Positions 1-64,000 of a stretch of DNA of 64,000 nt are shown piece by piece (the first letter of the stretch is position 1; every line of letters starts with the position of its first letter). The notes beneath the pieces were generated by a model, which had not been told where the DNA came from, did not search any database, and saw only the letters and a program-made list of their open reading frames with translations. The translations under genes were made by a program, and so were the position numbers. This DNA is from an uncultured Acidobacteriota bacterium (GTDB lineage: Bacteria > Acidobacteriota > Thermoanaerobaculia > Gp7-AA8): NCBI GenBank assembly GCA_963741955.1, contig CAVUKB010000001.1, positions 449,417 through 513,416 of the forward strand, given 5' to 3'.

Positions 1-1946
1 ACGTCGGCGACGATCGATTGCCCCTCGATACGAGCAGCGCCGATTCGCGTCGGCCCGGGTCCACTCTTTCCGACCACCCAGCCGGGCACTACGGCGGTGC
101 GGAGCGGATCGAACTCTTTTGATTCGACGGTCCGAATCACATCCTGGACCGACCGCGCAGGTACGAGCTCTCTCGGGACGTGCACCAGAGGGAGGGGATC
201 GGGGATGGTGAAGAGCCGGATCGCGTTTCCTTCGATCGTCTCGGTGCCCGCTCGTTCGAGCAGGTTTGCGAACCGATCGTCGTTGGCGATCATCGTTCCG
301 CAGCCTTCGACTCGTGCCCACGCGACTGCGACCGCGGGAGGCGCCTGTACGACGCGTTCGAGAGTGACCCGGGAGAGGAACGAGTACATGCCGGCCGGAG
401 AAGAGTCGAGTCCGTACGCGACACCGAACGGGATTCCGAACAGCGGGTCGATCGTGCGCGCTGCGAGCCGGTACGCCTCCCGCGCGTGAGATTGGGGACG
501 AGCGGGCTCTCCTCCCACTCTTCTCCAGATTCGCAGAGAGCCGGTGGCCGCGCGCACCAGTCTCGCGTCGGGCTTGTACGCGCCGTACAGGTCCAGCGGA
601 AGCTCCCGCGCGAACCAGAAGGCCATCGGAACCAGTGTGAGGGCGACCATCGCGTTCCGCGCGCGGATGCTGACGTGCTGCCGGAGTGAAAGGAGAAGGA
701 CGGCGACCGCGATCGCCGTACCGGCGGCGATTCTTTCGAGGACTGCGGAGTCGCCCCGCATGGTGAGGGCAACCATCGCGGAGAGCAGCACGACTGCCGC
801 CGTGGAGACGAGAGGAACCACCATTCCTCCTCGTGGCAACTCCCGCCGTGACATCCAGACCGCGACCAGAACGAGTGCGATCACCGTCAGCTGGATCGCG
901 AACTTTTCCGGATAGCGGAGGATACGAACAAGCTCGAGCCGGGACGCCAGCGCGACGAAGAGGGGATTGAATCTCCCCAGCGCGAAGAAGGCGAGTGCGG
1001 CGAAGGCCCCCTGGAACCGGAGCATCCGGCGATCCCTGACGAAGAGAGCGGGGAGGATCAGCGCGCCCAGGAAGATCGAAGGAAAGAAAGGGGGCCACTT
1101 CTGGAGAGGCGCCCAATGGTATCCGCCCGGTCCGAGCTCCAGAATCACGCCACGGAATGGGCCGATTACCAGCTCCAGGAATCTCTCGGGCGAGAGGGAC
1201 GCGGCGAATACGGTTTCCAGGGAGTAGGGGAACCTGGCCCGCTGAATCTCGCCGGAGATCTCCGAATACGCGATCAGCAGAGGAGAGGCGACGGCGAAGG
1301 AGAGCGCCACCGCGCCCGCGCCCGCAAGCCAATGTCGTCGCTCGATCCGTCCGAGTGTCATCAGGAGCGAGACCACCACCGTCCCGATGATGGTCACCGG
1401 CTCTCCCGCGAGCGCCAGCAGCCCATACGCCGATCCGAGCATGAAGAGCGTCCGTGGCCCGGGTGACTTCAGAATCCGCTCCGTCGCCAGTAACGCCAGC
1501 GGGACCAGAGCGAACGCGGTGATGAGGTTGTAGAACATCATCAGCGAGGTCGAGATGCCGCTCAGAAGGTACATCGATGCGACCATCGCTGCGGTCCGTC
1601 GGTCGTCGACGAATTCCAGCACCAGCCGTCTGAGCGCGACCACCCCGAGGAAGAGATGCAGGAAGAAATGGAGGTTGAACGCGACGTGGGACGGGAGGAA
1701 GAGATAGAGGACCCAGTCGGGATAGAAGGTGAGGGTATTCGGATCTCCGGCGAGAGGCTGGCCGCCGCCCGCCTGGAAGTTCCATGTCGGCAGTTCCCCG
1801 GACCGGAAGGACGAGGCAGCGAGAGACTCGAGAGGAAAGTGGGTCGCGAAGTTGTCCCGGTAGAAGAAGAAGAGCGGAAAACTGAGTGCGACGAGGAGAG
1901 CGAGGACGCCAGCGATGCTCCCGATCTTCGCGGCGGTCGTTTTCAT
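1..1946 (-). CDS. YfhO-like GT-C membrane glycosyltransferase (3' end runs off the window)
   Basis: Absent from the ORF track, consistent with no stop inside the window. Manual translation from ATG at 1946 gives MKTTAAKIGSIAGVLALLVALSFPLFFFYRDNFATHFP...GELPTWNFQAGGGQPLAGDPNTLTFYPDW, the same RD / LPxWN / GxPxxAxP / FYP motifs as 6047 and 12783. I did not read the whole frame to base 1. Confidence 0.8.
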   Translation of the reverse strand, partial: MKTTAAKIGSIAGVLALLVALSFPLFFFYRDNFATHFPLESLAASSFRSGELPTWNFQAGGGQPLAGDPNTLTFYPDWVLYLFLPSHVAFNLHFFLHLFLGVVALRRLVLEFVDDRRTAAMVASMYLLSGISTSLMMFYNLITAFALVPLALLATERILKSPGPRTLFMLGSAYGLLALAGEPVTIIGTVVVSLLMTLGRIERRHWLAGAGAVALSFAVASPLLIAYSEISGEIQRARFPYSLETVFAASLSPERFLELVIGPFRGVILELGPGGYHWAPLQKWPPFFPSIFLGALILPALFVRDRRMLRFQGAFAALAFFALGRFNPLFVALASRLELVRILRYPEKFAIQLTVIALVLVAVWMSRRELPRGGMVVPLVSTAAVVLLSAMVALTMRGDSAVLERIAAGTAIAVAVLLLSLRQHVSIRARNAMVALTLVPMAFWFARELPLDLYGAYKPDARLVRAATGSLRIWRRVGGEPARPQSHAREAYRLAARTIDPLFGIPFGVAYGLDSSPAGMYSFLSRVTLERVVQAPPAVAVAWARVEGCGTMIANDDRFANLLERAGTETIEGNAIRLFTIPDPLPLVHVPRELVPARSVQDVIRTVESKEFDPLRTAVVPGWVVGKSGPGPTRIGAARIEGQSIVAD

Positions 1947-2067
1947 TGAGCGTTCATAACACAACCGCCACCCGTTTTTGATACGCTGCTCACACTCCGT
2001 TCACGGGCGGAGAGAATCGGGCCGTCTGCCCGCATCATTCGGCGGGCCGGTCGCTGGAGGAACGAGC

Positions 2068-3345
2068 ATGAGCAGAGTGGAAGGAAAGGGAGGAATCGGT
2101 CACGATTTCCTCGCGCGCACACTCGACGAAGTCGATTCCGATATCGCCGCCGCGATCCGTCAGGAGACGGAGCGGCAGAACGAGAACCTGGAGCTGATCG
2201 CCTCCGAGAATCACGTTTCGCGGGCAGTACTCACGGCGATGGGCTCAGTCTTCACCAACAAGTACGCCGAAGGGTATCCGCGAAAGCGCTACTACGGCGG
2301 ATGCGGTCCGACCGACGTGGTCGAGGATCTGGCCATCGCGCGTGCGAAGGAACTGTTCGGAGCCGAGCACGTCAATGTTCAGCCTCACTCCGGTTCTCAG
2401 GCCAACATGTCGGTCTACTTCGCGATGCTCAAACCGGGCGACACGATCATGGGAATGGATCTCGCGCACGGCGGACATCTGACCCACGGGCATCCGCTGT
2501 CGTACAGCGGCCGCGATTTCAAAGTCGTTCCCTACGGGGTCACGCGCGAGAGTGAGACCATCGACTATGACCAGATGCAGCGTCTCGCAGAGGAGCACCG
2601 GCCCCGCATGATCATCTGTGGCGCGTCGGCCTATCCCCGGGTGATCGACTTCGCCCGGATCCGCGCGATCGCCGATTCGGTCGGAGCACTGATGATGGCC
2701 GACATCGCTCACATCGCCGGGCTGGTGGTTGCGGGACTGCATCCCTCCCCGGTGCCCCATGCGGACTTCGTCACCACCACCACGCACAAGACCCTGCGCG
2801 GACCGAGAGCGGGGCTGATCCTCTGCAAGGAACAGTACGCGAAGGATCTCGATCGCGCGGTCTTCCCCGGAGTGCAGGGTGGCCCTCTGGTCCACATCAT
2901 CGCCGCCAAGGCAGTGGCCTTCCGTGAAGCGCTCACCCCGGAGTTTCGCGACTATCAGAAACAGATCGTTCTGAACGCGAAGGCCCTGGCCGACACCGTT
3001 TCGGGCGCGGGATTCCGCCTCGTCTCCGGAGGGACGGACAACCATCTGTTCCTGACCGACGTCTTCTCGAAAGGGATCACCGGAAAGGACGGCGAGAAAA
3101 TGCTCGAGGACGCAGGAATCACGGCGAACAAGAACACCATCCCGTTCGATCAGAACAAGCCGATGGTCGCCTCCGGTCTGCGGATGGGGACTCCTGCGGT
3201 CACCACACGAGGGCTCGGGGTGGACGAAATGAAACAGGTCGGCGGAATGATCGCGCGGGTACTCGACTCCCGAGGAGACGAGAACGTGATCCGCGAAGTG
3301 CGGGGCGAGGTCCGCGAACTCTGTCGCAGATTCCCGATCTATTGA
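2068..3345 (+). CDS. glyA: serine hydroxymethyltransferase
   Basis: [21 protein letters not shown] and [11 protein letters not shown] (PLP lysine); GGAGG RBS before ATG 2068. Confidence 0.98.
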
Positions 3346-3379
3346 TGGGCGAGCTGGAAGTGCGCCTCCTTCGGATCTG

Positions 3380-5110
3380 ATGGAAGCATCCGGGATGATT
3401 CGACCCCTCGGCACGAGAGAGCGCTGGCTGATCCTCGCGGTCGGACTCGCATGGGCTCTCTCGGTCGCGCTCTGGTTCACTCCCGGATACGTCCGCCCGG
3501 ATGGGATCGGGTACTTCGAATATCTTCCTTCGAGCTGGAACGACCACGATCTCGTCTTCTACGATCAGTGGGCGCAGGCGCGGCTCGTGGTCGAAGGACG
3601 CCTCCTGTTCAAGGAAGTCGCTCCGAACGGCTATCTCGCCAACCACTGGCCATCGGGGAGCGCCGTCTTCTGGTATCCGGCCTATGTCACCGGGGACTTC
3701 CTGCGCGGCACTCCGCCATTCCGGGGATTTCCTCCGAACGGGTTCTCGCTCCCGTACGAGGTGCCGGTGGTCGCGTTCTCCGCGGTCGCAGGTCTCCTCA
3801 CTCTCTTCCTTGTGTACCGCCTGTCGCGGAAGGTGGCTACGCCCGGGGCGGCGTTTCTGGCGACGATCGGGATCTGGTTCGGCTCTCCACTTCTCTGGTA
3901 CTCGCTGGTGAACGGGATCACCTCGCACGTGGTCGCCGCGATGAGTGCGGCGATCTTCGTCGCGCTCGCACTCTCGTTGCGGGAGCGGCTCGACTCCTGG
4001 TCCGTCTTCGCACTCGGTCTCTCGCTCGGTTTCGTCTTTGCAGTCCGTCCCCAGAACGCGACGCTCGCGCTCGTTCCGTTCTTCCTCATCCCTCGGGACC
4101 GATGGCGCGCGCTGCTGGGCGAGTCGGCGCCCGGCATCGCGGGAACTCTGATCGGTGCTCTGCCGCAGCTGGTGGTCAGCTCCGTGATCTACGGAAACCC
4201 ACTCGGTTTTCTCGTGACGGGAGGAGCGGGAGAGGCGTGGTCGAGCTTTCAGCGGATCTGGATCTGGGAACCGATCTTCTCCTGGTATCACGGACTGGTG
4301 ACGTGGACCCCGTTCCTCGCGCTCGGCATCATCGGGCTGATTTTCCTCTTCCGGATCGATCGCGGACTCGCTGCTGCGGCTCTATGGGCGTTCGCCGCAC
4401 AGTGGGCGATCAATGCAACGCTCGACCGCGCGTTCTGGGGTGCATTCGCGTTCGGACAGCGGCGATTCGACGGAGTGATCGTCTTCTTCGGGATCGGCGC
4501 CGCGGTGCTCCTCGACCGTCTCCCGCGCTGGGCTGCAGTGGTGCTGACAGTCGCTGCGTCCGGATGGACCATGATGCTTCTGCTCGCGTCACGGAGCGTA
4601 CTCGATCTCAATCTCTACTACCCTCCGGGAGATCTCCTGCGGGCCATCGGTACGGCGGTGACCCACACGTCGCGATGGCTGGCGCCTCTCTCCGCGCTGC
4701 CGCCGATCGCGAGACTGACGGTCGGACTGCTGATCGTTGGCGGGCTCGCGGTCGCAGCCGCGATCGCCGCAGTGTTCCTCGTGCTCTCGAGGCTCGGAGG
4801 GCGTCGCGCGGTCACGATTGCGGCGGCGCTGTGGCTCCTGGCGGCCGGAGGTTGGTTCGCCTGGGTCGGGTGGGCCGGGGCGCCCCACCTCCGTTATTTC
4901 GATCGGCTGATCACGTTCAACCGCTCTCTCGGTGCGCTCTCCGGCGGGCTGGATTCGAACATCTCGGTCCTGGAGTCGGAGCTGCAGTATCTCGAGAAGT
5001 CGGGAAGGACGGGGCTCGCGGAAAGAACGAAGAAGGATCTCGCACGACTGGTCGCGCTACGTCAGCGGGAGCTCCGGCGTCGTGGCATGACGTCTCCTGC
5101 GGTCGAGTGA
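3380..5110 (+). CDS. multi-pass membrane protein, probable GT-C glycosyltransferase
   Basis: Many hydrophobic segments; DG.GY in the first loop, VRPQN and FGQRRF motifs reminiscent of ArnT/PMT-like enzymes. Confidence 0.6.
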   Translation: MEASGMIRPLGTRERWLILAVGLAWALSVALWFTPGYVRPDGIGYFEYLPSSWNDHDLVFYDQWAQARLVVEGRLLFKEVAPNGYLANHWPSGSAVFWYPAYVTGDFLRGTPPFRGFPPNGFSLPYEVPVVAFSAVAGLLTLFLVYRLSRKVATPGAAFLATIGIWFGSPLLWYSLVNGITSHVVAAMSAAIFVALALSLRERLDSWSVFALGLSLGFVFAVRPQNATLALVPFFLIPRDRWRALLGESAPGIAGTLIGALPQLVVSSVIYGNPLGFLVTGGAGEAWSSFQRIWIWEPIFSWYHGLVTWTPFLALGIIGLIFLFRIDRGLAAAALWAFAAQWAINATLDRAFWGAFAFGQRRFDGVIVFFGIGAAVLLDRLPRWAAVVLTVAASGWTMMLLLASRSVLDLNLYYPPGDLLRAIGTAVTHTSRWLAPLSALPPIARLTVGLLIVGGLAVAAAIAAVFLVLSRLGGRRAVTIAAALWLLAAGGWFAWVGWAGAPHLRYFDRLITFNRSLGALSGGLDSNISVLESELQYLEKSGRTGLAERTKKDLARLVALRQRELRRRGMTSPAVE

Positions 5111-5116
5111 TCTCGT

Positions 5117-5899
5117 CTATTTCGCTTCGACGGGCATCGGTTGGGCTGCCGGACGGTTGCGGAAGATCCGGTGCGAGTAGATTCCCTTCTTGTGAAGCTT
5201 GTAGAAGATCATCGTCTTCAGGATCTCCAGCCCGTAACGGACGGAGCGGGTGAATCCGATCTGGGAAGCCTCGTCGAAGTAGCGCGTCGCGATCGGAACC
5301 TCCCGGATTCTCATCTGTCGTGCCACTCCCTGAGCGATGATTTCCGTGTCGAACACGAAGTTGTCGGAGTTCGCTTCGAAATTCACGCTCTCCAGATAAC
5401 GGCGTGAGTACGCCCGGAAGCCCGAATGGTATTCGGAGAGGAAGACGTAGAAGGTCGCATTCTCGATCATGGTCAGGAAGAGGTTCGCGAAGTACTTCCA
5501 CTTCGGCATCCCCCCTTCGATCGGACGGCCTCCGAGCATGCGCGAGCCGAAGACCGCATCGCAGCTTCCTGCGATCAGAGGCGTGATCAGCTCGGGAATG
5601 ATCTTCGGATCGTACTGATGGTCGGGATGGACCATCACCATGATGTCGCCACCGAGCTCCATGGCGGTGCGGTAGCAGGTCTTCTGGTTGCCGCCATAGC
5701 CGCGATTCTTCGGATGGACCACGGTCCGGATGCCGAGACTGTTCGCCACTTCGACCGTTCGGTCACTCGAGCAGTCGTCGACCAGGAGAATCTCGTCGAC
5801 CCATTCTTTCGGAATGTCTTCCCACGTCGCGTGGAGTGTTTTCTCCGCGTTGTATGCAGGCAGGACGACGATGACTTTTTTCGAGCTGTCGCGCTCCAT
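5117..5899 (-). CDS. GT2 glycosyltransferase (polyprenol-phosphate sugar synthase-like)
   Basis: VLPAYNAE, VDDCSSD, NRGYGGNQK, HPDHQY, FVFDTEI; start placed at MERDSS (5899). Confidence 0.9.
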   Translation of the reverse strand: MERDSSKKVIVVLPAYNAEKTLHATWEDIPKEWVDEILLVDDCSSDRTVEVANSLGIRTVVHPKNRGYGGNQKTCYRTAMELGGDIMVMVHPDHQYDPKIIPELITPLIAGSCDAVFGSRMLGGRPIEGGMPKWKYFANLFLTMIENATFYVFLSEYHSGFRAYSRRYLESVNFEANSDNFVFDTEIIAQGVARQMRIREVPIATRYFDEASQIGFTRSVRYGLEILKTMIFYKLHKKGIYSHRIFRNRPAAQPMPVEAK

Positions 5900-6046
5900 G
5901 GCTCCCCCGGTCGTGGCCGCCGAGAATAGCACACCGGGGTGACAGGGCAGCGGATCCGCGCCTCCTCTCTCGATTCCAGCGGGCGTTCGAAGCAGCCGCC
6001 ACTCCGCATGGACCCCGGCTGATCCTTCCGGTAGAATCCGCGGCTC

Positions 6047-8404
6047 GTGAGTAGAGAGCGGAGACGGAAAGACTTTTACGCGATCCTCCTGCTGATTGTC
6101 GTTTCCTCTCTTCCCCTGGCCGACCAGTTTGCCGGGCAACGCTCCTACATCCGCGATCTGACCCGTTACTACTACCCGACCAAGCGCGTGATCCGGGAAG
6201 TGCTCCGGGGCGGCGAGTTCCCGTTCTGGAATCCCTATTACTCCGCGGGGCAACCGATGGCGGCGAACCCGGAGTACGAGGTCTTTTATCCTCCGAACTG
6301 GTTGATCCTCCTCCCGAACTACGACCTCGGGTATCGGCTTCACATTCTGGTGCACCTCTGGATCGCGGCGATCGGAATGTATCTGCTGCTCCGATCGATG
6401 AGGCTCAGAATCGGGAGCGCGTTTCTCGGCGCGGTGATGTTCGCGTTCAGCGGCGTTCTGATGTCGCTGATCAACCTTCTGCCGATCCTCTTCTGCGCGA
6501 GCTGGATTCCTCTGGTTCTCCTTTTCGCCAGACGGATGATGATCCGTCCGAACATCCGCGATTTTTCACTCGCAGCGCTCTTTCACGGAGTGCAGATTCT
6601 CGCGGTGGAACCCACCACGCTCGCGCAGACCTGGTTTCTGATCGCGGCATACGGAGTCTGGCGGGCGTGGCGCGAGCCTCCCCGGGTGAAGAGAGCTCTC
6701 CGCAACGTGATGCTGGCCGCGCTTCTCGCCCTGGCGGGAGTCGTCGTGGGTGCAGTGCAGTTCCTTCCGGCGATCGATCACGCCCGTGATTCGGCACGGG
6801 CCCGTCCGTTCCAGCTGAGCCTGGTCACTGCGTGGAGCATGCCTTACGCGAGGCCACTGGAACTCCTTTACCCGAATGTCTTCGGCCACGTGACGCTGCG
6901 TCACGTGGGATGGTACTGGGCCAGCGGCATGTACCCGGGGACCGCGTCGCCCTTCTACTACAGCATCTATCTCGGTCTTCTCGCGGCGGTACTGGCGGGC
7001 GGAGGTCTGCTGACACGCATTCGAGGGTCAGGTCTGCTGATATGTATCCTCCCGGTCTCGGCGCTTCTCGCGCTCGGTGGCAATACGCCGCTGTTCGACC
7101 TCCTCTATCGAGCTCACCTCGCGCAGTCGGTGAGATACCCGGAGAAGTTCTCGCTGATGGGATTGATCGCGTTGATCATCTTCGCTGCCCGCGCGTTCGA
7201 TCTGATCCGCTCCGGCGATCGGAAGCTCCTGGGGCGGGCGCTCGGAGTGGCGGCGGCAATCGGCGTGATCGCGCTCGGCATCGCCGTATTCTCGGTGACC
7301 CCCTGGTTCGATTCCGCATTCCGGGGCATCTGGGGTTTGAAGGCCACCGCGAATGCCGAGCGGATGGTGAAGATGGCGAGTCAGGACTGGTGGCTCGCCG
7401 CAGCGCGAGCGATGGGGGTCTTCGCGATTCTGATGATTCTTCGTCGATGGAAGGGTGCGGCGGTGGTGACCGTCGCGGTCATGTTCGTGATCGTGGACCT
7501 GATGCCGATCGCGTACGAAGTGAATCCGCGGGAGCCAGCATCATTTTTCCTCCAGCGTCCGCGGGTCGCGGCGACGATGGCCGCCAACCACGGTTCCTAC
7601 CGCGTCTTTCACGAAGTCGACTGGTACGGCAGCACCGATGTCGCGAAGAAGTACTTCTCGACCGGATCCGCGGTGTACTGGATCGTGAGGAATGGCCTCT
7701 ATCCGATGACTCCGGCCACCTGGGGGTTCCGGACGGTGCTCGAGCGCGACTACGACAAGACCGCCCTCCTTCCGAGCGTCGATCTGGTCGAATCGATGTG
7801 GGATCTGAAACGTGCGAAAAAGACGGAATGGGCGGAGCCGTTCATGGCCATGTCGAATGTCTGGTATCGCGCGGAGTACGTTCCTTTCGATGAAGAGAAG
7901 AAGCGGACCGGCGGAAACTTCTTCAAGGCCGAGCCGGTACGCTTCGTCGACGTCGGGCGGAATCCCCGTTATTACTTCGCGGACGAAGCGGTGACGATCC
8001 GGAGCCGCCGCGATTTCGTGAAGAAGCTCGAGAACGGGACCTGGCCGGCTCGGGTGGCGTTCATCCGGCAGCCGGCGTTTCCCGTCTCGCCGGGAACGGT
8101 TCTCCACGCTCGCGAGACGCACTCGACCATCGATGTCGACGCCAGGGCAAACGGACCGTCATTGCTGGTGCTGAGCGTGACTCCTCACAAGTACTGGAAG
8201 GCGTGGATCGATGGGAGGAGAGTCCCGCTGATCACCACGAACATCGGATACCAGAGTGTCCGCTTCCCGGCCGGGCGGCATCATCTGAGACTCGCGTACG
8301 TGAACTGGCTGGTTCTCGTTTCGGGAGTGATCTCGCTCTCGATGACCGGGCTTCTCCTCAGCTGGATCGTGATCAGTCGCTCGCGGGACGAGGAGCCCGC
8401 GTAG
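6047..8404 (+). CDS. YfhO-family membrane protein (GT-C)
   Basis: RD..YYYP, PFWNPY, GQPMAANPEYEVFYPP, RYPEKF and the C-terminal WKAWIDG...PAGRH motif. Confidence 0.8.
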   Translation: MSRERRRKDFYAILLLIVVSSLPLADQFAGQRSYIRDLTRYYYPTKRVIREVLRGGEFPFWNPYYSAGQPMAANPEYEVFYPPNWLILLPNYDLGYRLHILVHLWIAAIGMYLLLRSMRLRIGSAFLGAVMFAFSGVLMSLINLLPILFCASWIPLVLLFARRMMIRPNIRDFSLAALFHGVQILAVEPTTLAQTWFLIAAYGVWRAWREPPRVKRALRNVMLAALLALAGVVVGAVQFLPAIDHARDSARARPFQLSLVTAWSMPYARPLELLYPNVFGHVTLRHVGWYWASGMYPGTASPFYYSIYLGLLAAVLAGGGLLTRIRGSGLLICILPVSALLALGGNTPLFDLLYRAHLAQSVRYPEKFSLMGLIALIIFAARAFDLIRSGDRKLLGRALGVAAAIGVIALGIAVFSVTPWFDSAFRGIWGLKATANAERMVKMASQDWWLAAARAMGVFAILMILRRWKGAAVVTVAVMFVIVDLMPIAYEVNPREPASFFLQRPRVAATMAANHGSYRVFHEVDWYGSTDVAKKYFSTGSAVYWIVRNGLYPMTPATWGFRTVLERDYDKTALLPSVDLVESMWDLKRAKKTEWAEPFMAMSNVWYRAEYVPFDEEKKRTGGNFFKAEPVRFVDVGRNPRYYFADEAVTIRSRRDFVKKLENGTWPARVAFIRQPAFPVSPGTVLHARETHSTIDVDARANGPSLLVLSVTPHKYWKAWIDGRRVPLITTNIGYQSVRFPAGRHHLRLAYVNWLVLVSGVISLSMTGLLLSWIVISRSRDEEPA

Positions 8405-9149
8405 CGCTGTTCGCGTTCGCCCGAAACGGGCCGACGCGAATGCGGGTCCGGATCACGTCCGCGAGCATCCGTGGCGAGTCCCGCAGGATTCGCACCCTCG
8501 AATCGGGCGAATTGATCCATTCCACCGCCACTTCGGCCACGGAATATCCGAGCCGCCCGGCGAGGAGAATCATCTCGACGTCATAGGCGAAGCGGTCGAT
8601 GGTGGCCTGGCGGAAGATCTCCTTCGCCGCGTCACGGCGCAGCAGTTTGAACCCGCACTGAGTGTCACGGAACGGGATGCCGGTCAGACGCCGGAGAACG
8701 AGATTGAATCCCTTTCCCATGCTCTGCCGGTACCACGGCTGCCGGACACGAACCTTCTCGACGTCGATGGCCCGCGAGCCGATCGCGATGTCGTATCCCT
8801 CGTCGATCGCTCCCTCCAGAAAGGCGAGCTGCGAGAGCGGCGTGGAGAGGTCGGCATCGGTGATCAGGACCAGCTCCCCCCGGGAGACTTCCGTCACCCC
8901 TCTCCGGATCGCGTATCCCTTCCCGGCGTTGTCGAGGTACGACACCAGCCGCAGGCGGGGATGATCCGGCATCAGAGATCGGACCACCGAGCGGGTGAGA
9001 TCACGACTGCCGTCGTCGACGACGATCACTTCTGCGATCCGTCCGGGGTTCTCGAGGTCGAATTCGAAGATCTTCCGGATGGAAGAGGGGAGCCGGGTCT
9101 GCTCGTTGTAGGCAGGCACGACGATCGAGAGCGGCTGAGGAGTCGCCAT
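8373..9149 (-). CDS. GT2 dolichyl-phosphate beta-glucosyltransferase-like enzyme
   Basis: VPAYNE, VDDGSRD, NAGKGYA, DADLSTP, DTQCGFK, FAYDVE. Confidence 0.9.
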   Translation of the reverse strand: MATPQPLSIVVPAYNEQTRLPSSIRKIFEFDLENPGRIAEVIVVDDGSRDLTRSVVRSLMPDHPRLRLVSYLDNAGKGYAIRRGVTEVSRGELVLITDADLSTPLSQLAFLEGAIDEGYDIAIGSRAIDVEKVRVRQPWYRQSMGKGFNLVLRRLTGIPFRDTQCGFKLLRRDAAKEIFRQATIDRFAYDVEMILLAGRLGYSVAEVAVEWINSPDSRVRILRDSPRMLADVIRTRIRVGPFRANANSATRAPRPASD

Positions 9150-9187
9150 CAGCGTCCGCGATTATTGCACAGCCTGAGGAGAGTTTC

Positions 9188-10561
9188 TTGTCACGTCATT
9201 TCTATTGGACATTGGCGGTGATCGGTGCCATCGCACTGATGCTGTTCGGGGCCGTACAGTTCCTGCGGCAGATCCACCCCGATGACGGCTCGTACATTCC
9301 GCGGCCGGTCGACCCCACCCCCGAGATCGAGATGCTGCGCAACTACGTGCGGATCGATACGTCGACTCCGGAAGGAGAAGTCGCCGGCGCAAAATACCTG
9401 ATCCGGCTGCTCCAGCAGGCGGGGATCTCTTCGGAGCTGATCGAGTCGGCTCCGGGACATGCCAATGTTTATGCGCGGATTCGCGGCTCCTCGCAGAGCG
9501 GTGGACTGATGCTGCTCCACCACATCGACGTCGTTCCCGCGGACCCGAAGGACTGGAGCGCGCCTCCATTCGAAGGGCGGATCACCAGTGGTCTGATGTG
9601 GGGCCGCGGGACGATCGACATGAAGGGAATCGGCATTTGCGAGCTCGCAGCGTTCGTCGCCATCGCACGTTCGGGAAAGAGACCGCTGCACGACGTCGTC
9701 TTTCTCGCCGTGGCCGACGAAGAGCATGGAGGACGGCTGGGGATGGAGTGGATCGCCGAACACCGGCCGGACGTCCTCGAGGGGATCGACTTCGCCATCA
9801 ACGAGGGCGGCATCACGGAGATGAAGGGCGACGAGCTCACGTATTTCGGAGTGGAGATCGGGACCAAGGCATGGATGAAGGCGCGCGTCGTCTCGGATTC
9901 GAAGGAGAAGCTGGAGGAGGCACGCATCGCGCTCGAGCCGTACTACTCACCGAGGGAGCCCAACGAGATTCTCCCCGCTGTCCGCGAATACTTCGCGAGC
10001 ATTGCTCCCTACCGCATCGAAGCTCGGAGCCTGCTCGGAGACATCGACCGGACTGTCGCCCGTGGCGAGTTCTGGAAGCTCGACTCGAGCTACCGGGATC
10101 TGACCCAGAACAACGTGGGGAGTTCCGGGATCGCCCGGAGTCCCGACGGAAGATGGTCGATGAGGGTCTATCTCGATCTGCTGCCCGGCGTCGACGGAAA
10201 AGCGTACCTGAAGAATCTGCACCGGAAGTTCTTCCCCGATGCGGAGGTCACTCTGCTCGGCGACAGTGGACCGATCGGCTTCTCGTCCTGGACGACCCCG
10301 TTCAGCGCCGTGCTGAAAGCGGAGATCGCGCGGCAGTATCCTGGCGCTCCGGCGGGCCCGGTGATTCTTTCGCGCTCCTCGACCGATTCCCGGTTTCTCC
10401 GCGCGCGAGGAATCGAGGCTTACGGCCTGATGCCGTATCGGGTCAACTTCTTTCAATCTCACGGAGTGCATGCTGTGGACGAGAACATCCGTCTCGACTG
10501 GTTTACCGAGGGAGTGGAGTTGACGCGGAACGTGGTGAAACGATGGTGTGACGTTCAGTGA
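9188..10561 (+). CDS. exported M20/M25/M40 metallo-hydrolase
   Basis: N-terminal hydrophobic anchor; HIDVVP, GRGTIDMK, DEEHGG, NEGG, TDSRFLR, HAVDE. Confidence 0.88.
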   Translation: MSRHFYWTLAVIGAIALMLFGAVQFLRQIHPDDGSYIPRPVDPTPEIEMLRNYVRIDTSTPEGEVAGAKYLIRLLQQAGISSELIESAPGHANVYARIRGSSQSGGLMLLHHIDVVPADPKDWSAPPFEGRITSGLMWGRGTIDMKGIGICELAAFVAIARSGKRPLHDVVFLAVADEEHGGRLGMEWIAEHRPDVLEGIDFAINEGGITEMKGDELTYFGVEIGTKAWMKARVVSDSKEKLEEARIALEPYYSPREPNEILPAVREYFASIAPYRIEARSLLGDIDRTVARGEFWKLDSSYRDLTQNNVGSSGIARSPDGRWSMRVYLDLLPGVDGKAYLKNLHRKFFPDAEVTLLGDSGPIGFSSWTTPFSAVLKAEIARQYPGAPAGPVILSRSSTDSRFLRARGIEAYGLMPYRVNFFQSHGVHAVDENIRLDWFTEGVELTRNVVKRWCDVQ

Positions 10562-10570
10562 CAGGGGTGG

Positions 10571-10585
10571 TGACGCAAAATGTCA
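10571..10585. promoter_or_regulatory. palindrome TGAC-N7-GTCA, candidate enhancer-binding-protein site
   Basis: TGACGCAAAATGTCA lies about 75 bp upstream of a -24/-12-like element in front of the pilin gene. Confidence 0.5.
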
Positions 10586-10617
10586 TCTTTCGGTGCGCCG
10601 AATGGGCGCTTACTTTG

Positions 10618-10630
10618 TAAGTCTTTGAAT
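10618..10630. promoter_or_regulatory. IHF-like site
   Basis: TAAGTCTTTGAAT is close to YAANNNNTTGATW, within an AT-rich patch. Confidence 0.45.
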
Positions 10631-10657
10631 TTAAAGGGCGATGAACTCCCGCTTCCG

Positions 10658-10674
10658 TTGGTATCTCGTTTGTA
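10658..10674 (+). promoter_or_regulatory. sigma54 -24/-12-like promoter of the pilin gene
   Basis: TTGGTATCTCGTTTGTA: GG-N10-GT, with GT in place of the canonical GC. Confidence 0.5.
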
Positions 10675-10724
10675 AGGCAACCTCACGGATTGGTCCAATC
10701 CATTAACAGGAGGGAGAGAATTTT

Positions 10725-11243
10725 ATGATTCGTATCACGCGCAAGCAGAAGGGCTTCACACTCATCGAGCTGCTGATCGTCGTCGCGATCATCGGCATCC
10801 TGGCCGCCATCGCCATTCCGAACCTGCTCACCGCAATGCAGCGGTCGAAGCAGAAGAGGACGATGGCAGACATCCGTACCATCGCAACCGCCTGGGAAGC
10901 CCGTGCCACGGACACCAGCTCGTACAACGCGGCTGCGGCTTCGATCACCTTCCCCTCTACGACCGTTAACGTCTCCACCCTTCAGAAGGCTCTCCAGCCG
11001 ACGTACATCCGCGCGTTTCCTACGAAGGACGGATGGAATAACGACTACGCCTTCTACGCCGACCAGGCGTGGGCAACCAGTTCCACGGCCGCCAAGGCGA
11101 ATGCGTACGGCATCCAGTCGGACGGTAAGGACGCAGTCGCTGGTACGTGTCCGAGCGATCCTTCACGCACCACCGATTTCGATTGCGACATCTGCTACAC
11201 GAATGGCACGTTCATTCAGTGGCCTGAAGGCGTGCAGAACTGA
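10725..11243 (+). CDS. type IV pilin / GspG-like prepilin
   Basis: KQKG^FTLIELLIVVAIIGILAAIAIPNL class III signal with E5; DGWNNDY GspG-like motif; strong AGGAGG RBS. Confidence 0.93.
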   Translation: MIRITRKQKGFTLIELLIVVAIIGILAAIAIPNLLTAMQRSKQKRTMADIRTIATAWEARATDTSSYNAAAASITFPSTTVNVSTLQKALQPTYIRAFPTKDGWNNDYAFYADQAWATSSTAAKANAYGIQSDGKDAVAGTCPSDPSRTTDFDCDICYTNGTFIQWPEGVQN

Positions 11244-11268
11244 TCGCTTTCGACGATCTCGATTTTCC

Positions 11269-11301
11269 GAAGGGCGCCCTCCGTGGCGCCCTTCTTCGTT
11301 T
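11269..11301 (+). terminator. intrinsic terminator after the pilin gene
   Basis: GAAGGGCGCC-CTCCGT-GGCGCCCTTC perfect 10-bp stem followed by TTCGTTT. Confidence 0.75.
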
Positions 11302-11379
11302 CTGCCGCCATCCATCGGAACTTCCGTGACCGCACTGAGCTGATCTATACTCGATCGTCGTCGATCGACACCGTCTGGA

Positions 11380-12786
11380 ATGAAATCCCGCATCGCAGCG
11401 ACACTCGTCATCCTCCTGACCGTGATCCTCGCCTTTCTCGCTCAGTGCCGCCGGAGCGAAGCGAGGCCCGAGAATCCGGAGGAGAAGGAAGCGCGGAAGT
11501 ACTTCGCCGAATATCTCCGCATCGACACCTCCAACCCGCCGGGCAACGAGACCCTCGGAGCGGAGTACCTCCGGAGCATTCTCGAGAAGGACGGGATCCC
11601 GTCGCGCCTCGTCGGTTCGGACCCGAAGCGTCAGTCGCTCTGGGCCCGGCTTTCGTCCGGCTCGAAAGAACCTGCGCTGCTCCTCCTTCACCACATCGAT
11701 GTGGTTCCGGCGAACGCGTCGCTCTGGAGCGTGCCGCCCTTTTCCGGACAGAGGTCGGGGGGCTACTTCTGGGGTCGAGGTGCACTCGACATCAAGTCGC
11801 TGGGAATCGCCGAACTGATGGCCTTCCTGGACCTCAAACGAAGCGGCGTGAAGCTCACCCGGGATGTGATCTTTCTCGCCGTCGCCGATGAAGAAGCAGG
11901 CGGAAAGCTGGGCACCAGAGAGTTGCTCGAGCAGCATCCCGAGCTCTTCGAGAACGTCGGCTACGTGATCAACGAGGGAGGGGCGAACGAGACGGTCGTC
12001 GACAAGATCACGTTCTGGGGGATCGAGGTCGACGAGAAGGTTCCCCTCTGGCTGACTCTCGTGTCACGCGGCGAAGCGGCTCATGGAGCCATCCCTCCGG
12101 ATAATGGAGGAAGCATCGTGAAGCTCGTCGCCGCGCTCGACGCAGTGGAGAAGATGCCCCGTCCCTACCGCCTCACTCCCACCGTGAGCCGGTACCTGAC
12201 GGCCGTCAGCAGCACGAAACTCGGTCGCAAGCGTGAGCTCCTCGAGCACCCCGAGCAGCACTTCGGATCTCCCGAGTTCGAAAGGATCGTCGGTCCCGGC
12301 TACCGCTCACTCCTCCACGATACCGTCGCCTTCACTCGGCTCGCGGCAGGAGAGTCGCCGAACTCCGTTCCCGCGGAGGCTTCGGCCACCCTCGACCTCC
12401 GTCTCCTCCCCGACAGTTCGCCGGACGAGATGATTCAACAGATCCAGTCGGCGGTCGGGCCCGACATCAAGGTGAAGCCGGTTCTGACGGAGAAACCGGT
12501 TCCCCCTTCGCCGGTCGATACGCCGCTCTTTCACATTCTGCAGGAGCAACTCGAGAAGAGTGAACCGAAGTCGGTGGTCGGACCTCTGGTCTCTCCGGGA
12601 ACATCCGACAGCCGTTTCTTCCGCGCCCGCGGGATCGTGGCCTACGGCCTTTCTCCTTTCAAAGTGAACTACTACGACGCGGACACCGTTCACGGGGTGG
12701 ACGAGCGAATCCGGGAGCGATTCTTCGATCAGGGCGTCGGGCTGACTCGTCGTGTCGTCCGTGCGTTCTGCACGGAGACTCCATGA
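11380..12786 (+). CDS. exported M20/M25/M40 metallo-hydrolase (paralogue of 9188), possible lipoprotein
   Basis: Signal peptide ending LAQC; RIDTSNPPGNE, HIDVVP, GRGALDIK, DEEAGG, NEGG, SDSRFFR, HGVDE. Confidence 0.88.
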   Translation: MKSRIAATLVILLTVILAFLAQCRRSEARPENPEEKEARKYFAEYLRIDTSNPPGNETLGAEYLRSILEKDGIPSRLVGSDPKRQSLWARLSSGSKEPALLLLHHIDVVPANASLWSVPPFSGQRSGGYFWGRGALDIKSLGIAELMAFLDLKRSGVKLTRDVIFLAVADEEAGGKLGTRELLEQHPELFENVGYVINEGGANETVVDKITFWGIEVDEKVPLWLTLVSRGEAAHGAIPPDNGGSIVKLVAALDAVEKMPRPYRLTPTVSRYLTAVSSTKLGRKRELLEHPEQHFGSPEFERIVGPGYRSLLHDTVAFTRLAAGESPNSVPAEASATLDLRLLPDSSPDEMIQQIQSAVGPDIKVKPVLTEKPVPPSPVDTPLFHILQEQLEKSEPKSVVGPLVSPGTSDSRFFRARGIVAYGLSPFKVNYYDADTVHGVDERIRERFFDQGVGLTRRVVRAFCTETP

Positions 12787-14993
12787 CGCGACGGATCGCT
12801 CCGGTCGCGGTCATCCTCACTCTCTCTCTGATCCCCTTCATCCTTCCTCTGATTCGCGGCGAGGTTTTCACCTTCCGCGATCACAGCGACTATTTCGAAC
12901 CGATGCGCTACTACACCAGCAGCCGTCTGGCTGCGGGCGATCTCCCGCTGTGGAATCCCTTCAGCGGCTCCGGCGAGCGGTGGCTCGCGAATCCCGAGAC
13001 CGCCGTGTTCTATCCCCCGGCATGGCTGATGGTGCTCCTCCCGTTCGCCACCGGGTACGTCGCGTTTCTCTGGTTCCACGTCGCACTCGCCGGAGTCGGA
13101 TCGTGGTTTCTCTTCCGCAGATGGGTCCAGCCTCCGTCGGCGCTGCTCGGAGCCGTGGCCATGATGTTCCAGGGGCCGCTGCTTTCGCTTCTCGACGTTT
13201 CAAACAACCTTGCGAGCATCGCCTGGCTCCCGCTCGTGGTCTGGTGTGCGCTCGAGCGGAGCGAGCCTGAACCTCGAGCTCCGGTGGCGATTCCGATCGT
13301 CTTTCTCGCTCTCTCGTTTCTGGGCGGAGAGCCGTTCCTGAGCGCCATCGTCTGGCTGCTGTACGGGGTGGTGTTGCTCTGGAGGAGCCGGCTTCGGAGA
13401 GCGGGCGATCTTCTCCTCACCGGGGTCGGATCGCTCATCCTCGTCTCTCCGCAGCTGGTGCCGTTCGTCGGCATGCTCGCCGGGAGCGACCGGGCGCGCG
13501 GTCTCGGACGCGCACTCGCGTTCCGTGACTCGCTCGATCTCACCGATTGGATCTCGACTCTCCTCTCCACGGCAACGCTGTCGGGATCGTTCGTCGCCAT
13601 CCGCGCCAGCCAGTACTTCATTCCGACGATGTATCTCGGCGCGTTCGTCGTCTTCGGCGTTCTCCTCGGGCTTGCGCTCCTTCACTTCGACTCCGACAAG
13701 CGGATCCGTGGCGTGATCATCGGCTGGCTCGTTCTGTTCGCCGCGTGCGCGATCGTCGCCGCGGGCGCGCACGCCGGATTCCTGTTTCCTCTCCTGGCCC
13801 GATCGGGTCTGGACGTGATCCGCTATCCCGCCCGGCTCGCGCCGGTTGCTTCGTTCGCGTTGATCGGGATCGCCGTGACGGGGTGGGACCGACACCAGAC
13901 CGTCCCGCTCCGCATCCGAGCACTCGCTTCGCTCGTCGTCGCTGCGCTGCTCGGACTCGGTTGGTTTCTCTTTCTTCCGGACCGCCCGGGAGGCGTGCGT
14001 ATCGTCGTTTCCGCGATTTCTCTTCTGGCGGCGACGGTGCTGCTGACCAGGCGAACCGGTCCGTTGGATCGAAAATCCGTTCTCGCTGGCGTGGTCCTGT
14101 TCGTCTCGATCGATCTGATCGCTTCTGCCGGTTTTCTTTTCGGATCGGCTCCATTCGTTCCGACCGTCAGACCCTACGATCGGATCTTTCACGATGCGCA
14201 GAAGATCGTTCGTGTCACGCGAGAGGCGTTCGACGATGGTTCCGCGAGTTCAGTCTCCGAGAGGCGGCGCTGGCTCGCGGGATACCTCAATCTCTACGAC
14301 GGGATCTTCGACGCGTCGACTGCGGCTCCGGTGATCGACCGGCGCTATCTCGAGCTTCACGATCGCGCGCTCTGGCAGCCGCGTCTCGATCTGGTCGATT
14401 TTCTCGGCGTCGGTCACGTCCTCGCGGAGCGTCCGCTCCACGCACCGGGTTACTCGCTCCGCGGTCGTACCGGAGAAGTTCGCATTTACCGCAATGCAGG
14501 AGCGTTTCCGCCGGCGACCGGCTGGACCACGTGGCGCAGCACGAGCTCCGGAGAGACGGCGTTTCGTCGCATCCTCGACGGAGGCTTCGACGCACGACGC
14601 ACACTCTTCGTGACGGGCGCGCCGCCTCCCGTCTCCAACACCGCACCCGTGCGGGCGTCGATCGAGCTGGTGCAGGCCGGCGAAGGTGTCGTTCGTGTTC
14701 GATCGAGATCGAACGTTCCGATGATGGTCGTGATCACGCAGCGTCATGCGCGAGGATGGAATGCGTCGATCGATGATCGTCCTGCTCCGGTGTACGAAGC
14801 GGACGGAGTTTTTCTTGCCACTCACGTCACGTCCGGAGATCACATCATCGTGTGCCGATATCACGAGCCACACCTCGGTGGACTTGTGATACTTTCTGCA
14901 CTCGGCCTGATCGCCTGCTTCATCGAATCAGTTTCTTTTCTCCGACGACGGCGTGACGTGGTGGACGTGGAAGCGAAAGTCGCCGGCTGCTGA
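12783..14993 (+). CDS. YfhO-family membrane protein (GT-C)
   Basis: FRDHSDYF, LPLWNPF, LANPETAVFYPP, RYPARL, GWNASIDD; start overlaps the upstream stop (ATGA). Confidence 0.8.
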   Translation: MTRRIAPVAVILTLSLIPFILPLIRGEVFTFRDHSDYFEPMRYYTSSRLAAGDLPLWNPFSGSGERWLANPETAVFYPPAWLMVLLPFATGYVAFLWFHVALAGVGSWFLFRRWVQPPSALLGAVAMMFQGPLLSLLDVSNNLASIAWLPLVVWCALERSEPEPRAPVAIPIVFLALSFLGGEPFLSAIVWLLYGVVLLWRSRLRRAGDLLLTGVGSLILVSPQLVPFVGMLAGSDRARGLGRALAFRDSLDLTDWISTLLSTATLSGSFVAIRASQYFIPTMYLGAFVVFGVLLGLALLHFDSDKRIRGVIIGWLVLFAACAIVAAGAHAGFLFPLLARSGLDVIRYPARLAPVASFALIGIAVTGWDRHQTVPLRIRALASLVVAALLGLGWFLFLPDRPGGVRIVVSAISLLAATVLLTRRTGPLDRKSVLAGVVLFVSIDLIASAGFLFGSAPFVPTVRPYDRIFHDAQKIVRVTREAFDDGSASSVSERRRWLAGYLNLYDGIFDASTAAPVIDRRYLELHDRALWQPRLDLVDFLGVGHVLAERPLHAPGYSLRGRTGEVRIYRNAGAFPPATGWTTWRSTSSGETAFRRILDGGFDARRTLFVTGAPPPVSNTAPVRASIELVQAGEGVVRVRSRSNVPMMVVITQRHARGWNASIDDRPAPVYEADGVFLATHVTSGDHIIVCRYHEPHLGGLVILSALGLIACFIESVSFLRRRRDVVDVEAKVAGC

Positions 14994-15075
14994 TCCGATC
15001 GGGTCGTCGAAGTCTTCTGCAGGAGCACGAGTGGGTGTAGAATGTCGCTCCTTCACGACATCCGAGGCAGTTTGA

Positions 15076-15375
15076 ATGTCCACCATCGACGATCGATTGA
15101 ATCAGATCATCTCTGAGCTGATCGGCAGCGGAATCACACTCGAACAGGCAGTCGAGGCGTTCGAGGGTCGATACATCGCTGCAGCCATGCACGCCAGCCG
15201 CGGGAACATCACCCGTGCGTCGCGCGCGCTCGGAGTCCATCGCAACACCCTTCACAACAAGCTTCGTTCCAGGAGCATCCTCAACGGTTACGTCGCGGAG
15301 ATCCGGCCGAAGAAGCGTGCTCCCCGTAAACCTTCGAAGAAGGGCGACGGCAGGGCGGGTCGCTCGAAGAACTGA
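15076..15375 (+). CDS. small Fis-family HTH protein
   Basis: FEGRYIAAAM...GNITRASRALGVHRNTLHNKL; basic C-terminal tail. Confidence 0.85.
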   Translation: MSTIDDRLNQIISELIGSGITLEQAVEAFEGRYIAAAMHASRGNITRASRALGVHRNTLHNKLRSRSILNGYVAEIRPKKRAPRKPSKKGDGRAGRSKN

Positions 15376-15407
15376 CGGACAGTACGTCCTTTGCAATCGG
15401 AAGAGGC

Positions 15408-17633
15408 GTGGCGGCGAATCGGGACGAAGCACTTCGCGCATCGATCGTGGATCTTCTCCGGAAGAAGGGGAATCGTGTCCTGTCGATCAGCGACATCCAC
15501 GAGCGTCTTCAGGGTGATCTCTCCTTCGAACGTGACGAAGTCGAATCCGCCGTCGAGCGGCTCGAGAACGAGGGTGTGCTGGTCGCCGTTCGCGGGAAGC
15601 GCTACTCCCTCCTCGAGTTCACGCCGTATGTCTCCGGACGCATCAGCGTTCGGCGCGACGGTCACGGCGTCCTTCGCAGGCCGGGAGAAATTCTCGACGT
15701 GCTGATCGATCGCAATGCCACCCGCGGCGCGATGCACGGCGACGTGGTCCTGGTGCGCATCGAAAAGCGCGGCGAGCGGACGCGCACGGTGCGAGGCCAT
15801 CAGTACGTCGACGGCGAAGTCGTCCGGGTCCTTCAACGCGTTCACGATACGGTGGTGGGGCGATTCCACGCCGGCGACTACCCTTTCATCCGACCGTTCG
15901 ACGAACGGCTCGACTCCGACATCCTGATCGAGGCGGAGTCCACCATGGGAGCCAGACATGGCGAGATGGTGAACGTGGAGATCGAGCAGTACGGGACGCG
16001 GAATGCGCTCGCGCGCGGACGGATCGTCGAAGTGCTCGGGATGATCGGGGACCCCGGAGTCGACGTCGAGGTGGTGATCCGCAAGTATCGGATCCCGCAT
16101 CAGTTCCCGGAAGAAGTTCTCGCCAGCGCCGAGCAGATCGAGGAACGGGTCACGCCCGAGGAAGTCGCACGGCGTCGCGACCTTCGGGATCGGGTCATCG
16201 TGACCATCGACAGCGAGACCGCCCGCGATTTCGACGATGCGGTAGAAGTCATTCCGCTGAAGAACGGGAACTACCTCCTCGGCGTGCACATCGCCGACGT
16301 GAGCCACTACGTCACCGAGGGGGGAGCGATCGACCTGGAGGCGCTCGAGAGGGGAACCTCCGTCTACTTTCCCGGCCGCGTCGTTCCGATGCTTCCGGAG
16401 CGGCTTTCCAACGAGATCTGTTCGCTCAATCCGCGAGTGGACCGGCTGACCTTCTCCGTGGAGATCGAGATCGACCGGCGTGGTCGCTTCGTCGACCGGC
16501 GGATGTTCAAGTCGGTGATCAGGACCACCGAGAGAATGACGTACACCGACGTGGCGGCACTTCTCGAGAAGAGTGCGGACGCCCCGAAGAGGAAGCGGTA
16601 CGAAACCCTCCTGCCGCACCTGGAAGTGATGCGTGAGCTCTTCGAGATCCTCCGCGTGCGGCGCGATGCTCGTGGATCGATCGATTTCGACCTTCCGGAA
16701 AGTGAGATCTTCCTCACTTCGCAGGGAGAGATCGAATCGATCCGTCCGAGCCAGAGGAACGTGGCCCATCGTCTGATCGAAGAGTTCATGCTCGCGGCGA
16801 ACGAGGCGGTGGCACAACACCTCTTTTTCGCTGGTGAGCCGGCGGTCTTCCGTGTCCACGAGCAGCCGGATCCTCAGCGGATCGAAGACCTGAAAGGAAT
16901 TCTCGAAGAGTTCCATCACAAGCTCCGCGCGAATCCCGAAGAGCTGCGCCCCGGCGATCTCCAGCGGATACTCCGCACCGTCGCCGGGACCCCGGAAGAG
17001 AGATTTCTCACCGAGATCGTGCTTCGCTCCATGAAGCGGGCTACGTATTCGGAGGAGAATCGCGGGCACTTCGCCCTTGCGCTACTCCAGTACTGCCACT
17101 TCACGTCCCCGATCCGGCGCTATCCCGACCTGATCGTGCATCGGCGTCTCGCGGCACTCCTCGCGAGCGGAGCCTCGTACGGCGAAACGCGCGAGCGACT
17201 CGACCGGATCATCCCGGAGATGGCCGAGCAGTCGAGCACTCGCGAAAAGCGCGCCGAGGACGCGGAGCGCGAAGTCCTGGAGTGGAAGAAAGTGATCTTC
17301 ATGAGAGACAAGGTCGGAATGGATTTCGCCGGGACGGTCACCGGCGTCGTTCCGTTCGGGCTCTTCGTCGAGTTGCAGGACTATTTCGTGCAAGGACTCG
17401 TTCCGGTGGCATCCATCGGAGGGGACTTCTGGAAGTATCTGGAGCGCGAGCACCGGTTGCAGGGAGCGGATAGCGGTCGCGAGTTCCGTCTCGGGGATCA
17501 GGTGGTCGTGGAGGTCCGCACGATCGACGAAGACAGGCGTCAGATCGAGTTTCGCCTGGTCGAGGCCGGTGGAACGGCGATCGAAGAGCGAGCGCGACCG
17601 AAGGGGAGACCACGATCCCGGGGCGCGCGGTAA
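15408..17633 (+). CDS. rnr: ribonuclease R
   Basis: TIDSETARDFDDA, VHIADVSHYV, IEEFMLAAN, HFTSPIRRYPDLIVHR and a C-terminal S1 domain. Confidence 0.96.
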   Translation: MAANRDEALRASIVDLLRKKGNRVLSISDIHERLQGDLSFERDEVESAVERLENEGVLVAVRGKRYSLLEFTPYVSGRISVRRDGHGVLRRPGEILDVLIDRNATRGAMHGDVVLVRIEKRGERTRTVRGHQYVDGEVVRVLQRVHDTVVGRFHAGDYPFIRPFDERLDSDILIEAESTMGARHGEMVNVEIEQYGTRNALARGRIVEVLGMIGDPGVDVEVVIRKYRIPHQFPEEVLASAEQIEERVTPEEVARRRDLRDRVIVTIDSETARDFDDAVEVIPLKNGNYLLGVHIADVSHYVTEGGAIDLEALERGTSVYFPGRVVPMLPERLSNEICSLNPRVDRLTFSVEIEIDRRGRFVDRRMFKSVIRTTERMTYTDVAALLEKSADAPKRKRYETLLPHLEVMRELFEILRVRRDARGSIDFDLPESEIFLTSQGEIESIRPSQRNVAHRLIEEFMLAANEAVAQHLFFAGEPAVFRVHEQPDPQRIEDLKGILEEFHHKLRANPEELRPGDLQRILRTVAGTPEERFLTEIVLRSMKRATYSEENRGHFALALLQYCHFTSPIRRYPDLIVHRRLAALLASGASYGETRERLDRIIPEMAEQSSTREKRAEDAEREVLEWKKVIFMRDKVGMDFAGTVTGVVPFGLFVELQDYFVQGLVPVASIGGDFWKYLEREHRLQGADSGREFRLGDQVVVEVRTIDEDRRQIEFRLVEAGGTAIEERARPKGRPRSRGAR

Positions 17634-17679
17634 CGCCGTTCGTGTGCTACCTTACTTCGAAAGTGTGGCGGGCAGGTGA

Positions 17680-18771
17680 ATGGCTGACATCCTCGACGCA
17701 TCAGTGAGACTTCAGGAATTGATCGAGCGGCGTGTGACGCTCGAGCGGACCATCGAGAACGAACAGTCGGAGCTGTCGGAACAGAAGGTCACGGAGCTCG
17801 ACGGGAAGTACGACGCTCTGCAGCGATCACTCTACCGGCTGTTCCGCGAGACGAGCGACGACTCGCTGCGGATCACCATCATGCTCGAGTTGATCCGCAT
17901 TCTCGAGAACAAGCTCGTTCATCTCCGGCACTTCAGTGTCACTCCGGCGCCGGAGACTCGCGGGCTGGCAGAGATCGTGGCCCGTTTTCTCGACCAGCTC
18001 GAGGGCGAGCCCCACCCTCCGCTCTCACCTCTCGAGCTCTCGTATTACCGCGCCATCGCCGCTCTTCATGCCGGTGACCTCGATCGTGCGCGCGAGGGAC
18101 TCCTCGCCACGTGCGAGTCGGAAGAATCCGACGAGGCGAACGACATCAAGTTCAAGTCGTACGTGATCCTCGGCAATCTCTTTCACGAGGAGCACGATTA
18201 CGCCCGCGCCAGGGACCTCCACGACGCATCGGTCCAGTACAGCCGCAACTCGAACGTCGCCGCACAGGCGCTCGCGTTCAAAGCTCTCAACTCGTATGCC
18301 CTCGGCGAGACGGAGCAGGCGCGTTCGCTCTTCGAGTCATCTCTCGCCCTCTTCCAGCGCAGCGAGCCGTTCTTCAATTCGTACTTCCACCGGAACGCGT
18401 TGCTCTTCTGCGGGTTGATCTACTACGACCGCGGCGAATACCGTAAAGCGGAGAAGTTCTACCAGACCCTGGTCGACGAAGTGGATCAGAGCTCCTACGA
18501 TTACTTCGACGCCCTGACGCAGCTCGGAAAGATCTGCTACCGGACCGGTCGCTTCGACGAAGCAGTCCGTCGATTCAGCAACGCAATCGAACAGCATCGC
18601 TACAGCGAGAACGAGCACCTGATCGACACCTGGTTCTGGCTCGCGCGTGCTCACGTCGAGCGGGGCGACCTCGCGGAAGCCCGCCGCTGCCTCGACAAGG
18701 TCACCACCTCCGAGGTCGAGTACGGGAGGAAATCGCAGGCGGTGGAGCTTCTCCGCCGTCTCGCGGGGTGA
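17680..18771 (+). CDS. tetratricopeptide repeat protein
   Basis: Repeated TPR helices (LGNLF...YARA, LGKICY...FDEAV, FWLARAH...) after an N-terminal coiled coil. Confidence 0.75.
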   Translation: MADILDASVRLQELIERRVTLERTIENEQSELSEQKVTELDGKYDALQRSLYRLFRETSDDSLRITIMLELIRILENKLVHLRHFSVTPAPETRGLAEIVARFLDQLEGEPHPPLSPLELSYYRAIAALHAGDLDRAREGLLATCESEESDEANDIKFKSYVILGNLFHEEHDYARARDLHDASVQYSRNSNVAAQALAFKALNSYALGETEQARSLFESSLALFQRSEPFFNSYFHRNALLFCGLIYYDRGEYRKAEKFYQTLVDEVDQSSYDYFDALTQLGKICYRTGRFDEAVRRFSNAIEQHRYSENEHLIDTWFWLARAHVERGDLAEARRCLDKVTTSEVEYGRKSQAVELLRRLAG

Positions 18772-18792
18772 CGAGTCGGGGAGGGGTTCGTT

Positions 18793-19986
18793 TTACCGGA
18801 ACCGGGTGAGCACGAACGCGATGTCGTCCCGCAGCTCTTCGGTCGCCGCGAATTCGCGCGTGTCGGCCAGAACCCGTTCGCAGAGATCGTCGATGTCTTC
18901 GGTGCGGTTCGCCTCCAGAATCCGTGCGATCCGCTCGATCGAATAGAACTCCCCTGCATCGTTCCGGCGATCCGTCAGTCCGTCGGTGTAGGCGAACAGG
19001 AGATCGCCGGCACCCACGACGAGGGTCGTGTCCTCGAAGTCGAGTCCTGCGATCGCACCGAGCATGTGGCCGGGGCGCTCGTGAATCTCGGTCGGCGCCG
19101 TTCCGGATCGGACCAACAGGAACGGAGGATGCGCTGCGGTGGAGACGCGGAGCTCGCCCGAATCGTGAACGTAGTGGAAAAGCTGCGCAGTCGCATACTG
19201 CGAAGGGAGGCTGGCCGAAAAGAGGAAGTCGTTGAGGTCCCGCATCAGAGGTCCCAGACGCGGCGCTTCCGTGGTTTCGGAACGGATGTAGCTCTTGAGA
19301 AGAGAAACGAGGATCGCCGCGGCGAGGCCGTGTCCCGAAACGTCCGCGATGAAGAGGTAAAGCGCGTTGCCGCTCTCGTAGTAGTCGTAGAAGTCTCCCG
19401 AGAGCGTCTCGCTGGGAATGTAGGCGGAGCGGATCTCCGCGCGGCTGGTGGTCATCGAACGGTCGGGCAGAAGCGACTCCTGAACCAGCCGGGCAATCTC
19501 CAGGTCCTTATGCAGCTTCTGGTTCAGTGCCATGATCTTGTCCGACTTCGCCTTGATCTCTTCGTAGAGCTGGCGGAGCTGTTCCGCCTGTTCCACGATC
19601 CGGTCCTGAAAGTCCTTGACCCGCAGGAGCGCCCGCACTCGTGCGACCAGCACCTCCATGTCCGACGACTTGGTCACGAAGTCGTCCGCGCCCGAGTCGA
19701 GTCCCTCGACCACGTGACGCGCGGAGTCGGCGCCGGTGAGCATCAGCACCGGGATGTTCTGCATCGCGGGTGCGGCTTTCAGGCGGCGGCAGACCTCGTA
19801 ACCATCCATGCCGGGCATCCGGTAATCGACCAGGACGCAGTCGGGGAAGACCTCGCCCACCGTCCGGATCCCCTCCGTTCCGTCACCCGCGTAGCTGACC
19901 CGGTAGCCTGCTCTCTCCAGGAAACGGCCGACGAGATGGGCGTCGCTACGGTTGTCATCGATGATGACGATCCTCTTTTCGGGCAT
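18793..19986 (-). CDS. response regulator with PP2C/SpoIIE phosphatase (RsbU-like)
   Basis: REC (IIDD, VDYRMPGMDG, DFVTK), coiled coil, SGDFYD, ADVSGHG, YTDGLTD, DDIA. Confidence 0.92.
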   Translation of the reverse strand: MPEKRIVIIDDNRSDAHLVGRFLERAGYRVSYAGDGTEGIRTVGEVFPDCVLVDYRMPGMDGYEVCRRLKAAPAMQNIPVLMLTGADSARHVVEGLDSGADDFVTKSSDMEVLVARVRALLRVKDFQDRIVEQAEQLRQLYEEIKAKSDKIMALNQKLHKDLEIARLVQESLLPDRSMTTSRAEIRSAYIPSETLSGDFYDYYESGNALYLFIADVSGHGLAAAILVSLLKSYIRSETTEAPRLGPLMRDLNDFLFSASLPSQYATAQLFHYVHDSGELRVSTAAHPPFLLVRSGTAPTEIHERPGHMLGAIAGLDFEDTTLVVGAGDLLFAYTDGLTDRRNDAGEFYSIERIARILEANRTEDIDDLCERVLADTREFAATEELRDDIAFVLTRFR

Positions 19987-20061
19987 TCAGCTCCTCTGTC
20001 GCATAATGATGCACATCATCTGCACCGCTGGACGGCGGTGCAAGTCGGCTATCGTGTCGCC

Positions 20062-20655
20062 ATGAAAATGATCGTCGGACTGGGAAATCCAGGAGAATCG
20101 TACCGGAACACTCGGCACAATATCGGATTCAGGGTGGTCGAAGCGTTCGCGCGCCGCTTCCGGGTGGAGATCGACCGGCACGAGAAATCGGCGCTCACCG
20201 GTCGTGGCCGCGTGGCGGGTGATTCGGTCATGCTGGCGCTTCCACAGACGTTCATGAATCTCTCGGGTACGGCGGTTGCGAAACTCGTACGCGCCTGGCT
20301 CGACTCGCCGAGCGATCTGATCGTGGTCTACGACGACATCGATCTTCCGGTTGCGAAGTTGAGAATCCGGGAGAACGGTTCAGCAGGAACCCATAATGGA
20401 ATGAAATCGATTCTCGCCTCACTTGATGACAACGGCTTTCCCCGACTTCGCTTCGGTATCCGTGGCGCTGGTTACGACCAGACGCGCGATCTGGCGGACT
20501 ACGTGCTTGCCGATTTCGAACCAGATGAGGAACAGCTCGTCGGACCGGCGATCGATCGCTCGGTCGATGCGCTTTTCACCATCGTCAGGGGTGATCTCCG
20601 CCGGGCGATGACGGAGTTCAATCGAGAACCGCAAGAGGAGGAACGACAGGCCTGA
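20062..20655 (+). CDS. pth: peptidyl-tRNA hydrolase
   Basis: MIVGLGNPG, TRHNIGF, PQTFMNLSG, VYDDIDL, HNGMKS. Confidence 0.97.
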   Translation: MKMIVGLGNPGESYRNTRHNIGFRVVEAFARRFRVEIDRHEKSALTGRGRVAGDSVMLALPQTFMNLSGTAVAKLVRAWLDSPSDLIVVYDDIDLPVAKLRIRENGSAGTHNGMKSILASLDDNGFPRLRFGIRGAGYDQTRDLADYVLADFEPDEEQLVGPAIDRSVDALFTIVRGDLRRAMTEFNREPQEEERQA

Positions 20656-22247
20656 TGACTTCGCTTCCGAGAACACTCGGGCAACTGCGCGAGACCGGTT
20701 ACCGCCATCGCTCCGTCAAGGACGAGATGCGCCAGAACCTCATCGAAGCGCTTCGCAGCGGCAAAGAAACCTTCCCCGGCATCCTCGGTTACGCGCGCAC
20801 CGTGATCCCCGCGATCCACAACGCCGTGCTCGCGCGCCATGACATGATCCTGCTCGGGCTTCGCGGCCAGGCGAAGACCAGGATCCTCCGTTCGCTGGTG
20901 AATTTCCTGGACGAGCGAATCCCGATCGTGCACGGCTGCGAGATCAACGACGCTCCTCTCGCTCCGACCTGCAAGCGATGTCGTGTCCTCGCCGCAGAGA
21001 GTGGGGACGAGCTTCCGATCGACTGGATCACCCGCGAGGAGCGTTACCGCGAGAAGCTGGCGACTCCCGACGTGACCGTCGCGGACCTGATCGGCGACAT
21101 CGATCCGATCAAGGCGGCGAACCAGCGGCTGACCTACTCCGACGAACAGGTCATCCATTACGGAATCGTCCCCCGCACCAACCGCGGCGTCTTCGCCATC
21201 AACGAGATCCCCGACCTCGCACCGCGCATTCAGGTGGCGCTGCTGAACATCCTCGAAGAGCGCGATCTGCAGATCCGCGGCTTTCCGGTCCGCATTCCGC
21301 TCGACGTGGTCCTCGTCTTCAGCGCGAATCCGGAGGACTACACGAATCGCGGGAGCATCATCACCCCGCTGAAGGACAGAATCGATTCGCAGATCCTCAC
21401 TCACTATCCGACGAACATCGAAACCGCGATGGCGATCACCCGCCAGGAGGCGTGGATCGAACGCGACGATGTGAAGTCGAAGATCGAGATTCCCGAATAC
21501 ATCCGTGAGCTGATCGAACAGATCGCGTTCGCCGCACGCGGCTCGGAGCTGGTCGATCAATCGTCCGGCGTCTCTGCGCGCATGCCGATCTCCGCTCTCG
21601 AGATTCTCCGGTCCAACCTCGAGCGGCGCGCAATCCGCACCGGGGACGAGCTGGTCTTTCCGCGCCTGTCAGACCTCGCAATGGTTCTCCCCGCAGTCAC
21701 CGGAAAAGTCGAAATGGTGTACGAGGGAGAGCAGCAGGGGGCGGAGGTGGTCGGCGCGAAGCTGATCGGTGAGTCGGTCATGCAGCTTTTCTCGCGGAAG
21801 TTCCCGCCGATCGAACGGGCCGGGCGCGCCGCGACGGAACGGGAGCGGTCGAAACGTTCGTACGGCGAGATCGACCACGACGACTTCACCGAAGCCGCAA
21901 GGGGACGGGAGGAGAAGAGAAGATCCAATCCCGCTCCGGACGCGAAGACGGTGGAGGGCACGCTCCCGTACGACGAGATCGTCGCCTGGTTCATGGAAGG
22001 GAACCGGATCACTCTTTCTGACGAGCAACCATTCGCGGAGTATTTCGCGGAACTGCAACGCGTTCCGCAGCTCGCCGATTCGGCCCGCCGCCATTTCAAT
22101 CCTTCTCACGATGCGGAGCTCGCGTTTGCCATGGAGCTGATTCTGGAGGCGCTGCACCAGTCACTCCGGCTCGGGCGAGAGAATCTCGATTCGACCATCA
22201 CCTTCTCCGAGCTGATGAAATTCAACATCCTGCGGACGGTGAAATGA
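20655..22247 (+). CDS. AAA+ ATPase, Mg-chelatase ChlI-like
   Basis: Walker A GLRGQAKT, FAINEIPDL, SANPEDYTNRG, PLKDR. Confidence 0.85.
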   Translation: MTSLPRTLGQLRETGYRHRSVKDEMRQNLIEALRSGKETFPGILGYARTVIPAIHNAVLARHDMILLGLRGQAKTRILRSLVNFLDERIPIVHGCEINDAPLAPTCKRCRVLAAESGDELPIDWITREERYREKLATPDVTVADLIGDIDPIKAANQRLTYSDEQVIHYGIVPRTNRGVFAINEIPDLAPRIQVALLNILEERDLQIRGFPVRIPLDVVLVFSANPEDYTNRGSIITPLKDRIDSQILTHYPTNIETAMAITRQEAWIERDDVKSKIEIPEYIRELIEQIAFAARGSELVDQSSGVSARMPISALEILRSNLERRAIRTGDELVFPRLSDLAMVLPAVTGKVEMVYEGEQQGAEVVGAKLIGESVMQLFSRKFPPIERAGRAATERERSKRSYGEIDHDDFTEAARGREEKRRSNPAPDAKTVEGTLPYDEIVAWFMEGNRITLSDEQPFAEYFAELQRVPQLADSARRHFNPSHDAELAFAMELILEALHQSLRLGRENLDSTITFSELMKFNILRTVK

Positions 22248-22666
22248 TGACCAGGATCACACTCGACCTCTCTGCGGAGACCCTCCGGCGTCTCGACCGG
22301 ATCGTGAAGGACGGCTGGTACGCCGATCGCGACTCGCTGGTCACCGAAGCGCTCGAGCAGTTCGTGGAATCGAGATCGTTTCTCGGCGACTCTCCGCGCC
22401 TGCTCCATCACTTCGCCGCCGACGCGCTCAACGAATCCAAGCCCGAGATCGCACTGAAGTTCGTGGCCAGAGCGCTCTCCCTGATGAACACCCACGATCC
22501 GATCGACCTGAACCTCTATCAGCAACTGGTCGAACTGCGGGTCCAGATTCTGCTGATTCTCGGCCTCAACAGTGAAGCGCTCGAATCGCTGAAGGAAGCG
22601 CGGGAGCGTCTCCCCAACAACCCGAATGTCCTCCGCTGGATGAATCGGGTCCAGGCGCTCGTCTGA
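22244..22666 (+). CDS. ribbon-helix-helix protein with TPR-like C-terminus
   Basis: TRITLDLSAETLRRLDRIVKDGWYADRDSLVTEAL resembles CopG/NikR RHH; translationally coupled to the ATPase. Confidence 0.6.
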   Translation: MMTRITLDLSAETLRRLDRIVKDGWYADRDSLVTEALEQFVESRSFLGDSPRLLHHFAADALNESKPEIALKFVARALSLMNTHDPIDLNLYQQLVELRVQILLILGLNSEALESLKEARERLPNNPNVLRWMNRVQALV

Positions 22667-22679
22667 TCCGGAGCCCGCG

Positions 22680-23774
22680 ATGCGATTCCGCTACAGTTGG
22701 CTCGACCCTTCACTCGTGCAGCAGCTTCTCGCCGAGATGGGTCTGCGCCGCCTCTTCAACCACCTCCTGCTGCAGACCGGCGGCGACGTCGAAGAAGCGA
22801 TGGAGTGGATGCGCATGCTCCAGGAGCGTGGCTATATCGACTCCGACGTCGATCTCGACCAGTTCTTCGCCCGGCTGATGGACGAACGGATGATCGGTCG
22901 GGATGGAGAAGGGAATCTCGTGATGGCACCGGGCGGAGAACGGGAGATCCGTCGCGACGCGCTCGAGGAGATCTTCGGCGGTCTGAAGAAAGCCGCCCCC
23001 GGGTACCATGCCGTAGCTCAGGCGGGGGAGGGGAGCGAGCAGCTCACCGAAAACCGGCCCTACCGCTTCGGCGACGATCCGATGTCGATCGACGGAGTCC
23101 GCACGCTCCAGAACGCGATGAAGCACCACGCTCCGGCCGACGAGATCACCATCGACGAAGCGGACTTCGAGGTGTTCGAGACGGAGCACAACACCAGCTG
23201 CGCAACCGTGGTGATGATCGACATCTCCCACTCCATGATCCTGTACGGCGAGGACCGGATCACTCCGGCGAAGAAGGTCGCTCTCGCGCTGACCGAATTG
23301 ATCATGACCCGGTATCCGAAAGACGCGATCGACGTTCTGGTCTTCGGCGACGACGCCGAACGGATCCCCGTCTCCGAGATCCCCTACGTCCAGGTGGGGC
23401 CGTACCACACCAACACCAAAGCCGGGCTGGAGCTCGCACAGAACATCCTCCGGCACAGGAAACACGCGAACAAGCAGATCTTCATGATCACCGATGGGAA
23501 GCCTTCCGCGCTGCGTGAAGGCGGGCGGCTCTACACCAATTCGTTCGGTCTCGACATGCGGATCGTCAACCGGACTCTCGAAGAAGCGGAGCGGTGCAGG
23601 CGTGCGAAGATCCCCATCACGACGTTCATGCTCGCGACCGATCCGACTCTGGTGAATTTCGTCGATCAGCTCTCACGGACCAATCGCGGCCGGGCCTACT
23701 ACTCTTCGCCGGACCGGCTCGGAGAGTACATCCTGGCCGACTACATCCGGAACCGTCGCAAGTTCGTCCACTGA
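22680..23774 (+). CDS. VWA domain protein
   Basis: MIDAS motif DISHS, HTNT, ITDGKPS. Confidence 0.88.
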   Translation: MRFRYSWLDPSLVQQLLAEMGLRRLFNHLLLQTGGDVEEAMEWMRMLQERGYIDSDVDLDQFFARLMDERMIGRDGEGNLVMAPGGEREIRRDALEEIFGGLKKAAPGYHAVAQAGEGSEQLTENRPYRFGDDPMSIDGVRTLQNAMKHHAPADEITIDEADFEVFETEHNTSCATVVMIDISHSMILYGEDRITPAKKVALALTELIMTRYPKDAIDVLVFGDDAERIPVSEIPYVQVGPYHTNTKAGLELAQNILRHRKHANKQIFMITDGKPSALREGGRLYTNSFGLDMRIVNRTLEEAERCRRAKIPITTFMLATDPTLVNFVDQLSRTNRGRAYYSSPDRLGEYILADYIRNRRKFVH

Positions 23775-23882
23775 CATCCGGCCGTCGCATCGCGGCATTC
23801 GTGTTCATGCCGGCGGGCGTGCGGCGGAAGCCGTTCCGGCCCCCGATGGCGACAACCCTTCCGCGATCGGCTGCTCGGACGC

Positions 23883-25070
23883 TCAGTCGGCGCCGGAGAC
23901 GAAGCTCGGCGCGATCTCGCTGTCGAAGAGGTAACACGCGGGATCGGCTTCCCAGAAATCCCCGCACTCCGCTTCGGCTCGTGGACGGAAGTTCCCGTTA
24001 CAGAGATCCACCCACAGACACGTCGCACAGCGTCCCTTCAGGTACTTCCTCCGGTCGCGCATGGCGAGGATCAGTCCGTCCTGCGTGTGCCTCCAGACGT
24101 CCGAGAAGCGACGGTCGCGGATCGAGCCGATGGTGTGGTACTGCATGAACTGATCGGGGTGGACGTTACCGAAGCTGTCGACCGACGCCGCCTGGAGCCC
24201 GGAGCGGTTGCCGGCGCCCCGTTTGAGCTGCTCGAGAGCATCGGCTGCGCGGGCCGGATCCTTCTGCAGCAGCTTGAGGTAGACGTATGGCCCGTCGGCG
24301 AGATTGTCCTCGGTGACCACTTCGATCGGACGGCCATCGCGGATCCATTGCTCCACCTGGTCGATGATCGAGTCCATTACGAACCGGCGCTCGGACATGT
24401 TGAGGTCCATCGCGCTCGTCGCGGGACCGTGACCCGAATAGACGAGATGACTGATCGCGAGATACGAGACTCCCTCCCGTTCGATCAGTTGAAGGATCTC
24501 GCCGAGGTCGTCCGCACTCGATGCGGTGAGGGTGAAACGGACCCCGACCGGGACTCCGGCGTCGCGACAGTTCCGGATTCCCTGCACTGCTTCGCGGTAC
24601 GCTCCCTTCCGGTCGCGCAACCCGTCGTGAGTCTTCTCGGATCCGTCTATGCTGATCCCGACCCGCTGGACGCCGGCGCGCGCGAGCTCTCTCGCGATCT
24701 TTCCGCTGAGGAGCGTTCCGTTGGTCGAGAGGGTGACCCGAAGCCCCTGCGAAGTCGCATACTCGATGATGGAGAGCATGTCCGGCCGGATCAGCGGCTC
24801 GCCGCCCGAGATGATCAGCGACGGAGTGTGAAAGGCGACGAGGTCGTCGACCATCGCCATCGCTTCTTCGGTGGTCAGTTCACCCGGGAAATGGCGCCTT
24901 TCGGAGAGGGAGCGGCAGACGATGCAGTCCAGATTGCAGGTCCGCGTGGAGTTCCACACCACCACCGGAGGTCCGGTGCGTACCGAATCGTCACCATATG
25001 TATCGGCCGGTTCGAGCAGCAGATCTCCGAAACGGGTCGAACCTCCAAGAAGCTTCGTGATGCTGATCAT
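23883..25070 (-). CDS. radical SAM/SPASM protein, AhbC/NirJ1-like
   Basis: MISITKLL start, VVWNSTRTCNLDCIVC, SGGEPL, STNGT, VHPDQF, CATC..C.GNFR.RA, DPACY. Confidence 0.8.
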   Translation of the reverse strand: MISITKLLGGSTRFGDLLLEPADTYGDDSVRTGPPVVVWNSTRTCNLDCIVCRSLSERRHFPGELTTEEAMAMVDDLVAFHTPSLIISGGEPLIRPDMLSIIEYATSQGLRVTLSTNGTLLSGKIARELARAGVQRVGISIDGSEKTHDGLRDRKGAYREAVQGIRNCRDAGVPVGVRFTLTASSADDLGEILQLIEREGVSYLAISHLVYSGHGPATSAMDLNMSERRFVMDSIIDQVEQWIRDGRPIEVVTEDNLADGPYVYLKLLQKDPARAADALEQLKRGAGNRSGLQAASVDSFGNVHPDQFMQYHTIGSIRDRRFSDVWRHTQDGLILAMRDRRKYLKGRCATCLWVDLCNGNFRPRAEAECGDFWEADPACYLFDSEIAPSFVSGAD

Positions 25071-25270
25071 GTCGCACCCCTTCGTCCTGCCGGCGCACCA
25101 GGCGCGCAGCGTTCGCGCTCTTCCACTTCCTTCGAACTGATCGTCGCACCCCCCCTGAGGAGCGTCGGTGATACGAGGCACATCGGGGGGTGACCGCAGC
25201 TACAGTGCGGGCTTCCCCGCTCTTTTGGACAGATCGGAATCGGACCGCACCGGTCGAGGTTGATTCGAGG

Positions 25271-29068
<3,798 letters not shown>

Positions 29069-29184
29069 ATCGATGGGGCGACGCACTGCTCGTCGGCGGT
29101 GTGGGCGTCCGTTACGGTTCCGTGGCGGCTCTCCGGAATAGCGAATTCCGGCCCCTCGTTTGACCGATTCGTACCGGAGGACTC

Positions 29185-30042
29185 GTGAAACGAATTGCTG
29201 CCGTACTGCTGATGGGGATCGCCTTCGCACCGCAACTCTTTGCCGGTGACCGCTGGCTGACCTCCCTCGACCAGGCGGAAAAGATCGCCAGAGCGAAGAA
29301 CCAGCTGATCTTCGTCGATCTTTTCGCCGAGTGGTGCGGATGGTGCCACCGAATGGAGAGCGACGTCTTCCCGACTGCGGAGTTCCAGAAAGCCACCAGC
29401 AACATGGTTCTGCTGCGGCTCGACACGGAGGACCGGAAAGAGGGGACGCAGTTCGCCAGGACTTACGAGATCACGCAACTCCCGACGTTCCTCGTCCTCG
29501 AGCCGGATCTGTCGCTCGCCGGAACGATCCGCGGTTACGCTCCGGCTCCCCAGTTCGTCTACCAGATGAAGCTGGTGATCGCGGAAAATGCACAGTATCG
29601 AAAACTGGTGGGCGACGAGGCCGCGATCGCGAACGACTATTCGAAACGACTGACCCTGATCGAAGAGATGATCGACAGGCGCAGCTTCGCCGATGCGGAC
29701 AAGCGCGTGAAAAAACTGATCAGCGAGAAGGCGACGCCGGCGGAGATCCGAAGCGAAGCGTACTACCAGCTCGCGTTTCTGCAGGTCAAGCAGAGGAAAT
29801 TCGACGATGCAGTCTCGACGATCCACGACTGCACGACGAGGAAACATGGAGATGCGGTCGAGCGGTGTTATCTGCTCCTCGGGCAGATCGACCTCTCGCA
29901 GGGGAAACTGAAGGATGCGCTCGACGAGTTCGTGCGCTTCAAGGTCCGTTTCCCCGACTCCCCACACGTTCGTGAGATCGATTCATTTCTGCCACAGCTC
30001 GAGACTGCGGTCGCCAACGCCGCTGCAGCACAGGGGCAGTAA
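29185..30042 (+). CDS. exported thioredoxin-family protein with TPRs
   Basis: Signal peptide, AEWCGWC, LPTF cis-Pro loop, C-terminal TPRs. Confidence 0.85.
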   Translation: MKRIAAVLLMGIAFAPQLFAGDRWLTSLDQAEKIARAKNQLIFVDLFAEWCGWCHRMESDVFPTAEFQKATSNMVLLRLDTEDRKEGTQFARTYEITQLPTFLVLEPDLSLAGTIRGYAPAPQFVYQMKLVIAENAQYRKLVGDEAAIANDYSKRLTLIEEMIDRRSFADADKRVKKLISEKATPAEIRSEAYYQLAFLQVKQRKFDDAVSTIHDCTTRKHGDAVERCYLLLGQIDLSQGKLKDALDEFVRFKVRFPDSPHVREIDSFLPQLETAVANAAAAQGQ

Positions 30043-30079
30043 TCCTCAGGGATACCACTACGGAGTCAGGACCGGTGAA

Positions 30080-31918
30080 GTGAAGGCGCATACGACGTTT
30101 CTCTCGATTCTCGCAGCTCTCACCCTCTCGATCGTTCCCGCGCAGGCGCAGATCTCTTTCTCGCTGCCGGGCGCGGATTCCACGGCCTCGCAGCACGTCC
30201 GGGTGGAGGCACACATCACCTCCGCGGAAGGCGACCACCTGAAGGGCGTGGCCAACGTCGAGATCGAAAAGGGATGGCACATCAACTCGGCCCATCCTCT
30301 CGACGACTATTCGATCCCGACCACCCTCGAGCTCGACTCGAAGCTGGCGCGACTGGTGAAGGCCGACTACCCGCCCCACGTGGTACGGGAGTTCTCGTTT
30401 GCCAACGGAAAACTCGCGGTTTACGAAGGAAGGTTCGCGATTCCGTTCGAGCTCGAGCGGACAGCCCCCGGTGCGGGGACGTTGAAGTTCGGCGTCCACT
30501 ACCAGTCGTGCAACGACAACGTCTGCCTTCCTCCGAAAACCGCGACCACGGATCTGCAGATCCCGGCCGGTCCCGTGACGGCGGACGCCACTCCCGCTCC
30601 CGCCGCTGCGACCGAGACGGCGGCAACCGCTTCCGTTCCTCCTCCCGCGGCCTCGACCTCTGCCGCTGATTTCACGCCGCTTCCCGCCGCGGGGGAAGAG
30701 GTGCCGAACCGGGGTCTGTTCAGCAGCGACATCGGAAGCACTCTCGCGTCGCACGGTCTTCCCCTCACCCTCGCGGTGATCTTCGTTCTCGGGCTCGCGC
30801 TGAACCTCACCCCCTGCGTCTATCCGCTGATCCCGATCACGGTCGCATTCTTCGCCTCTCAAGGAGAGGGAAGCCGGGCCCGCCAGGTCGGGCTCTCGTC
30901 CTCCTATGTGCTCGGCCTCGCCGCGACGTATTCGTTGCTCGGCGTTTTCGCCGCACTCTCGGGAAAGATGTTCGGGATATGGCTGCAGAGCCCTGCGGTT
31001 CTGATCTTCTTCGCGCTGCTGATGCTCGTCCTCTCGGCTTCGATGTTCGGCCTCTACGAGATCCGCGTCCCGCAGTTCATCACCCGTCAGGCGACGGCGA
31101 GAGCGGGCTACGCCGGCGCCGTGACCATGGGGCTGCTGGCCGGAATCGTCGCCGCTCCGTGCGTGGGACCCTTCGTGATCTCGATGATCACAGTGGTGGG
31201 GCAGAAGGGTGAGCCGTTCTTCGGCTTTCTCCTCTTCTTCGTTCTCGCTCTCGGTCTCGGACTTCCTTACCTGCTGCTGGGGATCTTCTCCTCGTCGCTC
31301 CGTTCGATGCCGCGCTCCGGCGTCTGGCTGGTTCACGTCGAGCGGGCGCTCGGGTTCATCCTCATCGCGATGGCGTTCTACTTCCTCCGTCCGGTGCTCG
31401 GAGACGAGGTCTACCGCTGGGGAGTCGCAGGAAGTCTGCTGCTCGGAGCTGCGTATCTCGTCTTCCGTGGAATGCAGCTCAAGCAGGCGCGTACCGTGCC
31501 TCTGATCGCGGGGGTGATCCTCCTCGCGGGCGGAATTTTTCTCGCGATCCCGCCCCGCACCGACGGAGGAATTCAGTGGAAGCCGTACGATGAGAAGCAT
31601 CTCGCCGCGGCCGCCGCGAGCGGGAAGCCGGTGCTGATCGACTTCTACGCGGATTGGTGCCTCCCCTGCAAGGAGCTCGACGAGAAGACCTTCAACGAAC
31701 CGAAGGTCGCTGCGGAGGCGAGCCGTTTCGTGACCCTGAGAGCCGATCTGACCCGCACCGCCGATCCGACCACCGTGGCCCTCTCCGAGCGCTACGCGAT
31801 CCGGGGAGTTCCGACGATCGTCTTCATCGACTCGGCGGGGCGGGAGCTCTCCGCCGATCGGCTCACCGGATTCGAGCCGGCGTCGAAATTCCTCCAGCGC
31901 CTCTCGAACGTCCGCTGA
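30080..31918 (+). CDS. dsbD: DsbD-like protein-disulfide reductase
   Basis: N-domain GWHIN and QSCNDNVCLPP; TM domain LTPCVYP and APCVGP; thioredoxin domain FYADWCLPC. Start GTG 30080 inferred. Confidence 0.85.
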   Translation: MKAHTTFLSILAALTLSIVPAQAQISFSLPGADSTASQHVRVEAHITSAEGDHLKGVANVEIEKGWHINSAHPLDDYSIPTTLELDSKLARLVKADYPPHVVREFSFANGKLAVYEGRFAIPFELERTAPGAGTLKFGVHYQSCNDNVCLPPKTATTDLQIPAGPVTADATPAPAAATETAATASVPPPAASTSAADFTPLPAAGEEVPNRGLFSSDIGSTLASHGLPLTLAVIFVLGLALNLTPCVYPLIPITVAFFASQGEGSRARQVGLSSSYVLGLAATYSLLGVFAALSGKMFGIWLQSPAVLIFFALLMLVLSASMFGLYEIRVPQFITRQATARAGYAGAVTMGLLAGIVAAPCVGPFVISMITVVGQKGEPFFGFLLFFVLALGLGLPYLLLGIFSSSLRSMPRSGVWLVHVERALGFILIAMAFYFLRPVLGDEVYRWGVAGSLLLGAAYLVFRGMQLKQARTVPLIAGVILLAGGIFLAIPPRTDGGIQWKPYDEKHLAAAAASGKPVLIDFYADWCLPCKELDEKTFNEPKVAAEASRFVTLRADLTRTADPTTVALSERYAIRGVPTIVFIDSAGRELSADRLTGFEPASKFLQRLSNVR

Positions 31919-31923
31919 ACCCA

Positions 31924-32084
31924 GGAGTCTGCGCGGTAGAAACTGTCCTACTGCGAAAGCGGATCAGCGGTCCAGATCCGCCCGGATTTTCGGCGAGTAG
32001 CCACCGCTACGCACCTCAAATCCGAACGAATTTGGCCTCGCCGTTCCGCTTTCTCGCTACGGACGTTCCTACCGCGCAGACTCC
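31924..32084. mobile_element. palindromic MITE-like element, type B (~160 bp)
   Basis: 16-bp perfect terminal inverted repeat GGAGTCTGCGCGGTAG / CTACCGCGCAGACTCC, internal partial symmetry, central GTAGC-N3-GCTAC hairpin; no coding capacity. Confidence 0.6.
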
Positions 32085-32269
32085 GGGCCCGCATTTCTCA
32101 CACCATCTCTGCTGCGGAGACGGATAGCGGCCTGTCTACTACGTTGCGCACATCTTCGGCTCCTCGACATAGTCACCACTTTGCCTTCGTCGCCGAAGCT
32201 GCGCGCGCCTTGTATCCAGGCCGCTCTCCGCCTCCTCGCGTCGAGATGGTGTGAGAAATGCGGGCCCGG
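32083..32269. mobile_element. palindromic MITE-like element, type A, copy 1
   Basis: 27-bp perfect terminal inverted repeat CCGGGCCCGCATTTCTCACACCATCTC; near-identical inverted copy at 34901-35076. Confidence 0.75.
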
Positions 32270-32323
32270 CACTCCCCCCACGACTCTCGACACTCGAGTC
32301 GGGCACCTTCTCCTGGCGCCGGC

Positions 32324-32614
32324 TCAGGGGAGCTCGATCTTCGGATTCTCGCTCCGCCGGCGATAGAGGATCGCGATCTTTCCGATCGTCTCGACCAGCT
32401 CGGCGCCGAGCTCCCCCGCGAGAGCCGTCGCGATCTGGTGGCGCTCTGCCGGTCCCGAATCCACCCGCACCTTGATCAGCTCATGCGCTTCGAGCGTGTT
32501 GTGCGCTTCGGCCAGGAGCGGAGAGGTCAGCCCGCGCTGTCCGACTTTCACCGTCGGTTCGAGATGGTGGGCGAGCGCCTTGAGATGTTTTCGCTGTCTG
32601 GAAGTCAATGCCAT
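32324..32614 (-). CDS. yhbY: YhbY ribosome-assembly RNA-binding protein (CRM domain)
   Basis: LTSRQRKHLKALAHHLEP, GQRG, HELIKV, IGKIAILYR. Confidence 0.93.
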   Translation of the reverse strand: MALTSRQRKHLKALAHHLEPTVKVGQRGLTSPLLAEAHNTLEAHELIKVRVDSGPAERHQIATALAGELGAELVETIGKIAILYRRRSENPKIELP

Positions 32615-32785
32615 TCGTACTCCAGCCACGGCAGTGGCGCCCGCATTGTATCCGCATCGGAGTGCGCCAGGGGTCGGCGCGGCGGAACCCGTATTGCTGC
32701 GAGGCGTATCAGCGTTCCGGATCGCGCCCGATTCCCGGCCGGTCGTCGCCGACAGGCACGTCGTATCCCGCTCGGGCGGCCGGAT

Positions 32786-33958
32786 TCACTTCTCGGGTGA
32801 CTGGAGTCTCGCAGTGCGCGCCGGGACGGTGGACATGGGCTGACCGCCGCGGGAGGCCTCGCTCAGATCGGATGAGGAAGTGTCGCTCACCGAGTGAAAC
32901 GTCCAGATGCCCTCGTACCGTTTGCCGTTGTCCCGTCCTCTTCCCCAGACCAGCACCTGCTGGTCTGCTTTCGGAAGCGGCTCTCGGACCACGAACGAGA
33001 TGTGTCCGCTCTTCGGATCGTACGAGGACGCCATCGGTCCGGTTCCGATCAGGGCCATCCGCACGGTGGACGGATCGAGCCTCGAGAAGTTGCGGATCCG
33101 GGCTTCGATCACCGGCTCGTCGGGATCGAGCTCACCGCCCGGTCGGGGTGATGCCCCTGCGAGATGCATCGGCACATTGCCGAGGTGCATGCGGAAGGCG
33201 AAGAAACTGGTGTCGCTGTAGACCGCGACACGATTGATGCGGAACGGGTCTGCATTCTTCGTCACGACGCCGTAGTTACTGGTCAGGCCGGCATCGTATC
33301 CCGCGTCATCGAGGGCTTTGACCACCGTGCTGTCGTAGGTGCCGTACGGATACGCCAGATAGCGGACGATCCGTCCCGTCTCGTCTTCGATCTTCTTCTT
33401 GCTTCCGCGGAGCTCGTGGACCAGCCACGCCGAATAGTCGTCCGCCGACATCTCCTCGTGGAAGCGATGCGGGAGCCAGGCGTGGGACCAGGTATGGCTC
33501 TCGACGTCCACTCCGGCGTTCGACATCTCCCGGATCTCGTCCCAGGTGAGGGCGTAGTGGCCCTGTCCGATGAATTGCGGATAGATGAAAATCGTGAACG
33601 GGAAGCCGAACTGCTTCATGACCGGGAAGACTTCGCTGTACGTGCTGCGATAGCCGTCGTCGACCGTGATGACCACGGGGTTCGGCGGGAGGGAGTCGAT
33701 TTTCCCGGCGACGTAGTCCATCAGCTCCGAAAGTGGGATCACCTCGTATCCCGAACTGGCGAGATACTCGATCTGGAGCCGGAAGCTCTCCCGGGTGATC
33801 GCCATCCTGGTGTCGTTCGGCGACTGGACGATGTGATAGGTCAGTACGGTGGCGGAGACGGGAGGACTGCCGGCTGCCTGCACCAGCGTCGGCAGCGAAA
33901 GCATCAGCGCCAGAAGAAGGGCGGTACGCCCGGGGCGTTTCATCGGGATTTTTTCCAT
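32786..33958 (-). CDS. exported polysaccharide deacetylase
   Basis: Signal peptide; LTYH, ITVDDGY, SHTWSH, AYPYG. Start at 33958 or 33943. Confidence 0.88.
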   Translation of the reverse strand: MEKIPMKRPGRTALLLALMLSLPTLVQAAGSPPVSATVLTYHIVQSPNDTRMAITRESFRLQIEYLASSGYEVIPLSELMDYVAGKIDSLPPNPVVITVDDGYRSTYSEVFPVMKQFGFPFTIFIYPQFIGQGHYALTWDEIREMSNAGVDVESHTWSHAWLPHRFHEEMSADDYSAWLVHELRGSKKKIEDETGRIVRYLAYPYGTYDSTVVKALDDAGYDAGLTSNYGVVTKNADPFRINRVAVYSDTSFFAFRMHLGNVPMHLAGASPRPGGELDPDEPVIEARIRNFSRLDPSTVRMALIGTGPMASSYDPKSGHISFVVREPLPKADQQVLVWGRGRDNGKRYEGIWTFHSVSDTSSSDLSEASRGGQPMSTVPARTARLQSPEK

Positions 33959-33989
33959 GATCGGGTGAGCATCTCCGGCGCCGGAGAAC

Positions 33990-34006
33990 TGCAACAACGA
34001 TGCCCC
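33990..34006 (-). promoter_or_regulatory. sigma54 -24/-12-like promoter
   Basis: Minus strand GGGGCATCGTTGTTGCA (GG-N10-GC) upstream of the deacetylase. Confidence 0.5.
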
Positions 34007-34145
34007 GGAATTGCGTGGCGACCTCCTCGATTATTGTAACGGCGGCGGAGCGATCCGGTGCCGGATTCGTGAGGCCCGCCGCAGGCCGATTTGACGCAAG
34101 CCTGCGGTCGAGCTAGATTGTCTCGTTTTTTCCGGAGGGAAGTTC

Positions 34146-34856
34146 ATGGCCGATCGTTTGACTCGAAGGGAAATGAAGGGCGACAAGTTCGTCGAAGACG
34201 TCGAGTTGCTCTACACCTTCATCAATGAACATCGAAAGACACTGATCCTCGCCGCCGCGGCGGTCGTCGCCGTGGTGGTGGTCGCATGGGGCGTCTACGC
34301 GTGGATGATCTCCCGGGACGACGCTGCACAAGCGCGTCTCGCGGATGCGATCGAGATCTACGGGTCCCCCGTCGGAACCGCTCCGGCCGGGGAGGGTGCA
34401 CCCGCTCCGAAGTACAAGACGAACGAAGAGAAGCTCGCGAAGGCCGAGCCGATCTTCAAGGAAGTGCAGCAGAAGTACGGAAGGAGCGACGCTGCGGAAG
34501 TCGCGAATGCGTACCTGGCCCGGATCGCTGCCGACCGCGGAAAGATCGACGAGGCGAAGAGCAAGCTCAGCGGAATCGTGCAGAGCGACCCCGAACGGCT
34601 CATGGCCGCCGCGGCCCAGATGGGTCTGTACAACATCGAGCTGGCGGAGAACCCGAAGCAGCTCGCCACCAGACTGGAGACGGCGCTGAACGATCCGAAG
34701 AGCCTTCTGCCGAAGGACGCGCTCCTCTGGATGCTGGGTCAGGCCTGGTCGGGAGCCGGCGACGCGGAGAAGGCGAAGTCGGCGTGGGAGCGTCTGACCA
34801 CCGAATTCCCCGATTCCCCGTACGCCGGCGACGCACAGCAGAAGATCTCGCACTGA
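34146..34856 (+). CDS. membrane-anchored TPR protein, YfgM-like
   Basis: RREMKGDKF, single TM helix, TPR helices, FPDSPY. Confidence 0.75.
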   Translation: MADRLTRREMKGDKFVEDVELLYTFINEHRKTLILAAAAVVAVVVVAWGVYAWMISRDDAAQARLADAIEIYGSPVGTAPAGEGAPAPKYKTNEEKLAKAEPIFKEVQQKYGRSDAAEVANAYLARIAADRGKIDEAKSKLSGIVQSDPERLMAAAAQMGLYNIELAENPKQLATRLETALNDPKSLLPKDALLWMLGQAWSGAGDAEKAKSAWERLTTEFPDSPYAGDAQQKISH

Positions 34857-34860
34857 CCTC

Positions 34861-34896
34861 GCACTCCTCGCAACGAAATCCCGTGTATGATCCGGG
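34861..34896 (+). repeat. fragment of a related MITE end
   Basis: CTCCTCGCAACGAAATCCCGTGTATGATCCGGG matches 42513-42545 with few mismatches. Confidence 0.6.
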
Positions 34897-34900
34897 GAGT

Positions 34901-35076
34901 CCGCATTTCTCACACCATCTCGCCGCGAGGAGGCGGAGAGCGGCCTGGCTGCAAGGCGCGCCCCGCTTCGGCGACGAAGGCATAGTGGTGACTATGTTGA
35001 GGAGCCGAAGCCTCAACGAAGCAGACAGGCCGCTATCCGGCTCCGCAGCAGAGATGGTGAGAGAAATGCGGGCTAG
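34901..35076. mobile_element. palindromic MITE-like element, type A, copy 2 (inverted relative to copy 1)
   Basis: CCGCATTTCTCACACCATCTC ... GAGATGGTGAGAGAAATGCGGGCTAG; the reverse complement aligns with 32089-32262. Confidence 0.75.
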
Positions 35077-35085
35077 AATGGCGTG

Positions 35086-36327
35086 ATGGAAGTCGGGCAA
35101 TTCCTCCTGACACTCATCGCGCTCTTCGGATTCGCCAAGCTGCTCGGCGAGCTCGCCGAGCGCATCGGGCAGCCGGCGGTCCTCGGGGAGCTCCTCGCGG
35201 GCCTGGTCGTGGGGGTTTCGGGCCTCCATCTGGTCGATCCCCACGATGCGACCATCCATCTCCTCTCCGAGCTCGGAGTGGTCCTTCTCCTCTTTCTGAT
35301 CGGACTGGAAACCGATCTCCGCAAACTGCTGGCGGTCGGATTCTCGTCGACGGCAGTGGCCCTGGTGGGCGTCTTCGTTCCGTTCGGCCTCGGATTTCTG
35401 GTCGGCGAAATGCTCGGATATCCCCGAGTGCTCTCGATCTTTCTCGGTGCGACACTCACCGCCACCTCCGTCGGGATCACCGCACGCGTACTCTCCGATC
35501 TCGGGCACCTGCAGGACAAGGAATCGCAGATCGTTCTCGGCGCCGCCGTCATCGACGACATCGTCGGGCTGGTGATACTCGCCGTCGTCGGCGCCCTGGC
35601 GAAAGGAGAGCCGCTCAGCGTTCTCGGGGTGGTGAGGATCACCGTAGTGGCCTTCGGCTTCGTGGTGCTGGCCATCGTCATCGGGCAATATCTCGCTCCG
35701 GTGCTGATCCGTGGGATCGCGAAGCTGCGTGTCGCGAAGGCGCTCTTCTTCGCCTCGGTGATGTTCGCGTTCGCGCTGGCCTACCTGGCCGATGCGGTCG
35801 GCTCCGCGATGATCGTCGGCTCGTTCGCCGCCGGGCTCGTTCTCGCGCGTACGGACGAAGGCCATCGGATCGAGCGGGAAGTCCACGACATCGCGCAGTT
35901 CTTCATCCCGATCTTCTTCGTGTCGGTCGGCGCGGCCATCGAGTTGAAGACCCTGAATCCGTTCGACCCCGCCGCGAGGAAGTTCCTTCTGATCGGCATC
36001 GCGCTGACGGTGGTTGCCATCATCGGCAAGATCGTCGCGGGATTCGTGGTTCGGGGCCGCGACGCAAAACGGCTGGTGATCGGCGTGGGGATGATCCCCC
36101 GAGGCGAGGTCGGCCTGATCTTCGCCCAGATCGGTCTTGCCACGGGGCTGCTCAGCGGCGGCATCTACAGCGCGGTCGCGCTGATGGTCATCGCGACGAC
36201 GTTCGTGACCCCGCCCGCGCTTCGGCTTCTGCTCAAGAAGGGGGCACCGCCTTCGGAGGAGCACGTGGCGAGCTACGTCACCGAAGCATTCGACGACCGC
36301 GCTCCGGGAGCCGCCGAGGACGAGTGA
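35086..36327 (+). CDS. cation:proton antiporter (CPA2, NapA/KefB-like)
   Basis: PAVLGELLAG, LFLIGLE, ATSVGIT, AAVIDD, GMIPRGEV. Confidence 0.92.
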   Translation: MEVGQFLLTLIALFGFAKLLGELAERIGQPAVLGELLAGLVVGVSGLHLVDPHDATIHLLSELGVVLLLFLIGLETDLRKLLAVGFSSTAVALVGVFVPFGLGFLVGEMLGYPRVLSIFLGATLTATSVGITARVLSDLGHLQDKESQIVLGAAVIDDIVGLVILAVVGALAKGEPLSVLGVVRITVVAFGFVVLAIVIGQYLAPVLIRGIAKLRVAKALFFASVMFAFALAYLADAVGSAMIVGSFAAGLVLARTDEGHRIEREVHDIAQFFIPIFFVSVGAAIELKTLNPFDPAARKFLLIGIALTVVAIIGKIVAGFVVRGRDAKRLVIGVGMIPRGEVGLIFAQIGLATGLLSGGIYSAVALMVIATTFVTPPALRLLLKKGAPPSEEHVASYVTEAFDDRAPGAAEDE

Positions 36328-36331
36328 TCTC

Positions 36332-36347
36332 CGGCACGGGGAGTGCA
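36332..36347 (+). promoter_or_regulatory. sigma54 -24/-12-like promoter
   Basis: CGGCACGGGGAGTGCA (GG-N10-GC) upstream of the ferritin-like gene. Confidence 0.4.
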
Positions 36348-36460
36348 GGCGGATTGGACCGTTGATCGTTGTGCCACCTTCGCAGCAGGCCTGCTCTGCC
36401 GCGAGGCGGGCGTGCGGGACCAGACCGCGTTGCACGAACCACGGGAATGAGGAGATCCAG

Positions 36461-37036
36461 ATGGCCGACCGGAAGAAGCCGTTTCTGACTGACGTCAAGG
36501 AGATTCGCCGCCGCGCCCGCGAGCACATCGAGAACGGAGCGGTCACCGGGGCGTACCGCGCCGATCGCGCGAAGGTGATCGCGCTCCTGAACGAGGCGCT
36601 CGCGACCGAGATCGTCTGCGTGCTTCGCTACAAGCGGCACTACTTCATGGCCCAGGGAATCCACGCCGATCCGATCGCTGCCGAATTTCTGCAGCATGCG
36701 AACGAGGAACAGCAGCACGCGGATCAACTCGCCGCCCGCATCGTCCAGCTCGACGGACAGCCGAACTTCGACCCGTCAGGTCTGGAGAGCCGAAGCCACT
36801 CCGAATACGTCGAAGGCGACAATCTGGTGGACATGGTGAAGGAGGATCTCGTCGCGGAGCGGATCGCGATCGACACCTACACCGAGATGATCCACTTCGT
36901 GGGGGATGACGACGTGACGACGCGGCGACTTCTCGAATCCATTCTCGCCGTCGAGGAGGAGCACGCCGACGACCTCTCCAGCTTCCTCGCGGACCTGGAG
37001 GAAGACTTCAAGACGCGCGGTCGAAAGCGCGGCTGA
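36461..37036 (+). CDS. bacterioferritin / ferritin-like protein
   Basis: LNEALATE, EEQQHAD, DLVAERIAI, EEEHADD diiron ligands; GAGGAG RBS. Confidence 0.9.
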   Translation: MADRKKPFLTDVKEIRRRAREHIENGAVTGAYRADRAKVIALLNEALATEIVCVLRYKRHYFMAQGIHADPIAAEFLQHANEEQQHADQLAARIVQLDGQPNFDPSGLESRSHSEYVEGDNLVDMVKEDLVAERIAIDTYTEMIHFVGDDDVTTRRLLESILAVEEEHADDLSSFLADLEEDFKTRGRKRG

Positions 37037-37094
37037 CGCCGCCGGCGTCCGCCCTCGCTCCCCGCATCCCAATTTCTTCGAGAATTGAGGTATC

Positions 37095-37967
37095 TTGCGG
37101 CCTGGGAGTCTCCGCGGCAGAAACGTCGATGGTTATACCGCACAGACTCTTTGGGGGGGCGGATGTTCCGCTCGGGAGACCGAACTGCTGGGTAGAGCTC
37201 TGATCGCAACGGCGCTGGTGGTCGCAGCGACCTGTCTCGTCCTCGCTTCCCTGCGGTTTCGCAACAGCTCGGGGATTCCGATCCTCCGCCTCATCCGCAG
37301 ACGGTTTCGCCAGCCTCCATCCGGCTCCGTCCTCCTCGCCCTCGTTGCAGGAGTGGCGGTGGTTCTCTTCCCGTTGAGCTTCTACGTCCTGGCGGGGTGG
37401 GTTCGCGTCTTCCCGAAGGCAGCCGATCCGACCCGATTCACTCAGCTGATCTTCGGTGCAGTGGCGATGCGCGTCTTCCTGGCGGCTTCCGAGGAGCTCG
37501 TGTTCAGGGGAGCGGTCCTTCCGGAGGTCGGGCGTCGCATCGGAATGGGGTGGGGAGTGGTTCTCTCATCGGCGCTCTACGCGGTGGCTCACCTCCACCC
37601 GCAGATGTCGATCGGCTCGGTGGTGGAGATCCTCCTGTTTTTCGCGGAGGGATGCGGCTATGCAGTTGCGTACGCCGCCACCGGATCCCTCTGGACGCCG
37701 ACCATCTGGCACGCCACCCGAGCCGTCCTGGCGGGTTTCATCTGGGGCGGAGCGGACCTGCCGCGTCGCTTCATCGTTCCCTATCCTGAAGCGTTCGCAC
37801 CATGGAGCGGGAATGGAATTCGACCGGGCGGAGTCGACCTGATGCTGGTGACCATGATCGTCGTCCTCCTCGTATTTGCCCTCGCGTCCGATCTGGTCCG
37901 GCGCGCTCCGAAACTGGAGCGGGAGTGGGCCGGCGAAATGCAAAGGGAGGATGCCGCTGTTTCCTGA
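37095..37967 (+). CDS. CPBP (Abi/CAAX) intramembrane glutamic endopeptidase; start uncertain
   Basis: EELVFRG, YAVAH, TGSLW.PT.WH motifs. Confidence 0.75.
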   Translation: MRPGSLRGRNVDGYTAQTLWGGGCSARETELLGRALIATALVVAATCLVLASLRFRNSSGIPILRLIRRRFRQPPSGSVLLALVAGVAVVLFPLSFYVLAGWVRVFPKAADPTRFTQLIFGAVAMRVFLAASEELVFRGAVLPEVGRRIGMGWGVVLSSALYAVAHLHPQMSIGSVVEILLFFAEGCGYAVAYAATGSLWTPTIWHATRAVLAGFIWGGADLPRRFIVPYPEAFAPWSGNGIRPGGVDLMLVTMIVVLLVFALASDLVRRAPKLEREWAGEMQREDAAVS

Positions 37968-38110
37968 GGATGCGCGCTCCGGTCGAGGAATCGGAACGAC
38001 GGAAGTCGCCGGTACCCATAGGAGATCAGCGCGCTGCAGCAGGCGGCAGTCTCCCGGAAGTGTGGTAAATTCATGCCGTTCGCGACCCGCTGGTTTCATC
38101 GAAGACATCC

Positions 38111-38887
38111 ATGAGCAGACCTGCCGAACGACACTCCCGAGCTCTCGAGCAGATCCTTCACCGGTTCGATCTTTCGCACGACTTCGGCCGGAAGAGGGCC
38201 TACGAGGCGGCGATCGAATACGCGAGAGAAAATCTCCTCGAAGATCCCCACTGTGACGAATTTCTGAAAGCCGCAGCCGTCCGGCTCGGTTTCGCACCGG
38301 TGGCGTTCGACACGATCGAGAGCCGTGTCAAGCTTCCCAAAGGCGCCTGGCTCGACGTCTGGATCTCGGACGAGGATGACGAGGTGGCCTTCACCGGAAC
38401 CTCCGAAGGTCTGCAGTACATGATCGATCTGCTGACCCAGCTCAAGAACAGCTCCGATCCCGAGGAGCACATTCACATCGACCGCGCATATCTTCCGCTC
38501 ACCGAGCATTCGGCCAATCTCGTTCTCTACAAGGAAGACGAGAGCTGGTTCACCGGAGCAGGCGCCGCGGACCAGATGGAGGACTTCCCGCAGCGCGAGA
38601 TCGACGTCAAGACGATCTACGCGGTGCAGTGCATTCACTATCCACCGGACGATCTGCCGATCACCGCACAGAAACTGTACCGTGTGCTGAAGGTCGAGCG
38701 CGACGGCGTGCAGCCGACTGCGAATTTCAAGGATTTCCCGGAAGGAAGCACGGATCGTTATTTCCGCTTCACGTTCTTCGCGGACAACGGCGAGAAATTC
38801 GCGTACTCCTTCCACCTCGATGATCCCGGAGTGAACTTCTTCACCCACCGGGAGATCGTGTCGCTCGCACTTCAGACCGTCGACTGA
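38111..38887 (+). CDS. hypothetical protein with a central Imm32-like segment
   Basis: Clean acidic ORF; EVAFTGTSEGLQYMIDLL...EHIHID...LTEHSANLVLYK resembles Imm32 (from memory, unverified). Confidence 0.6.
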   Translation: MSRPAERHSRALEQILHRFDLSHDFGRKRAYEAAIEYARENLLEDPHCDEFLKAAAVRLGFAPVAFDTIESRVKLPKGAWLDVWISDEDDEVAFTGTSEGLQYMIDLLTQLKNSSDPEEHIHIDRAYLPLTEHSANLVLYKEDESWFTGAGAADQMEDFPQREIDVKTIYAVQCIHYPPDDLPITAQKLYRVLKVERDGVQPTANFKDFPEGSTDRYFRFTFFADNGEKFAYSFHLDDPGVNFFTHREIVSLALQTVD

Positions 38888-38988
38888 ACGGGCTCTCCCG
38901 CCGGACGAGCACGCTCCAGCCGCTCCCGGCTCGTCGAATCCGGTGAACGCGACACCCGCCGCGGCGGTGTTCCGCGAAAGGAGAGCTC

Positions 38989-40317
38989 ATGAGCAGATTC
39001 GAATGGTGGGAGTGGTGGCAGGAGCGAAAGGAGACGTACCTCCGGAGCGATGAACCTTTCCTCGACGCCGAGAGGTTCTCGTCCATCTGTGTCGGACGCG
39101 GACTTCCCGACATCAGTCAGCATTCGACATTCCCGTTCCGGAACGTCAAGGACGGCGCGGATCGCTTCATCGGCAAGAGCAAGAGCGGAGAGAAGCCCTT
39201 CGCCCGGATCTACACACGCCTCGGGAATCCGAGCACCGAATATCTCGAACGGGTGCTCTTCCAGCTCGATTGCCAGCATCTGATCGACCGGGCACTCGCG
39301 GCCGACGAGAAGACGCCGACGGTCGGGAGCATGGTGCTCGCTTCCGGAATGGCCGCGATCTCCGTGACCCTCCTGTCGCTCCTCCAGTCGGGTGACGGCA
39401 TCATCGCCGGCAACGTCTATGGCTGCACCGACAGCCTGATCCGCTCACTCGGACGAAAGTTCGGGATCGACTACCACTTCGTCGATACCACCGATACCGA
39501 GCAGGTCCGGGAGGCGCTCGATGCGCATCCGAACGTCCGGGTCGTCTTTCTCGAAACGCCCGAGAACCCGAACCTCGGGATGGCCGAGATTCGGGCCATC
39601 TCACGACTCACCGATCGCCACGGCGCCGCCCTCGTCGTCGACAACACGTTCTGCAGTGCGTACCTTCAGCAGCCTTTCCGGCTCGGAGCCGACTTCGTCG
39701 TGCAGTCGCTCACCAAGTACGTCAACGGACACAGCGCGTCCATCGCCGGTCACGTCCTCGGGCCGTTTCCATTCATGACGTCCGAATTCTTTCAGATGGC
39801 GAAGGACATCGGCCCCACGCCGAGCCCGTTCGACAGCTGGGTGAATTCGATGTCTCTCCAGACGCTCCCGCAGAGAATGGATGCCGCGGCAGCCATCGCG
39901 GAGAAGATGGCCCGTTACCTGAGCGGACATCCGCAGGTGAGCCGGGTTCATTATCCGGGGCTCGCCTCGCATCCGCAGCATCATCTGGTGGGCACTCAGA
40001 TGCGCAATGGTGGAGCGATGATCTCGTTCGAGCTGCAGGGTGGATTCGAGCCCGGAGTGCGGCTGATGAACTACTTCGCGCGGAAGGACACTCCGATGGA
40101 ACTCGCGGTGAGTCTCGGCAGCGTGATCAGCTACATCGAACATCCGGCCAGCATGACTCACGCGGTCGTTCCGAAAGAGGATCGCGAAGCGCGCGGCATC
40201 TCGGATGGGCTGGTCCGGCTGAGTGTCGGACTGGAGGGATACACCACGCTCCGCGACTCGTTCGAAGAAGGCCTCGAGCTCGCCTGCAACGGCAAGGCCG
40301 TCCACTCGGTTCGCTGA
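38989..40317 (+). CDS. Cys/Met metabolism PLP enzyme (methionine gamma-lyase / cystathionine gamma-synthase family)
   Basis: YTRLGNP, SGMAAI, ETPENP, VDNTF, SLTKYVNGH, AVSLG, RLSVGLE. Confidence 0.9.
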   Translation: MSRFEWWEWWQERKETYLRSDEPFLDAERFSSICVGRGLPDISQHSTFPFRNVKDGADRFIGKSKSGEKPFARIYTRLGNPSTEYLERVLFQLDCQHLIDRALAADEKTPTVGSMVLASGMAAISVTLLSLLQSGDGIIAGNVYGCTDSLIRSLGRKFGIDYHFVDTTDTEQVREALDAHPNVRVVFLETPENPNLGMAEIRAISRLTDRHGAALVVDNTFCSAYLQQPFRLGADFVVQSLTKYVNGHSASIAGHVLGPFPFMTSEFFQMAKDIGPTPSPFDSWVNSMSLQTLPQRMDAAAAIAEKMARYLSGHPQVSRVHYPGLASHPQHHLVGTQMRNGGAMISFELQGGFEPGVRLMNYFARKDTPMELAVSLGSVISYIEHPASMTHAVVPKEDREARGISDGLVRLSVGLEGYTTLRDSFEEGLELACNGKAVHSVR

Positions 40318-40405
40318 CCTCATCCGTGTTGCGACCCGGATCGCTCCGAGTTTCGATATGATGCAGCGCAATCTGAAATTCGGGACGACGATCGTTACGG
40401 AGGTC

Positions 40406-41263
40406 ATGGTGGAGATCCGGCAGATCACGGTGATCGGGAGCGGAACCATGGGTCGCGGCATCGCCTGGCTCGCCCTCGATGCGGGATACGAAGTGTTCCT
40501 CACCGACGTGGAGGAGGATCGCCTCGACGAGGCGAAGGATGCGATCGAGACGCTCTTCACCCGCGCCGTCGAGAAAGGGAAGATCGACAGCGCCCACGCC
40601 CGCGAATCGCTGGCCAGACTCAGCTCGACATCGGATCTCGAGTCCGCCTGCAGACAGGCGAATCTGATCATCGAAGCGGTCCCCGAGAATCTGGAGCTCA
40701 AGAAGGAGCTCTTCTCACAGGCCGATCTCTACTGCGACGTCGACACCATCCTCGCTTCGAACACTTCGTCCCTCTCGATCTCCGCTCTCGCCGGATCGGT
40801 CGAAAAACGCGACCTCTTCGTCGGTCTTCATTTTTTCAACCCGCCGCACCGGATGAAGCTCGTGGAGATCGTCGCAGGGAACCGGACGTCACAGGAGACC
40901 ATCGATGCGGTCGCCGACGTGGCGCGGAAGATGGGGAAGGAGACGATCGTCGTCCGTGACACTCCGGGGTTCGCGACGTCGCGTCTCGGGGTCGCGATGG
41001 GCCTCGAGGCGATCCGGATGCTCGAGGAAGGAGTCGCGTCCGCCGAGGACATCGACCGGGCCATGGAGCTCGGATACAACCATCCGATGGGGCCACTGCG
41101 AGTGACCGACCTGGTCGGACTCGATGTGCGTCTCTCGATCGCGGAGTACCTCGCCTCCACCCTCGGTCCTCGTTTCGAGCCACCGGCGCTGCTGCGTCGG
41201 ATGGTGGAGGAAGGACGAGTCGGGAGAAAGAGCGGCCGCGGATTCTTCGAATGGCCGGAGTAG
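40406..41263 (+). CDS. 3-hydroxyacyl-CoA dehydrogenase
   Basis: GSGTMGRG, EAVPE, SNTSSL, HFFNP, HPMGP. Confidence 0.94.
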   Translation: MVEIRQITVIGSGTMGRGIAWLALDAGYEVFLTDVEEDRLDEAKDAIETLFTRAVEKGKIDSAHARESLARLSSTSDLESACRQANLIIEAVPENLELKKELFSQADLYCDVDTILASNTSSLSISALAGSVEKRDLFVGLHFFNPPHRMKLVEIVAGNRTSQETIDAVADVARKMGKETIVVRDTPGFATSRLGVAMGLEAIRMLEEGVASAEDIDRAMELGYNHPMGPLRVTDLVGLDVRLSIAEYLASTLGPRFEPPALLRRMVEEGRVGRKSGRGFFEWPE

Positions 41264-42018
41264 GTTCGCCAGGCGAGGCCTACGACGCGTTCGCATACGC
41301 GTACGACCAGGCGCTCGGCGAACGCTTCTTCTCCTCGGTGGCCCGCCTCCTGGACCGCGTGGAGCGCGAGCACCCGCCTCTCGCTCCCTCTCCGACCCAC
41401 CTCGACGTCGCGTGCGGTACCGGCCGGGTCGTCGAATACTTCACCCGCCGCGGATACCGCTCGACCGGCTTCGATGCATCTCTTCCGATGCTCCGGCTCG
41501 GGCGCGAGCGTGCGTCCAGGCTCGTCGCGGGCGACATGCGTACGTCGATGTTCAGAGGACGGTTCGACCGGATCACCTGCCTCTACGACAGCCTGAATCA
41601 TCTTCTCGAACGCGAAGATCTCGTCGCCGCGTTCCGCTCCGTCGCGTCGATGATGCATCCCGGGTCGCTCTACTGTTTCGACGTCAACCATCCGGCGGCG
41701 TATCCCCGTATCTGGGGAGTTCCCGAGCCTTTCATCTCCCGCGATGACGATCACTATCTCTCTCTCGATACGGCCTGGTCCGCAGAGAGAAAGCTCGGCC
41801 GCGCTCGAGCCACCGGCTGGGCGAACCTGAAGGGGAAGCGGGTCAGGATCGACGAGATCCACCTGCAGCGCCCGTGGAGTGAAGAGGAGATCTCGAGCGC
41901 GCTCTCGGCAGCCGGCCTCGAGGCGTCGGAGATCTCTCCGTTCGATCCGTTCGACGGATTGCACGAGGACGAGCCGGTGAAGATCTTCTTTCTGGCCGGG
42001 ATGAAGAAGTCGGCTTGA
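41251..42018 (+). CDS. class I SAM-dependent methyltransferase
   Basis: LDVACGTG, GDMR, CLYDSLNH, FDVN. Confidence 0.88.
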   Translation: MAGVGSPGEAYDAFAYAYDQALGERFFSSVARLLDRVEREHPPLAPSPTHLDVACGTGRVVEYFTRRGYRSTGFDASLPMLRLGRERASRLVAGDMRTSMFRGRFDRITCLYDSLNHLLEREDLVAAFRSVASMMHPGSLYCFDVNHPAAYPRIWGVPEPFISRDDDHYLSLDTAWSAERKLGRARATGWANLKGKRVRIDEIHLQRPWSEEEISSALSAAGLEASEISPFDPFDGLHEDEPVKIFFLAGMKKSA

Positions 42019-42098
42019 AGTGGCGGTCGCAGCCGTGCGGGGGAAGGAGTGCGAACCGCCGGCGTGATTCCGGCGGTTCGTCGTTTCACTTTTCAGCG

Positions 42099-42353
42099 TC
42101 AGACGTAATGTCTTCGCCCGACGATCAGTCGATAGATGAGCAGCAGGACGATTGCGCCGATGATCGACCCGATCCAGCCTGCAGCCGAGTTCCCCGTACC
42201 GAATACGATCTGGCCGAGGAATCCGCCGACGAATGATCCGGCGATTCCGAGAAGAATCGTCACGATGATGCCGCCCGGATCGCGTCCAGGCATCAGGAGT
42301 TTTGCGATTGCGCCTACGATGAGGCCGAAAATGATCCACCAGAGGATGTTCAT
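42099..42353 (-). CDS. GlsB/YeaQ/YmgE stress membrane protein
   Basis: WIIFGLIVGAIAKLLMPGRDPGG...GSIIGAIVLL. Confidence 0.92.
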   Translation of the reverse strand: MNILWWIIFGLIVGAIAKLLMPGRDPGGIIVTILLGIAGSFVGGFLGQIVFGTGNSAAGWIGSIIGAIVLLLIYRLIVGRRHYV

Positions 42354-42402
42354 TCTGTCTCCTTCGAGCCGCATTCGTAGCGTGGCTCGGTCATGGAGTA
42401 GT

Positions 42403-42419
42403 CGCAACAGCGATGCCAG
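42403..42419 (-). promoter_or_regulatory. sigma54 -24/-12 promoter
   Basis: Minus strand CTGGCATCGCTGTTGCG, close to YTGGCAC-N5-TTGCW, 50 bp before the GlsB start. Confidence 0.6.
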
Positions 42420-42493
42420 CCTCGACCAACCCCGCAGTCGAGTGCGGCTCGATTATTCCCACCTTCCCCCTCGCCGCCGGATTCGACGGTGAC

Positions 42494-42547
42494 ATCCAGG
42501 CTGCTCTCCGCGCTCCTCGCGACGAAATCCCGTGAATGACCCGGGCT
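42494..42547 (+). repeat. truncated relative of the type A MITE
   Basis: ATCCAGGCTGCTCTCCGCGCTCCTCGCG matches 32214-32240; the 3' part matches 34864-34896. Confidence 0.6.
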
Positions 42548-42711
42548 CGTGAATCGCAAAGTGGAGCCATGACCCTCTTCCGGATTTCTTCTCCATCCCG
42601 GCGACTCCTCCCGGCTCAGATCGCCGGGCGGTGCCTCGTTTGCATGGCGAGGTCCGTGGCGGACCGAACCTGTGAGATCGGTCCGTCCAGAGTCTGAGCA
42701 GCGAGGTCGAT

Positions 42712-43785
42712 GTGAAGAAGAGGATCGGTATCCTGACCGGGGGTGGAGATTGTCCGGGGCTGAATGCAGTGATTCGTGCGGCAGTGAGAAACGCGATCAC
42801 GCACTTCGACTACGACGTGGTTGGAATCGAGCAGGGCTTCGAGGGGCTGATTCAGAACCGGACCCGGCCTCTCACCCTGAGCGACATCCGGGGCATTCTT
42901 CCGAAGGGTGGAACGCTCCTGAAAACCACCAATCGAGGCAATCCGTTCGCATATCAGCAGCGCGGAAACGGAGAGCCGCCGCAGGACCGCTCCGAAGACG
43001 TGGTTCGGAATGTCCGGAACCTCGGGCTGGACGGAGTGATCGCGATCGGAGGCGAGGGGACACTGAAGATCGCGAAGCAGCTCTGCGACATGGGCGTGCC
43101 GATCGTCGGCGTGCCGAAGACCATCGACAATGACGTCTGCGGCACCGACTACAGCTTCGGATTCATGACTGCCGTCTTCACCGCGACCGAAGCGATCGAC
43201 CGCCTCCACAGCACCGCGGAGAGTCACAACAGAGTGATGATCCTCGAAGTGATGGGGCGGCATGCGGGATGGATCTCGCTCTACTCCGGAATCGCAGGAG
43301 GAGCGGACATCATCCTGATTCCCGAGATCCCGTTCGATACCGAACAGATCGTGACGACCATCCAGGAACGGGAGCAGTCGGGGGCTCTCTTCGCGATCAT
43401 CGTGGTCGCGGAAGGCGCGCGATGGGCCGGAGGTGAGCAGTTCTGGGTCGCGAAGGAATCGAATCGGCTCGGCGGAGTCGCGTTTCAGGTCGCCGAAGCG
43501 CTGCAGCAACGCATCGACCTCGACATCCGCGTGACGGTGCTCGGTCACGTGCAGCGCGGGGGCTCCCCCATTCCCTTCGACCGGATCCTTGCCACGAGAT
43601 ACGGCAAACATGCAGTGGACCTCGTTGCGGCAGGGGAGTTCGGGAAGATGAGTGCGTATCGTGAGGACGAGATGATCGCAGTCACCATCAACGATGCGAT
43701 CGGCCGGCTGAAACTGGTCAATCCCGATGGCGATCTCGTCCGCACCGCACTGAGCGTCGGCATTTCGATGGGTGACGGACGGTGA
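42712..43785 (+). CDS. pfkA: 6-phosphofructokinase
   Basis: TGGGDCPGLNA, IGGEGT, PKTIDND, EVMGRHAG, LGHVQRGG. Confidence 0.95.
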   Translation: MKKRIGILTGGGDCPGLNAVIRAAVRNAITHFDYDVVGIEQGFEGLIQNRTRPLTLSDIRGILPKGGTLLKTTNRGNPFAYQQRGNGEPPQDRSEDVVRNVRNLGLDGVIAIGGEGTLKIAKQLCDMGVPIVGVPKTIDNDVCGTDYSFGFMTAVFTATEAIDRLHSTAESHNRVMILEVMGRHAGWISLYSGIAGGADIILIPEIPFDTEQIVTTIQEREQSGALFAIIVVAEGARWAGGEQFWVAKESNRLGGVAFQVAEALQQRIDLDIRVTVLGHVQRGGSPIPFDRILATRYGKHAVDLVAAGEFGKMSAYREDEMIAVTINDAIGRLKLVNPDGDLVRTALSVGISMGDGR

Positions 43786-43921
43786 TGGGGAGGGAGGCGC
43801 CGTGGTCGATTTTCGACCTCCGGTTGTGGCCGCCTCGCATCCCGCCCCGGGGCCTGAAACTCCCGGCACGGTTGACACTCCCTGTACAATTCACGCGATC
43901 AATTTCAAGCAGGAGTGATGG

Positions 43922-44722
43922 ATGAGCGGAAACCTCATTGACTACAGGGTGGAGAACGGTGTCGGCATCATCGAGCTGAGCGATCCCCCCGCGAACACCT
44001 ACACGTACGAGATGAACAGGGAGCTCGACTCGGCGATCCTCGACGCGCGGATGGACGATCAGGTCCACGTGATCGTGATGAGGGGAGCAGGAGAGAAGTT
44101 CTTCTCGGCAGGGGCGAACATCAAGATGCTCTCGGAGGTCACGCCGACCTTCAAGTACTACTTCTGTCTCCATGCGAACGAGACGCTGCTCCGGCTCGAG
44201 CAGACGCCGAAGCTCGTGATCGCCGCGCTGAACGGGCACACCGTCGGCGGAGGGCTGGAGATCGCCATGGCCGCGGATCTGCGGATCGCTCTGCAGGGCG
44301 CCGGGAAAGTCGGCCTTCCGGAAGTCACGCTCGGCGTCCTCCCCGGGACCGGCGGAACGCAGCGCCTCTCGCGCCTGGTCGGAAAGACGCGTGCGATCCA
44401 GTTGATGGCCGAGGGCGATCTGTTCGAGTTCGAGCGCGCGCTGGAGCTCGGCCTGGTGAACTACGTCTGGCCCGCGGAAGAGAATGGGGTCAAGTGGTGG
44501 GACCGGGTGCTCGAGTACGCACGAGGTTTCTGCCCTCCGAACCGTGCGTCGAAAGCGGTCGGCCGCATCAAGCGGTCGGTGCAGTCCGGATGGGAGATCC
44601 CGATGGAGTCGGCGCTCGCGGTCGAGCGCGAGCTCCAGCAGCAGCTCTTCCAGAGCGAAGACGCGAAGGAAGGGCTCGGCGCGTACATCCAGAAGCGGAA
44701 GCCTTCGTTCTCCGGGCGCTGA
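43922..44722 (+). CDS. enoyl-CoA hydratase/isomerase
   Basis: FFSAGANI, GGGLEIA, GLPEVTLGVLPG.GGTQRL. Confidence 0.92.
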   Translation: MSGNLIDYRVENGVGIIELSDPPANTYTYEMNRELDSAILDARMDDQVHVIVMRGAGEKFFSAGANIKMLSEVTPTFKYYFCLHANETLLRLEQTPKLVIAALNGHTVGGGLEIAMAADLRIALQGAGKVGLPEVTLGVLPGTGGTQRLSRLVGKTRAIQLMAEGDLFEFERALELGLVNYVWPAEENGVKWWDRVLEYARGFCPPNRASKAVGRIKRSVQSGWEIPMESALAVERELQQQLFQSEDAKEGLGAYIQKRKPSFSGR

Positions 44723-44817
44723 CCCGGAATTCTCACACCGTCTCGTCGCGAGGCGAATCACGATTCCGGCGGAGACGCGCTCTCCGCCGGGATCTTTCTT
44801 TTAGTGAGGAGATCCTG

Positions 44818-46290
44818 ATGACTGCAGACGTGCACTCCACATCCTCGATCCGCAATCGTCTCTTCATCGGCGGCGAGTTCGCCGATGCCGCGTCGGGGGA
44901 GACGTTCATCTCCACCAACCCGGCAACGGAAGAGAAGATCTGCGACGTCGCGTCCGCCGGACCGGAAGACGTCGATCGGGCGGTGAGGGCCGCGCGAGCG
45001 CAGCTCGAGCCGGGATCCGAGTGGCAGAAGATGAAGCCGCGCGATCGGGCCAAGGTGCTCTGGCGTCTCGCGGATCTGCTGAGCAGCAACGCCGCGGAGA
45101 TCGGGCGCATCGAGACGCTGGACAACGGAAAGCCGATCTTCGAATCGCAGTACGTCGACACCCCCGCCGCCGCGGAATGCCTCTACTACTTCGCCGGCTG
45201 GTCGGGGAAGGTGACCGGCGAGACGATTCCGGTCCAGGAGGGAGCGTTCACGTACACCATGCGCGAGCCGGTGGGCTTGGTCGGCGCGATCACTCCGTGG
45301 AACTTTCCTTTGATGCTCGCGGTGTGGAAGATCGCCCCGGCGCTCGCGTGCGGCAACACCCTGGTGGTGAAGCCGGCGACGAACACCCCTCTCTCCATCC
45401 TGAAGTTCGCGGAGTACGCGAAAGAGGCGGGCCTCCCTGCGGGGGTTCTGAACATCGTTCCGGGGCGAGGGAGCGTGGTCGGGAATGCGATCGTCGACCA
45501 TCCCGGTGTCGATGCGATCGCGTTCACCGGGTCGACCGAGGTGGGACGGCAGCTGATGGCGCGCGCGGCGAAGACGCTGAAGAAGGTCGCCCTGGAGCTC
45601 GGAGGAAAGTCGCCGAACATCGTCTTCGCGGACGCGGACCTGGATGCGGCTGCGAAGGGAGCGCTCAACGCGATCTTCTACGGCAAGGGAGAAGTCTGCG
45701 CCGCGGGGTCACGTCTTCTGGTCGAGGAGGGAGTGCACGACGAGCTCATCGAGCGCGTTCGCGATCGGGCCGCCCGGATGGTTCCCGCGGATCCGCTCCA
45801 CCCCAAGACCCGGATGGGAGCGATCGTCTCGAAGGAACAGATGGAGACGGTGCTCGGCTACATCGAGGCGGGAAAGTCGGAAGGAGCGAAACTGGTCGCC
45901 GGAGGCGAGCGGGCGGACATCGGAACCGGAAAGGGATACTTCATCCACCCGACCATCTTCGACGACGTCGAACCGGGGATGCGCATCGCGCAGGAGGAGA
46001 TCTTCGGGCCGGTGCTCGCAACCGTTCGATTCAGTGACTTCGAGGATGCGGTGGCGAAAGGGAACTCGACCGTCTACGGACTCGCCGCCGCCGTCTGGAC
46101 GCGCGACGTCTCGAAGGCACACCGGATGGCGAAGCTGATCAAGGCCGGGACGGTCTGGGTGAACACGTACAACCTCTACGATCCCGCGCTCCCGTTCGGC
46201 GGATTCAAGGAATCAGGCTTCGGCCGGGACCAGGGTCGCGACGCGCTCGACAAGTACACCCAGACGAAGTCGGTGTGGGTGAGTTTGTAG
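44818..46290 (+). CDS. NAD-dependent aldehyde dehydrogenase
   Basis: PWNFP, FTGSTEVG, LELGGKS, GEVCAAG, EEIFGP, PFGGFKESG. Confidence 0.95.
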   Translation: MTADVHSTSSIRNRLFIGGEFADAASGETFISTNPATEEKICDVASAGPEDVDRAVRAARAQLEPGSEWQKMKPRDRAKVLWRLADLLSSNAAEIGRIETLDNGKPIFESQYVDTPAAAECLYYFAGWSGKVTGETIPVQEGAFTYTMREPVGLVGAITPWNFPLMLAVWKIAPALACGNTLVVKPATNTPLSILKFAEYAKEAGLPAGVLNIVPGRGSVVGNAIVDHPGVDAIAFTGSTEVGRQLMARAAKTLKKVALELGGKSPNIVFADADLDAAAKGALNAIFYGKGEVCAAGSRLLVEEGVHDELIERVRDRAARMVPADPLHPKTRMGAIVSKEQMETVLGYIEAGKSEGAKLVAGGERADIGTGKGYFIHPTIFDDVEPGMRIAQEEIFGPVLATVRFSDFEDAVAKGNSTVYGLAAAVWTRDVSKAHRMAKLIKAGTVWVNTYNLYDPALPFGGFKESGFGRDQGRDALDKYTQTKSVWVSL

Positions 46291-46371
46291 AGGCGCAGAA
46301 CTTAATTCTGTAAAATGCTTATTTCAGAGAACATTTTGCTTCTAAACGCGCCAGGGGCAGAATAAAAGTCT

Positions 46372-46508
46372 GTCGGACTTGTCGGACCGGTCGGACCCGT
46401 CGGAGATAGCCTCGCTCGCCGCTCGCCGCTCGCCCTCGCCGCTCGCCTCTCGCCTCTCGCCTCTCGCCGTCTCGCCGCTCTCGCTCGCCTCTCGCCTCTC
46501 GCCTCTCG
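46372..46508 (+). repeat. short tandem repeats: GTCGGA at 9-bp period x4, then CTCGCC(T/G) heptamers
   Basis: GTCGGA at 46372, 46381, 46390 and 46399; degenerate CTCGCCT/CTCGCCG run 46411-46508. Confidence 0.85.
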
Positions 46509-46546
46509 AATGATTCCCCCCTTCTCACTGTTCTCGCACCCCGACC

Positions 46547-46837
46547 ATGGACGACTTCGACCACATCCATCCGGCCGTGCTGAGGCTCAAGACCATCTGC
46601 CGCTGCAACAACATCAAGTACCGGACGATCGAGAAGGCGATCCTCGACGGCGCCCGCACTGTCCGTGAGATCGCGGCCCGAACCACGGCCACCACCGGCC
46701 ACTGCGGGGGCTCGTGCACTCCGGTGGTTCTCGATATGATCTCCAGGCTCGCGCCGGCGGAGCGGAATCCGCCCGCGACGGCGCCGGCGCCGGACGAAGA
46801 CGCGTGGTGGATCCGGAAGCCGCCGGAGGAGAAGTGA
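46547..46837 (+). CDS. BFD-like [2Fe-2S] protein
   Basis: ICRCNNI...AILDGARTV.EI...TGHCGGSC. Confidence 0.82.
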   Translation: MDDFDHIHPAVLRLKTICRCNNIKYRTIEKAILDGARTVREIAARTTATTGHCGGSCTPVVLDMISRLAPAERNPPATAPAPDEDAWWIRKPPEEK

Positions 46838-46839
46838 CG

Positions 46840-47193
46840 ATGGGGAAGAAAGTCGAACTGTGGCTCAAGCCGGGATGAACGTCGTGCCGCAAGGCAGTCG
46901 ATTACCTGGAAGGTAATCCCGCCCTCGACGTGACGCGACACGACCTCGGGAAAGAGCGCCCGCCGCGGGAGCTCCTCGCGCAGCTGGTGCGCGAGTATGG
47001 AATCGATCAGGTTTTCAACCGTCGCAGCACGGCGTTCAGGAAGCTCGATCTCGCCGGCCGGGAGCTGACGGAGAGCGAGGCCATCGACCTGATGCTGGAA
47101 GAACCGAATCTGATCCGTCGTCCCCTGGTCCTGCGCGGGAAGAAGGCGGTCTTCGGCTACTCCCCCGACCAGTACGACGAGGTGCTCGGTTGA
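46840..47193 (+). CDS. ArsC/Spx-family redox protein, probable selenoprotein (UxxC)
   Basis: ATG 46840 with GGAGG RBS; MGKKVELWLKPG-TGA(46876-46878)-TSCRKAVDYL continues in frame into ORF 46930..47193 (FNRRS, PNLIRRPLV, FGY). Confidence 0.82.
46900..46918 (+). promoter_or_regulatory. candidate bacterial SECIS hairpin
   Basis: GATTACCT-GGA-AGGTAATC, perfect 8-bp stem with a G-led loop starting 29 nt after the UGA. Confidence 0.6.
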
Positions 47194-47468
47194 TCATCGG
47201 GGTCACGTTTCCACTCGCGGCGATCGTGGTGATGCTCTGGATTCTCTGGAGTGATTCGATTCGCCCGCGGAAACCTTCCCGGATTCTCTACTTCGTCCGG
47301 GTGGTACTCTATCTCGTCACGTCCGGTGTCCTCCTCTACAACATGATCGAGTACTCTCCGCAGTATTCGGGAGGCGCACGCTCGGTCACCATCTTCGCCG
47401 CCGTGGTCGGCGTCGGCGGAGCGGCGTATTTTCTCCGCCAGGCCCTGCTTCGGCGTCCGAAGATCTGA
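47190..47468 (+). CDS. small three-TM membrane protein
   Basis: Three hydrophobic segments; TTG start overlaps the upstream stop. Confidence 0.65.
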   Translation: MIIGVTFPLAAIVVMLWILWSDSIRPRKPSRILYFVRVVLYLVTSGVLLYNMIEYSPQYSGGARSVTIFAAVVGVGGAAYFLRQALLRRPKI

Positions 47469-47483
47469 CCCTTTTCAGGTTTT

Positions 47484-47499
47484 CGTGATCCAGCTCACA
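47484..47499. promoter_or_regulatory. CRP/FNR-family binding site
   Basis: CGTGA-TCCAGC-TCACA, one mismatch to TGTGA-N6-TCACA. Confidence 0.6.
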
Positions 47500-47532
47500 C
47501 TCGGAGGGCGATCACCGCGGTAAAACCTCTCC

Positions 47533-47601
47533 ACAACGAATTGAAAATATGCGGGACTGCTGGGGAGGGCAACCGGGGCCGTCGCCGGCCCCGGCCTTTT
47601 T
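47533..47601 (+). ncRNA. putative ~70-nt small RNA or leader
   Basis: -10-like TAAAAC at 47521, CRP-like box at class II distance, intrinsic terminator at the 3' end; TSS inferred. Confidence 0.4.
47573..47601 (+). terminator. intrinsic terminator
   Basis: CCGGGGCC-GTCGCC-GGCCCCGG followed by CCTTTTT. Confidence 0.75.
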
Positions 47602-47703
47602 CCTCTCCCCCCCGCGGAATTGGAACCGCTCTCGCACGCGTTCCGGGACGGCAGTAGAATGCCGCCCGGATCATTTTCGATGCGACTCTGCGCCGGTGAT
47701 CAG

Positions 47704-49227
47704 ATGCGCTCGTTTTTCTCTGCGATCATAGTCGTCCCACTCCTCGTGGTGACGGTTGCCCGTGCTGCGTGCGGAGCCACCTACATCGTTCCCGACGACC
47801 GCACGTTCGTCGAACAGGCCGATCTGATCGTACGCGGAACGGTTCTCGTCTCCTCCAGCCGCTTCACGGACGAGGGAGGAATCGTCACCACCACCGAACT
47901 TTCGGTCGACGAGATGCTGAAGGGTCGCCTCTCCGGATCGCGGATCACCATTCAGGAGAGCGGCGGAGTGGCGGGAGGTCTCGCTCTCGTGATTCCGGGA
48001 ACGCCGCGCTTCGCTCCGGGAGAGCGCGTCCTCCTCTTTCTATCCCGCACCCGCGACGGGGTCTGGAGCACGCTCGACCTCGGGCTCGGAAAGTTTCAGT
48101 TCGTTTCGTCCCCCTCGGGGGACCTCCTCGTCCGCACGGGAGGAGACGGCGAGTCGGACGTCTTCGGTTTTGCGTGCGACGGATCTGCCTGGCACGAGCC
48201 GCTCCGCGACGCTTCCGGATTTCTCGAGTTCATCCGTGACGTCGTCGCAGGCCGTCCACCCGCCGAGCCGGGTTACACCCGACCGGCGGCTCCGGACTGC
48301 GGGGACTCCGGCCGCTCCGCTGCGCTTCAGCAGCAGTACCCCCCATCGGCGTACGTCATGGACATCAGCGGCGTCAAGGCTCGCTGGGAGATCTTCACCC
48401 CTCCCACACAGGAAGTGATCTTCCGGACCCGCGGAGCTCAGGAGGGGGAGCCCGACAGTCTCGGAGCGGTCGACCAGGGTCTCGCTGCGTGGACGAACGA
48501 CCCCGACTCGACCGTCCAGTACAGGCGGGAAGGAACCACGAACGCGGTTCAGGCATTCAAGAGGTCCGACGGAATCAATTCCGTTCTCTTCAATGACCCG
48601 AGCGACGAGATCGACGGACGTTTCACCGGTTCCGGGACCCTCGCCACCGGTGGCTTCTGGGCCGACGACCAGAATACTCACATGTACCGCGGCGAGAGGT
48701 TCGCGACGATCCTCGAGGCGGACATGGTGATCCAGAACGGAATCACTCTGAATCAGACCGATTTCGCCGGCGTTCTCGCGCACGAGTTCGGGCACACTCT
48801 GGCCATTCGTCATTCCAACGAGGGAGTTCCGTCGTCGAACTCGGCTCTGATGTACTCCTACCTCACTCCCGGGATGGGTCCGAATCTGCAGCCGTGGGAT
48901 CGCGATGCCGTTTCGACGGTCTACTCCTCCTGCATCCTCCCGGCCGTCACCATGCATCCGGCGTCGATACCGGTCGAGAAGGGTCAGAGCACCACTTTGA
49001 AGGTGGTCGCATCGGGGACTCCGCCGCTGGAGTACCAGTGGTTCAAGACCGACGGCACCACGGTCCAGATGGTCGACGGAAATTCACCCCAGTTCACGAC
49101 CCCCCCTCTCCAGGTGACCACGAGCTACTTCGTTCGCGTATCGAACTCGTGCGGAAGCGTGGACAGCGCCGTCGCCACCGTCTTCATCGTCGGACCCCGC
49201 CACCGCGCCGTCCGCGCACCGCACTGA
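47704..49227 (+). CDS. secreted matrixin-like zinc metalloprotease with Ig-like domain
   Basis: Signal peptide; HEFGHTLAIRH, ALMY Met-turn; Ig domain GTPPLEYQWF...YFVRVSNSCG. Confidence 0.88.
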   Translation: MRSFFSAIIVVPLLVVTVARAACGATYIVPDDRTFVEQADLIVRGTVLVSSSRFTDEGGIVTTTELSVDEMLKGRLSGSRITIQESGGVAGGLALVIPGTPRFAPGERVLLFLSRTRDGVWSTLDLGLGKFQFVSSPSGDLLVRTGGDGESDVFGFACDGSAWHEPLRDASGFLEFIRDVVAGRPPAEPGYTRPAAPDCGDSGRSAALQQQYPPSAYVMDISGVKARWEIFTPPTQEVIFRTRGAQEGEPDSLGAVDQGLAAWTNDPDSTVQYRREGTTNAVQAFKRSDGINSVLFNDPSDEIDGRFTGSGTLATGGFWADDQNTHMYRGERFATILEADMVIQNGITLNQTDFAGVLAHEFGHTLAIRHSNEGVPSSNSALMYSYLTPGMGPNLQPWDRDAVSTVYSSCILPAVTMHPASIPVEKGQSTTLKVVASGTPPLEYQWFKTDGTTVQMVDGNSPQFTTPPLQVTTSYFVRVSNSCGSVDSAVATVFIVGPRHRAVRAPH

Positions 49228-49250
49228 TCCTCCCGGCGAATACCTGTACG

Positions 49251-49374
49251 CGACCCCCGACCCCCGACCCCCGACCCCCGACCCCCGATCCTCGATCCTC
49301 GATCCTCGATTCTCGATCCACGATCCACGATCCACGATCCACGATCCTCACGATCCTCACGATCCTCACGATCC
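49251..49374 (+). repeat. graded heptamer/nonamer tandem array
   Basis: (CGACCCC)5, (CGATCCT)3 plus CGATTCT, (CGATCCA)4, (CGATCCTCA)3. Confidence 0.9.
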
Positions 49375-50037
49375 CTTCAGGATCTCGATGATCAGCGGCT
49401 TGAGCCCGTTCATCACGAACTGCACGCCGATCGCGCCGAGGAGAAGCGCCATCACCTTGGAAAAGATCAGACGCCCTCGTTCGCCGATCACGTGAGAGAT
49501 CGGAACTGCAGCGAGGAGCGTCAGCCAGCTCACCACTCCGACCGCGACGATCCCGACGATCACTCCGAGCTTGTTTCGCAGGTGCGGGTAGAGGTTCACC
49601 AGCACCATGGTGGACGTGATCGCCCCGGGACCCGACAGCATCGGGATCGCCAGCGGGACGACCGCGATCGATGCCGGGTCGAACTCGGCGCGTGCGAGGT
49701 CTTTCCCGTCGACGGCTGCGGCGGCACCGTCGCTCTTCCGGTCGAACCGATGCTCGTCTTCGATCAGGGTGCGGAACGCGTTGGCGAAGAAGATGATCCC
49801 TCCCATGATCTGGAAGGCGGGGACGGTGATTCCGAAAAAGCGGAAGACGTAGTTGCCGGCGAGGAGAAAGACCAGAAGCACCGCCGTGGTCGACGCCCCC
49901 GCGAGGAGGGCGACCGTGGCGCGCTGCTGCCGGCTCAGTTCTTTCGTCAGCGCGACGAACGACGGCACCACGGCGAGCGGATTCACCATGGTGATCAGCG
50001 CGGCGAACGACAGGAGCGCGATTCTCCACAGAGGCAT
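49366..50037 (-). CDS. MarC-family membrane protein
   Basis: VNPLAVVPSF, FQIMGGII, VPLAIPMLSGPGAI, MALLLGAIGVQF. Confidence 0.92.
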   Translation of the reverse strand: MPLWRIALLSFAALITMVNPLAVVPSFVALTKELSRQQRATVALLAGASTTAVLLVFLLAGNYVFRFFGITVPAFQIMGGIIFFANAFRTLIEDEHRFDRKSDGAAAAVDGKDLARAEFDPASIAVVPLAIPMLSGPGAITSTMVLVNLYPHLRNKLGVIVGIVAVGVVSWLTLLAAVPISHVIGERGRLIFSKVMALLLGAIGVQFVMNGLKPLIIEILKGS

Positions 50038-50116
50038 GGGCGCGGAAGTTTACCGGAAACCCGGGATTTCTCACACTGTCCCGAGCCCGGCGACGCGTGC
50101 GAATGCGGCCAGGGAT

Positions 50117-50163
50117 CCCAGGACTGCGTCCCGGGCTATTGTCAATCGCCCCTACGGGGCTCT
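50117..50163 (-). repeat. solo copy of the REP-like unit that is arrayed at 59381-59795
   Basis: CCCAGGACTGCGTCCCGGGCTATTGTCAATCGCCCCTACGGGGCTCT is the reverse complement of the array unit. Confidence 0.85.
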
Positions 50164-50187
50164 CCCCCGACCCCCGACCCCGGGGGC

Positions 50188-53100
50188 TCAGACCTCTTCC
50201 AGCGTGTCCGCACTCTTGCCGATGTACCAGAGAAGCCCGCGGCACGCCTCGCCACTCATCCGGCTCACCGCGTCGCAATAGTCGCGCACCTGGCGGCGGT
50301 CCGTTTCCAGCCGCTCCGCATCGGCATCGCCACTCTTGAAATCGATCACTGTGAGGCCGCCGTCGTCGACGAGGCGATCGATTCTCCGTTCGCCGAGCCG
50401 CCCTTCCGCGTCGCGTATCCAGAGGGTCATCTCGCGGCCGATCAGCGGTGGGCCGTAGACTCTCCCCAGGTTGGGTGATTCCGCGACTCTCTGCAACCGG
50501 TCGAGGACGTCGTGCGCGATGGAAGGGACGGAGCCGGACTCGCGGGCGAGCTTCTCGACCAGATCGGGCAGCGATTCGCGCTTCCCGTCCCAGCATTCGA
50601 GGACGCGGTGCAGGAGGATCCCGAACCCGCGCCGCTTCGTGCCGGCGCGTTTCTTTGCGACCGTCGCACGATCGAGGGGCGAGGCGATCAGTTCGGTCCG
50701 CGCCCGATCCGGAGTCACTTCGGCTCGAGCCGCGAGGATTGCGATCTCCGGATCGGCCAGTCGTGGCGGAGCCGATTCGGCAATCTTCGGTTGGACGTAC
50801 TCGAACGCGAAGCGGACGGCGCTTCCTCCCACGTCGAGATCGCGAACCTCGACGCCGGGCTCGGATGGCCACCACGCATGCATCTCGTCGGGATCGATCG
50901 ACGTCGCCTGGACGAACGATCGCCAGAATCCTGCGTTCCGCGGCTTCTCGCCGCAGACGAACACGACCTGCTCGCGCGCTCGGGTCACGGCGACGTAGAA
51001 GAGACGCTTCTCTTCTTCCGTCTCCCGCTCCTTCGCGATCTCCCGGATCGAGCGGCCGGCCGAGCGCGCGAACATCGAGCCGAGAGTCTCGACTCTCCCC
51101 TGAAACGCGATTCTTCCGATGCTCTCGACCGCGACCAGGTCGATGTTGCTGCTGCCGTTCCGGGGAGAGAGGTCCGGGAGGATCACCGTGTCGAACTCGA
51201 GACCCTTCGCCGAGTGTACGGTCATCAGCACCACCGCATTCGCCCCCTCGTCGATCCAGACCGGTTCCGCGTCGTCCGCTTCGAGCTTTCGCGCGGTCAT
51301 TTCGGTGACGAAGCGCGCGAGTGATCCGCCGTCGGAGTGGTCGTATTCGACCGCGATCTCGAGAAGACGCTCCAGGTGTGCGATCGAGCTGCTGCCGTCG
51401 CGCGTCGCGGCGAGGAGAGTCCGAATGTCGCTCTCGTCTGCAATGATGCGGGCCAGCGCGCCGACCGTGATCTGCCCGGATGCACGGCGGTATCTGGCGA
51501 GCTCCTCGAGTACCCGGTCGTATGCCGGTACCGCTCCGCTGCGCCGCCCGGCGGCGAAGAACGCTGCGATCTCGTCGTCCCGGAGCGCGAAGTACGGCGA
51601 TCGTGCTGCGGAGATCTCCGCCGCCCGGTCGAACGGAAATGCGATCGCGCGGAGGACCGCGAGAAGATCCACCACCGCACGACGCTCGAGGAGTGCCTGG
51701 GCGGGCGGCATGATCGTGGCGATGCCGCGCCGCTCGAGCGCGTCCGCGTATTCGAGCATGTGCTTCCGGCGCCGCAGGAGAATCGCGAAGCGCCGCAGAT
51801 CGCTCGAGCTCTCGCTGCGGTGCTCCTCGATCCATGCTGCGATCGACTCTGCTTCGGCCCGGATCCTTTCCGACTCGTCTTCGCCGCCGGGGGCGCGAAG
51901 GACCACGAACGGGACGTCATCGCGCGCCGGCCGCGTCGAGCGGGCGTCGAGATCGGCGTACGCGGGACGGAAGACATCGGGGTCGAGTGACCGTTCGGAG
52001 GGGAAGAGATTCCCGAAGAGCGCGTTGAATCCTTCCACCAGATCGCGGCGGCTGCGGTACTGGCCGGTGAGGGCCTGGATCTCCGCCCCTTCCTTCTCGA
52101 AGCTCCGGACCGTCGCTCCATACGTCTCCGGGTCGGCGCGACGGAAGCCGTAGATCGACTGCTTCGGATCCCCGACCAGGATCACCCGTCCCGGCACGAG
52201 ACGTCCGCTCGTGTCGCGCGAGAGTCGCTCCACGATCCGGGCCTGGATCCGGTCGGTGTCCTGAAACTCGTCGACGAAGATGAAGTCGTAGCGGCTGCGT
52301 GCCGCCTCCAGGATCTCGGGATTCTCGAGAAGGTGGTCCGTGCGGATCAGAAGATCGTCGAAGTCGACGATCCCGAGGCGGTTCTTCTCGCGGTCGAGGG
52401 TGGAGAAAAAGCGGAGCGCCAGCTGCTGGAACGCGAGCGCCGCGCGGTGACGCAGCAGCCGCTGGTGAATGGTTCTCGGGGTGTCGAACGGGTTTCCTCT
52501 CTTCAGAAACGTGAACGGCTCCCTGAGCGATCCGACCTTCGCGACGTTGACCTTCGAGAGCTCCTTCGCGACCGGATCGAAGGTGCGGATCCACGCTTCG
52601 AGATCCGGCCGTTCAGGCTCCGCGGTCGCCCGGACGTACTCGATGATCGCGAGCGCGGCGGGACACTTTTCGGCGAGCTCTTCGCAGCTCGCAGGATCGG
52701 CTCTCCGCAATTCGTTCAGAGCGTCGCGGATCTCCGCATCCGCCTCTTCGATCCCCCCGATCGAGTAGCTGCCGTCGGCGAGGAGATCCCGCCGCGACAG
52801 AAGCGCGAAGATCGACGTGCGGAGTGCGTCGAGCTGGCCGAAATGCCGGAAAACCGTCGTCCACTGGTCGTACCGTTCGGGCTCCGGCGACTCGGTTGCG
52901 GTCTCACTGTGGACCCACTGATCGTAGATTTCCTGGTAGCGTCGCGATCGCTCGAATCCCTGGACCAGCTGGAACTGCGGGTCGACTCCGGCCTCGACGG
53001 GATGCAGCCGCAACAGACCCTGACAGAACGAATGGATGGTCTGCGAGCGCAGCTTGTCGAGGCGCTTCACGTGCGAGCGCGCGGCATCGCGCGCACGAGC

Positions 53101-53448
53101 CGCGTCGGAGGGAGGGATGGAGACGATCGGCTCACTGGACGTTGCGGGCCAGTCGATCCGTTCGCCTTCGCCGGCGGCGATCGTCATCACCGCTTCGCGG
53201 ATCCGCTGCCCGATCTCGCCCGCGGCCTTCTCGGTGAACGTGATCAGAACGACCCGCTCCGGAGCGAGCGTCGCATCGCCGAGGAGGAGCCTGAGGACTT
53301 CGCCGACGATGCGCGTCGTCTTCCCGGTTCCCGCGCCCGCCTCGATCACCAGATTCGCACGGGGGTCAGGTCTCGATTCTTCCGGCGCCGGTTCGATCGC
53401 TTCGCCGAACGGAAGGAGTGCCTGCCCTTCTTCCATCTTAGGGCTCAC
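50188..53448 (-). CDS. addA: AddA-like UvrD helicase-nuclease
   Basis: AGAGTGKT, TFTEKAA, TIHSFC, VDEFQDT, GDPKQSIYGFR, MTVHSAKGLEF, YVAVTRA, IDFKSG; GTG start overlaps the upstream stop, GGAGGAGG RBS. Confidence 0.85.
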   Translation of the reverse strand: MSPKMEEGQALLPFGEAIEPAPEESRPDPRANLVIEAGAGTGKTTRIVGEVLRLLLGDATLAPERVVLITFTEKAAGEIGQRIREAVMTIAAGEGERIDWPATSSEPIVSIPPSDAARARDAARSHVKRLDKLRSQTIHSFCQGLLRLHPVEAGVDPQFQLVQGFERSRRYQEIYDQWVHSETATESPEPERYDQWTTVFRHFGQLDALRTSIFALLSRRDLLADGSYSIGGIEEADAEIRDALNELRRADPASCEELAEKCPAALAIIEYVRATAEPERPDLEAWIRTFDPVAKELSKVNVAKVGSLREPFTFLKRGNPFDTPRTIHQRLLRHRAALAFQQLALRFFSTLDREKNRLGIVDFDDLLIRTDHLLENPEILEAARSRYDFIFVDEFQDTDRIQARIVERLSRDTSGRLVPGRVILVGDPKQSIYGFRRADPETYGATVRSFEKEGAEIQALTGQYRSRRDLVEGFNALFGNLFPSERSLDPDVFRPAYADLDARSTRPARDDVPFVVLRAPGGEDESERIRAEAESIAAWIEEHRSESSSDLRRFAILLRRRKHMLEYADALERRGIATIMPPAQALLERRAVVDLLAVLRAIAFPFDRAAEISAARSPYFALRDDEIAAFFAAGRRSGAVPAYDRVLEELARYRRASGQITVGALARIIADESDIRTLLAATRDGSSSIAHLERLLEIAVEYDHSDGGSLARFVTEMTARKLEADDAEPVWIDEGANAVVLMTVHSAKGLEFDTVILPDLSPRNGSSNIDLVAVESIGRIAFQGRVETLGSMFARSAGRSIREIAKERETEEEKRLFYVAVTRAREQVVFVCGEKPRNAGFWRSFVQATSIDPDEMHAWWPSEPGVEVRDLDVGGSAVRFAFEYVQPKIAESAPPRLADPEIAILAARAEVTPDRARTELIASPLDRATVAKKRAGTKRRGFGILLHRVLECWDGKRESLPDLVEKLARESGSVPSIAHDVLDRLQRVAESPNLGRVYGPPLIGREMTLWIRDAEGRLGERRIDRLVDDGGLTVIDFKSGDADAERLETDRRQVRDYCDAVSRMSGEACRGLLWYIGKSADTLEEV

Positions 53449-56400
53449 GAGACCTCCTCCGCGACGAGGAGCTCTTCGACCGATTCGATTCGAGAAAGCG
53501 CGGCCCGCTCCATCTCGTCGTGGCGGGTCCGGCAGAACGACGACACCGGGCAGTAGTGGCACGTCTCGTCGGAGGGGAAGGCGGGAAACGCGCCGCGGCG
53601 CATCGAGTCGACGAAAAACCCGAGGAGCTCGAGAACCCGGGACCGTTTCCCGGCGAGATCGAAGGAGAATTTCGATTCTTCGCCGAAGTCACCGCGCAGT
53701 GGACGGATGATCCCCGCCACCTGCGAATCGGTGCGCCCGAAGTTCGCCGCGGCCGCGATCGCGTAGAGAGGGAGCTGCAGTCCCTTTCCCTGATTGATCT
53801 TGTCGTCCAGATTCCGCTGGCGGGCGGCTTTGCCGCTCTTGTAATCGATCACCCGGATCGAGTGGTCGTCCGGCCGCTCGTCGATGCGGTCGATGATCCC
53901 CCGCAGCACCATCTCCACACCTCCGATCGAGAGAGGCACCGGAGGTCCGTCGGGGGGACGGTCGTCGTGGCGCGTTTGTCCGAACCGGTACTCGAAGTGG
54001 ATCGGACGGAAGCCGGTCTCCTGCAGCTCCCGGAGATCGGATGCGACGAACTCGGAGAGCCAGCGGACGGTCTCCTCGCGCTCGATCTTCCGCATGGTCG
54101 GGTTCCACGGAGGATGCTCGCGATCGTATTCGGAGAATTCCTCCTCGACGATCGCGCGGAGCCGCTCTTCGAGGTCCGGATGCAGCCCGCCCGCAGAGGG
54201 CGCCTCCTGGTAATCGCGCTCCTCGAGCGTCTGATAGAACCGCTCCAGGATTCCGTGATCGAGGATTCCTTTCCGGCGGCGCTCGATCTGCACCTCCAGC
54301 TCCGGATCGTCGAGCTCGGACACGCCGAGGATGGAGGAGATCAGGAACTTCTGAGGACACTCGCCGAATGGCTCCAGCCGGGTCGGCGAGATGGTCTCGA
54401 GCCGGGCGACGATCATCCGGCCGATCTCGTTCCCATCGCCGTCGCCGTCAACGACGCCGTCGCCGCCGCCGAGATAGCCGTCGTAATGCGATCGCGATCC
54501 GCTCTCCGCGGCGAGGCGGAGCTGCCGTGCGCGACGTTCCGTGATGGAGCCGCGCAGGAGTTCCGTGCGGAGGAGATCGAGCACGGATGTTCCCTCGTCC
54601 CGGGGCCAGCGACTGGAGACCCACGATTCGAGATCGTGAAGGAGAGTCTCTCTCTGCGCGGGCTCGCGGCGGAGAGCGTAATCCTCGAGGAGAGGAGAAG
54701 GACGGCAGCTCCGCCCCATTCCGTCGCCCTTCGGCCACGAGAAGTGGACCGCAGTGGTGACGCTGGAGAGCGCGAGCTCGAGGAGAAGCTGCTCTTCGTC
54801 GCGCCCGTCGCCGATCTCCCGCACGCCGAGGCGGCGCCGGAGCTGATCGGGGAGGAGAGGATCCTCCGCACGCCGCTGTGGAAAGGCCGTCTCTTCCATT
54901 CCGGCGAAGAAGAGATGTTCGAACGTCGCGCCGCGGATGCTCATCAGATCGCCGCTTCGAATCGCGATTCGATCGCCCCCGGAAGAGCGCAACGGCTCGC
55001 ACTGATCGAAGAGAATCTCGATCGCGGAAGCATCCAATCCTCCGTGTTTCCGGGCTCGCCGGAGCGTTTCGCAGATCCCGTCGATCCTCTCGGCGACCAG
55101 GAGGTCCGCGTCGCTCTCGAGTGGAATCGAATCGGCGAAGCGCTCGATGAGCGCGGCCCAATCCGATGCCGGCATCGGAGTCGGAAACCGGAGGAGATGC
55201 TCGAGAGCCCGGACCAGGTCGAGGTAGTCTCGCACTCCCTCCGCCCTTCCGGGATGCTCGCGCTCGACACGACGCCGCACCGGCTCGATGCGATCGCTTC
55301 CGCCTCCCGCGATTCCCGCTTTTCGCGTCGCCTCGTCCATCTTTCCGACGTCGACCCGGCGCCGGAGAATCGATCTCGCCACGCCCGCCGCCGCGATCTC
55401 GACCACCTCCTCGCGAGGAAACTCCGTCCGGGCGATCCGCAGCAGGAGGCGGAGCGTCCTTCCGATCCGGGTTGCACCGAGCGGCGTCACCGGCGGATCC
55501 TGTGGCCGAAGGCCGAACCGGGAGAGAACCGCGGCGAACGTTTCGTCACGGACCGGATCACTCGCGCGCCAGACCACGCCGATCGATTCGGGTGGAACGC
55601 CGGAATCGATCAGCCGCCGGATGCTGAGAGCCGTCCCGCTCATTTCGTCGAGAGGCGTGCGGTACGCCGTGGCCGACCACTCGATCGAGCCATCTCCGCT
55701 CTCGCTGATCGAAGACGGCGCCGCGGTGGGAACGATCTCGTCGAGGAAACGGCGGACGAACGAAAGCTCGGGAGGAACCCCTCCGGCGTGGAGCTCGACC
55801 GGGACGTCGATCTCGCGAAGACGTCCGGCTTCCATCAGCGTGTTGAAGAATGCGAGCTGGATCCCCGTCGCGTCGTAGAACCCGAAGAGGATCTGTGGGG
55901 CGACGGAGGCCCCGTTGCGGATCGCCGTCGCGGCCATCTCCAGCACGTCGGCCGGATCGACGGCCGACGAGGCTGCGATGAGCGTTTCGTAGACGCTCCA
56001 GACGTCGAACGCCGTCTCGAGCCGGGCACGCAGCGTGCTGCCGGAGAGCTTCCTTGCGCCGCGTCGCAGCGTCTCGAGCGTGATGCCGCTGTCTCGAACG
56101 TCGCGATAACTCCGGAGGAGCGCCGCGGCCATCCCGCGGCCCTGCATCGTCTCGTCACGGCGCCTTTCGGTAGCCACCGACATCGCGAGCATCTGCTCGG
56201 CACGGGACGCGACGCGCGGATACTCTCCTCCGGCGTTCAGGATCTCGAGGGCCAGTGCTTCCGGAAGACGGAGGCGAAGCCCGGCGACGCCCCCTGGAGC
56301 GTGCTTCATCATCGCGGCTGCGACCGACTCCGCCACGCCGTGCGACGGCACGATGACTTCCAGCGGCTCGCCGGCCGCGACGCGCAGCCCCGGCCATCCA

Positions 56401-56471
56401 CGCCGGGCCGCGACGCCGGAAGCGAGCGCTCGATAGCTGTCGAAATGGAGCAGGGGAGAGGAACCGGGCAT
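53445..56471 (-). CDS. addB: AddB-like PD-(D/E)XK nuclease with Fe-S cysteines
   Basis: SPTRLE...CP, GIIDRID, IDYKSG, QLPLYA, CHYCPVSSFC. Confidence 0.8.
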   Translation of the reverse strand: MPGSSPLLHFDSYRALASGVAARRGWPGLRVAAGEPLEVIVPSHGVAESVAAAMMKHAPGGVAGLRLRLPEALALEILNAGGEYPRVASRAEQMLAMSVATERRRDETMQGRGMAAALLRSYRDVRDSGITLETLRRGARKLSGSTLRARLETAFDVWSVYETLIAASSAVDPADVLEMAATAIRNGASVAPQILFGFYDATGIQLAFFNTLMEAGRLREIDVPVELHAGGVPPELSFVRRFLDEIVPTAAPSSISESGDGSIEWSATAYRTPLDEMSGTALSIRRLIDSGVPPESIGVVWRASDPVRDETFAAVLSRFGLRPQDPPVTPLGATRIGRTLRLLLRIARTEFPREEVVEIAAAGVARSILRRRVDVGKMDEATRKAGIAGGGSDRIEPVRRRVEREHPGRAEGVRDYLDLVRALEHLLRFPTPMPASDWAALIERFADSIPLESDADLLVAERIDGICETLRRARKHGGLDASAIEILFDQCEPLRSSGGDRIAIRSGDLMSIRGATFEHLFFAGMEETAFPQRRAEDPLLPDQLRRRLGVREIGDGRDEEQLLLELALSSVTTAVHFSWPKGDGMGRSCRPSPLLEDYALRREPAQRETLLHDLESWVSSRWPRDEGTSVLDLLRTELLRGSITERRARQLRLAAESGSRSHYDGYLGGGDGVVDGDGDGNEIGRMIVARLETISPTRLEPFGECPQKFLISSILGVSELDDPELEVQIERRRKGILDHGILERFYQTLEERDYQEAPSAGGLHPDLEERLRAIVEEEFSEYDREHPPWNPTMRKIEREETVRWLSEFVASDLRELQETGFRPIHFEYRFGQTRHDDRPPDGPPVPLSIGGVEMVLRGIIDRIDERPDDHSIRVIDYKSGKAARQRNLDDKINQGKGLQLPLYAIAAAANFGRTDSQVAGIIRPLRGDFGEESKFSFDLAGKRSRVLELLGFFVDSMRRGAFPAFPSDETCHYCPVSSFCRTRHDEMERAALSRIESVEELLVAEEVS

Positions 56472-56479
56472 CGCTCTCG

Positions 56480-56520
56480 ATTATAGGAGAGTCGGACGTC
56501 GAGACGGCCGACTCTATAAT
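56480..56520. promoter_or_regulatory. back-to-back -10 boxes inside an inverted repeat (addB / vanZ-like)
   Basis: ATTATAGGAGAGTCGG...CCGACTCTATAAT; TATAAT on each strand, 8-9 nt before each ATG. Confidence 0.6.
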
Positions 56521-56529
56521 GGGTGCCAG

Positions 56530-57009
56530 ATGGGAAAACAAAAACTTCGAGTGGTCGTGATCCCGAAGAAGATCACCTTTCTTCTTCTCGTCCTGATGAC
56601 CATCGCCATCGCTGCGATCACTCTTTCGCTCTCCGGGAAGGCGTACGCGAAGGTCGATCCGATCCCTTTTCGCGAGATTCGTCTGCTGATCACCAAGCTC
56701 GGAGAGCACCCCCTCCCGGTGTCCGTCATCGTGGCCCTCCTCATGCCGGCGGTGGCGAACATGCTCCTGTTTCTCCCGTGGGGCTTCCTGATGTTCATTC
56801 TTCTCGATGACGTCGAGCGGCCGACGAACCAGGCTTACCTGCTGACCCTGCTTCTCGCGATTGCATTCAGCGCGATCGTCGAAGCGTCGCAATACTTTCT
56901 GCCAACGAGAGTTACCGACGTGAACGATGTCATCTGGAATGGCGTCGGCGCACTTGTTGGCGCGTTTCTTGGTCATCTCCGGAAACGAATCAGGGTATCG
57001 TTCCAATAG
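56530..57009 (+). CDS. VanZ-family membrane protein
   Basis: NMLLFLPWG, EASQYFLPTRVTDVNDVIWN. Confidence 0.88.
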   Translation: MGKQKLRVVVIPKKITFLLLVLMTIAIAAITLSLSGKAYAKVDPIPFREIRLLITKLGEHPLPVSVIVALLMPAVANMLLFLPWGFLMFILLDDVERPTNQAYLLTLLLAIAFSAIVEASQYFLPTRVTDVNDVIWNGVGALVGAFLGHLRKRIRVSFQ

Positions 57010-57020
57010 AAGGAGTCAAA

Positions 57021-57392
57021 GTGATCCTGATTGTCGAGGATGATGCGCAGGTGGCGCGACTGATTTCGCTCGTGCTCCAGCGCAACGGCTACACGAGTGA
57101 GATTGTGAATGACGGCTCGGTTGCGCTCGATCACATTCGCAGCAACCCGCCGCAACTGGTCTTCGCCGACCTGAAGGTGAAGGGTCTCGCGGGTGATGCG
57201 CTCTGCGCGGCGCTCCACAATGACCCGACCACGTCCGGCGTCCCGGTGGTGGTCGTCTCGGGCGACCGCGACATCGCGGAAAAGGCCCGGCGTTGCGGCG
57301 CGAAAGACCACCTCGGCAAACCTTTTGAATTCGACGACTTGATCCGCCTGGTCAAAAAACATGTTGAACACGAAAACCATCCGACCGACTGA
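57021..57392 (+). CDS. single-domain response regulator (CheY-like)
   Basis: ILIVEDD, FADL, VVSG, LGKPF. Confidence 0.88.
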   Translation: MILIVEDDAQVARLISLVLQRNGYTSEIVNDGSVALDHIRSNPPQLVFADLKVKGLAGDALCAALHNDPTTSGVPVVVVSGDRDIAEKARRCGAKDHLGKPFEFDDLIRLVKKHVEHENHPTD

Positions 57393-57975
57393 ATCTCCGG
57401 AACAACCGGATCCTCTCTCCCGGCTCATCGACGTCCTCCATCGGGAAGGGTACGAGACCCTCCAGAACGAGGAGGAGTGGAAGATGTACGGCGAGCGGAC
57501 CTACCGCAGGAAAGAGCGCGTTCTCTTCGCGGAAGGCGACACCGTCTTCGTCTTCATCGACTTCCCCGAACTGACCGAAAAGGTCGTCGCGCAGGCCGTC
57601 GAGGGGATCGCCAACGTCTACCGCGCACGGGGAGGGAAGGAAAAAGCCCTCTCCATCTTTCAGTCGACCACCGTCTACGTCTGCCTGGTGGTCCGCAGCG
57701 GAGCCCCGCACACTACGTCCCTCGGGCGCTACGTCAAATCGATCGGCGGAGCGGTCCTGATCCCCGTGGTGATCAACTCCGAGATCAACGAGGTCGTCTA
57801 TCCCGCCGTCGAAGAACGCCTCGGCCCGATCCGCCCCAGAATTCAGTACCTCCAGTGGGTCCTCGGCGAACTGCGGGAGCCGGTCAGCATCCACCAGCAG
57901 ACCGTCAAGACCTTCTACATCTCCGCCGCCATCGTCGGGGTGATCGTCATCGCCATCATCCTCGCCATGATCTGA
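57361..57975 (+). CDS. hypothetical protein with C-terminal TM helix
   Basis: Coding-like codon usage; hydrophobic C-terminus; 32-nt overlap with the upstream gene, so the start may lie downstream. Confidence 0.7.
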   Translation: MLNTKTIRPTESPEQPDPLSRLIDVLHREGYETLQNEEEWKMYGERTYRRKERVLFAEGDTVFVFIDFPELTEKVVAQAVEGIANVYRARGGKEKALSIFQSTTVYVCLVVRSGAPHTTSLGRYVKSIGGAVLIPVVINSEINEVVYPAVEERLGPIRPRIQYLQWVLGELREPVSIHQQTVKTFYISAAIVGVIVIAIILAMI

Positions 57976-57988
57976 CGCAAAGCCGCGA

Positions 57989-58555
57989 GATCCGCCGCGC
58001 GAATCATGTTCTACGCGATGAAGACGAAAGTTGTGACTCCCGCGAAGCGTCCGTGATTCTCACGCCCAGCTCCGCTTCTGCCACAGCGATCGTCTCGATC
58101 CGTTCTGAACGCGACCGTCGCGACGGATCAGAGGATCCGCTCCCCACACGCGACCGAGGCCCGTCCTCGTGGGGTGCGGATCCTCCGATCCGCCGCGCAA
58201 ATCATGTAGTACGCGATGAAGAGAGAAATTGTGACTCCCGCGAAGCGTCCGTGATTCTCGCGACCAGCATGACTTCCGCGCTTGCCCCTGGAGCGGCACG
58301 GCTCTCGCCGTGCCGGCCGCGGCGGGAGCCGCGGCGCCCCCTGCGCGCGAACCGCAAGCCCTTGGAACGCCCGTCCTCGTGGGGTGCGGATCCTCCGATC
58401 CGCCGCGCAAATCATGTTCTACGCGATGAAGACCGAAATTGTGGCTCCCGCGAAGCGTCCGTGATCCTCACGCCGAGATCCGCTTCTGCCACAGCGATCG
58501 TCTCGATTCGTTCTGAACGCGACCGTCGCGGCGGATCAGAGGATCCGCTCCCCAC
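57989..58555. repeat. REP/REPIN-like cluster (three ~180-210 bp units)
   Basis: GTGGGGTGCGGATCCTCCGATCCGCCGCG at 58169 and 58379; inverted partners CGCGRCGGATCAGAGGATCCGCTCCCCAC at 58119 and 58527; linker ATCATGT..TACGCGATGAAGA...CCCGCGAAGCGTCCGTGAT repeated three times. Confidence 0.8.
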
Positions 58556-58576
58556 GCGCGACCGACCACGTCTCCT

Positions 58577-58611
58577 GGAGTGCGGACTCGCCCCGCGCGA
58601 ATCCGCACTCC
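58577..58611. repeat. GGAGTGCGGA...TCCGCACTCC palindrome (second REP-like type)
   Basis: 10-bp perfect inverted repeat. Confidence 0.55.
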
Positions 58612-58654
58612 TAAAGGTTCCAAATTCGCACCACGGCAGTGCGAATCAGACTCC

Positions 58655-58691
58655 TTGACCCAGAAATATGATGTTCTTACAATCATATCTG
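58655..58691 (+). promoter_or_regulatory. sigma70 promoter of hsp20 overlapped by an operator-like palindrome
   Basis: TTGACC-17 bp-TACAAT; ATATGAT-N9-ATCATAT at 58666-58688. Confidence 0.7.
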
Positions 58692-58752
58692 AAATAGCGA
58701 GCCGACTGCCGTGGTTAGATCTTAGTGGAACATGCTAAGAGGAGGAATCAAA

Positions 58753-59280
58753 ATGCAAATACTGACGCGTTGGAACCCCACTCGTGACATTCGTGCATTC
58801 GAGCGCCAGATCGATCGGCTGTTCGAGCCGTGGAGCCGCTTCGAGAAGAGTCCGAACCGATGGTCCGAGGATCAGCCGACCCTCGCGCGCGGAAACTGGA
58901 TCCCGCCGGTCGACGTCGAGGAGACGGAGCAGAACGTCGTTCTCCGCGCCGAGATCCCGGGAGTGAAGCCCGAGGACGTCACCATCGAATACGAGAACGG
59001 GCTCCTCACCATCCGTGGTGAGCGGAAGCTCGAGAACGAGCAATCGGACCGGAACTTCCAGCGGATCGAACGCTGCTACGGATCCTTCACCCGATCGTTC
59101 ACCGTCCCGAACACGATCGACACCGAGCACGCCGAGGCGCGGATCGAAGATGGAGTTCTCCATCTCGCCCTCCCGAAGCGTCCCAGCGCGATGCCTCGGC
59201 GGATCGAAGTTCGGAGCGTCGATCCGGCTCACCAGGTCGAAGCGGCGGAGAAGAACTCGCACGACGCCGACCAGTCCTGA
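58753..59280 (+). CDS. Hsp20/alpha-crystallin small heat shock protein
   Basis: WIPPVDVEE, AEIPGV, LTIRGER, ERCYGSFTRSF, DGVLHLALPK; GGAGG RBS. Confidence 0.95.
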   Translation: MQILTRWNPTRDIRAFERQIDRLFEPWSRFEKSPNRWSEDQPTLARGNWIPPVDVEETEQNVVLRAEIPGVKPEDVTIEYENGLLTIRGERKLENEQSDRNFQRIERCYGSFTRSFTVPNTIDTEHAEARIEDGVLHLALPKRPSAMPRRIEVRSVDPAHQVEAAEKNSHDADQS

Positions 59281-59305
59281 ACTCCGGCATCACGCGGATG
59301 CAACG

Positions 59306-59334
59306 ACGGCAGCGGAAACGCTGCCGTTTTTTTT
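59306..59334 (+). terminator. intrinsic terminator after hsp20
   Basis: ACGGCAGCG-GAAA-CGCTGCCGT followed by a T tract. Confidence 0.9.
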
Positions 59335-59380
59335 CGAGGCTCGAGGATCGGAGGTCAGGGGTCGAGGATCGGGGGTCAGG

Positions 59381-59795
59381 GCAGAGCCCCGTAGGGGCGA
59401 TTGACAATAGCCCAGGACGGCAGTCCTGGGACCGGGATGGCAGCCCCCACGCCCCGCAGAGCCCCGTAGGGGCGATTGACAATAGCCCAGGACGCAGTCC
59501 TGGGATTGGGACGGCACGCCCACATCCCGCAGAGCCCCGTAGGGGCGATTGACAATAGCCCAGGACGACAGGACCGGGATGGCAGCCCCCACATCCCGCA
59601 GAGCCCCGTAGGGGCGATTGACAATAGCCCAGGACGCAGTCCTGGGATTGGGACGGCACGCCCACGCCCCGCAGAGCCCCGTAGGGGCGATTGACAATAG
59701 CCCAGGACGACAGTCCTGGGACCGGGATGGCAGCCCCCACATCCCGCAGAGCCCCGTAGGGGCGATTGACAATAGCCCAGGACGACAGTCCTGGG
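59381..59795 (+). repeat. six-copy tandem array of a double-hairpin REP-like unit (period 69-75 bp)
   Basis: GCAGAGCCCCGTAGGGGCGATTGACAATAGCCCAGGACG at 59381, 59456, 59529, 59598, 59671 and 59746. Confidence 0.92.
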
Positions 59796-59824
59796 ATTCG
59801 ATGGCAGACCCCCGACCCCGTTCC

Positions 59825-60583
59825 TCACTCCCCGGCGCTCGGACTCTCGTTCTCGTCGTGAATCTCACGGAGCTGCCGGATGATGACGTGAGGCACGCGC
59901 GCATCGTCGATCATGCTCTCGTCCGAGAGACGATAGACGTCGATCGTCGCCGCCACTCCGAATCTTCCTTCGCGATCCTCGACCCGCACCACTCGTCCGC
60001 GGCATTCGACGTTCACTGCCTCCGGGATGATCATCGTGAACTCGATCTCGTCGCCCACGAAGAAGGGAGAGTCGGTCTCGAACATCACGCCGAGCCCACT
60101 CACGTCACGGGTCAGGCCCGCACCTCCCTCGAATTCGATTCGCAGTCCGAGCGGAAACCGTTCCGCCTTTCTCCGTTCGTCTTTCATCACGGAAGTCAGC
60201 TCCTTCTCCGAAGTCGATCTCGTCCCGGCGCGGATCTTCGGCGCCTTCTTCTTCGCTTCACGATCGAGGTTCTCTTCCGGGGTGAGCTCGAGCTCGGTCA
60301 CCGGCGGGCCGCCGTCGAGCGTCGCCTCGTACACGCGCAATGCCTTCTCCCGGTCGAGGTGAGAATAGACGGTTCCAGCCGGCCAGACGATCATGTTCGG
60401 CCCGTAGTCGCAGAGGTCGAGACACGAGACGCTGCAGACCCGGACCGTTCCCTTGCGCCCCTCCGCCCGGTTGCGCTCCTTGAGCGACTCGCGGATCTTC
60501 TCTCCCCGTTCATCTCCGCGGATGGCGTTGTTGCATCGCGCCCCGGTGCAGACGAGGAACTGAGTGGCGAATGGATATTTCAT
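59825..60583 (-). CDS. thioredoxin-like [2Fe-2S] ferredoxin fused to a PilZ domain
   Basis: LVCTGARC...SCLDLCDYGPNMIVWP.G.VY, then ERRKAER and DVSGLG. Confidence 0.75.
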   Translation of the reverse strand: MKYPFATQFLVCTGARCNNAIRGDERGEKIRESLKERNRAEGRKGTVRVCSVSCLDLCDYGPNMIVWPAGTVYSHLDREKALRVYEATLDGGPPVTELELTPEENLDREAKKKAPKIRAGTRSTSEKELTSVMKDERRKAERFPLGLRIEFEGGAGLTRDVSGLGVMFETDSPFFVGDEIEFTMIIPEAVNVECRGRVVRVEDREGRFGVAATIDVYRLSDESMIDDARVPHVIIRQLREIHDENESPSAGE

Positions 60584-60637
60584 CGGCTGCCTGCAAACAC
60601 GAACGCCGGCCACGTCGACCGGCTCACTCTCCTCAAC

Positions 60638-62038
60638 TCAGGCGCGGATGAAGCTCTTCCCGAGGGAGATCAGCTTCTTCAGATCCTTCGGGCTCGACGC
60701 TTCGGCATAGAGTCGCGCCACCGGCTCGGTTCCGGAGGTGCGGATGAGAAGCCAGGTACCGTCCTCGAAGAGGAGCTTCAGCCCGTCGAGCTTGTTCACT
60801 TTCGAGACGGTGAGACCTCCGAGCTCGGCCGGTGGTCGCTCCATCTTCGCGGCGAGCTTCTCGCTGATCTGTGGCGTGAGCTTCAGATCGACTCGTCTCG
60901 AATAGAAACAACCGAACTCGGCGAACATCTCCGAGACCAGTTCCGAGATCTTCTTCTTTCGGACCGCCATCATCTCGGCCACCAGGAGGCACGCGAGAAT
61001 GCCGTCCTTCTCGGGGAGGTGGCCGCGGATCGACAATCCCGCGCTCTCTTCGCCGCCGAGCGCGATCTGGTCATCGAGGATCAGTTCGCCGATGTACTTG
61101 AATCCCACCGGCGTCTCGTAGAGCGGAACGTCGAGCTTCTCCGCGATCACGTCGACCAGGCGCGTCGTCGCGACCGAGCGGGCGAGTCCTCCCTCGAGTT
61201 TCCTCGAGCGCTTCATGTAGAGCGAGAGGAGAGCGATCACCATGTTCGCGCTGATGAATCGTCCGTGCTCGTCGACGATGCCGAAGCGGTCCGCGTCGAC
61301 GTCCGTTGCCAGACCGACGTCGAAATGCTCGGTTCCGACGATGTGTCGCAGCTCGCCGAGATTCTTCTGGTTGCATTCCGGCGAATAACCGCCGAAGTAG
61401 GGATCGCGGTAGTTGTGGATGATCCGCGCCTCGATATTCATCTCCAGGAGGATGTAATCGAGATAGTCTCGCGCCGTCCCGTAGAGACTGTCCACGGCGA
61501 TGCGGAGACCGCTCTGGCGGATCGCTTCCGTGTCGATCTTTCCCTTCAGCTCCGTCAGGTAGCGGGCCTTCGGGTCGATCGTCTCCATCCGCTCTTCTTT
61601 TTCGTAGACGTCGATCCTCTCGCCGATCTTCCGGATCCGCTCGATCTCCTGCTCGATCTCCTTCGTGACGTCCGTCATCGCCGGCGCTCCGTTGCCGGTC
61701 GAGTACTTCAGCCCGTTGTATTCGGGAGGATTGTGCGACGCGGTGAAGTTGATCGCGCCGTCCGCCTTCCGGCGGATGGTCTCGAACGCCACGCAGGGAG
61801 TGGGAACGTCGCGGCTGCAGAGGAACGCCCGCACGTCGTTGAACGCCAGGGTTCGCGCCGCCTCCAGCGCGAACTTCTCCGAAAGAAACCGGGTGTCGTA
61901 CCCGATCACCACGCCGTGAGAGCCCAGCCCGTTCTTCCTCAGGTAGTTCGCGATCCCCTGCGTCGCCACCCGGACACTCTCGAACGTGAAATCCTCACCG
62001 ATGACGCCCCGCCATCCCGAAGTCCCGAACTTGATCAT
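60638..62038 (-). CDS. phosphoglucomutase/phosphomannomutase
   Basis: IKFGTSGWRG, TASHNP, DVDADRF, GGEESAG, RTSGTEP. Confidence 0.95.
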   Translation of the reverse strand: MIKFGTSGWRGVIGEDFTFESVRVATQGIANYLRKNGLGSHGVVIGYDTRFLSEKFALEAARTLAFNDVRAFLCSRDVPTPCVAFETIRRKADGAINFTASHNPPEYNGLKYSTGNGAPAMTDVTKEIEQEIERIRKIGERIDVYEKEERMETIDPKARYLTELKGKIDTEAIRQSGLRIAVDSLYGTARDYLDYILLEMNIEARIIHNYRDPYFGGYSPECNQKNLGELRHIVGTEHFDVGLATDVDADRFGIVDEHGRFISANMVIALLSLYMKRSRKLEGGLARSVATTRLVDVIAEKLDVPLYETPVGFKYIGELILDDQIALGGEESAGLSIRGHLPEKDGILACLLVAEMMAVRKKKISELVSEMFAEFGCFYSRRVDLKLTPQISEKLAAKMERPPAELGGLTVSKVNKLDGLKLLFEDGTWLLIRTSGTEPVARLYAEASSPKDLKKLISLGKSFIRA

Positions 62039-62207
62039 CACTCGCCCTCTGACAGAGGCGAAAGGTAGCACATCCGGCCGGAAAGCGGCATACCGCACGG
62101 CCGGTTCCCGTCCGGCTCTCCTCGCCGCCGGCTCCGTTGCGACGTACAATCCCGCGTGGCGGGCCCCTCATGCGGACTGGCCTGTTTTGCGCATTCTGAA
62201 CCCGCAG

Positions 62208-63899
62208 ATGGACGAACGGCCCACGATACTCATCGCTGACGACGATCCTTCGATCGTCTCACTCATCGAGCATTACCTCCGGCCGCTCGACGCGCGCATC
62301 CTCACCGCCGGCGACGGCGACGAAGCGCTCGCGGTGGTCGACGCGGAAATGCCCGACGTCGTCCTGCTCGACGTCCTGATGCCGAAGCGGAGCGGATGGG
62401 AAGTCTGCCAGGCCCTGAAGGCGCTTCACCGGACTTCGAAGATCTGCGTCGTTCTCGTCACTGCGAAAGGTGACGTGAAGGATCGTCTCACCGGCCTCCA
62501 GGTCGGAGCCGACGACTACCTGGTCAAGCCGTTCCGTCGCGAGGACGTCGTCTCCCGAATCCGGAATCTTCTCGACGGGCGTCGCTCCCGGCCGCCCGAG
62601 CCGGCGACCGAGCGGCGCAAGTCGGGCGACGGGCTCCACCACTTCCTCTTCGACCGCACCACCGGTCTCTCCACCATCCCCATCGTCCTCGGCAAGATCA
62701 AAGAAATGCTGATCCTGCAGGAGTCGGTCTGTCTGATCTACATCGACATCGAACAGATCGAGTCGATCGAAGCGGAGTTCGGCTGGGCGTTCTTCGAAGA
62801 GTTCCTCCGCAGCCTCGCCGAGATTCTGCAGGAAGAAACGCAGCGGCGGTTCGGCCCCGCCACCATTGCGGTCGACCGCGTGGGGGGGTCGAGCTTCTAC
62901 GTCTTTCTCGAGACCTGCAGCGCCGGAGAGAAGAACGGGAGTCTCGCCGCCGCCGCGCAGGAGCTTCGAGAAGTGCTGCTGCGCGCACTTCACGGACGCT
63001 TTCCTTCCATGGAATCGGGACAGATCGATCTCTTCGTCGGCGCGACTCGGATCGGATACCAGCCGCAGATCCGCCTCGAGCGCCAGATCTACCGCGGGAT
63101 GCAGACCGCGGCAGACCTGGTGCGGAGCGCGGAACAGCAGCGGAAGGCCGAGCTCACCCGCGAGCTGAAGCAGATCATCGAACGGAAACAGGTCACCACT
63201 CTTTTTCAGCCCATCGTCCGTGCCACGGATTACAGCGTCTTCGGATACGAGGTCCTCACCCGTGGTCCGCGGCGTTCCTCGTTCACCAACTCGGACATGC
63301 TCTTCTCCTTCGCCCGTGAGGCGGATCTCGCGTGGGAGCTCGAGGCCATCTCTCTCGACAGCGCTCTCGAGCGGCTCCAGAGCGAGTCGCTCGGCGACCG
63401 GAAGTTTCTGGTCAACCTCGAGGCGGAGATGTTCTCCATGAACGACCTCCGCATCCACGGGATCGTCGACTTCTTCGCGAAGCATCGCGGCAGCTTCGTC
63501 TTCGAGCTCACCGAGCGGGCGGCGATCGAGGACTACGAGGAGTTCCGCAAGCTCCTCGACGACTTCCGCCAGAAAGGGATCGAGATCGCGATCGACGACG
63601 CGGGATCGGGGTACGCGTCGCTGGAGGCGATCGCCTCGCTCGCACCCGACTACCTGAAGGTGACGAAGACGCTCGTCTCGACGCTGGCGGGGGAGCCGAT
63701 CAAGCAGGATCTGGTGCGGATGCTGGTGGAGCTGGCGGGACGGATCGGGGCGAAGACGATCGCCGAGGGAATCGAGACCGCGGAGGAGTACGAGTGGTGC
63801 GCCCGGCTCGGAGTGGACCTCCTCCAGGGCTACTACTTCGCGCGGCCGAAGGAGGAGTTCGTGTTGGAAGTTGCGCCCGCCGTTCCCGGACCACTATAA
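62208..63899 (+). CDS. REC / degenerate GGDEF / EAL c-di-GMP phosphodiesterase
   Basis: REC (ADDD, LDVLMP, KPF); RVGGSSF in place of GGDEF; FQPIV, YEVLTR, ELTE, DDAGSGYAS, AEGIET, QGYYF. Confidence 0.9.
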   Translation: MDERPTILIADDDPSIVSLIEHYLRPLDARILTAGDGDEALAVVDAEMPDVVLLDVLMPKRSGWEVCQALKALHRTSKICVVLVTAKGDVKDRLTGLQVGADDYLVKPFRREDVVSRIRNLLDGRRSRPPEPATERRKSGDGLHHFLFDRTTGLSTIPIVLGKIKEMLILQESVCLIYIDIEQIESIEAEFGWAFFEEFLRSLAEILQEETQRRFGPATIAVDRVGGSSFYVFLETCSAGEKNGSLAAAAQELREVLLRALHGRFPSMESGQIDLFVGATRIGYQPQIRLERQIYRGMQTAADLVRSAEQQRKAELTRELKQIIERKQVTTLFQPIVRATDYSVFGYEVLTRGPRRSSFTNSDMLFSFAREADLAWELEAISLDSALERLQSESLGDRKFLVNLEAEMFSMNDLRIHGIVDFFAKHRGSFVFELTERAAIEDYEEFRKLLDDFRQKGIEIAIDDAGSGYASLEAIASLAPDYLKVTKTLVSTLAGEPIKQDLVRMLVELAGRIGAKTIAEGIETAEEYEWCARLGVDLLQGYYFARPKEEFVLEVAPAVPGPL

Positions 63900-63969
63900 T
63901 CCGCCGCGCTTCGAACGGAGGGGGAGCGTGAAATTTTTCCCTCCCGGACCCGTTTTACGATGCCGTCAT

Positions 63970-64000
63970 GGGGCTGTAGCTCAGTTTGGGAGAGCGCCTG
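63970..64000 (+). tRNA. 5' part of a tRNA, probably tRNA-Ala (truncated by window end)
   Basis: GGGGCTGTAGCTCAGTTTGGGAGAGCGCCTG is an Ala-type acceptor strand plus D-arm; the anticodon is outside the window. Confidence 0.85.

Follow-up and report, generated by a model that had tools for sequence, protein, structure and literature searches.

Selenoproteins of the ArsC-like type with a UxxC motif have been catalogued since 2006-2008. 'ArsC-like' selenoproteins were described by Zhang et al. in 2006 (PMC1794560), and a selenoprotein family named 'Arsenate reductase 2' (cd03032, UxxC) is part of the Global Ocean Sampling selenoproteome (PMC2398784). An 'Arsenate reductase-like protein, COG1393, UxxC' is listed in PMC9312934, and a 2026 review lists the NF041106 family as 'Arsenate reductase-like protein, UxxC' (PMC13188914). 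The statement in the initial annotation of this DNA that Sec-containing ArsC-like proteins have already been reported is thus borne out by the descriptions in two of these sources (PMC1794560, PMC2398784), and current knowledge is not overturned by the locus presented here.

The locus lies in a stretch of 64,000 nucleotides, called the window below, from an uncultured soil bacterium of the Acidobacteriota (Thermoanaerobaculia). Compared by description alone, its protein resembles the 'Arsenate reductase 2' and 'ArsC-like' entries in having the ArsC thioredoxin fold with Sec as the first residue of UxxC, and those entries were also predicted from Cys/Sec alternation together with a SECIS element (PMC2398784, PMC1794560). 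As described there, they come from marine metagenomes and Deltaproteobacteria. In contrast, the present protein comes from soil Acidobacteriota, has Sec in nearly all of its members and belongs to a cassette with a BFD-like protein and a membrane protein.

Gene structure and coding frame

In the standard ORF list, the gene begins with GTG at 46930 and gives a product of 87 aa, as the initial annotation had reported. That annotation placed the start instead at an RBS-preceded ATG at 46840, and a Shine-Dalgarno-like GGAGGAG (46825-46831, + strand) can indeed be read directly from the sequence 8 nt 5' of this ATG. The frame from ATG 46840 is MGKKVELWLKPG-TGA-TSCRKA, and its TGA (46876-46878, + strand) is codon 13. 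With this TGA translated as U, the CDS (46840-47193, + strand) comprises 117 codons and a stop and contains U13-T-S-C16; the true stop of the frame (47191-47193) is also a TGA. The orthologues are 113-121 aa long. The earlier observation that the internal TGA coincides with the first Cys in the CxxCrKA motif proved correct, since the codon aligns with Cys10 of Spx.

From these sequence comparisons, 46840-47193 is very probably a single gene encoding a 117-residue ArsC/Spx-family thioredoxin-fold protein, in which the UGA at codon 13 is decoded as selenocysteine. The 117-aa selenoprotein proposed in the initial annotation is supported by alternation of TGA and Cys at the orthologous column, by the Sec machinery of the host and by a covarying hairpin.

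Candidate SECIS element

As given in PMC13188914, the bSECIS model comprises an apical loop of 3-9 nt, an upper stem of 4-16 bp, a G within the first two loop positions, a UGA-to-loop spacing of 16-37 nt and an MFE of -7.5 kcal/mol or lower. A putative bacterial SECIS is located at 46900-46918 on the + strand. It has the form GATTACCT-GGA-AGGTAATC, with an 8-bp stem and an apical loop that reads GGA, or UGGAA when a C-G pair is taken to close it. The perfect hairpin with a G-led loop 29 nt downstream that had been pointed out earlier was found at exactly this place, with the loop G at 46908, and it agrees with the published model in its loop, stem, leading G and spacing. Its MFE was -7.4 kcal/mol for the bare 19 nt, which just misses the limit of -7.5 kcal/mol, and -14.4 kcal/mol for the 50 nt from the UGA; the stretch scored by the model may differ from both. 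The z score of the 19-nt hairpin was -4.19, and none of 200 shuffles folded as well. On the + strand of the whole 64-kb window, 37 perfect hairpins (perfect stem of at least 8 bp, loop of 3-8 nt) were counted, which corresponds to approximately 0.013 expected per 22-nt zone.

Covariation was assessed in 65 distinct TGA-bearing sequences. The helix was paired in 77.4% of cells, compared with 66.3% in shuffles, and the covariation score was 0.268, compared with 0.112 in shuffles, none of 500 shuffles reaching as high a value. Five of the seven pairs vary on both sides; for example, pair 28-40 is G-C in 31 sequences, U-A in 20 and C-G in 2, and pair 27-41 is C-G in 23 and U-A in 15. At least five of the seven pairs form in 54 of the 65 sequences and four pairs or fewer in 11; a GGA loop is present in 54 of 65. 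The association extends to a synonymous Ala third position, where T is found in 9 of the 24 rows with partner A but in 1 of the 23 with partner G (Fisher p = 0.010, a value that ignores relatedness). Two or three haplotypes (D..R, Y..K, H..E) dominate the covariation, so that relatedness inflates the shuffle test.

It is possible, although we consider it rather improbable, that Sec is inserted here with the help of another or larger structure and that the hairpin at 46900-46918 is a by-product of the D/Y-L-E-G-R/K codons. Such a reading would agree with the RNAalifold results, in which the helix at 46900-46918 was not predicted from either the 24- or the 65-sequence alignment and only an invariant 3-bp piece of the small hairpin at 46885-46896 was returned. 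It would also agree with the 11 Sec-bearing sequences that do not form the hairpin, and with the slide control, in which shifting the partner by +2 columns still gave a score of 0.205 against 0.268. Moreover, the sole Cys form of the near clade (locus L072) keeps the hairpin intact, and the encoded D/Y-L-E-G-R/K residues could therefore partly hold the hairpin sequence. In addition, the loop at 46900-46918 lies 11-12 nt farther from its UGA than do the loops of the hairpins that follow the selD and fdhA TGAs of the host. Against this reading, the hairpin at 46900-46918 is the only strong local structure within the 16-37-nt zone, the loop, stem and spacing rules described in PMC13188914 apply to it, its compensatory changes extend to a synonymous third position, and its GGA loop is identical to that of the host selD hairpin; the hairpins behind the selD and fdhA TGAs both have loops that start with GG. 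Among distant relatives, six Sec forms all have a hairpin of 5-7 bp in this zone, a different one in each, and their mean MFE was -12.3 kcal/mol, compared with -8.3 kcal/mol for 20 distant Cys forms.

An Rfam scan of 46700-47300 with E up to 10 returned no SECIS family, a result of little weight given that the bacterial SECIS models of Rfam are narrow. The sole Rfam match in this interval was a chance snoRNA of 13.5 bits.

The initial annotation had also drawn attention to a second small hairpin closer to the UGA, TGCC-GCAA-GGCA. This hairpin is present at 46885-46896 on the + strand (-5.0 kcal/mol, matched or bettered in 7 of 200 shuffles), but it has no evidential value. It begins 6 nt past the UGA, compared with the model spacing of 16-37 nt, and none of its pairs changes on both sides in the 65 sequences. 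It was rejected as a SECIS on the grounds of its nearness to the UGA and its lack of covariation, and it is probably incidental, being made of invariant Cys and Ala codons.

Family assignment

The read-through product matched the Pfam ArsC family (PF03960) over residues 10-114 with an E value of 2.9e-22 and 79.2 bits, above the gathering threshold of 24. It also passed TIGR01617 (NCBIfam arsC_related, Spx/MgsR), scoring 85 bits where 75.05 are required. This model, entitled 'Spx/MgsR family RNA polymerase-binding regulatory protein', was the best one for all 25 aligned family members. The closest solved relatives were Spx proteins; 3l78 was matched by the single sequence at E 3.9e-15 and by the family profile at E 8e-24, and the C-T-S-C-R-K-A of Spx was aligned to the U-T-S-C-R-K-A of the selenoprotein. 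The model cd03032, under which the marine family was classified, is presumably the Spx subfamily model.

The glutaredoxin-coupled arsenate reductase model TIGR00014 was not passed (43 bits against 106.05), and there were no ars genes among the four neighbouring genes examined; arsenate reductase was rejected as the default label because the ArsC equivalog models are far under their cut-offs and the examined neighbours include no ars genes. YffB and the ArsC-family reductases (1rw1; NF008107) share the fold and size of the protein (E 8.1e-14), but NF008107, with its cut-off of 121, gave 50.4 bits, and the family profile favours Spx (8e-24) over YffB (9.4e-15). NF041106, 'ArsC family (seleno)protein', is likewise a curated ArsC-related family with Sec and Cys members and a UxxC motif. 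The score for this model was 32.2 bits against a cut-off of 85, and just 8 of the 25 aligned members matched it at E 1e-5 or better. The present family is therefore a different subfamily, one that NF041106-based pipelines would miss.

Comparison with Spx regulators

The likeness to Spx (Bacillus subtilis, Streptococcus; 1z3e, 3gfk, 3l78, 7f75) includes the core-fold length, the x-T-S-C-R-K-A segment with Sec replacing Cys10, and R-R-P-[L/I/V], of which R94 and P95 are invariant in the present family and are followed by L, I or V. The RPI motif is common to the wider ArsC family and so does not discriminate for Spx. Residues T14, S15, R17, K18, R62, R93 and R94 correspond to Spx T11, S12, R14, K15, R60, R91 and R92, which contact DNA in the activation complex according to the account in PMC8501982. 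The same account describes Spx G52 as essential for binding to the alpha-CTD, and the protein of this organism has Gly at that column.

[quoted passage not shown] We regard such a function as unlikely. Only 5 of the 24 Sec orthologues, our organism included, have Gly at the G52 column, the remaining 19 carrying Arg, His, Asn or Asp there, and Spx K62 is replaced by Pro in the family consensus. Spx helix 119-131 is described as contacting sigma-A (PMC8501982), but the present protein ends at residue 117 and has neither this C-terminal helix nor the ClpXP/YjbH degron. The Spx-specific NCBIfam models were far under their cut-offs (NF002459, 57.8 against 123 bits; NF009885, 39.5 against 152; NF009210, 38.8 against 159), and the lineage is Acidobacteriota rather than Bacillota.

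A Sec-bearing, Spx-like redox sensor that binds RNA polymerase and uses a selenylsulfide switch instead of a disulfide is, by the same residue comparisons, equally doubtful. A slight chance is left to it in this organism because Gly stands at the G52 column and most DNA-contacting residues are kept. If true, it would be the first selenoprotein acting as a transcription regulator and not as an enzyme, and the BFD-like and membrane proteins would form its input module.

Conservation and decoding of the UGA codon

Orthologues were sought in 41 related genomes, and the resulting set (n = 24) was drawn from the host genome, from 21 others in its family and from 2 further genomes of its order. All 24 carry a TGA at the same column, with protein identities of 42-58%, and the codon sits inside L-K-P-[S/G/T]-U-T-S-C-R. 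In the alignment of the selenoprotein with 24 others, both flanks are conserved in frame, with 12 residues before the TGA and T-S-C-R-K-A after it. A wider contig collection contained 80 loci, of which 62 have TGA and 18 have TGT or TGC at this column. In the near clade (n = 61, from named Thermoanaerobaculia/Acidobacteriota MAGs), 60 loci have TGA and one, L072, has TGT, and the more distant relatives include Cys forms. The metagenomic homologue P0003 (56% identity) also has Cys at the column. The alternation of TGA and Cys that the initial annotation had proposed to look for was thus found at the exact column with both flanks conserved, and close relatives with uniform TGC or TGT, which would have spoken against its reading, were not seen. 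The near-fixation of Sec (60 TGA to 1 Cys) indicates that selection maintains selenium use at this site. Loss of the Sec machinery was considered as the cause of the Cys form L072 and rejected, since its genome retains selD and a tRNA-Sec-like gene.

The host genome (99.1% complete) encodes selA (475 bits), selB (321 bits), selD (360 bits) and tRNA-Sec (69.5 bits, anticodon tca, UCA), all above the respective cut-offs, as expected from the earlier claim that the host has the Sec machinery. The selD gene contains an in-frame TGA of its own, fdhA does likewise, and selA is present in 40 of the 41 genomes of the class sample.

If the TGA were a true stop, the locus would be either a broken gene (pseudogene, nonsense mutation or assembly error) or the source of an 87-aa product from GTG 46930. 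The standard ORF call agrees with this, and at least 118 of 120 relatives, among the matches listed, are called as 74-99-aa forms covering 61-82% of the query. Yet these shortened entries begin at varied, non-homologous positions just 3' of the motif, which is typical gene-caller behaviour at a Sec codon. The 87-aa form would be without the first strand, the first helix and the entire CxxC motif, while the Pfam match requires residues 10-114. A sequencing error or recent nonsense mutation is excluded, given that every one of the 24 orthologues, which belong to different genera and show 42-58% identity, retains the TGA, and the 60 near-clade loci and the in-frame flanks likewise oppose a stop at this position, which we consider very unlikely. 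Automatic pipelines overlook the selenoprotein across a soil lineage (Thermoanaerobaculia), because at least 118 of the 120 listed relatives lack the active site and the single ArsC-like NCBIfam selenoprotein model misses the clade.

Readthrough of the UGA as another residue, be it Trp or Gly by a reassigned code or Cys by a tRNA-Sec-like tRNA, is hardly credible either: one source translates the homologue P0004 with W at the column, but the column is Cys and not Trp or Gly in homologues and in Spx, TGA is an ordinary stop for both the selenoprotein gene and the adjoining BFD-like gene, and the host has a dedicated selA, selB, selD and tRNA-Sec (UCA) with further TGAs where they would be expected in selD and fdhA.

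Gene neighbourhood and proposed role

Directly upstream on the + strand lies a gene for a BFD-like [2Fe-2S] protein of 96 aa (46547-46837; Pfam PF04324, Fer2_BFD, E 1.3e-12), the stop of which (TGA, 46835-46837) is 2 nt ahead of the selenoprotein start. When 23 related loci were tested with Pfam, 17 had the BFD-like family immediately upstream, and by motif it was detected upstream in 57 of 61 near-clade loci; four Cys are invariant in 17 aligned BFD-like sequences. Downstream, the ORF list gives a small membrane protein of 92 aa and no known family (47190-47468, + strand). The selenoprotein stop TGA at 47191-47193 overlaps its TTG start (47190) by 4 nt, a feature absent from the initial annotation. 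No Pfam family was found for the 92-aa protein, and its nearest Atlas clusters are unnamed Acidobacteriota proteins. Of the downstream ORFs at related loci, 21 of 22 align with it, and its motif follows the selenoprotein gene at 53 of the 61 loci of the near clade. At 19 of 19 distant loci, the BFD-like gene and the membrane-protein motif are both absent. The BFD-like [2Fe-2S] protein, the selenoprotein and the 92-aa membrane protein are therefore a clade-specific cassette, and its tight arrangement, judged by gene order, suggests a dedicated redox module.

Under the selenocysteine reading, and following the established bacterial pathway, SelB with Sec-tRNA(Sec) would bind the hairpin at 46900-46918, which has GGA as its apical loop, and selenocysteine would be delivered as the ribosome reaches the UGA, approximately 22 nt 5' of the stem. 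The second TGA (47191-47193), without such an element, would terminate translation. By analogy with the family, U13-T-S-C16 would occupy the redox-pair site of Spx and other CxxC members, and the protein may cycle between a selenol/thiol and a selenylsulfide form. The gene order is consistent with co-transcription, and probably translational coupling, of the selenoprotein with the BFD-like and membrane-protein genes. We read the selenoprotein as a probable redox-active member of this three-protein module, and count it neither among the arsenate reductases nor among the true Spx regulators. With its near-fixed Sec and its cassette, the family is well suited to studying what a protein of the Spx/ArsC fold gains from Sec. 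Further downstream on the + strand, a terminator-like hairpin with 9 G-C pairs and a T-rich tail (47573-47604), identified as a consensus match only, likely ends the three-gene unit.

A hidden gene with an in-frame TGA

The mechanical ORF list places an 87-aa gene at this locus, starting with GTG at 46930. A Shine-Dalgarno-like GGAGGAG (46825-46831, + strand) lies further upstream, ahead of an ATG at 46840 (+), from which the frame reads MGKKVELWLKPG, TGA (46876-46878) and TSCRKAV; with this TGA translated as U, the product has 117 residues and terminates at a second TGA (47191-47193). The start, the in-frame TGA and two downstream hairpins were all present in the window as the initial annotation had described them, and its proposal of a hidden 117-aa UxxC selenoprotein was borne out: judging from sequence comparisons, 46840-47193 is very likely a real selenoprotein gene overlooked by annotation. 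The read-through product matched Pfam ArsC (PF03960, E 2.9e-22) over residues 10-114, indicating that the portion upstream of the annotated start is required.

A six-frame search over 41 genomes (the genome containing the window and 40 relatives) gave 24 strong matches, one from the window's own genome, 21 from 24 same-family genomes and two from the same order. An in-frame TGA was present in 24/24 and occupied the same column in 24/24 located codons, with the surroundings L-K-P-[S/G/T]-U-T-S-C-R; leaving out L036, a locus from a genome marked unpublished (G022), the count was 23/23. The orthologues were 42-58% identical to the window's protein and were conserved in frame on both sides of the TGA. 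Three same-family genomes (94-98% complete) gave no match to the window's query in the six-frame search.

A scan with one genome per species retained 80 loci, and the codon at the Sec column was TGA in 62 and TGT or TGC in 18, so that the TGA/Cys alternation between conserved flanks that the initial annotation had proposed looking for was found. Among the 61 loci close to the window's gene (the near clade), titled nearly all as Thermoanaerobaculia or Acidobacteriota MAGs, the codon was TGA in 60 and TGT in one, and among the 19 distant loci it was TGA in two and Cys in 17. A sample of 301 genomes from the phylum yielded 53 matching stretches. An in-frame TGA interrupts 29 of these and a TAA one, leaving 23 with neither; the position of the TGA was confirmed for nine loci only (L023, L030, L032, L041, L053 and L056-L059). 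A metagenomic homologue with 56% identity has Cys at the Sec column, and the protein-collection entry P0004 shows W in this position, the outcome of translating TGA under another code. Among the 120 relatives listed in the protein collection, 118 were N-terminally truncated calls of 74-99 aa with 61-82% query coverage, the signature of gene callers halting at the Sec codon; the truncated entries were named Spx/MgsR regulator or arsenate reductase.

The lone Cys form (TGT) of the near clade, L072:634-699 from a Thermoanaerobaculia MAG record, looks like a recent Sec-to-Cys replacement, and its genome retains a tRNA-Sec-like gene as well as selD, which there has no in-frame stop. Remoter Sec forms (L056-L059, L138 and L140) were observed in other families of the phylum, with U-T-T-C or U-T-S-C and 35-42% identity.

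Selenocysteine machinery

The initial annotation implied that the host has the Sec machinery, and all four components were detected in the window's own genome (16 contigs, 99.1% complete): selA (475 bits), selB (321 bits, its C-terminal part in frame with the rest), selD (360 bits) and tRNA-Sec (69.5 bits, anticodon tca). In-frame TGA codons were found in selD (L010:1528-1593, contig C7), at G-G-U-A-C-K, and in the formate dehydrogenase alpha subunit gene fdhA (L142, contig C7), which are themselves selenoprotein genes. In the class sample, selA was present in 40 of 41 genomes, two of the 40 being unpublished, and absent from one 78%-complete genome. On sequence evidence, UGA-13 is very likely read as Sec.

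A candidate SECIS element

The perfect hairpin GATTACCT-GGA-AGGTAATC (46900-46918, + strand), whose loop lies 29 nt from the UGA, is probably the SECIS, an assignment made from sequence and folding. The window's + strand carries 37 perfect hairpins whose stems reach at least 8 bp, corresponding to approximately 0.013 expected per 22-nt zone. The folding energy of the 19-nt hairpin was -7.4 kcal/mol (z -4.19; 0/200 shuffles as good), and that of the 60 nt starting at the UGA was -20.6 (z -2.27). The bacterial SECIS model set out in the Fig. 2 legend of PMC13188914 combines a 3-9-nt loop that has a G among its first two positions, a 4-16-bp stem, a UGA-to-loop distance of 16-37 nt and an MFE no higher than -7.5 kcal/mol. 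As the initial annotation had suggested, the hairpin is SECIS-like: its loop, stem, loop G and spacing agree with this model, and its MFE is borderline, at -7.4 for the hairpin alone and -14.4 when the 50 nt starting at the UGA are folded.

The helix also covaries. In alignment A5, comprising 65 distinct TGA-bearing 66-mers, 77.4% of cells in columns 26-32/36-42 were paired, versus 66.3% in shuffles, and both sides changed in five of seven pairs, including pair 28-40 (G-C 31, U-A 20, C-G 2) and pair 27-41 (C-G 23, U-A 15). The covariation score was 0.268 versus 0.112 in shuffles (0/500 as high), and the initial set of 24 sequences gave the same picture. At least five of the seven pairs form in 54/65 sequences, and the GGA loop is likewise present in 54/65. 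Part of the covariation is carried by the amino-acid changes Y..K, D..R and H..E; at a synonymous site, the Ala codons of column 27, T occurred in 9/24 rows with partner A versus 1/23 with partner G (Fisher p 0.010 before any correction for relatedness).

Several observations count against the assignment of 46900-46918. The helix was not predicted by RNAalifold and is missing from 11/65 sequences of A5, a +2 slide control of covariation still scored 0.205, and the loops of the selD and fdhA hairpins in the same genome (GGA and GGUCU) start approximately 18 nt after the UGA, 11-12 nt nearer to it. The hairpin is also intact in the Cys form L072, which fits a recent Sec-to-Cys change in a genome retaining selD and a tRNA-Sec-like gene, and is also compatible with the hairpin sequence being constrained at the protein level. 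The SECIS assignment remains the probable one; by the established bacterial pathway, SelB and Sec-tRNA(Sec) would bind this hairpin and recode UGA-13.

The distant forms lend support to the assignment: the six Sec forms all have a 5-7-bp hairpin within this zone, each with its own sequence, and their mean MFE was -12.3 kcal/mol versus -8.3 for 20 distant Cys forms. These hairpins begin approximately 16 nt past the UGA (for example, GCCAGR-loop-YCUGGC, GCAAGA-GGUC-UCUUGC and AAGCGC-GGGCG-GCGCUU), and the Cys-form relatives are without such a hairpin. In the window's gene, the small hairpin TGCC-GCAA-GGCA (46885-46896, + strand) folded at -5.0 kcal/mol, with 7/200 shuffles as good. A second perfect 8-bp hairpin within the CDS, CTCGCGCAG-CTG-GTGCGCGAG (46975-46995, listed with a 5-nt loop), lies approximately 100 nt past the UGA and hence outside the SECIS zone.

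Relationship to Spx and ArsC-like selenoproteins

The only NCBIfam model passed by the window's protein was TIGR01617 ('Spx/MgsR', a broad subfamily model; 85 bits versus a cut-off of 75.05). It scored below the cut-offs of the Spx models (57.8 vs 123, 39.5 vs 152 and 38.8 vs 159), the YffB-type reductase model (50.4 vs 121) and the ArsC model (43 vs 106). The top matches among solved structures were Spx proteins (3l78; E 3.9e-15 for the sequence alone, 8e-24 when the family profile was used), and the TGA column aligned to Cys10 in the Spx motif C-T-S-C-R-K-A. By analogy with the family, the protein may have a thioredoxin fold in which U13 and C16 act as a selenylsulfide/selenol-thiol redox couple.

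That the protein is an Spx-type regulator is improbable. In PMC8501982, the conserved features of Spx are given as a CXXC motif, G52 and an RPI motif; residues 119-131 form a sigma-A-contacting helix, and ClpXP/YjbH target the final 28 residues. The window's protein shares the CXXC motif (as UXXC), an RP[L/I/V] motif and Gly at the G52 column; however, this column is Gly in only 5/24 Sec orthologues and the protein ends at residue 117, and it is therefore filed under a broad ArsC/Spx-related subfamily rather than as Spx.

UxxC ArsC-like selenoproteins are known already, and the window's gene adds a member. Published tables and reviews list 'ArsC-like' selenoproteins (Zhang et al. 2006, PMC1794560), 'Arsenate reductase 2, cd03032, UxxC' and 'Arsenate reductase (ArsC) 1, UxxS' in the GOS selenoproteome (PMC2398784), and 'Arsenate reductase-like protein, UxxC' in reviews of 2022 (PMC9312934) and 2026 (PMC13188914). 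The last ties this entry to NF041106 ('ArsC family (seleno)protein'). This is the only curated model that covers selenoproteins of the family, and the window's protein falls outside it (32.2 vs 85). Literature listings on selenocysteine with Spx/ArsC and on Acidobacteria selenoproteomes contained no description of the clade, which may already be catalogued in supplementary tables of such papers. The findings amount to a selenoprotein gene missed by annotation and a clade-specific cassette.

A conserved three-gene cassette

The cassette extends over 46547-47604 with tight junctions. A gene for a 96-aa BFD-like [2Fe-2S] protein (46547-46837; Pfam E 1.3e-12) ends 2 nt before the selenoprotein gene. 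The stop of the latter is overlapped by 4 nt by a gene (47190-47468) whose 92-aa membrane-protein product belongs to no known family, and a terminator-like hairpin follows (47573-47604). Pfam identified a BFD-like gene immediately upstream in 17/23 related loci; in the two same-order genomes the neighbours are different. With motifs, that for the BFD-like protein being designed for this analysis, the BFD-like gene was detected upstream in 57/61 near-clade loci and the membrane protein downstream in 53/61, and both were absent from 19/19 distant loci; 21/22 downstream ORFs mutually align. The cassette is specific to the near clade (Thermoanaerobaculia). It was observed alongside a conserved UGA in a 117-codon gene, the Sec machinery and a covarying hairpin, and its gene order suggests that the selenoprotein may work with the BFD-like and membrane proteins.

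The flanking genes, encoding an aldehyde dehydrogenase (44818-46290) and a 535-aa M10-like metalloprotease (47620-49227; matrixin-like zinc-protease motif, Peptidase_M10 E 9.4e-6, C-terminal Ig-like domains), offer no functional hint and have no obvious tie to the cassette. In alignment A4, four Cys are invariant among the BFD-like proteins, whose D-A-W-W-V-R-K-K tail is conserved. In the window (46799-46837), the codons for this tail overlap with the selenoprotein gene's ribosome-binding region, and the tail's conservation could act at the protein or the RNA level.
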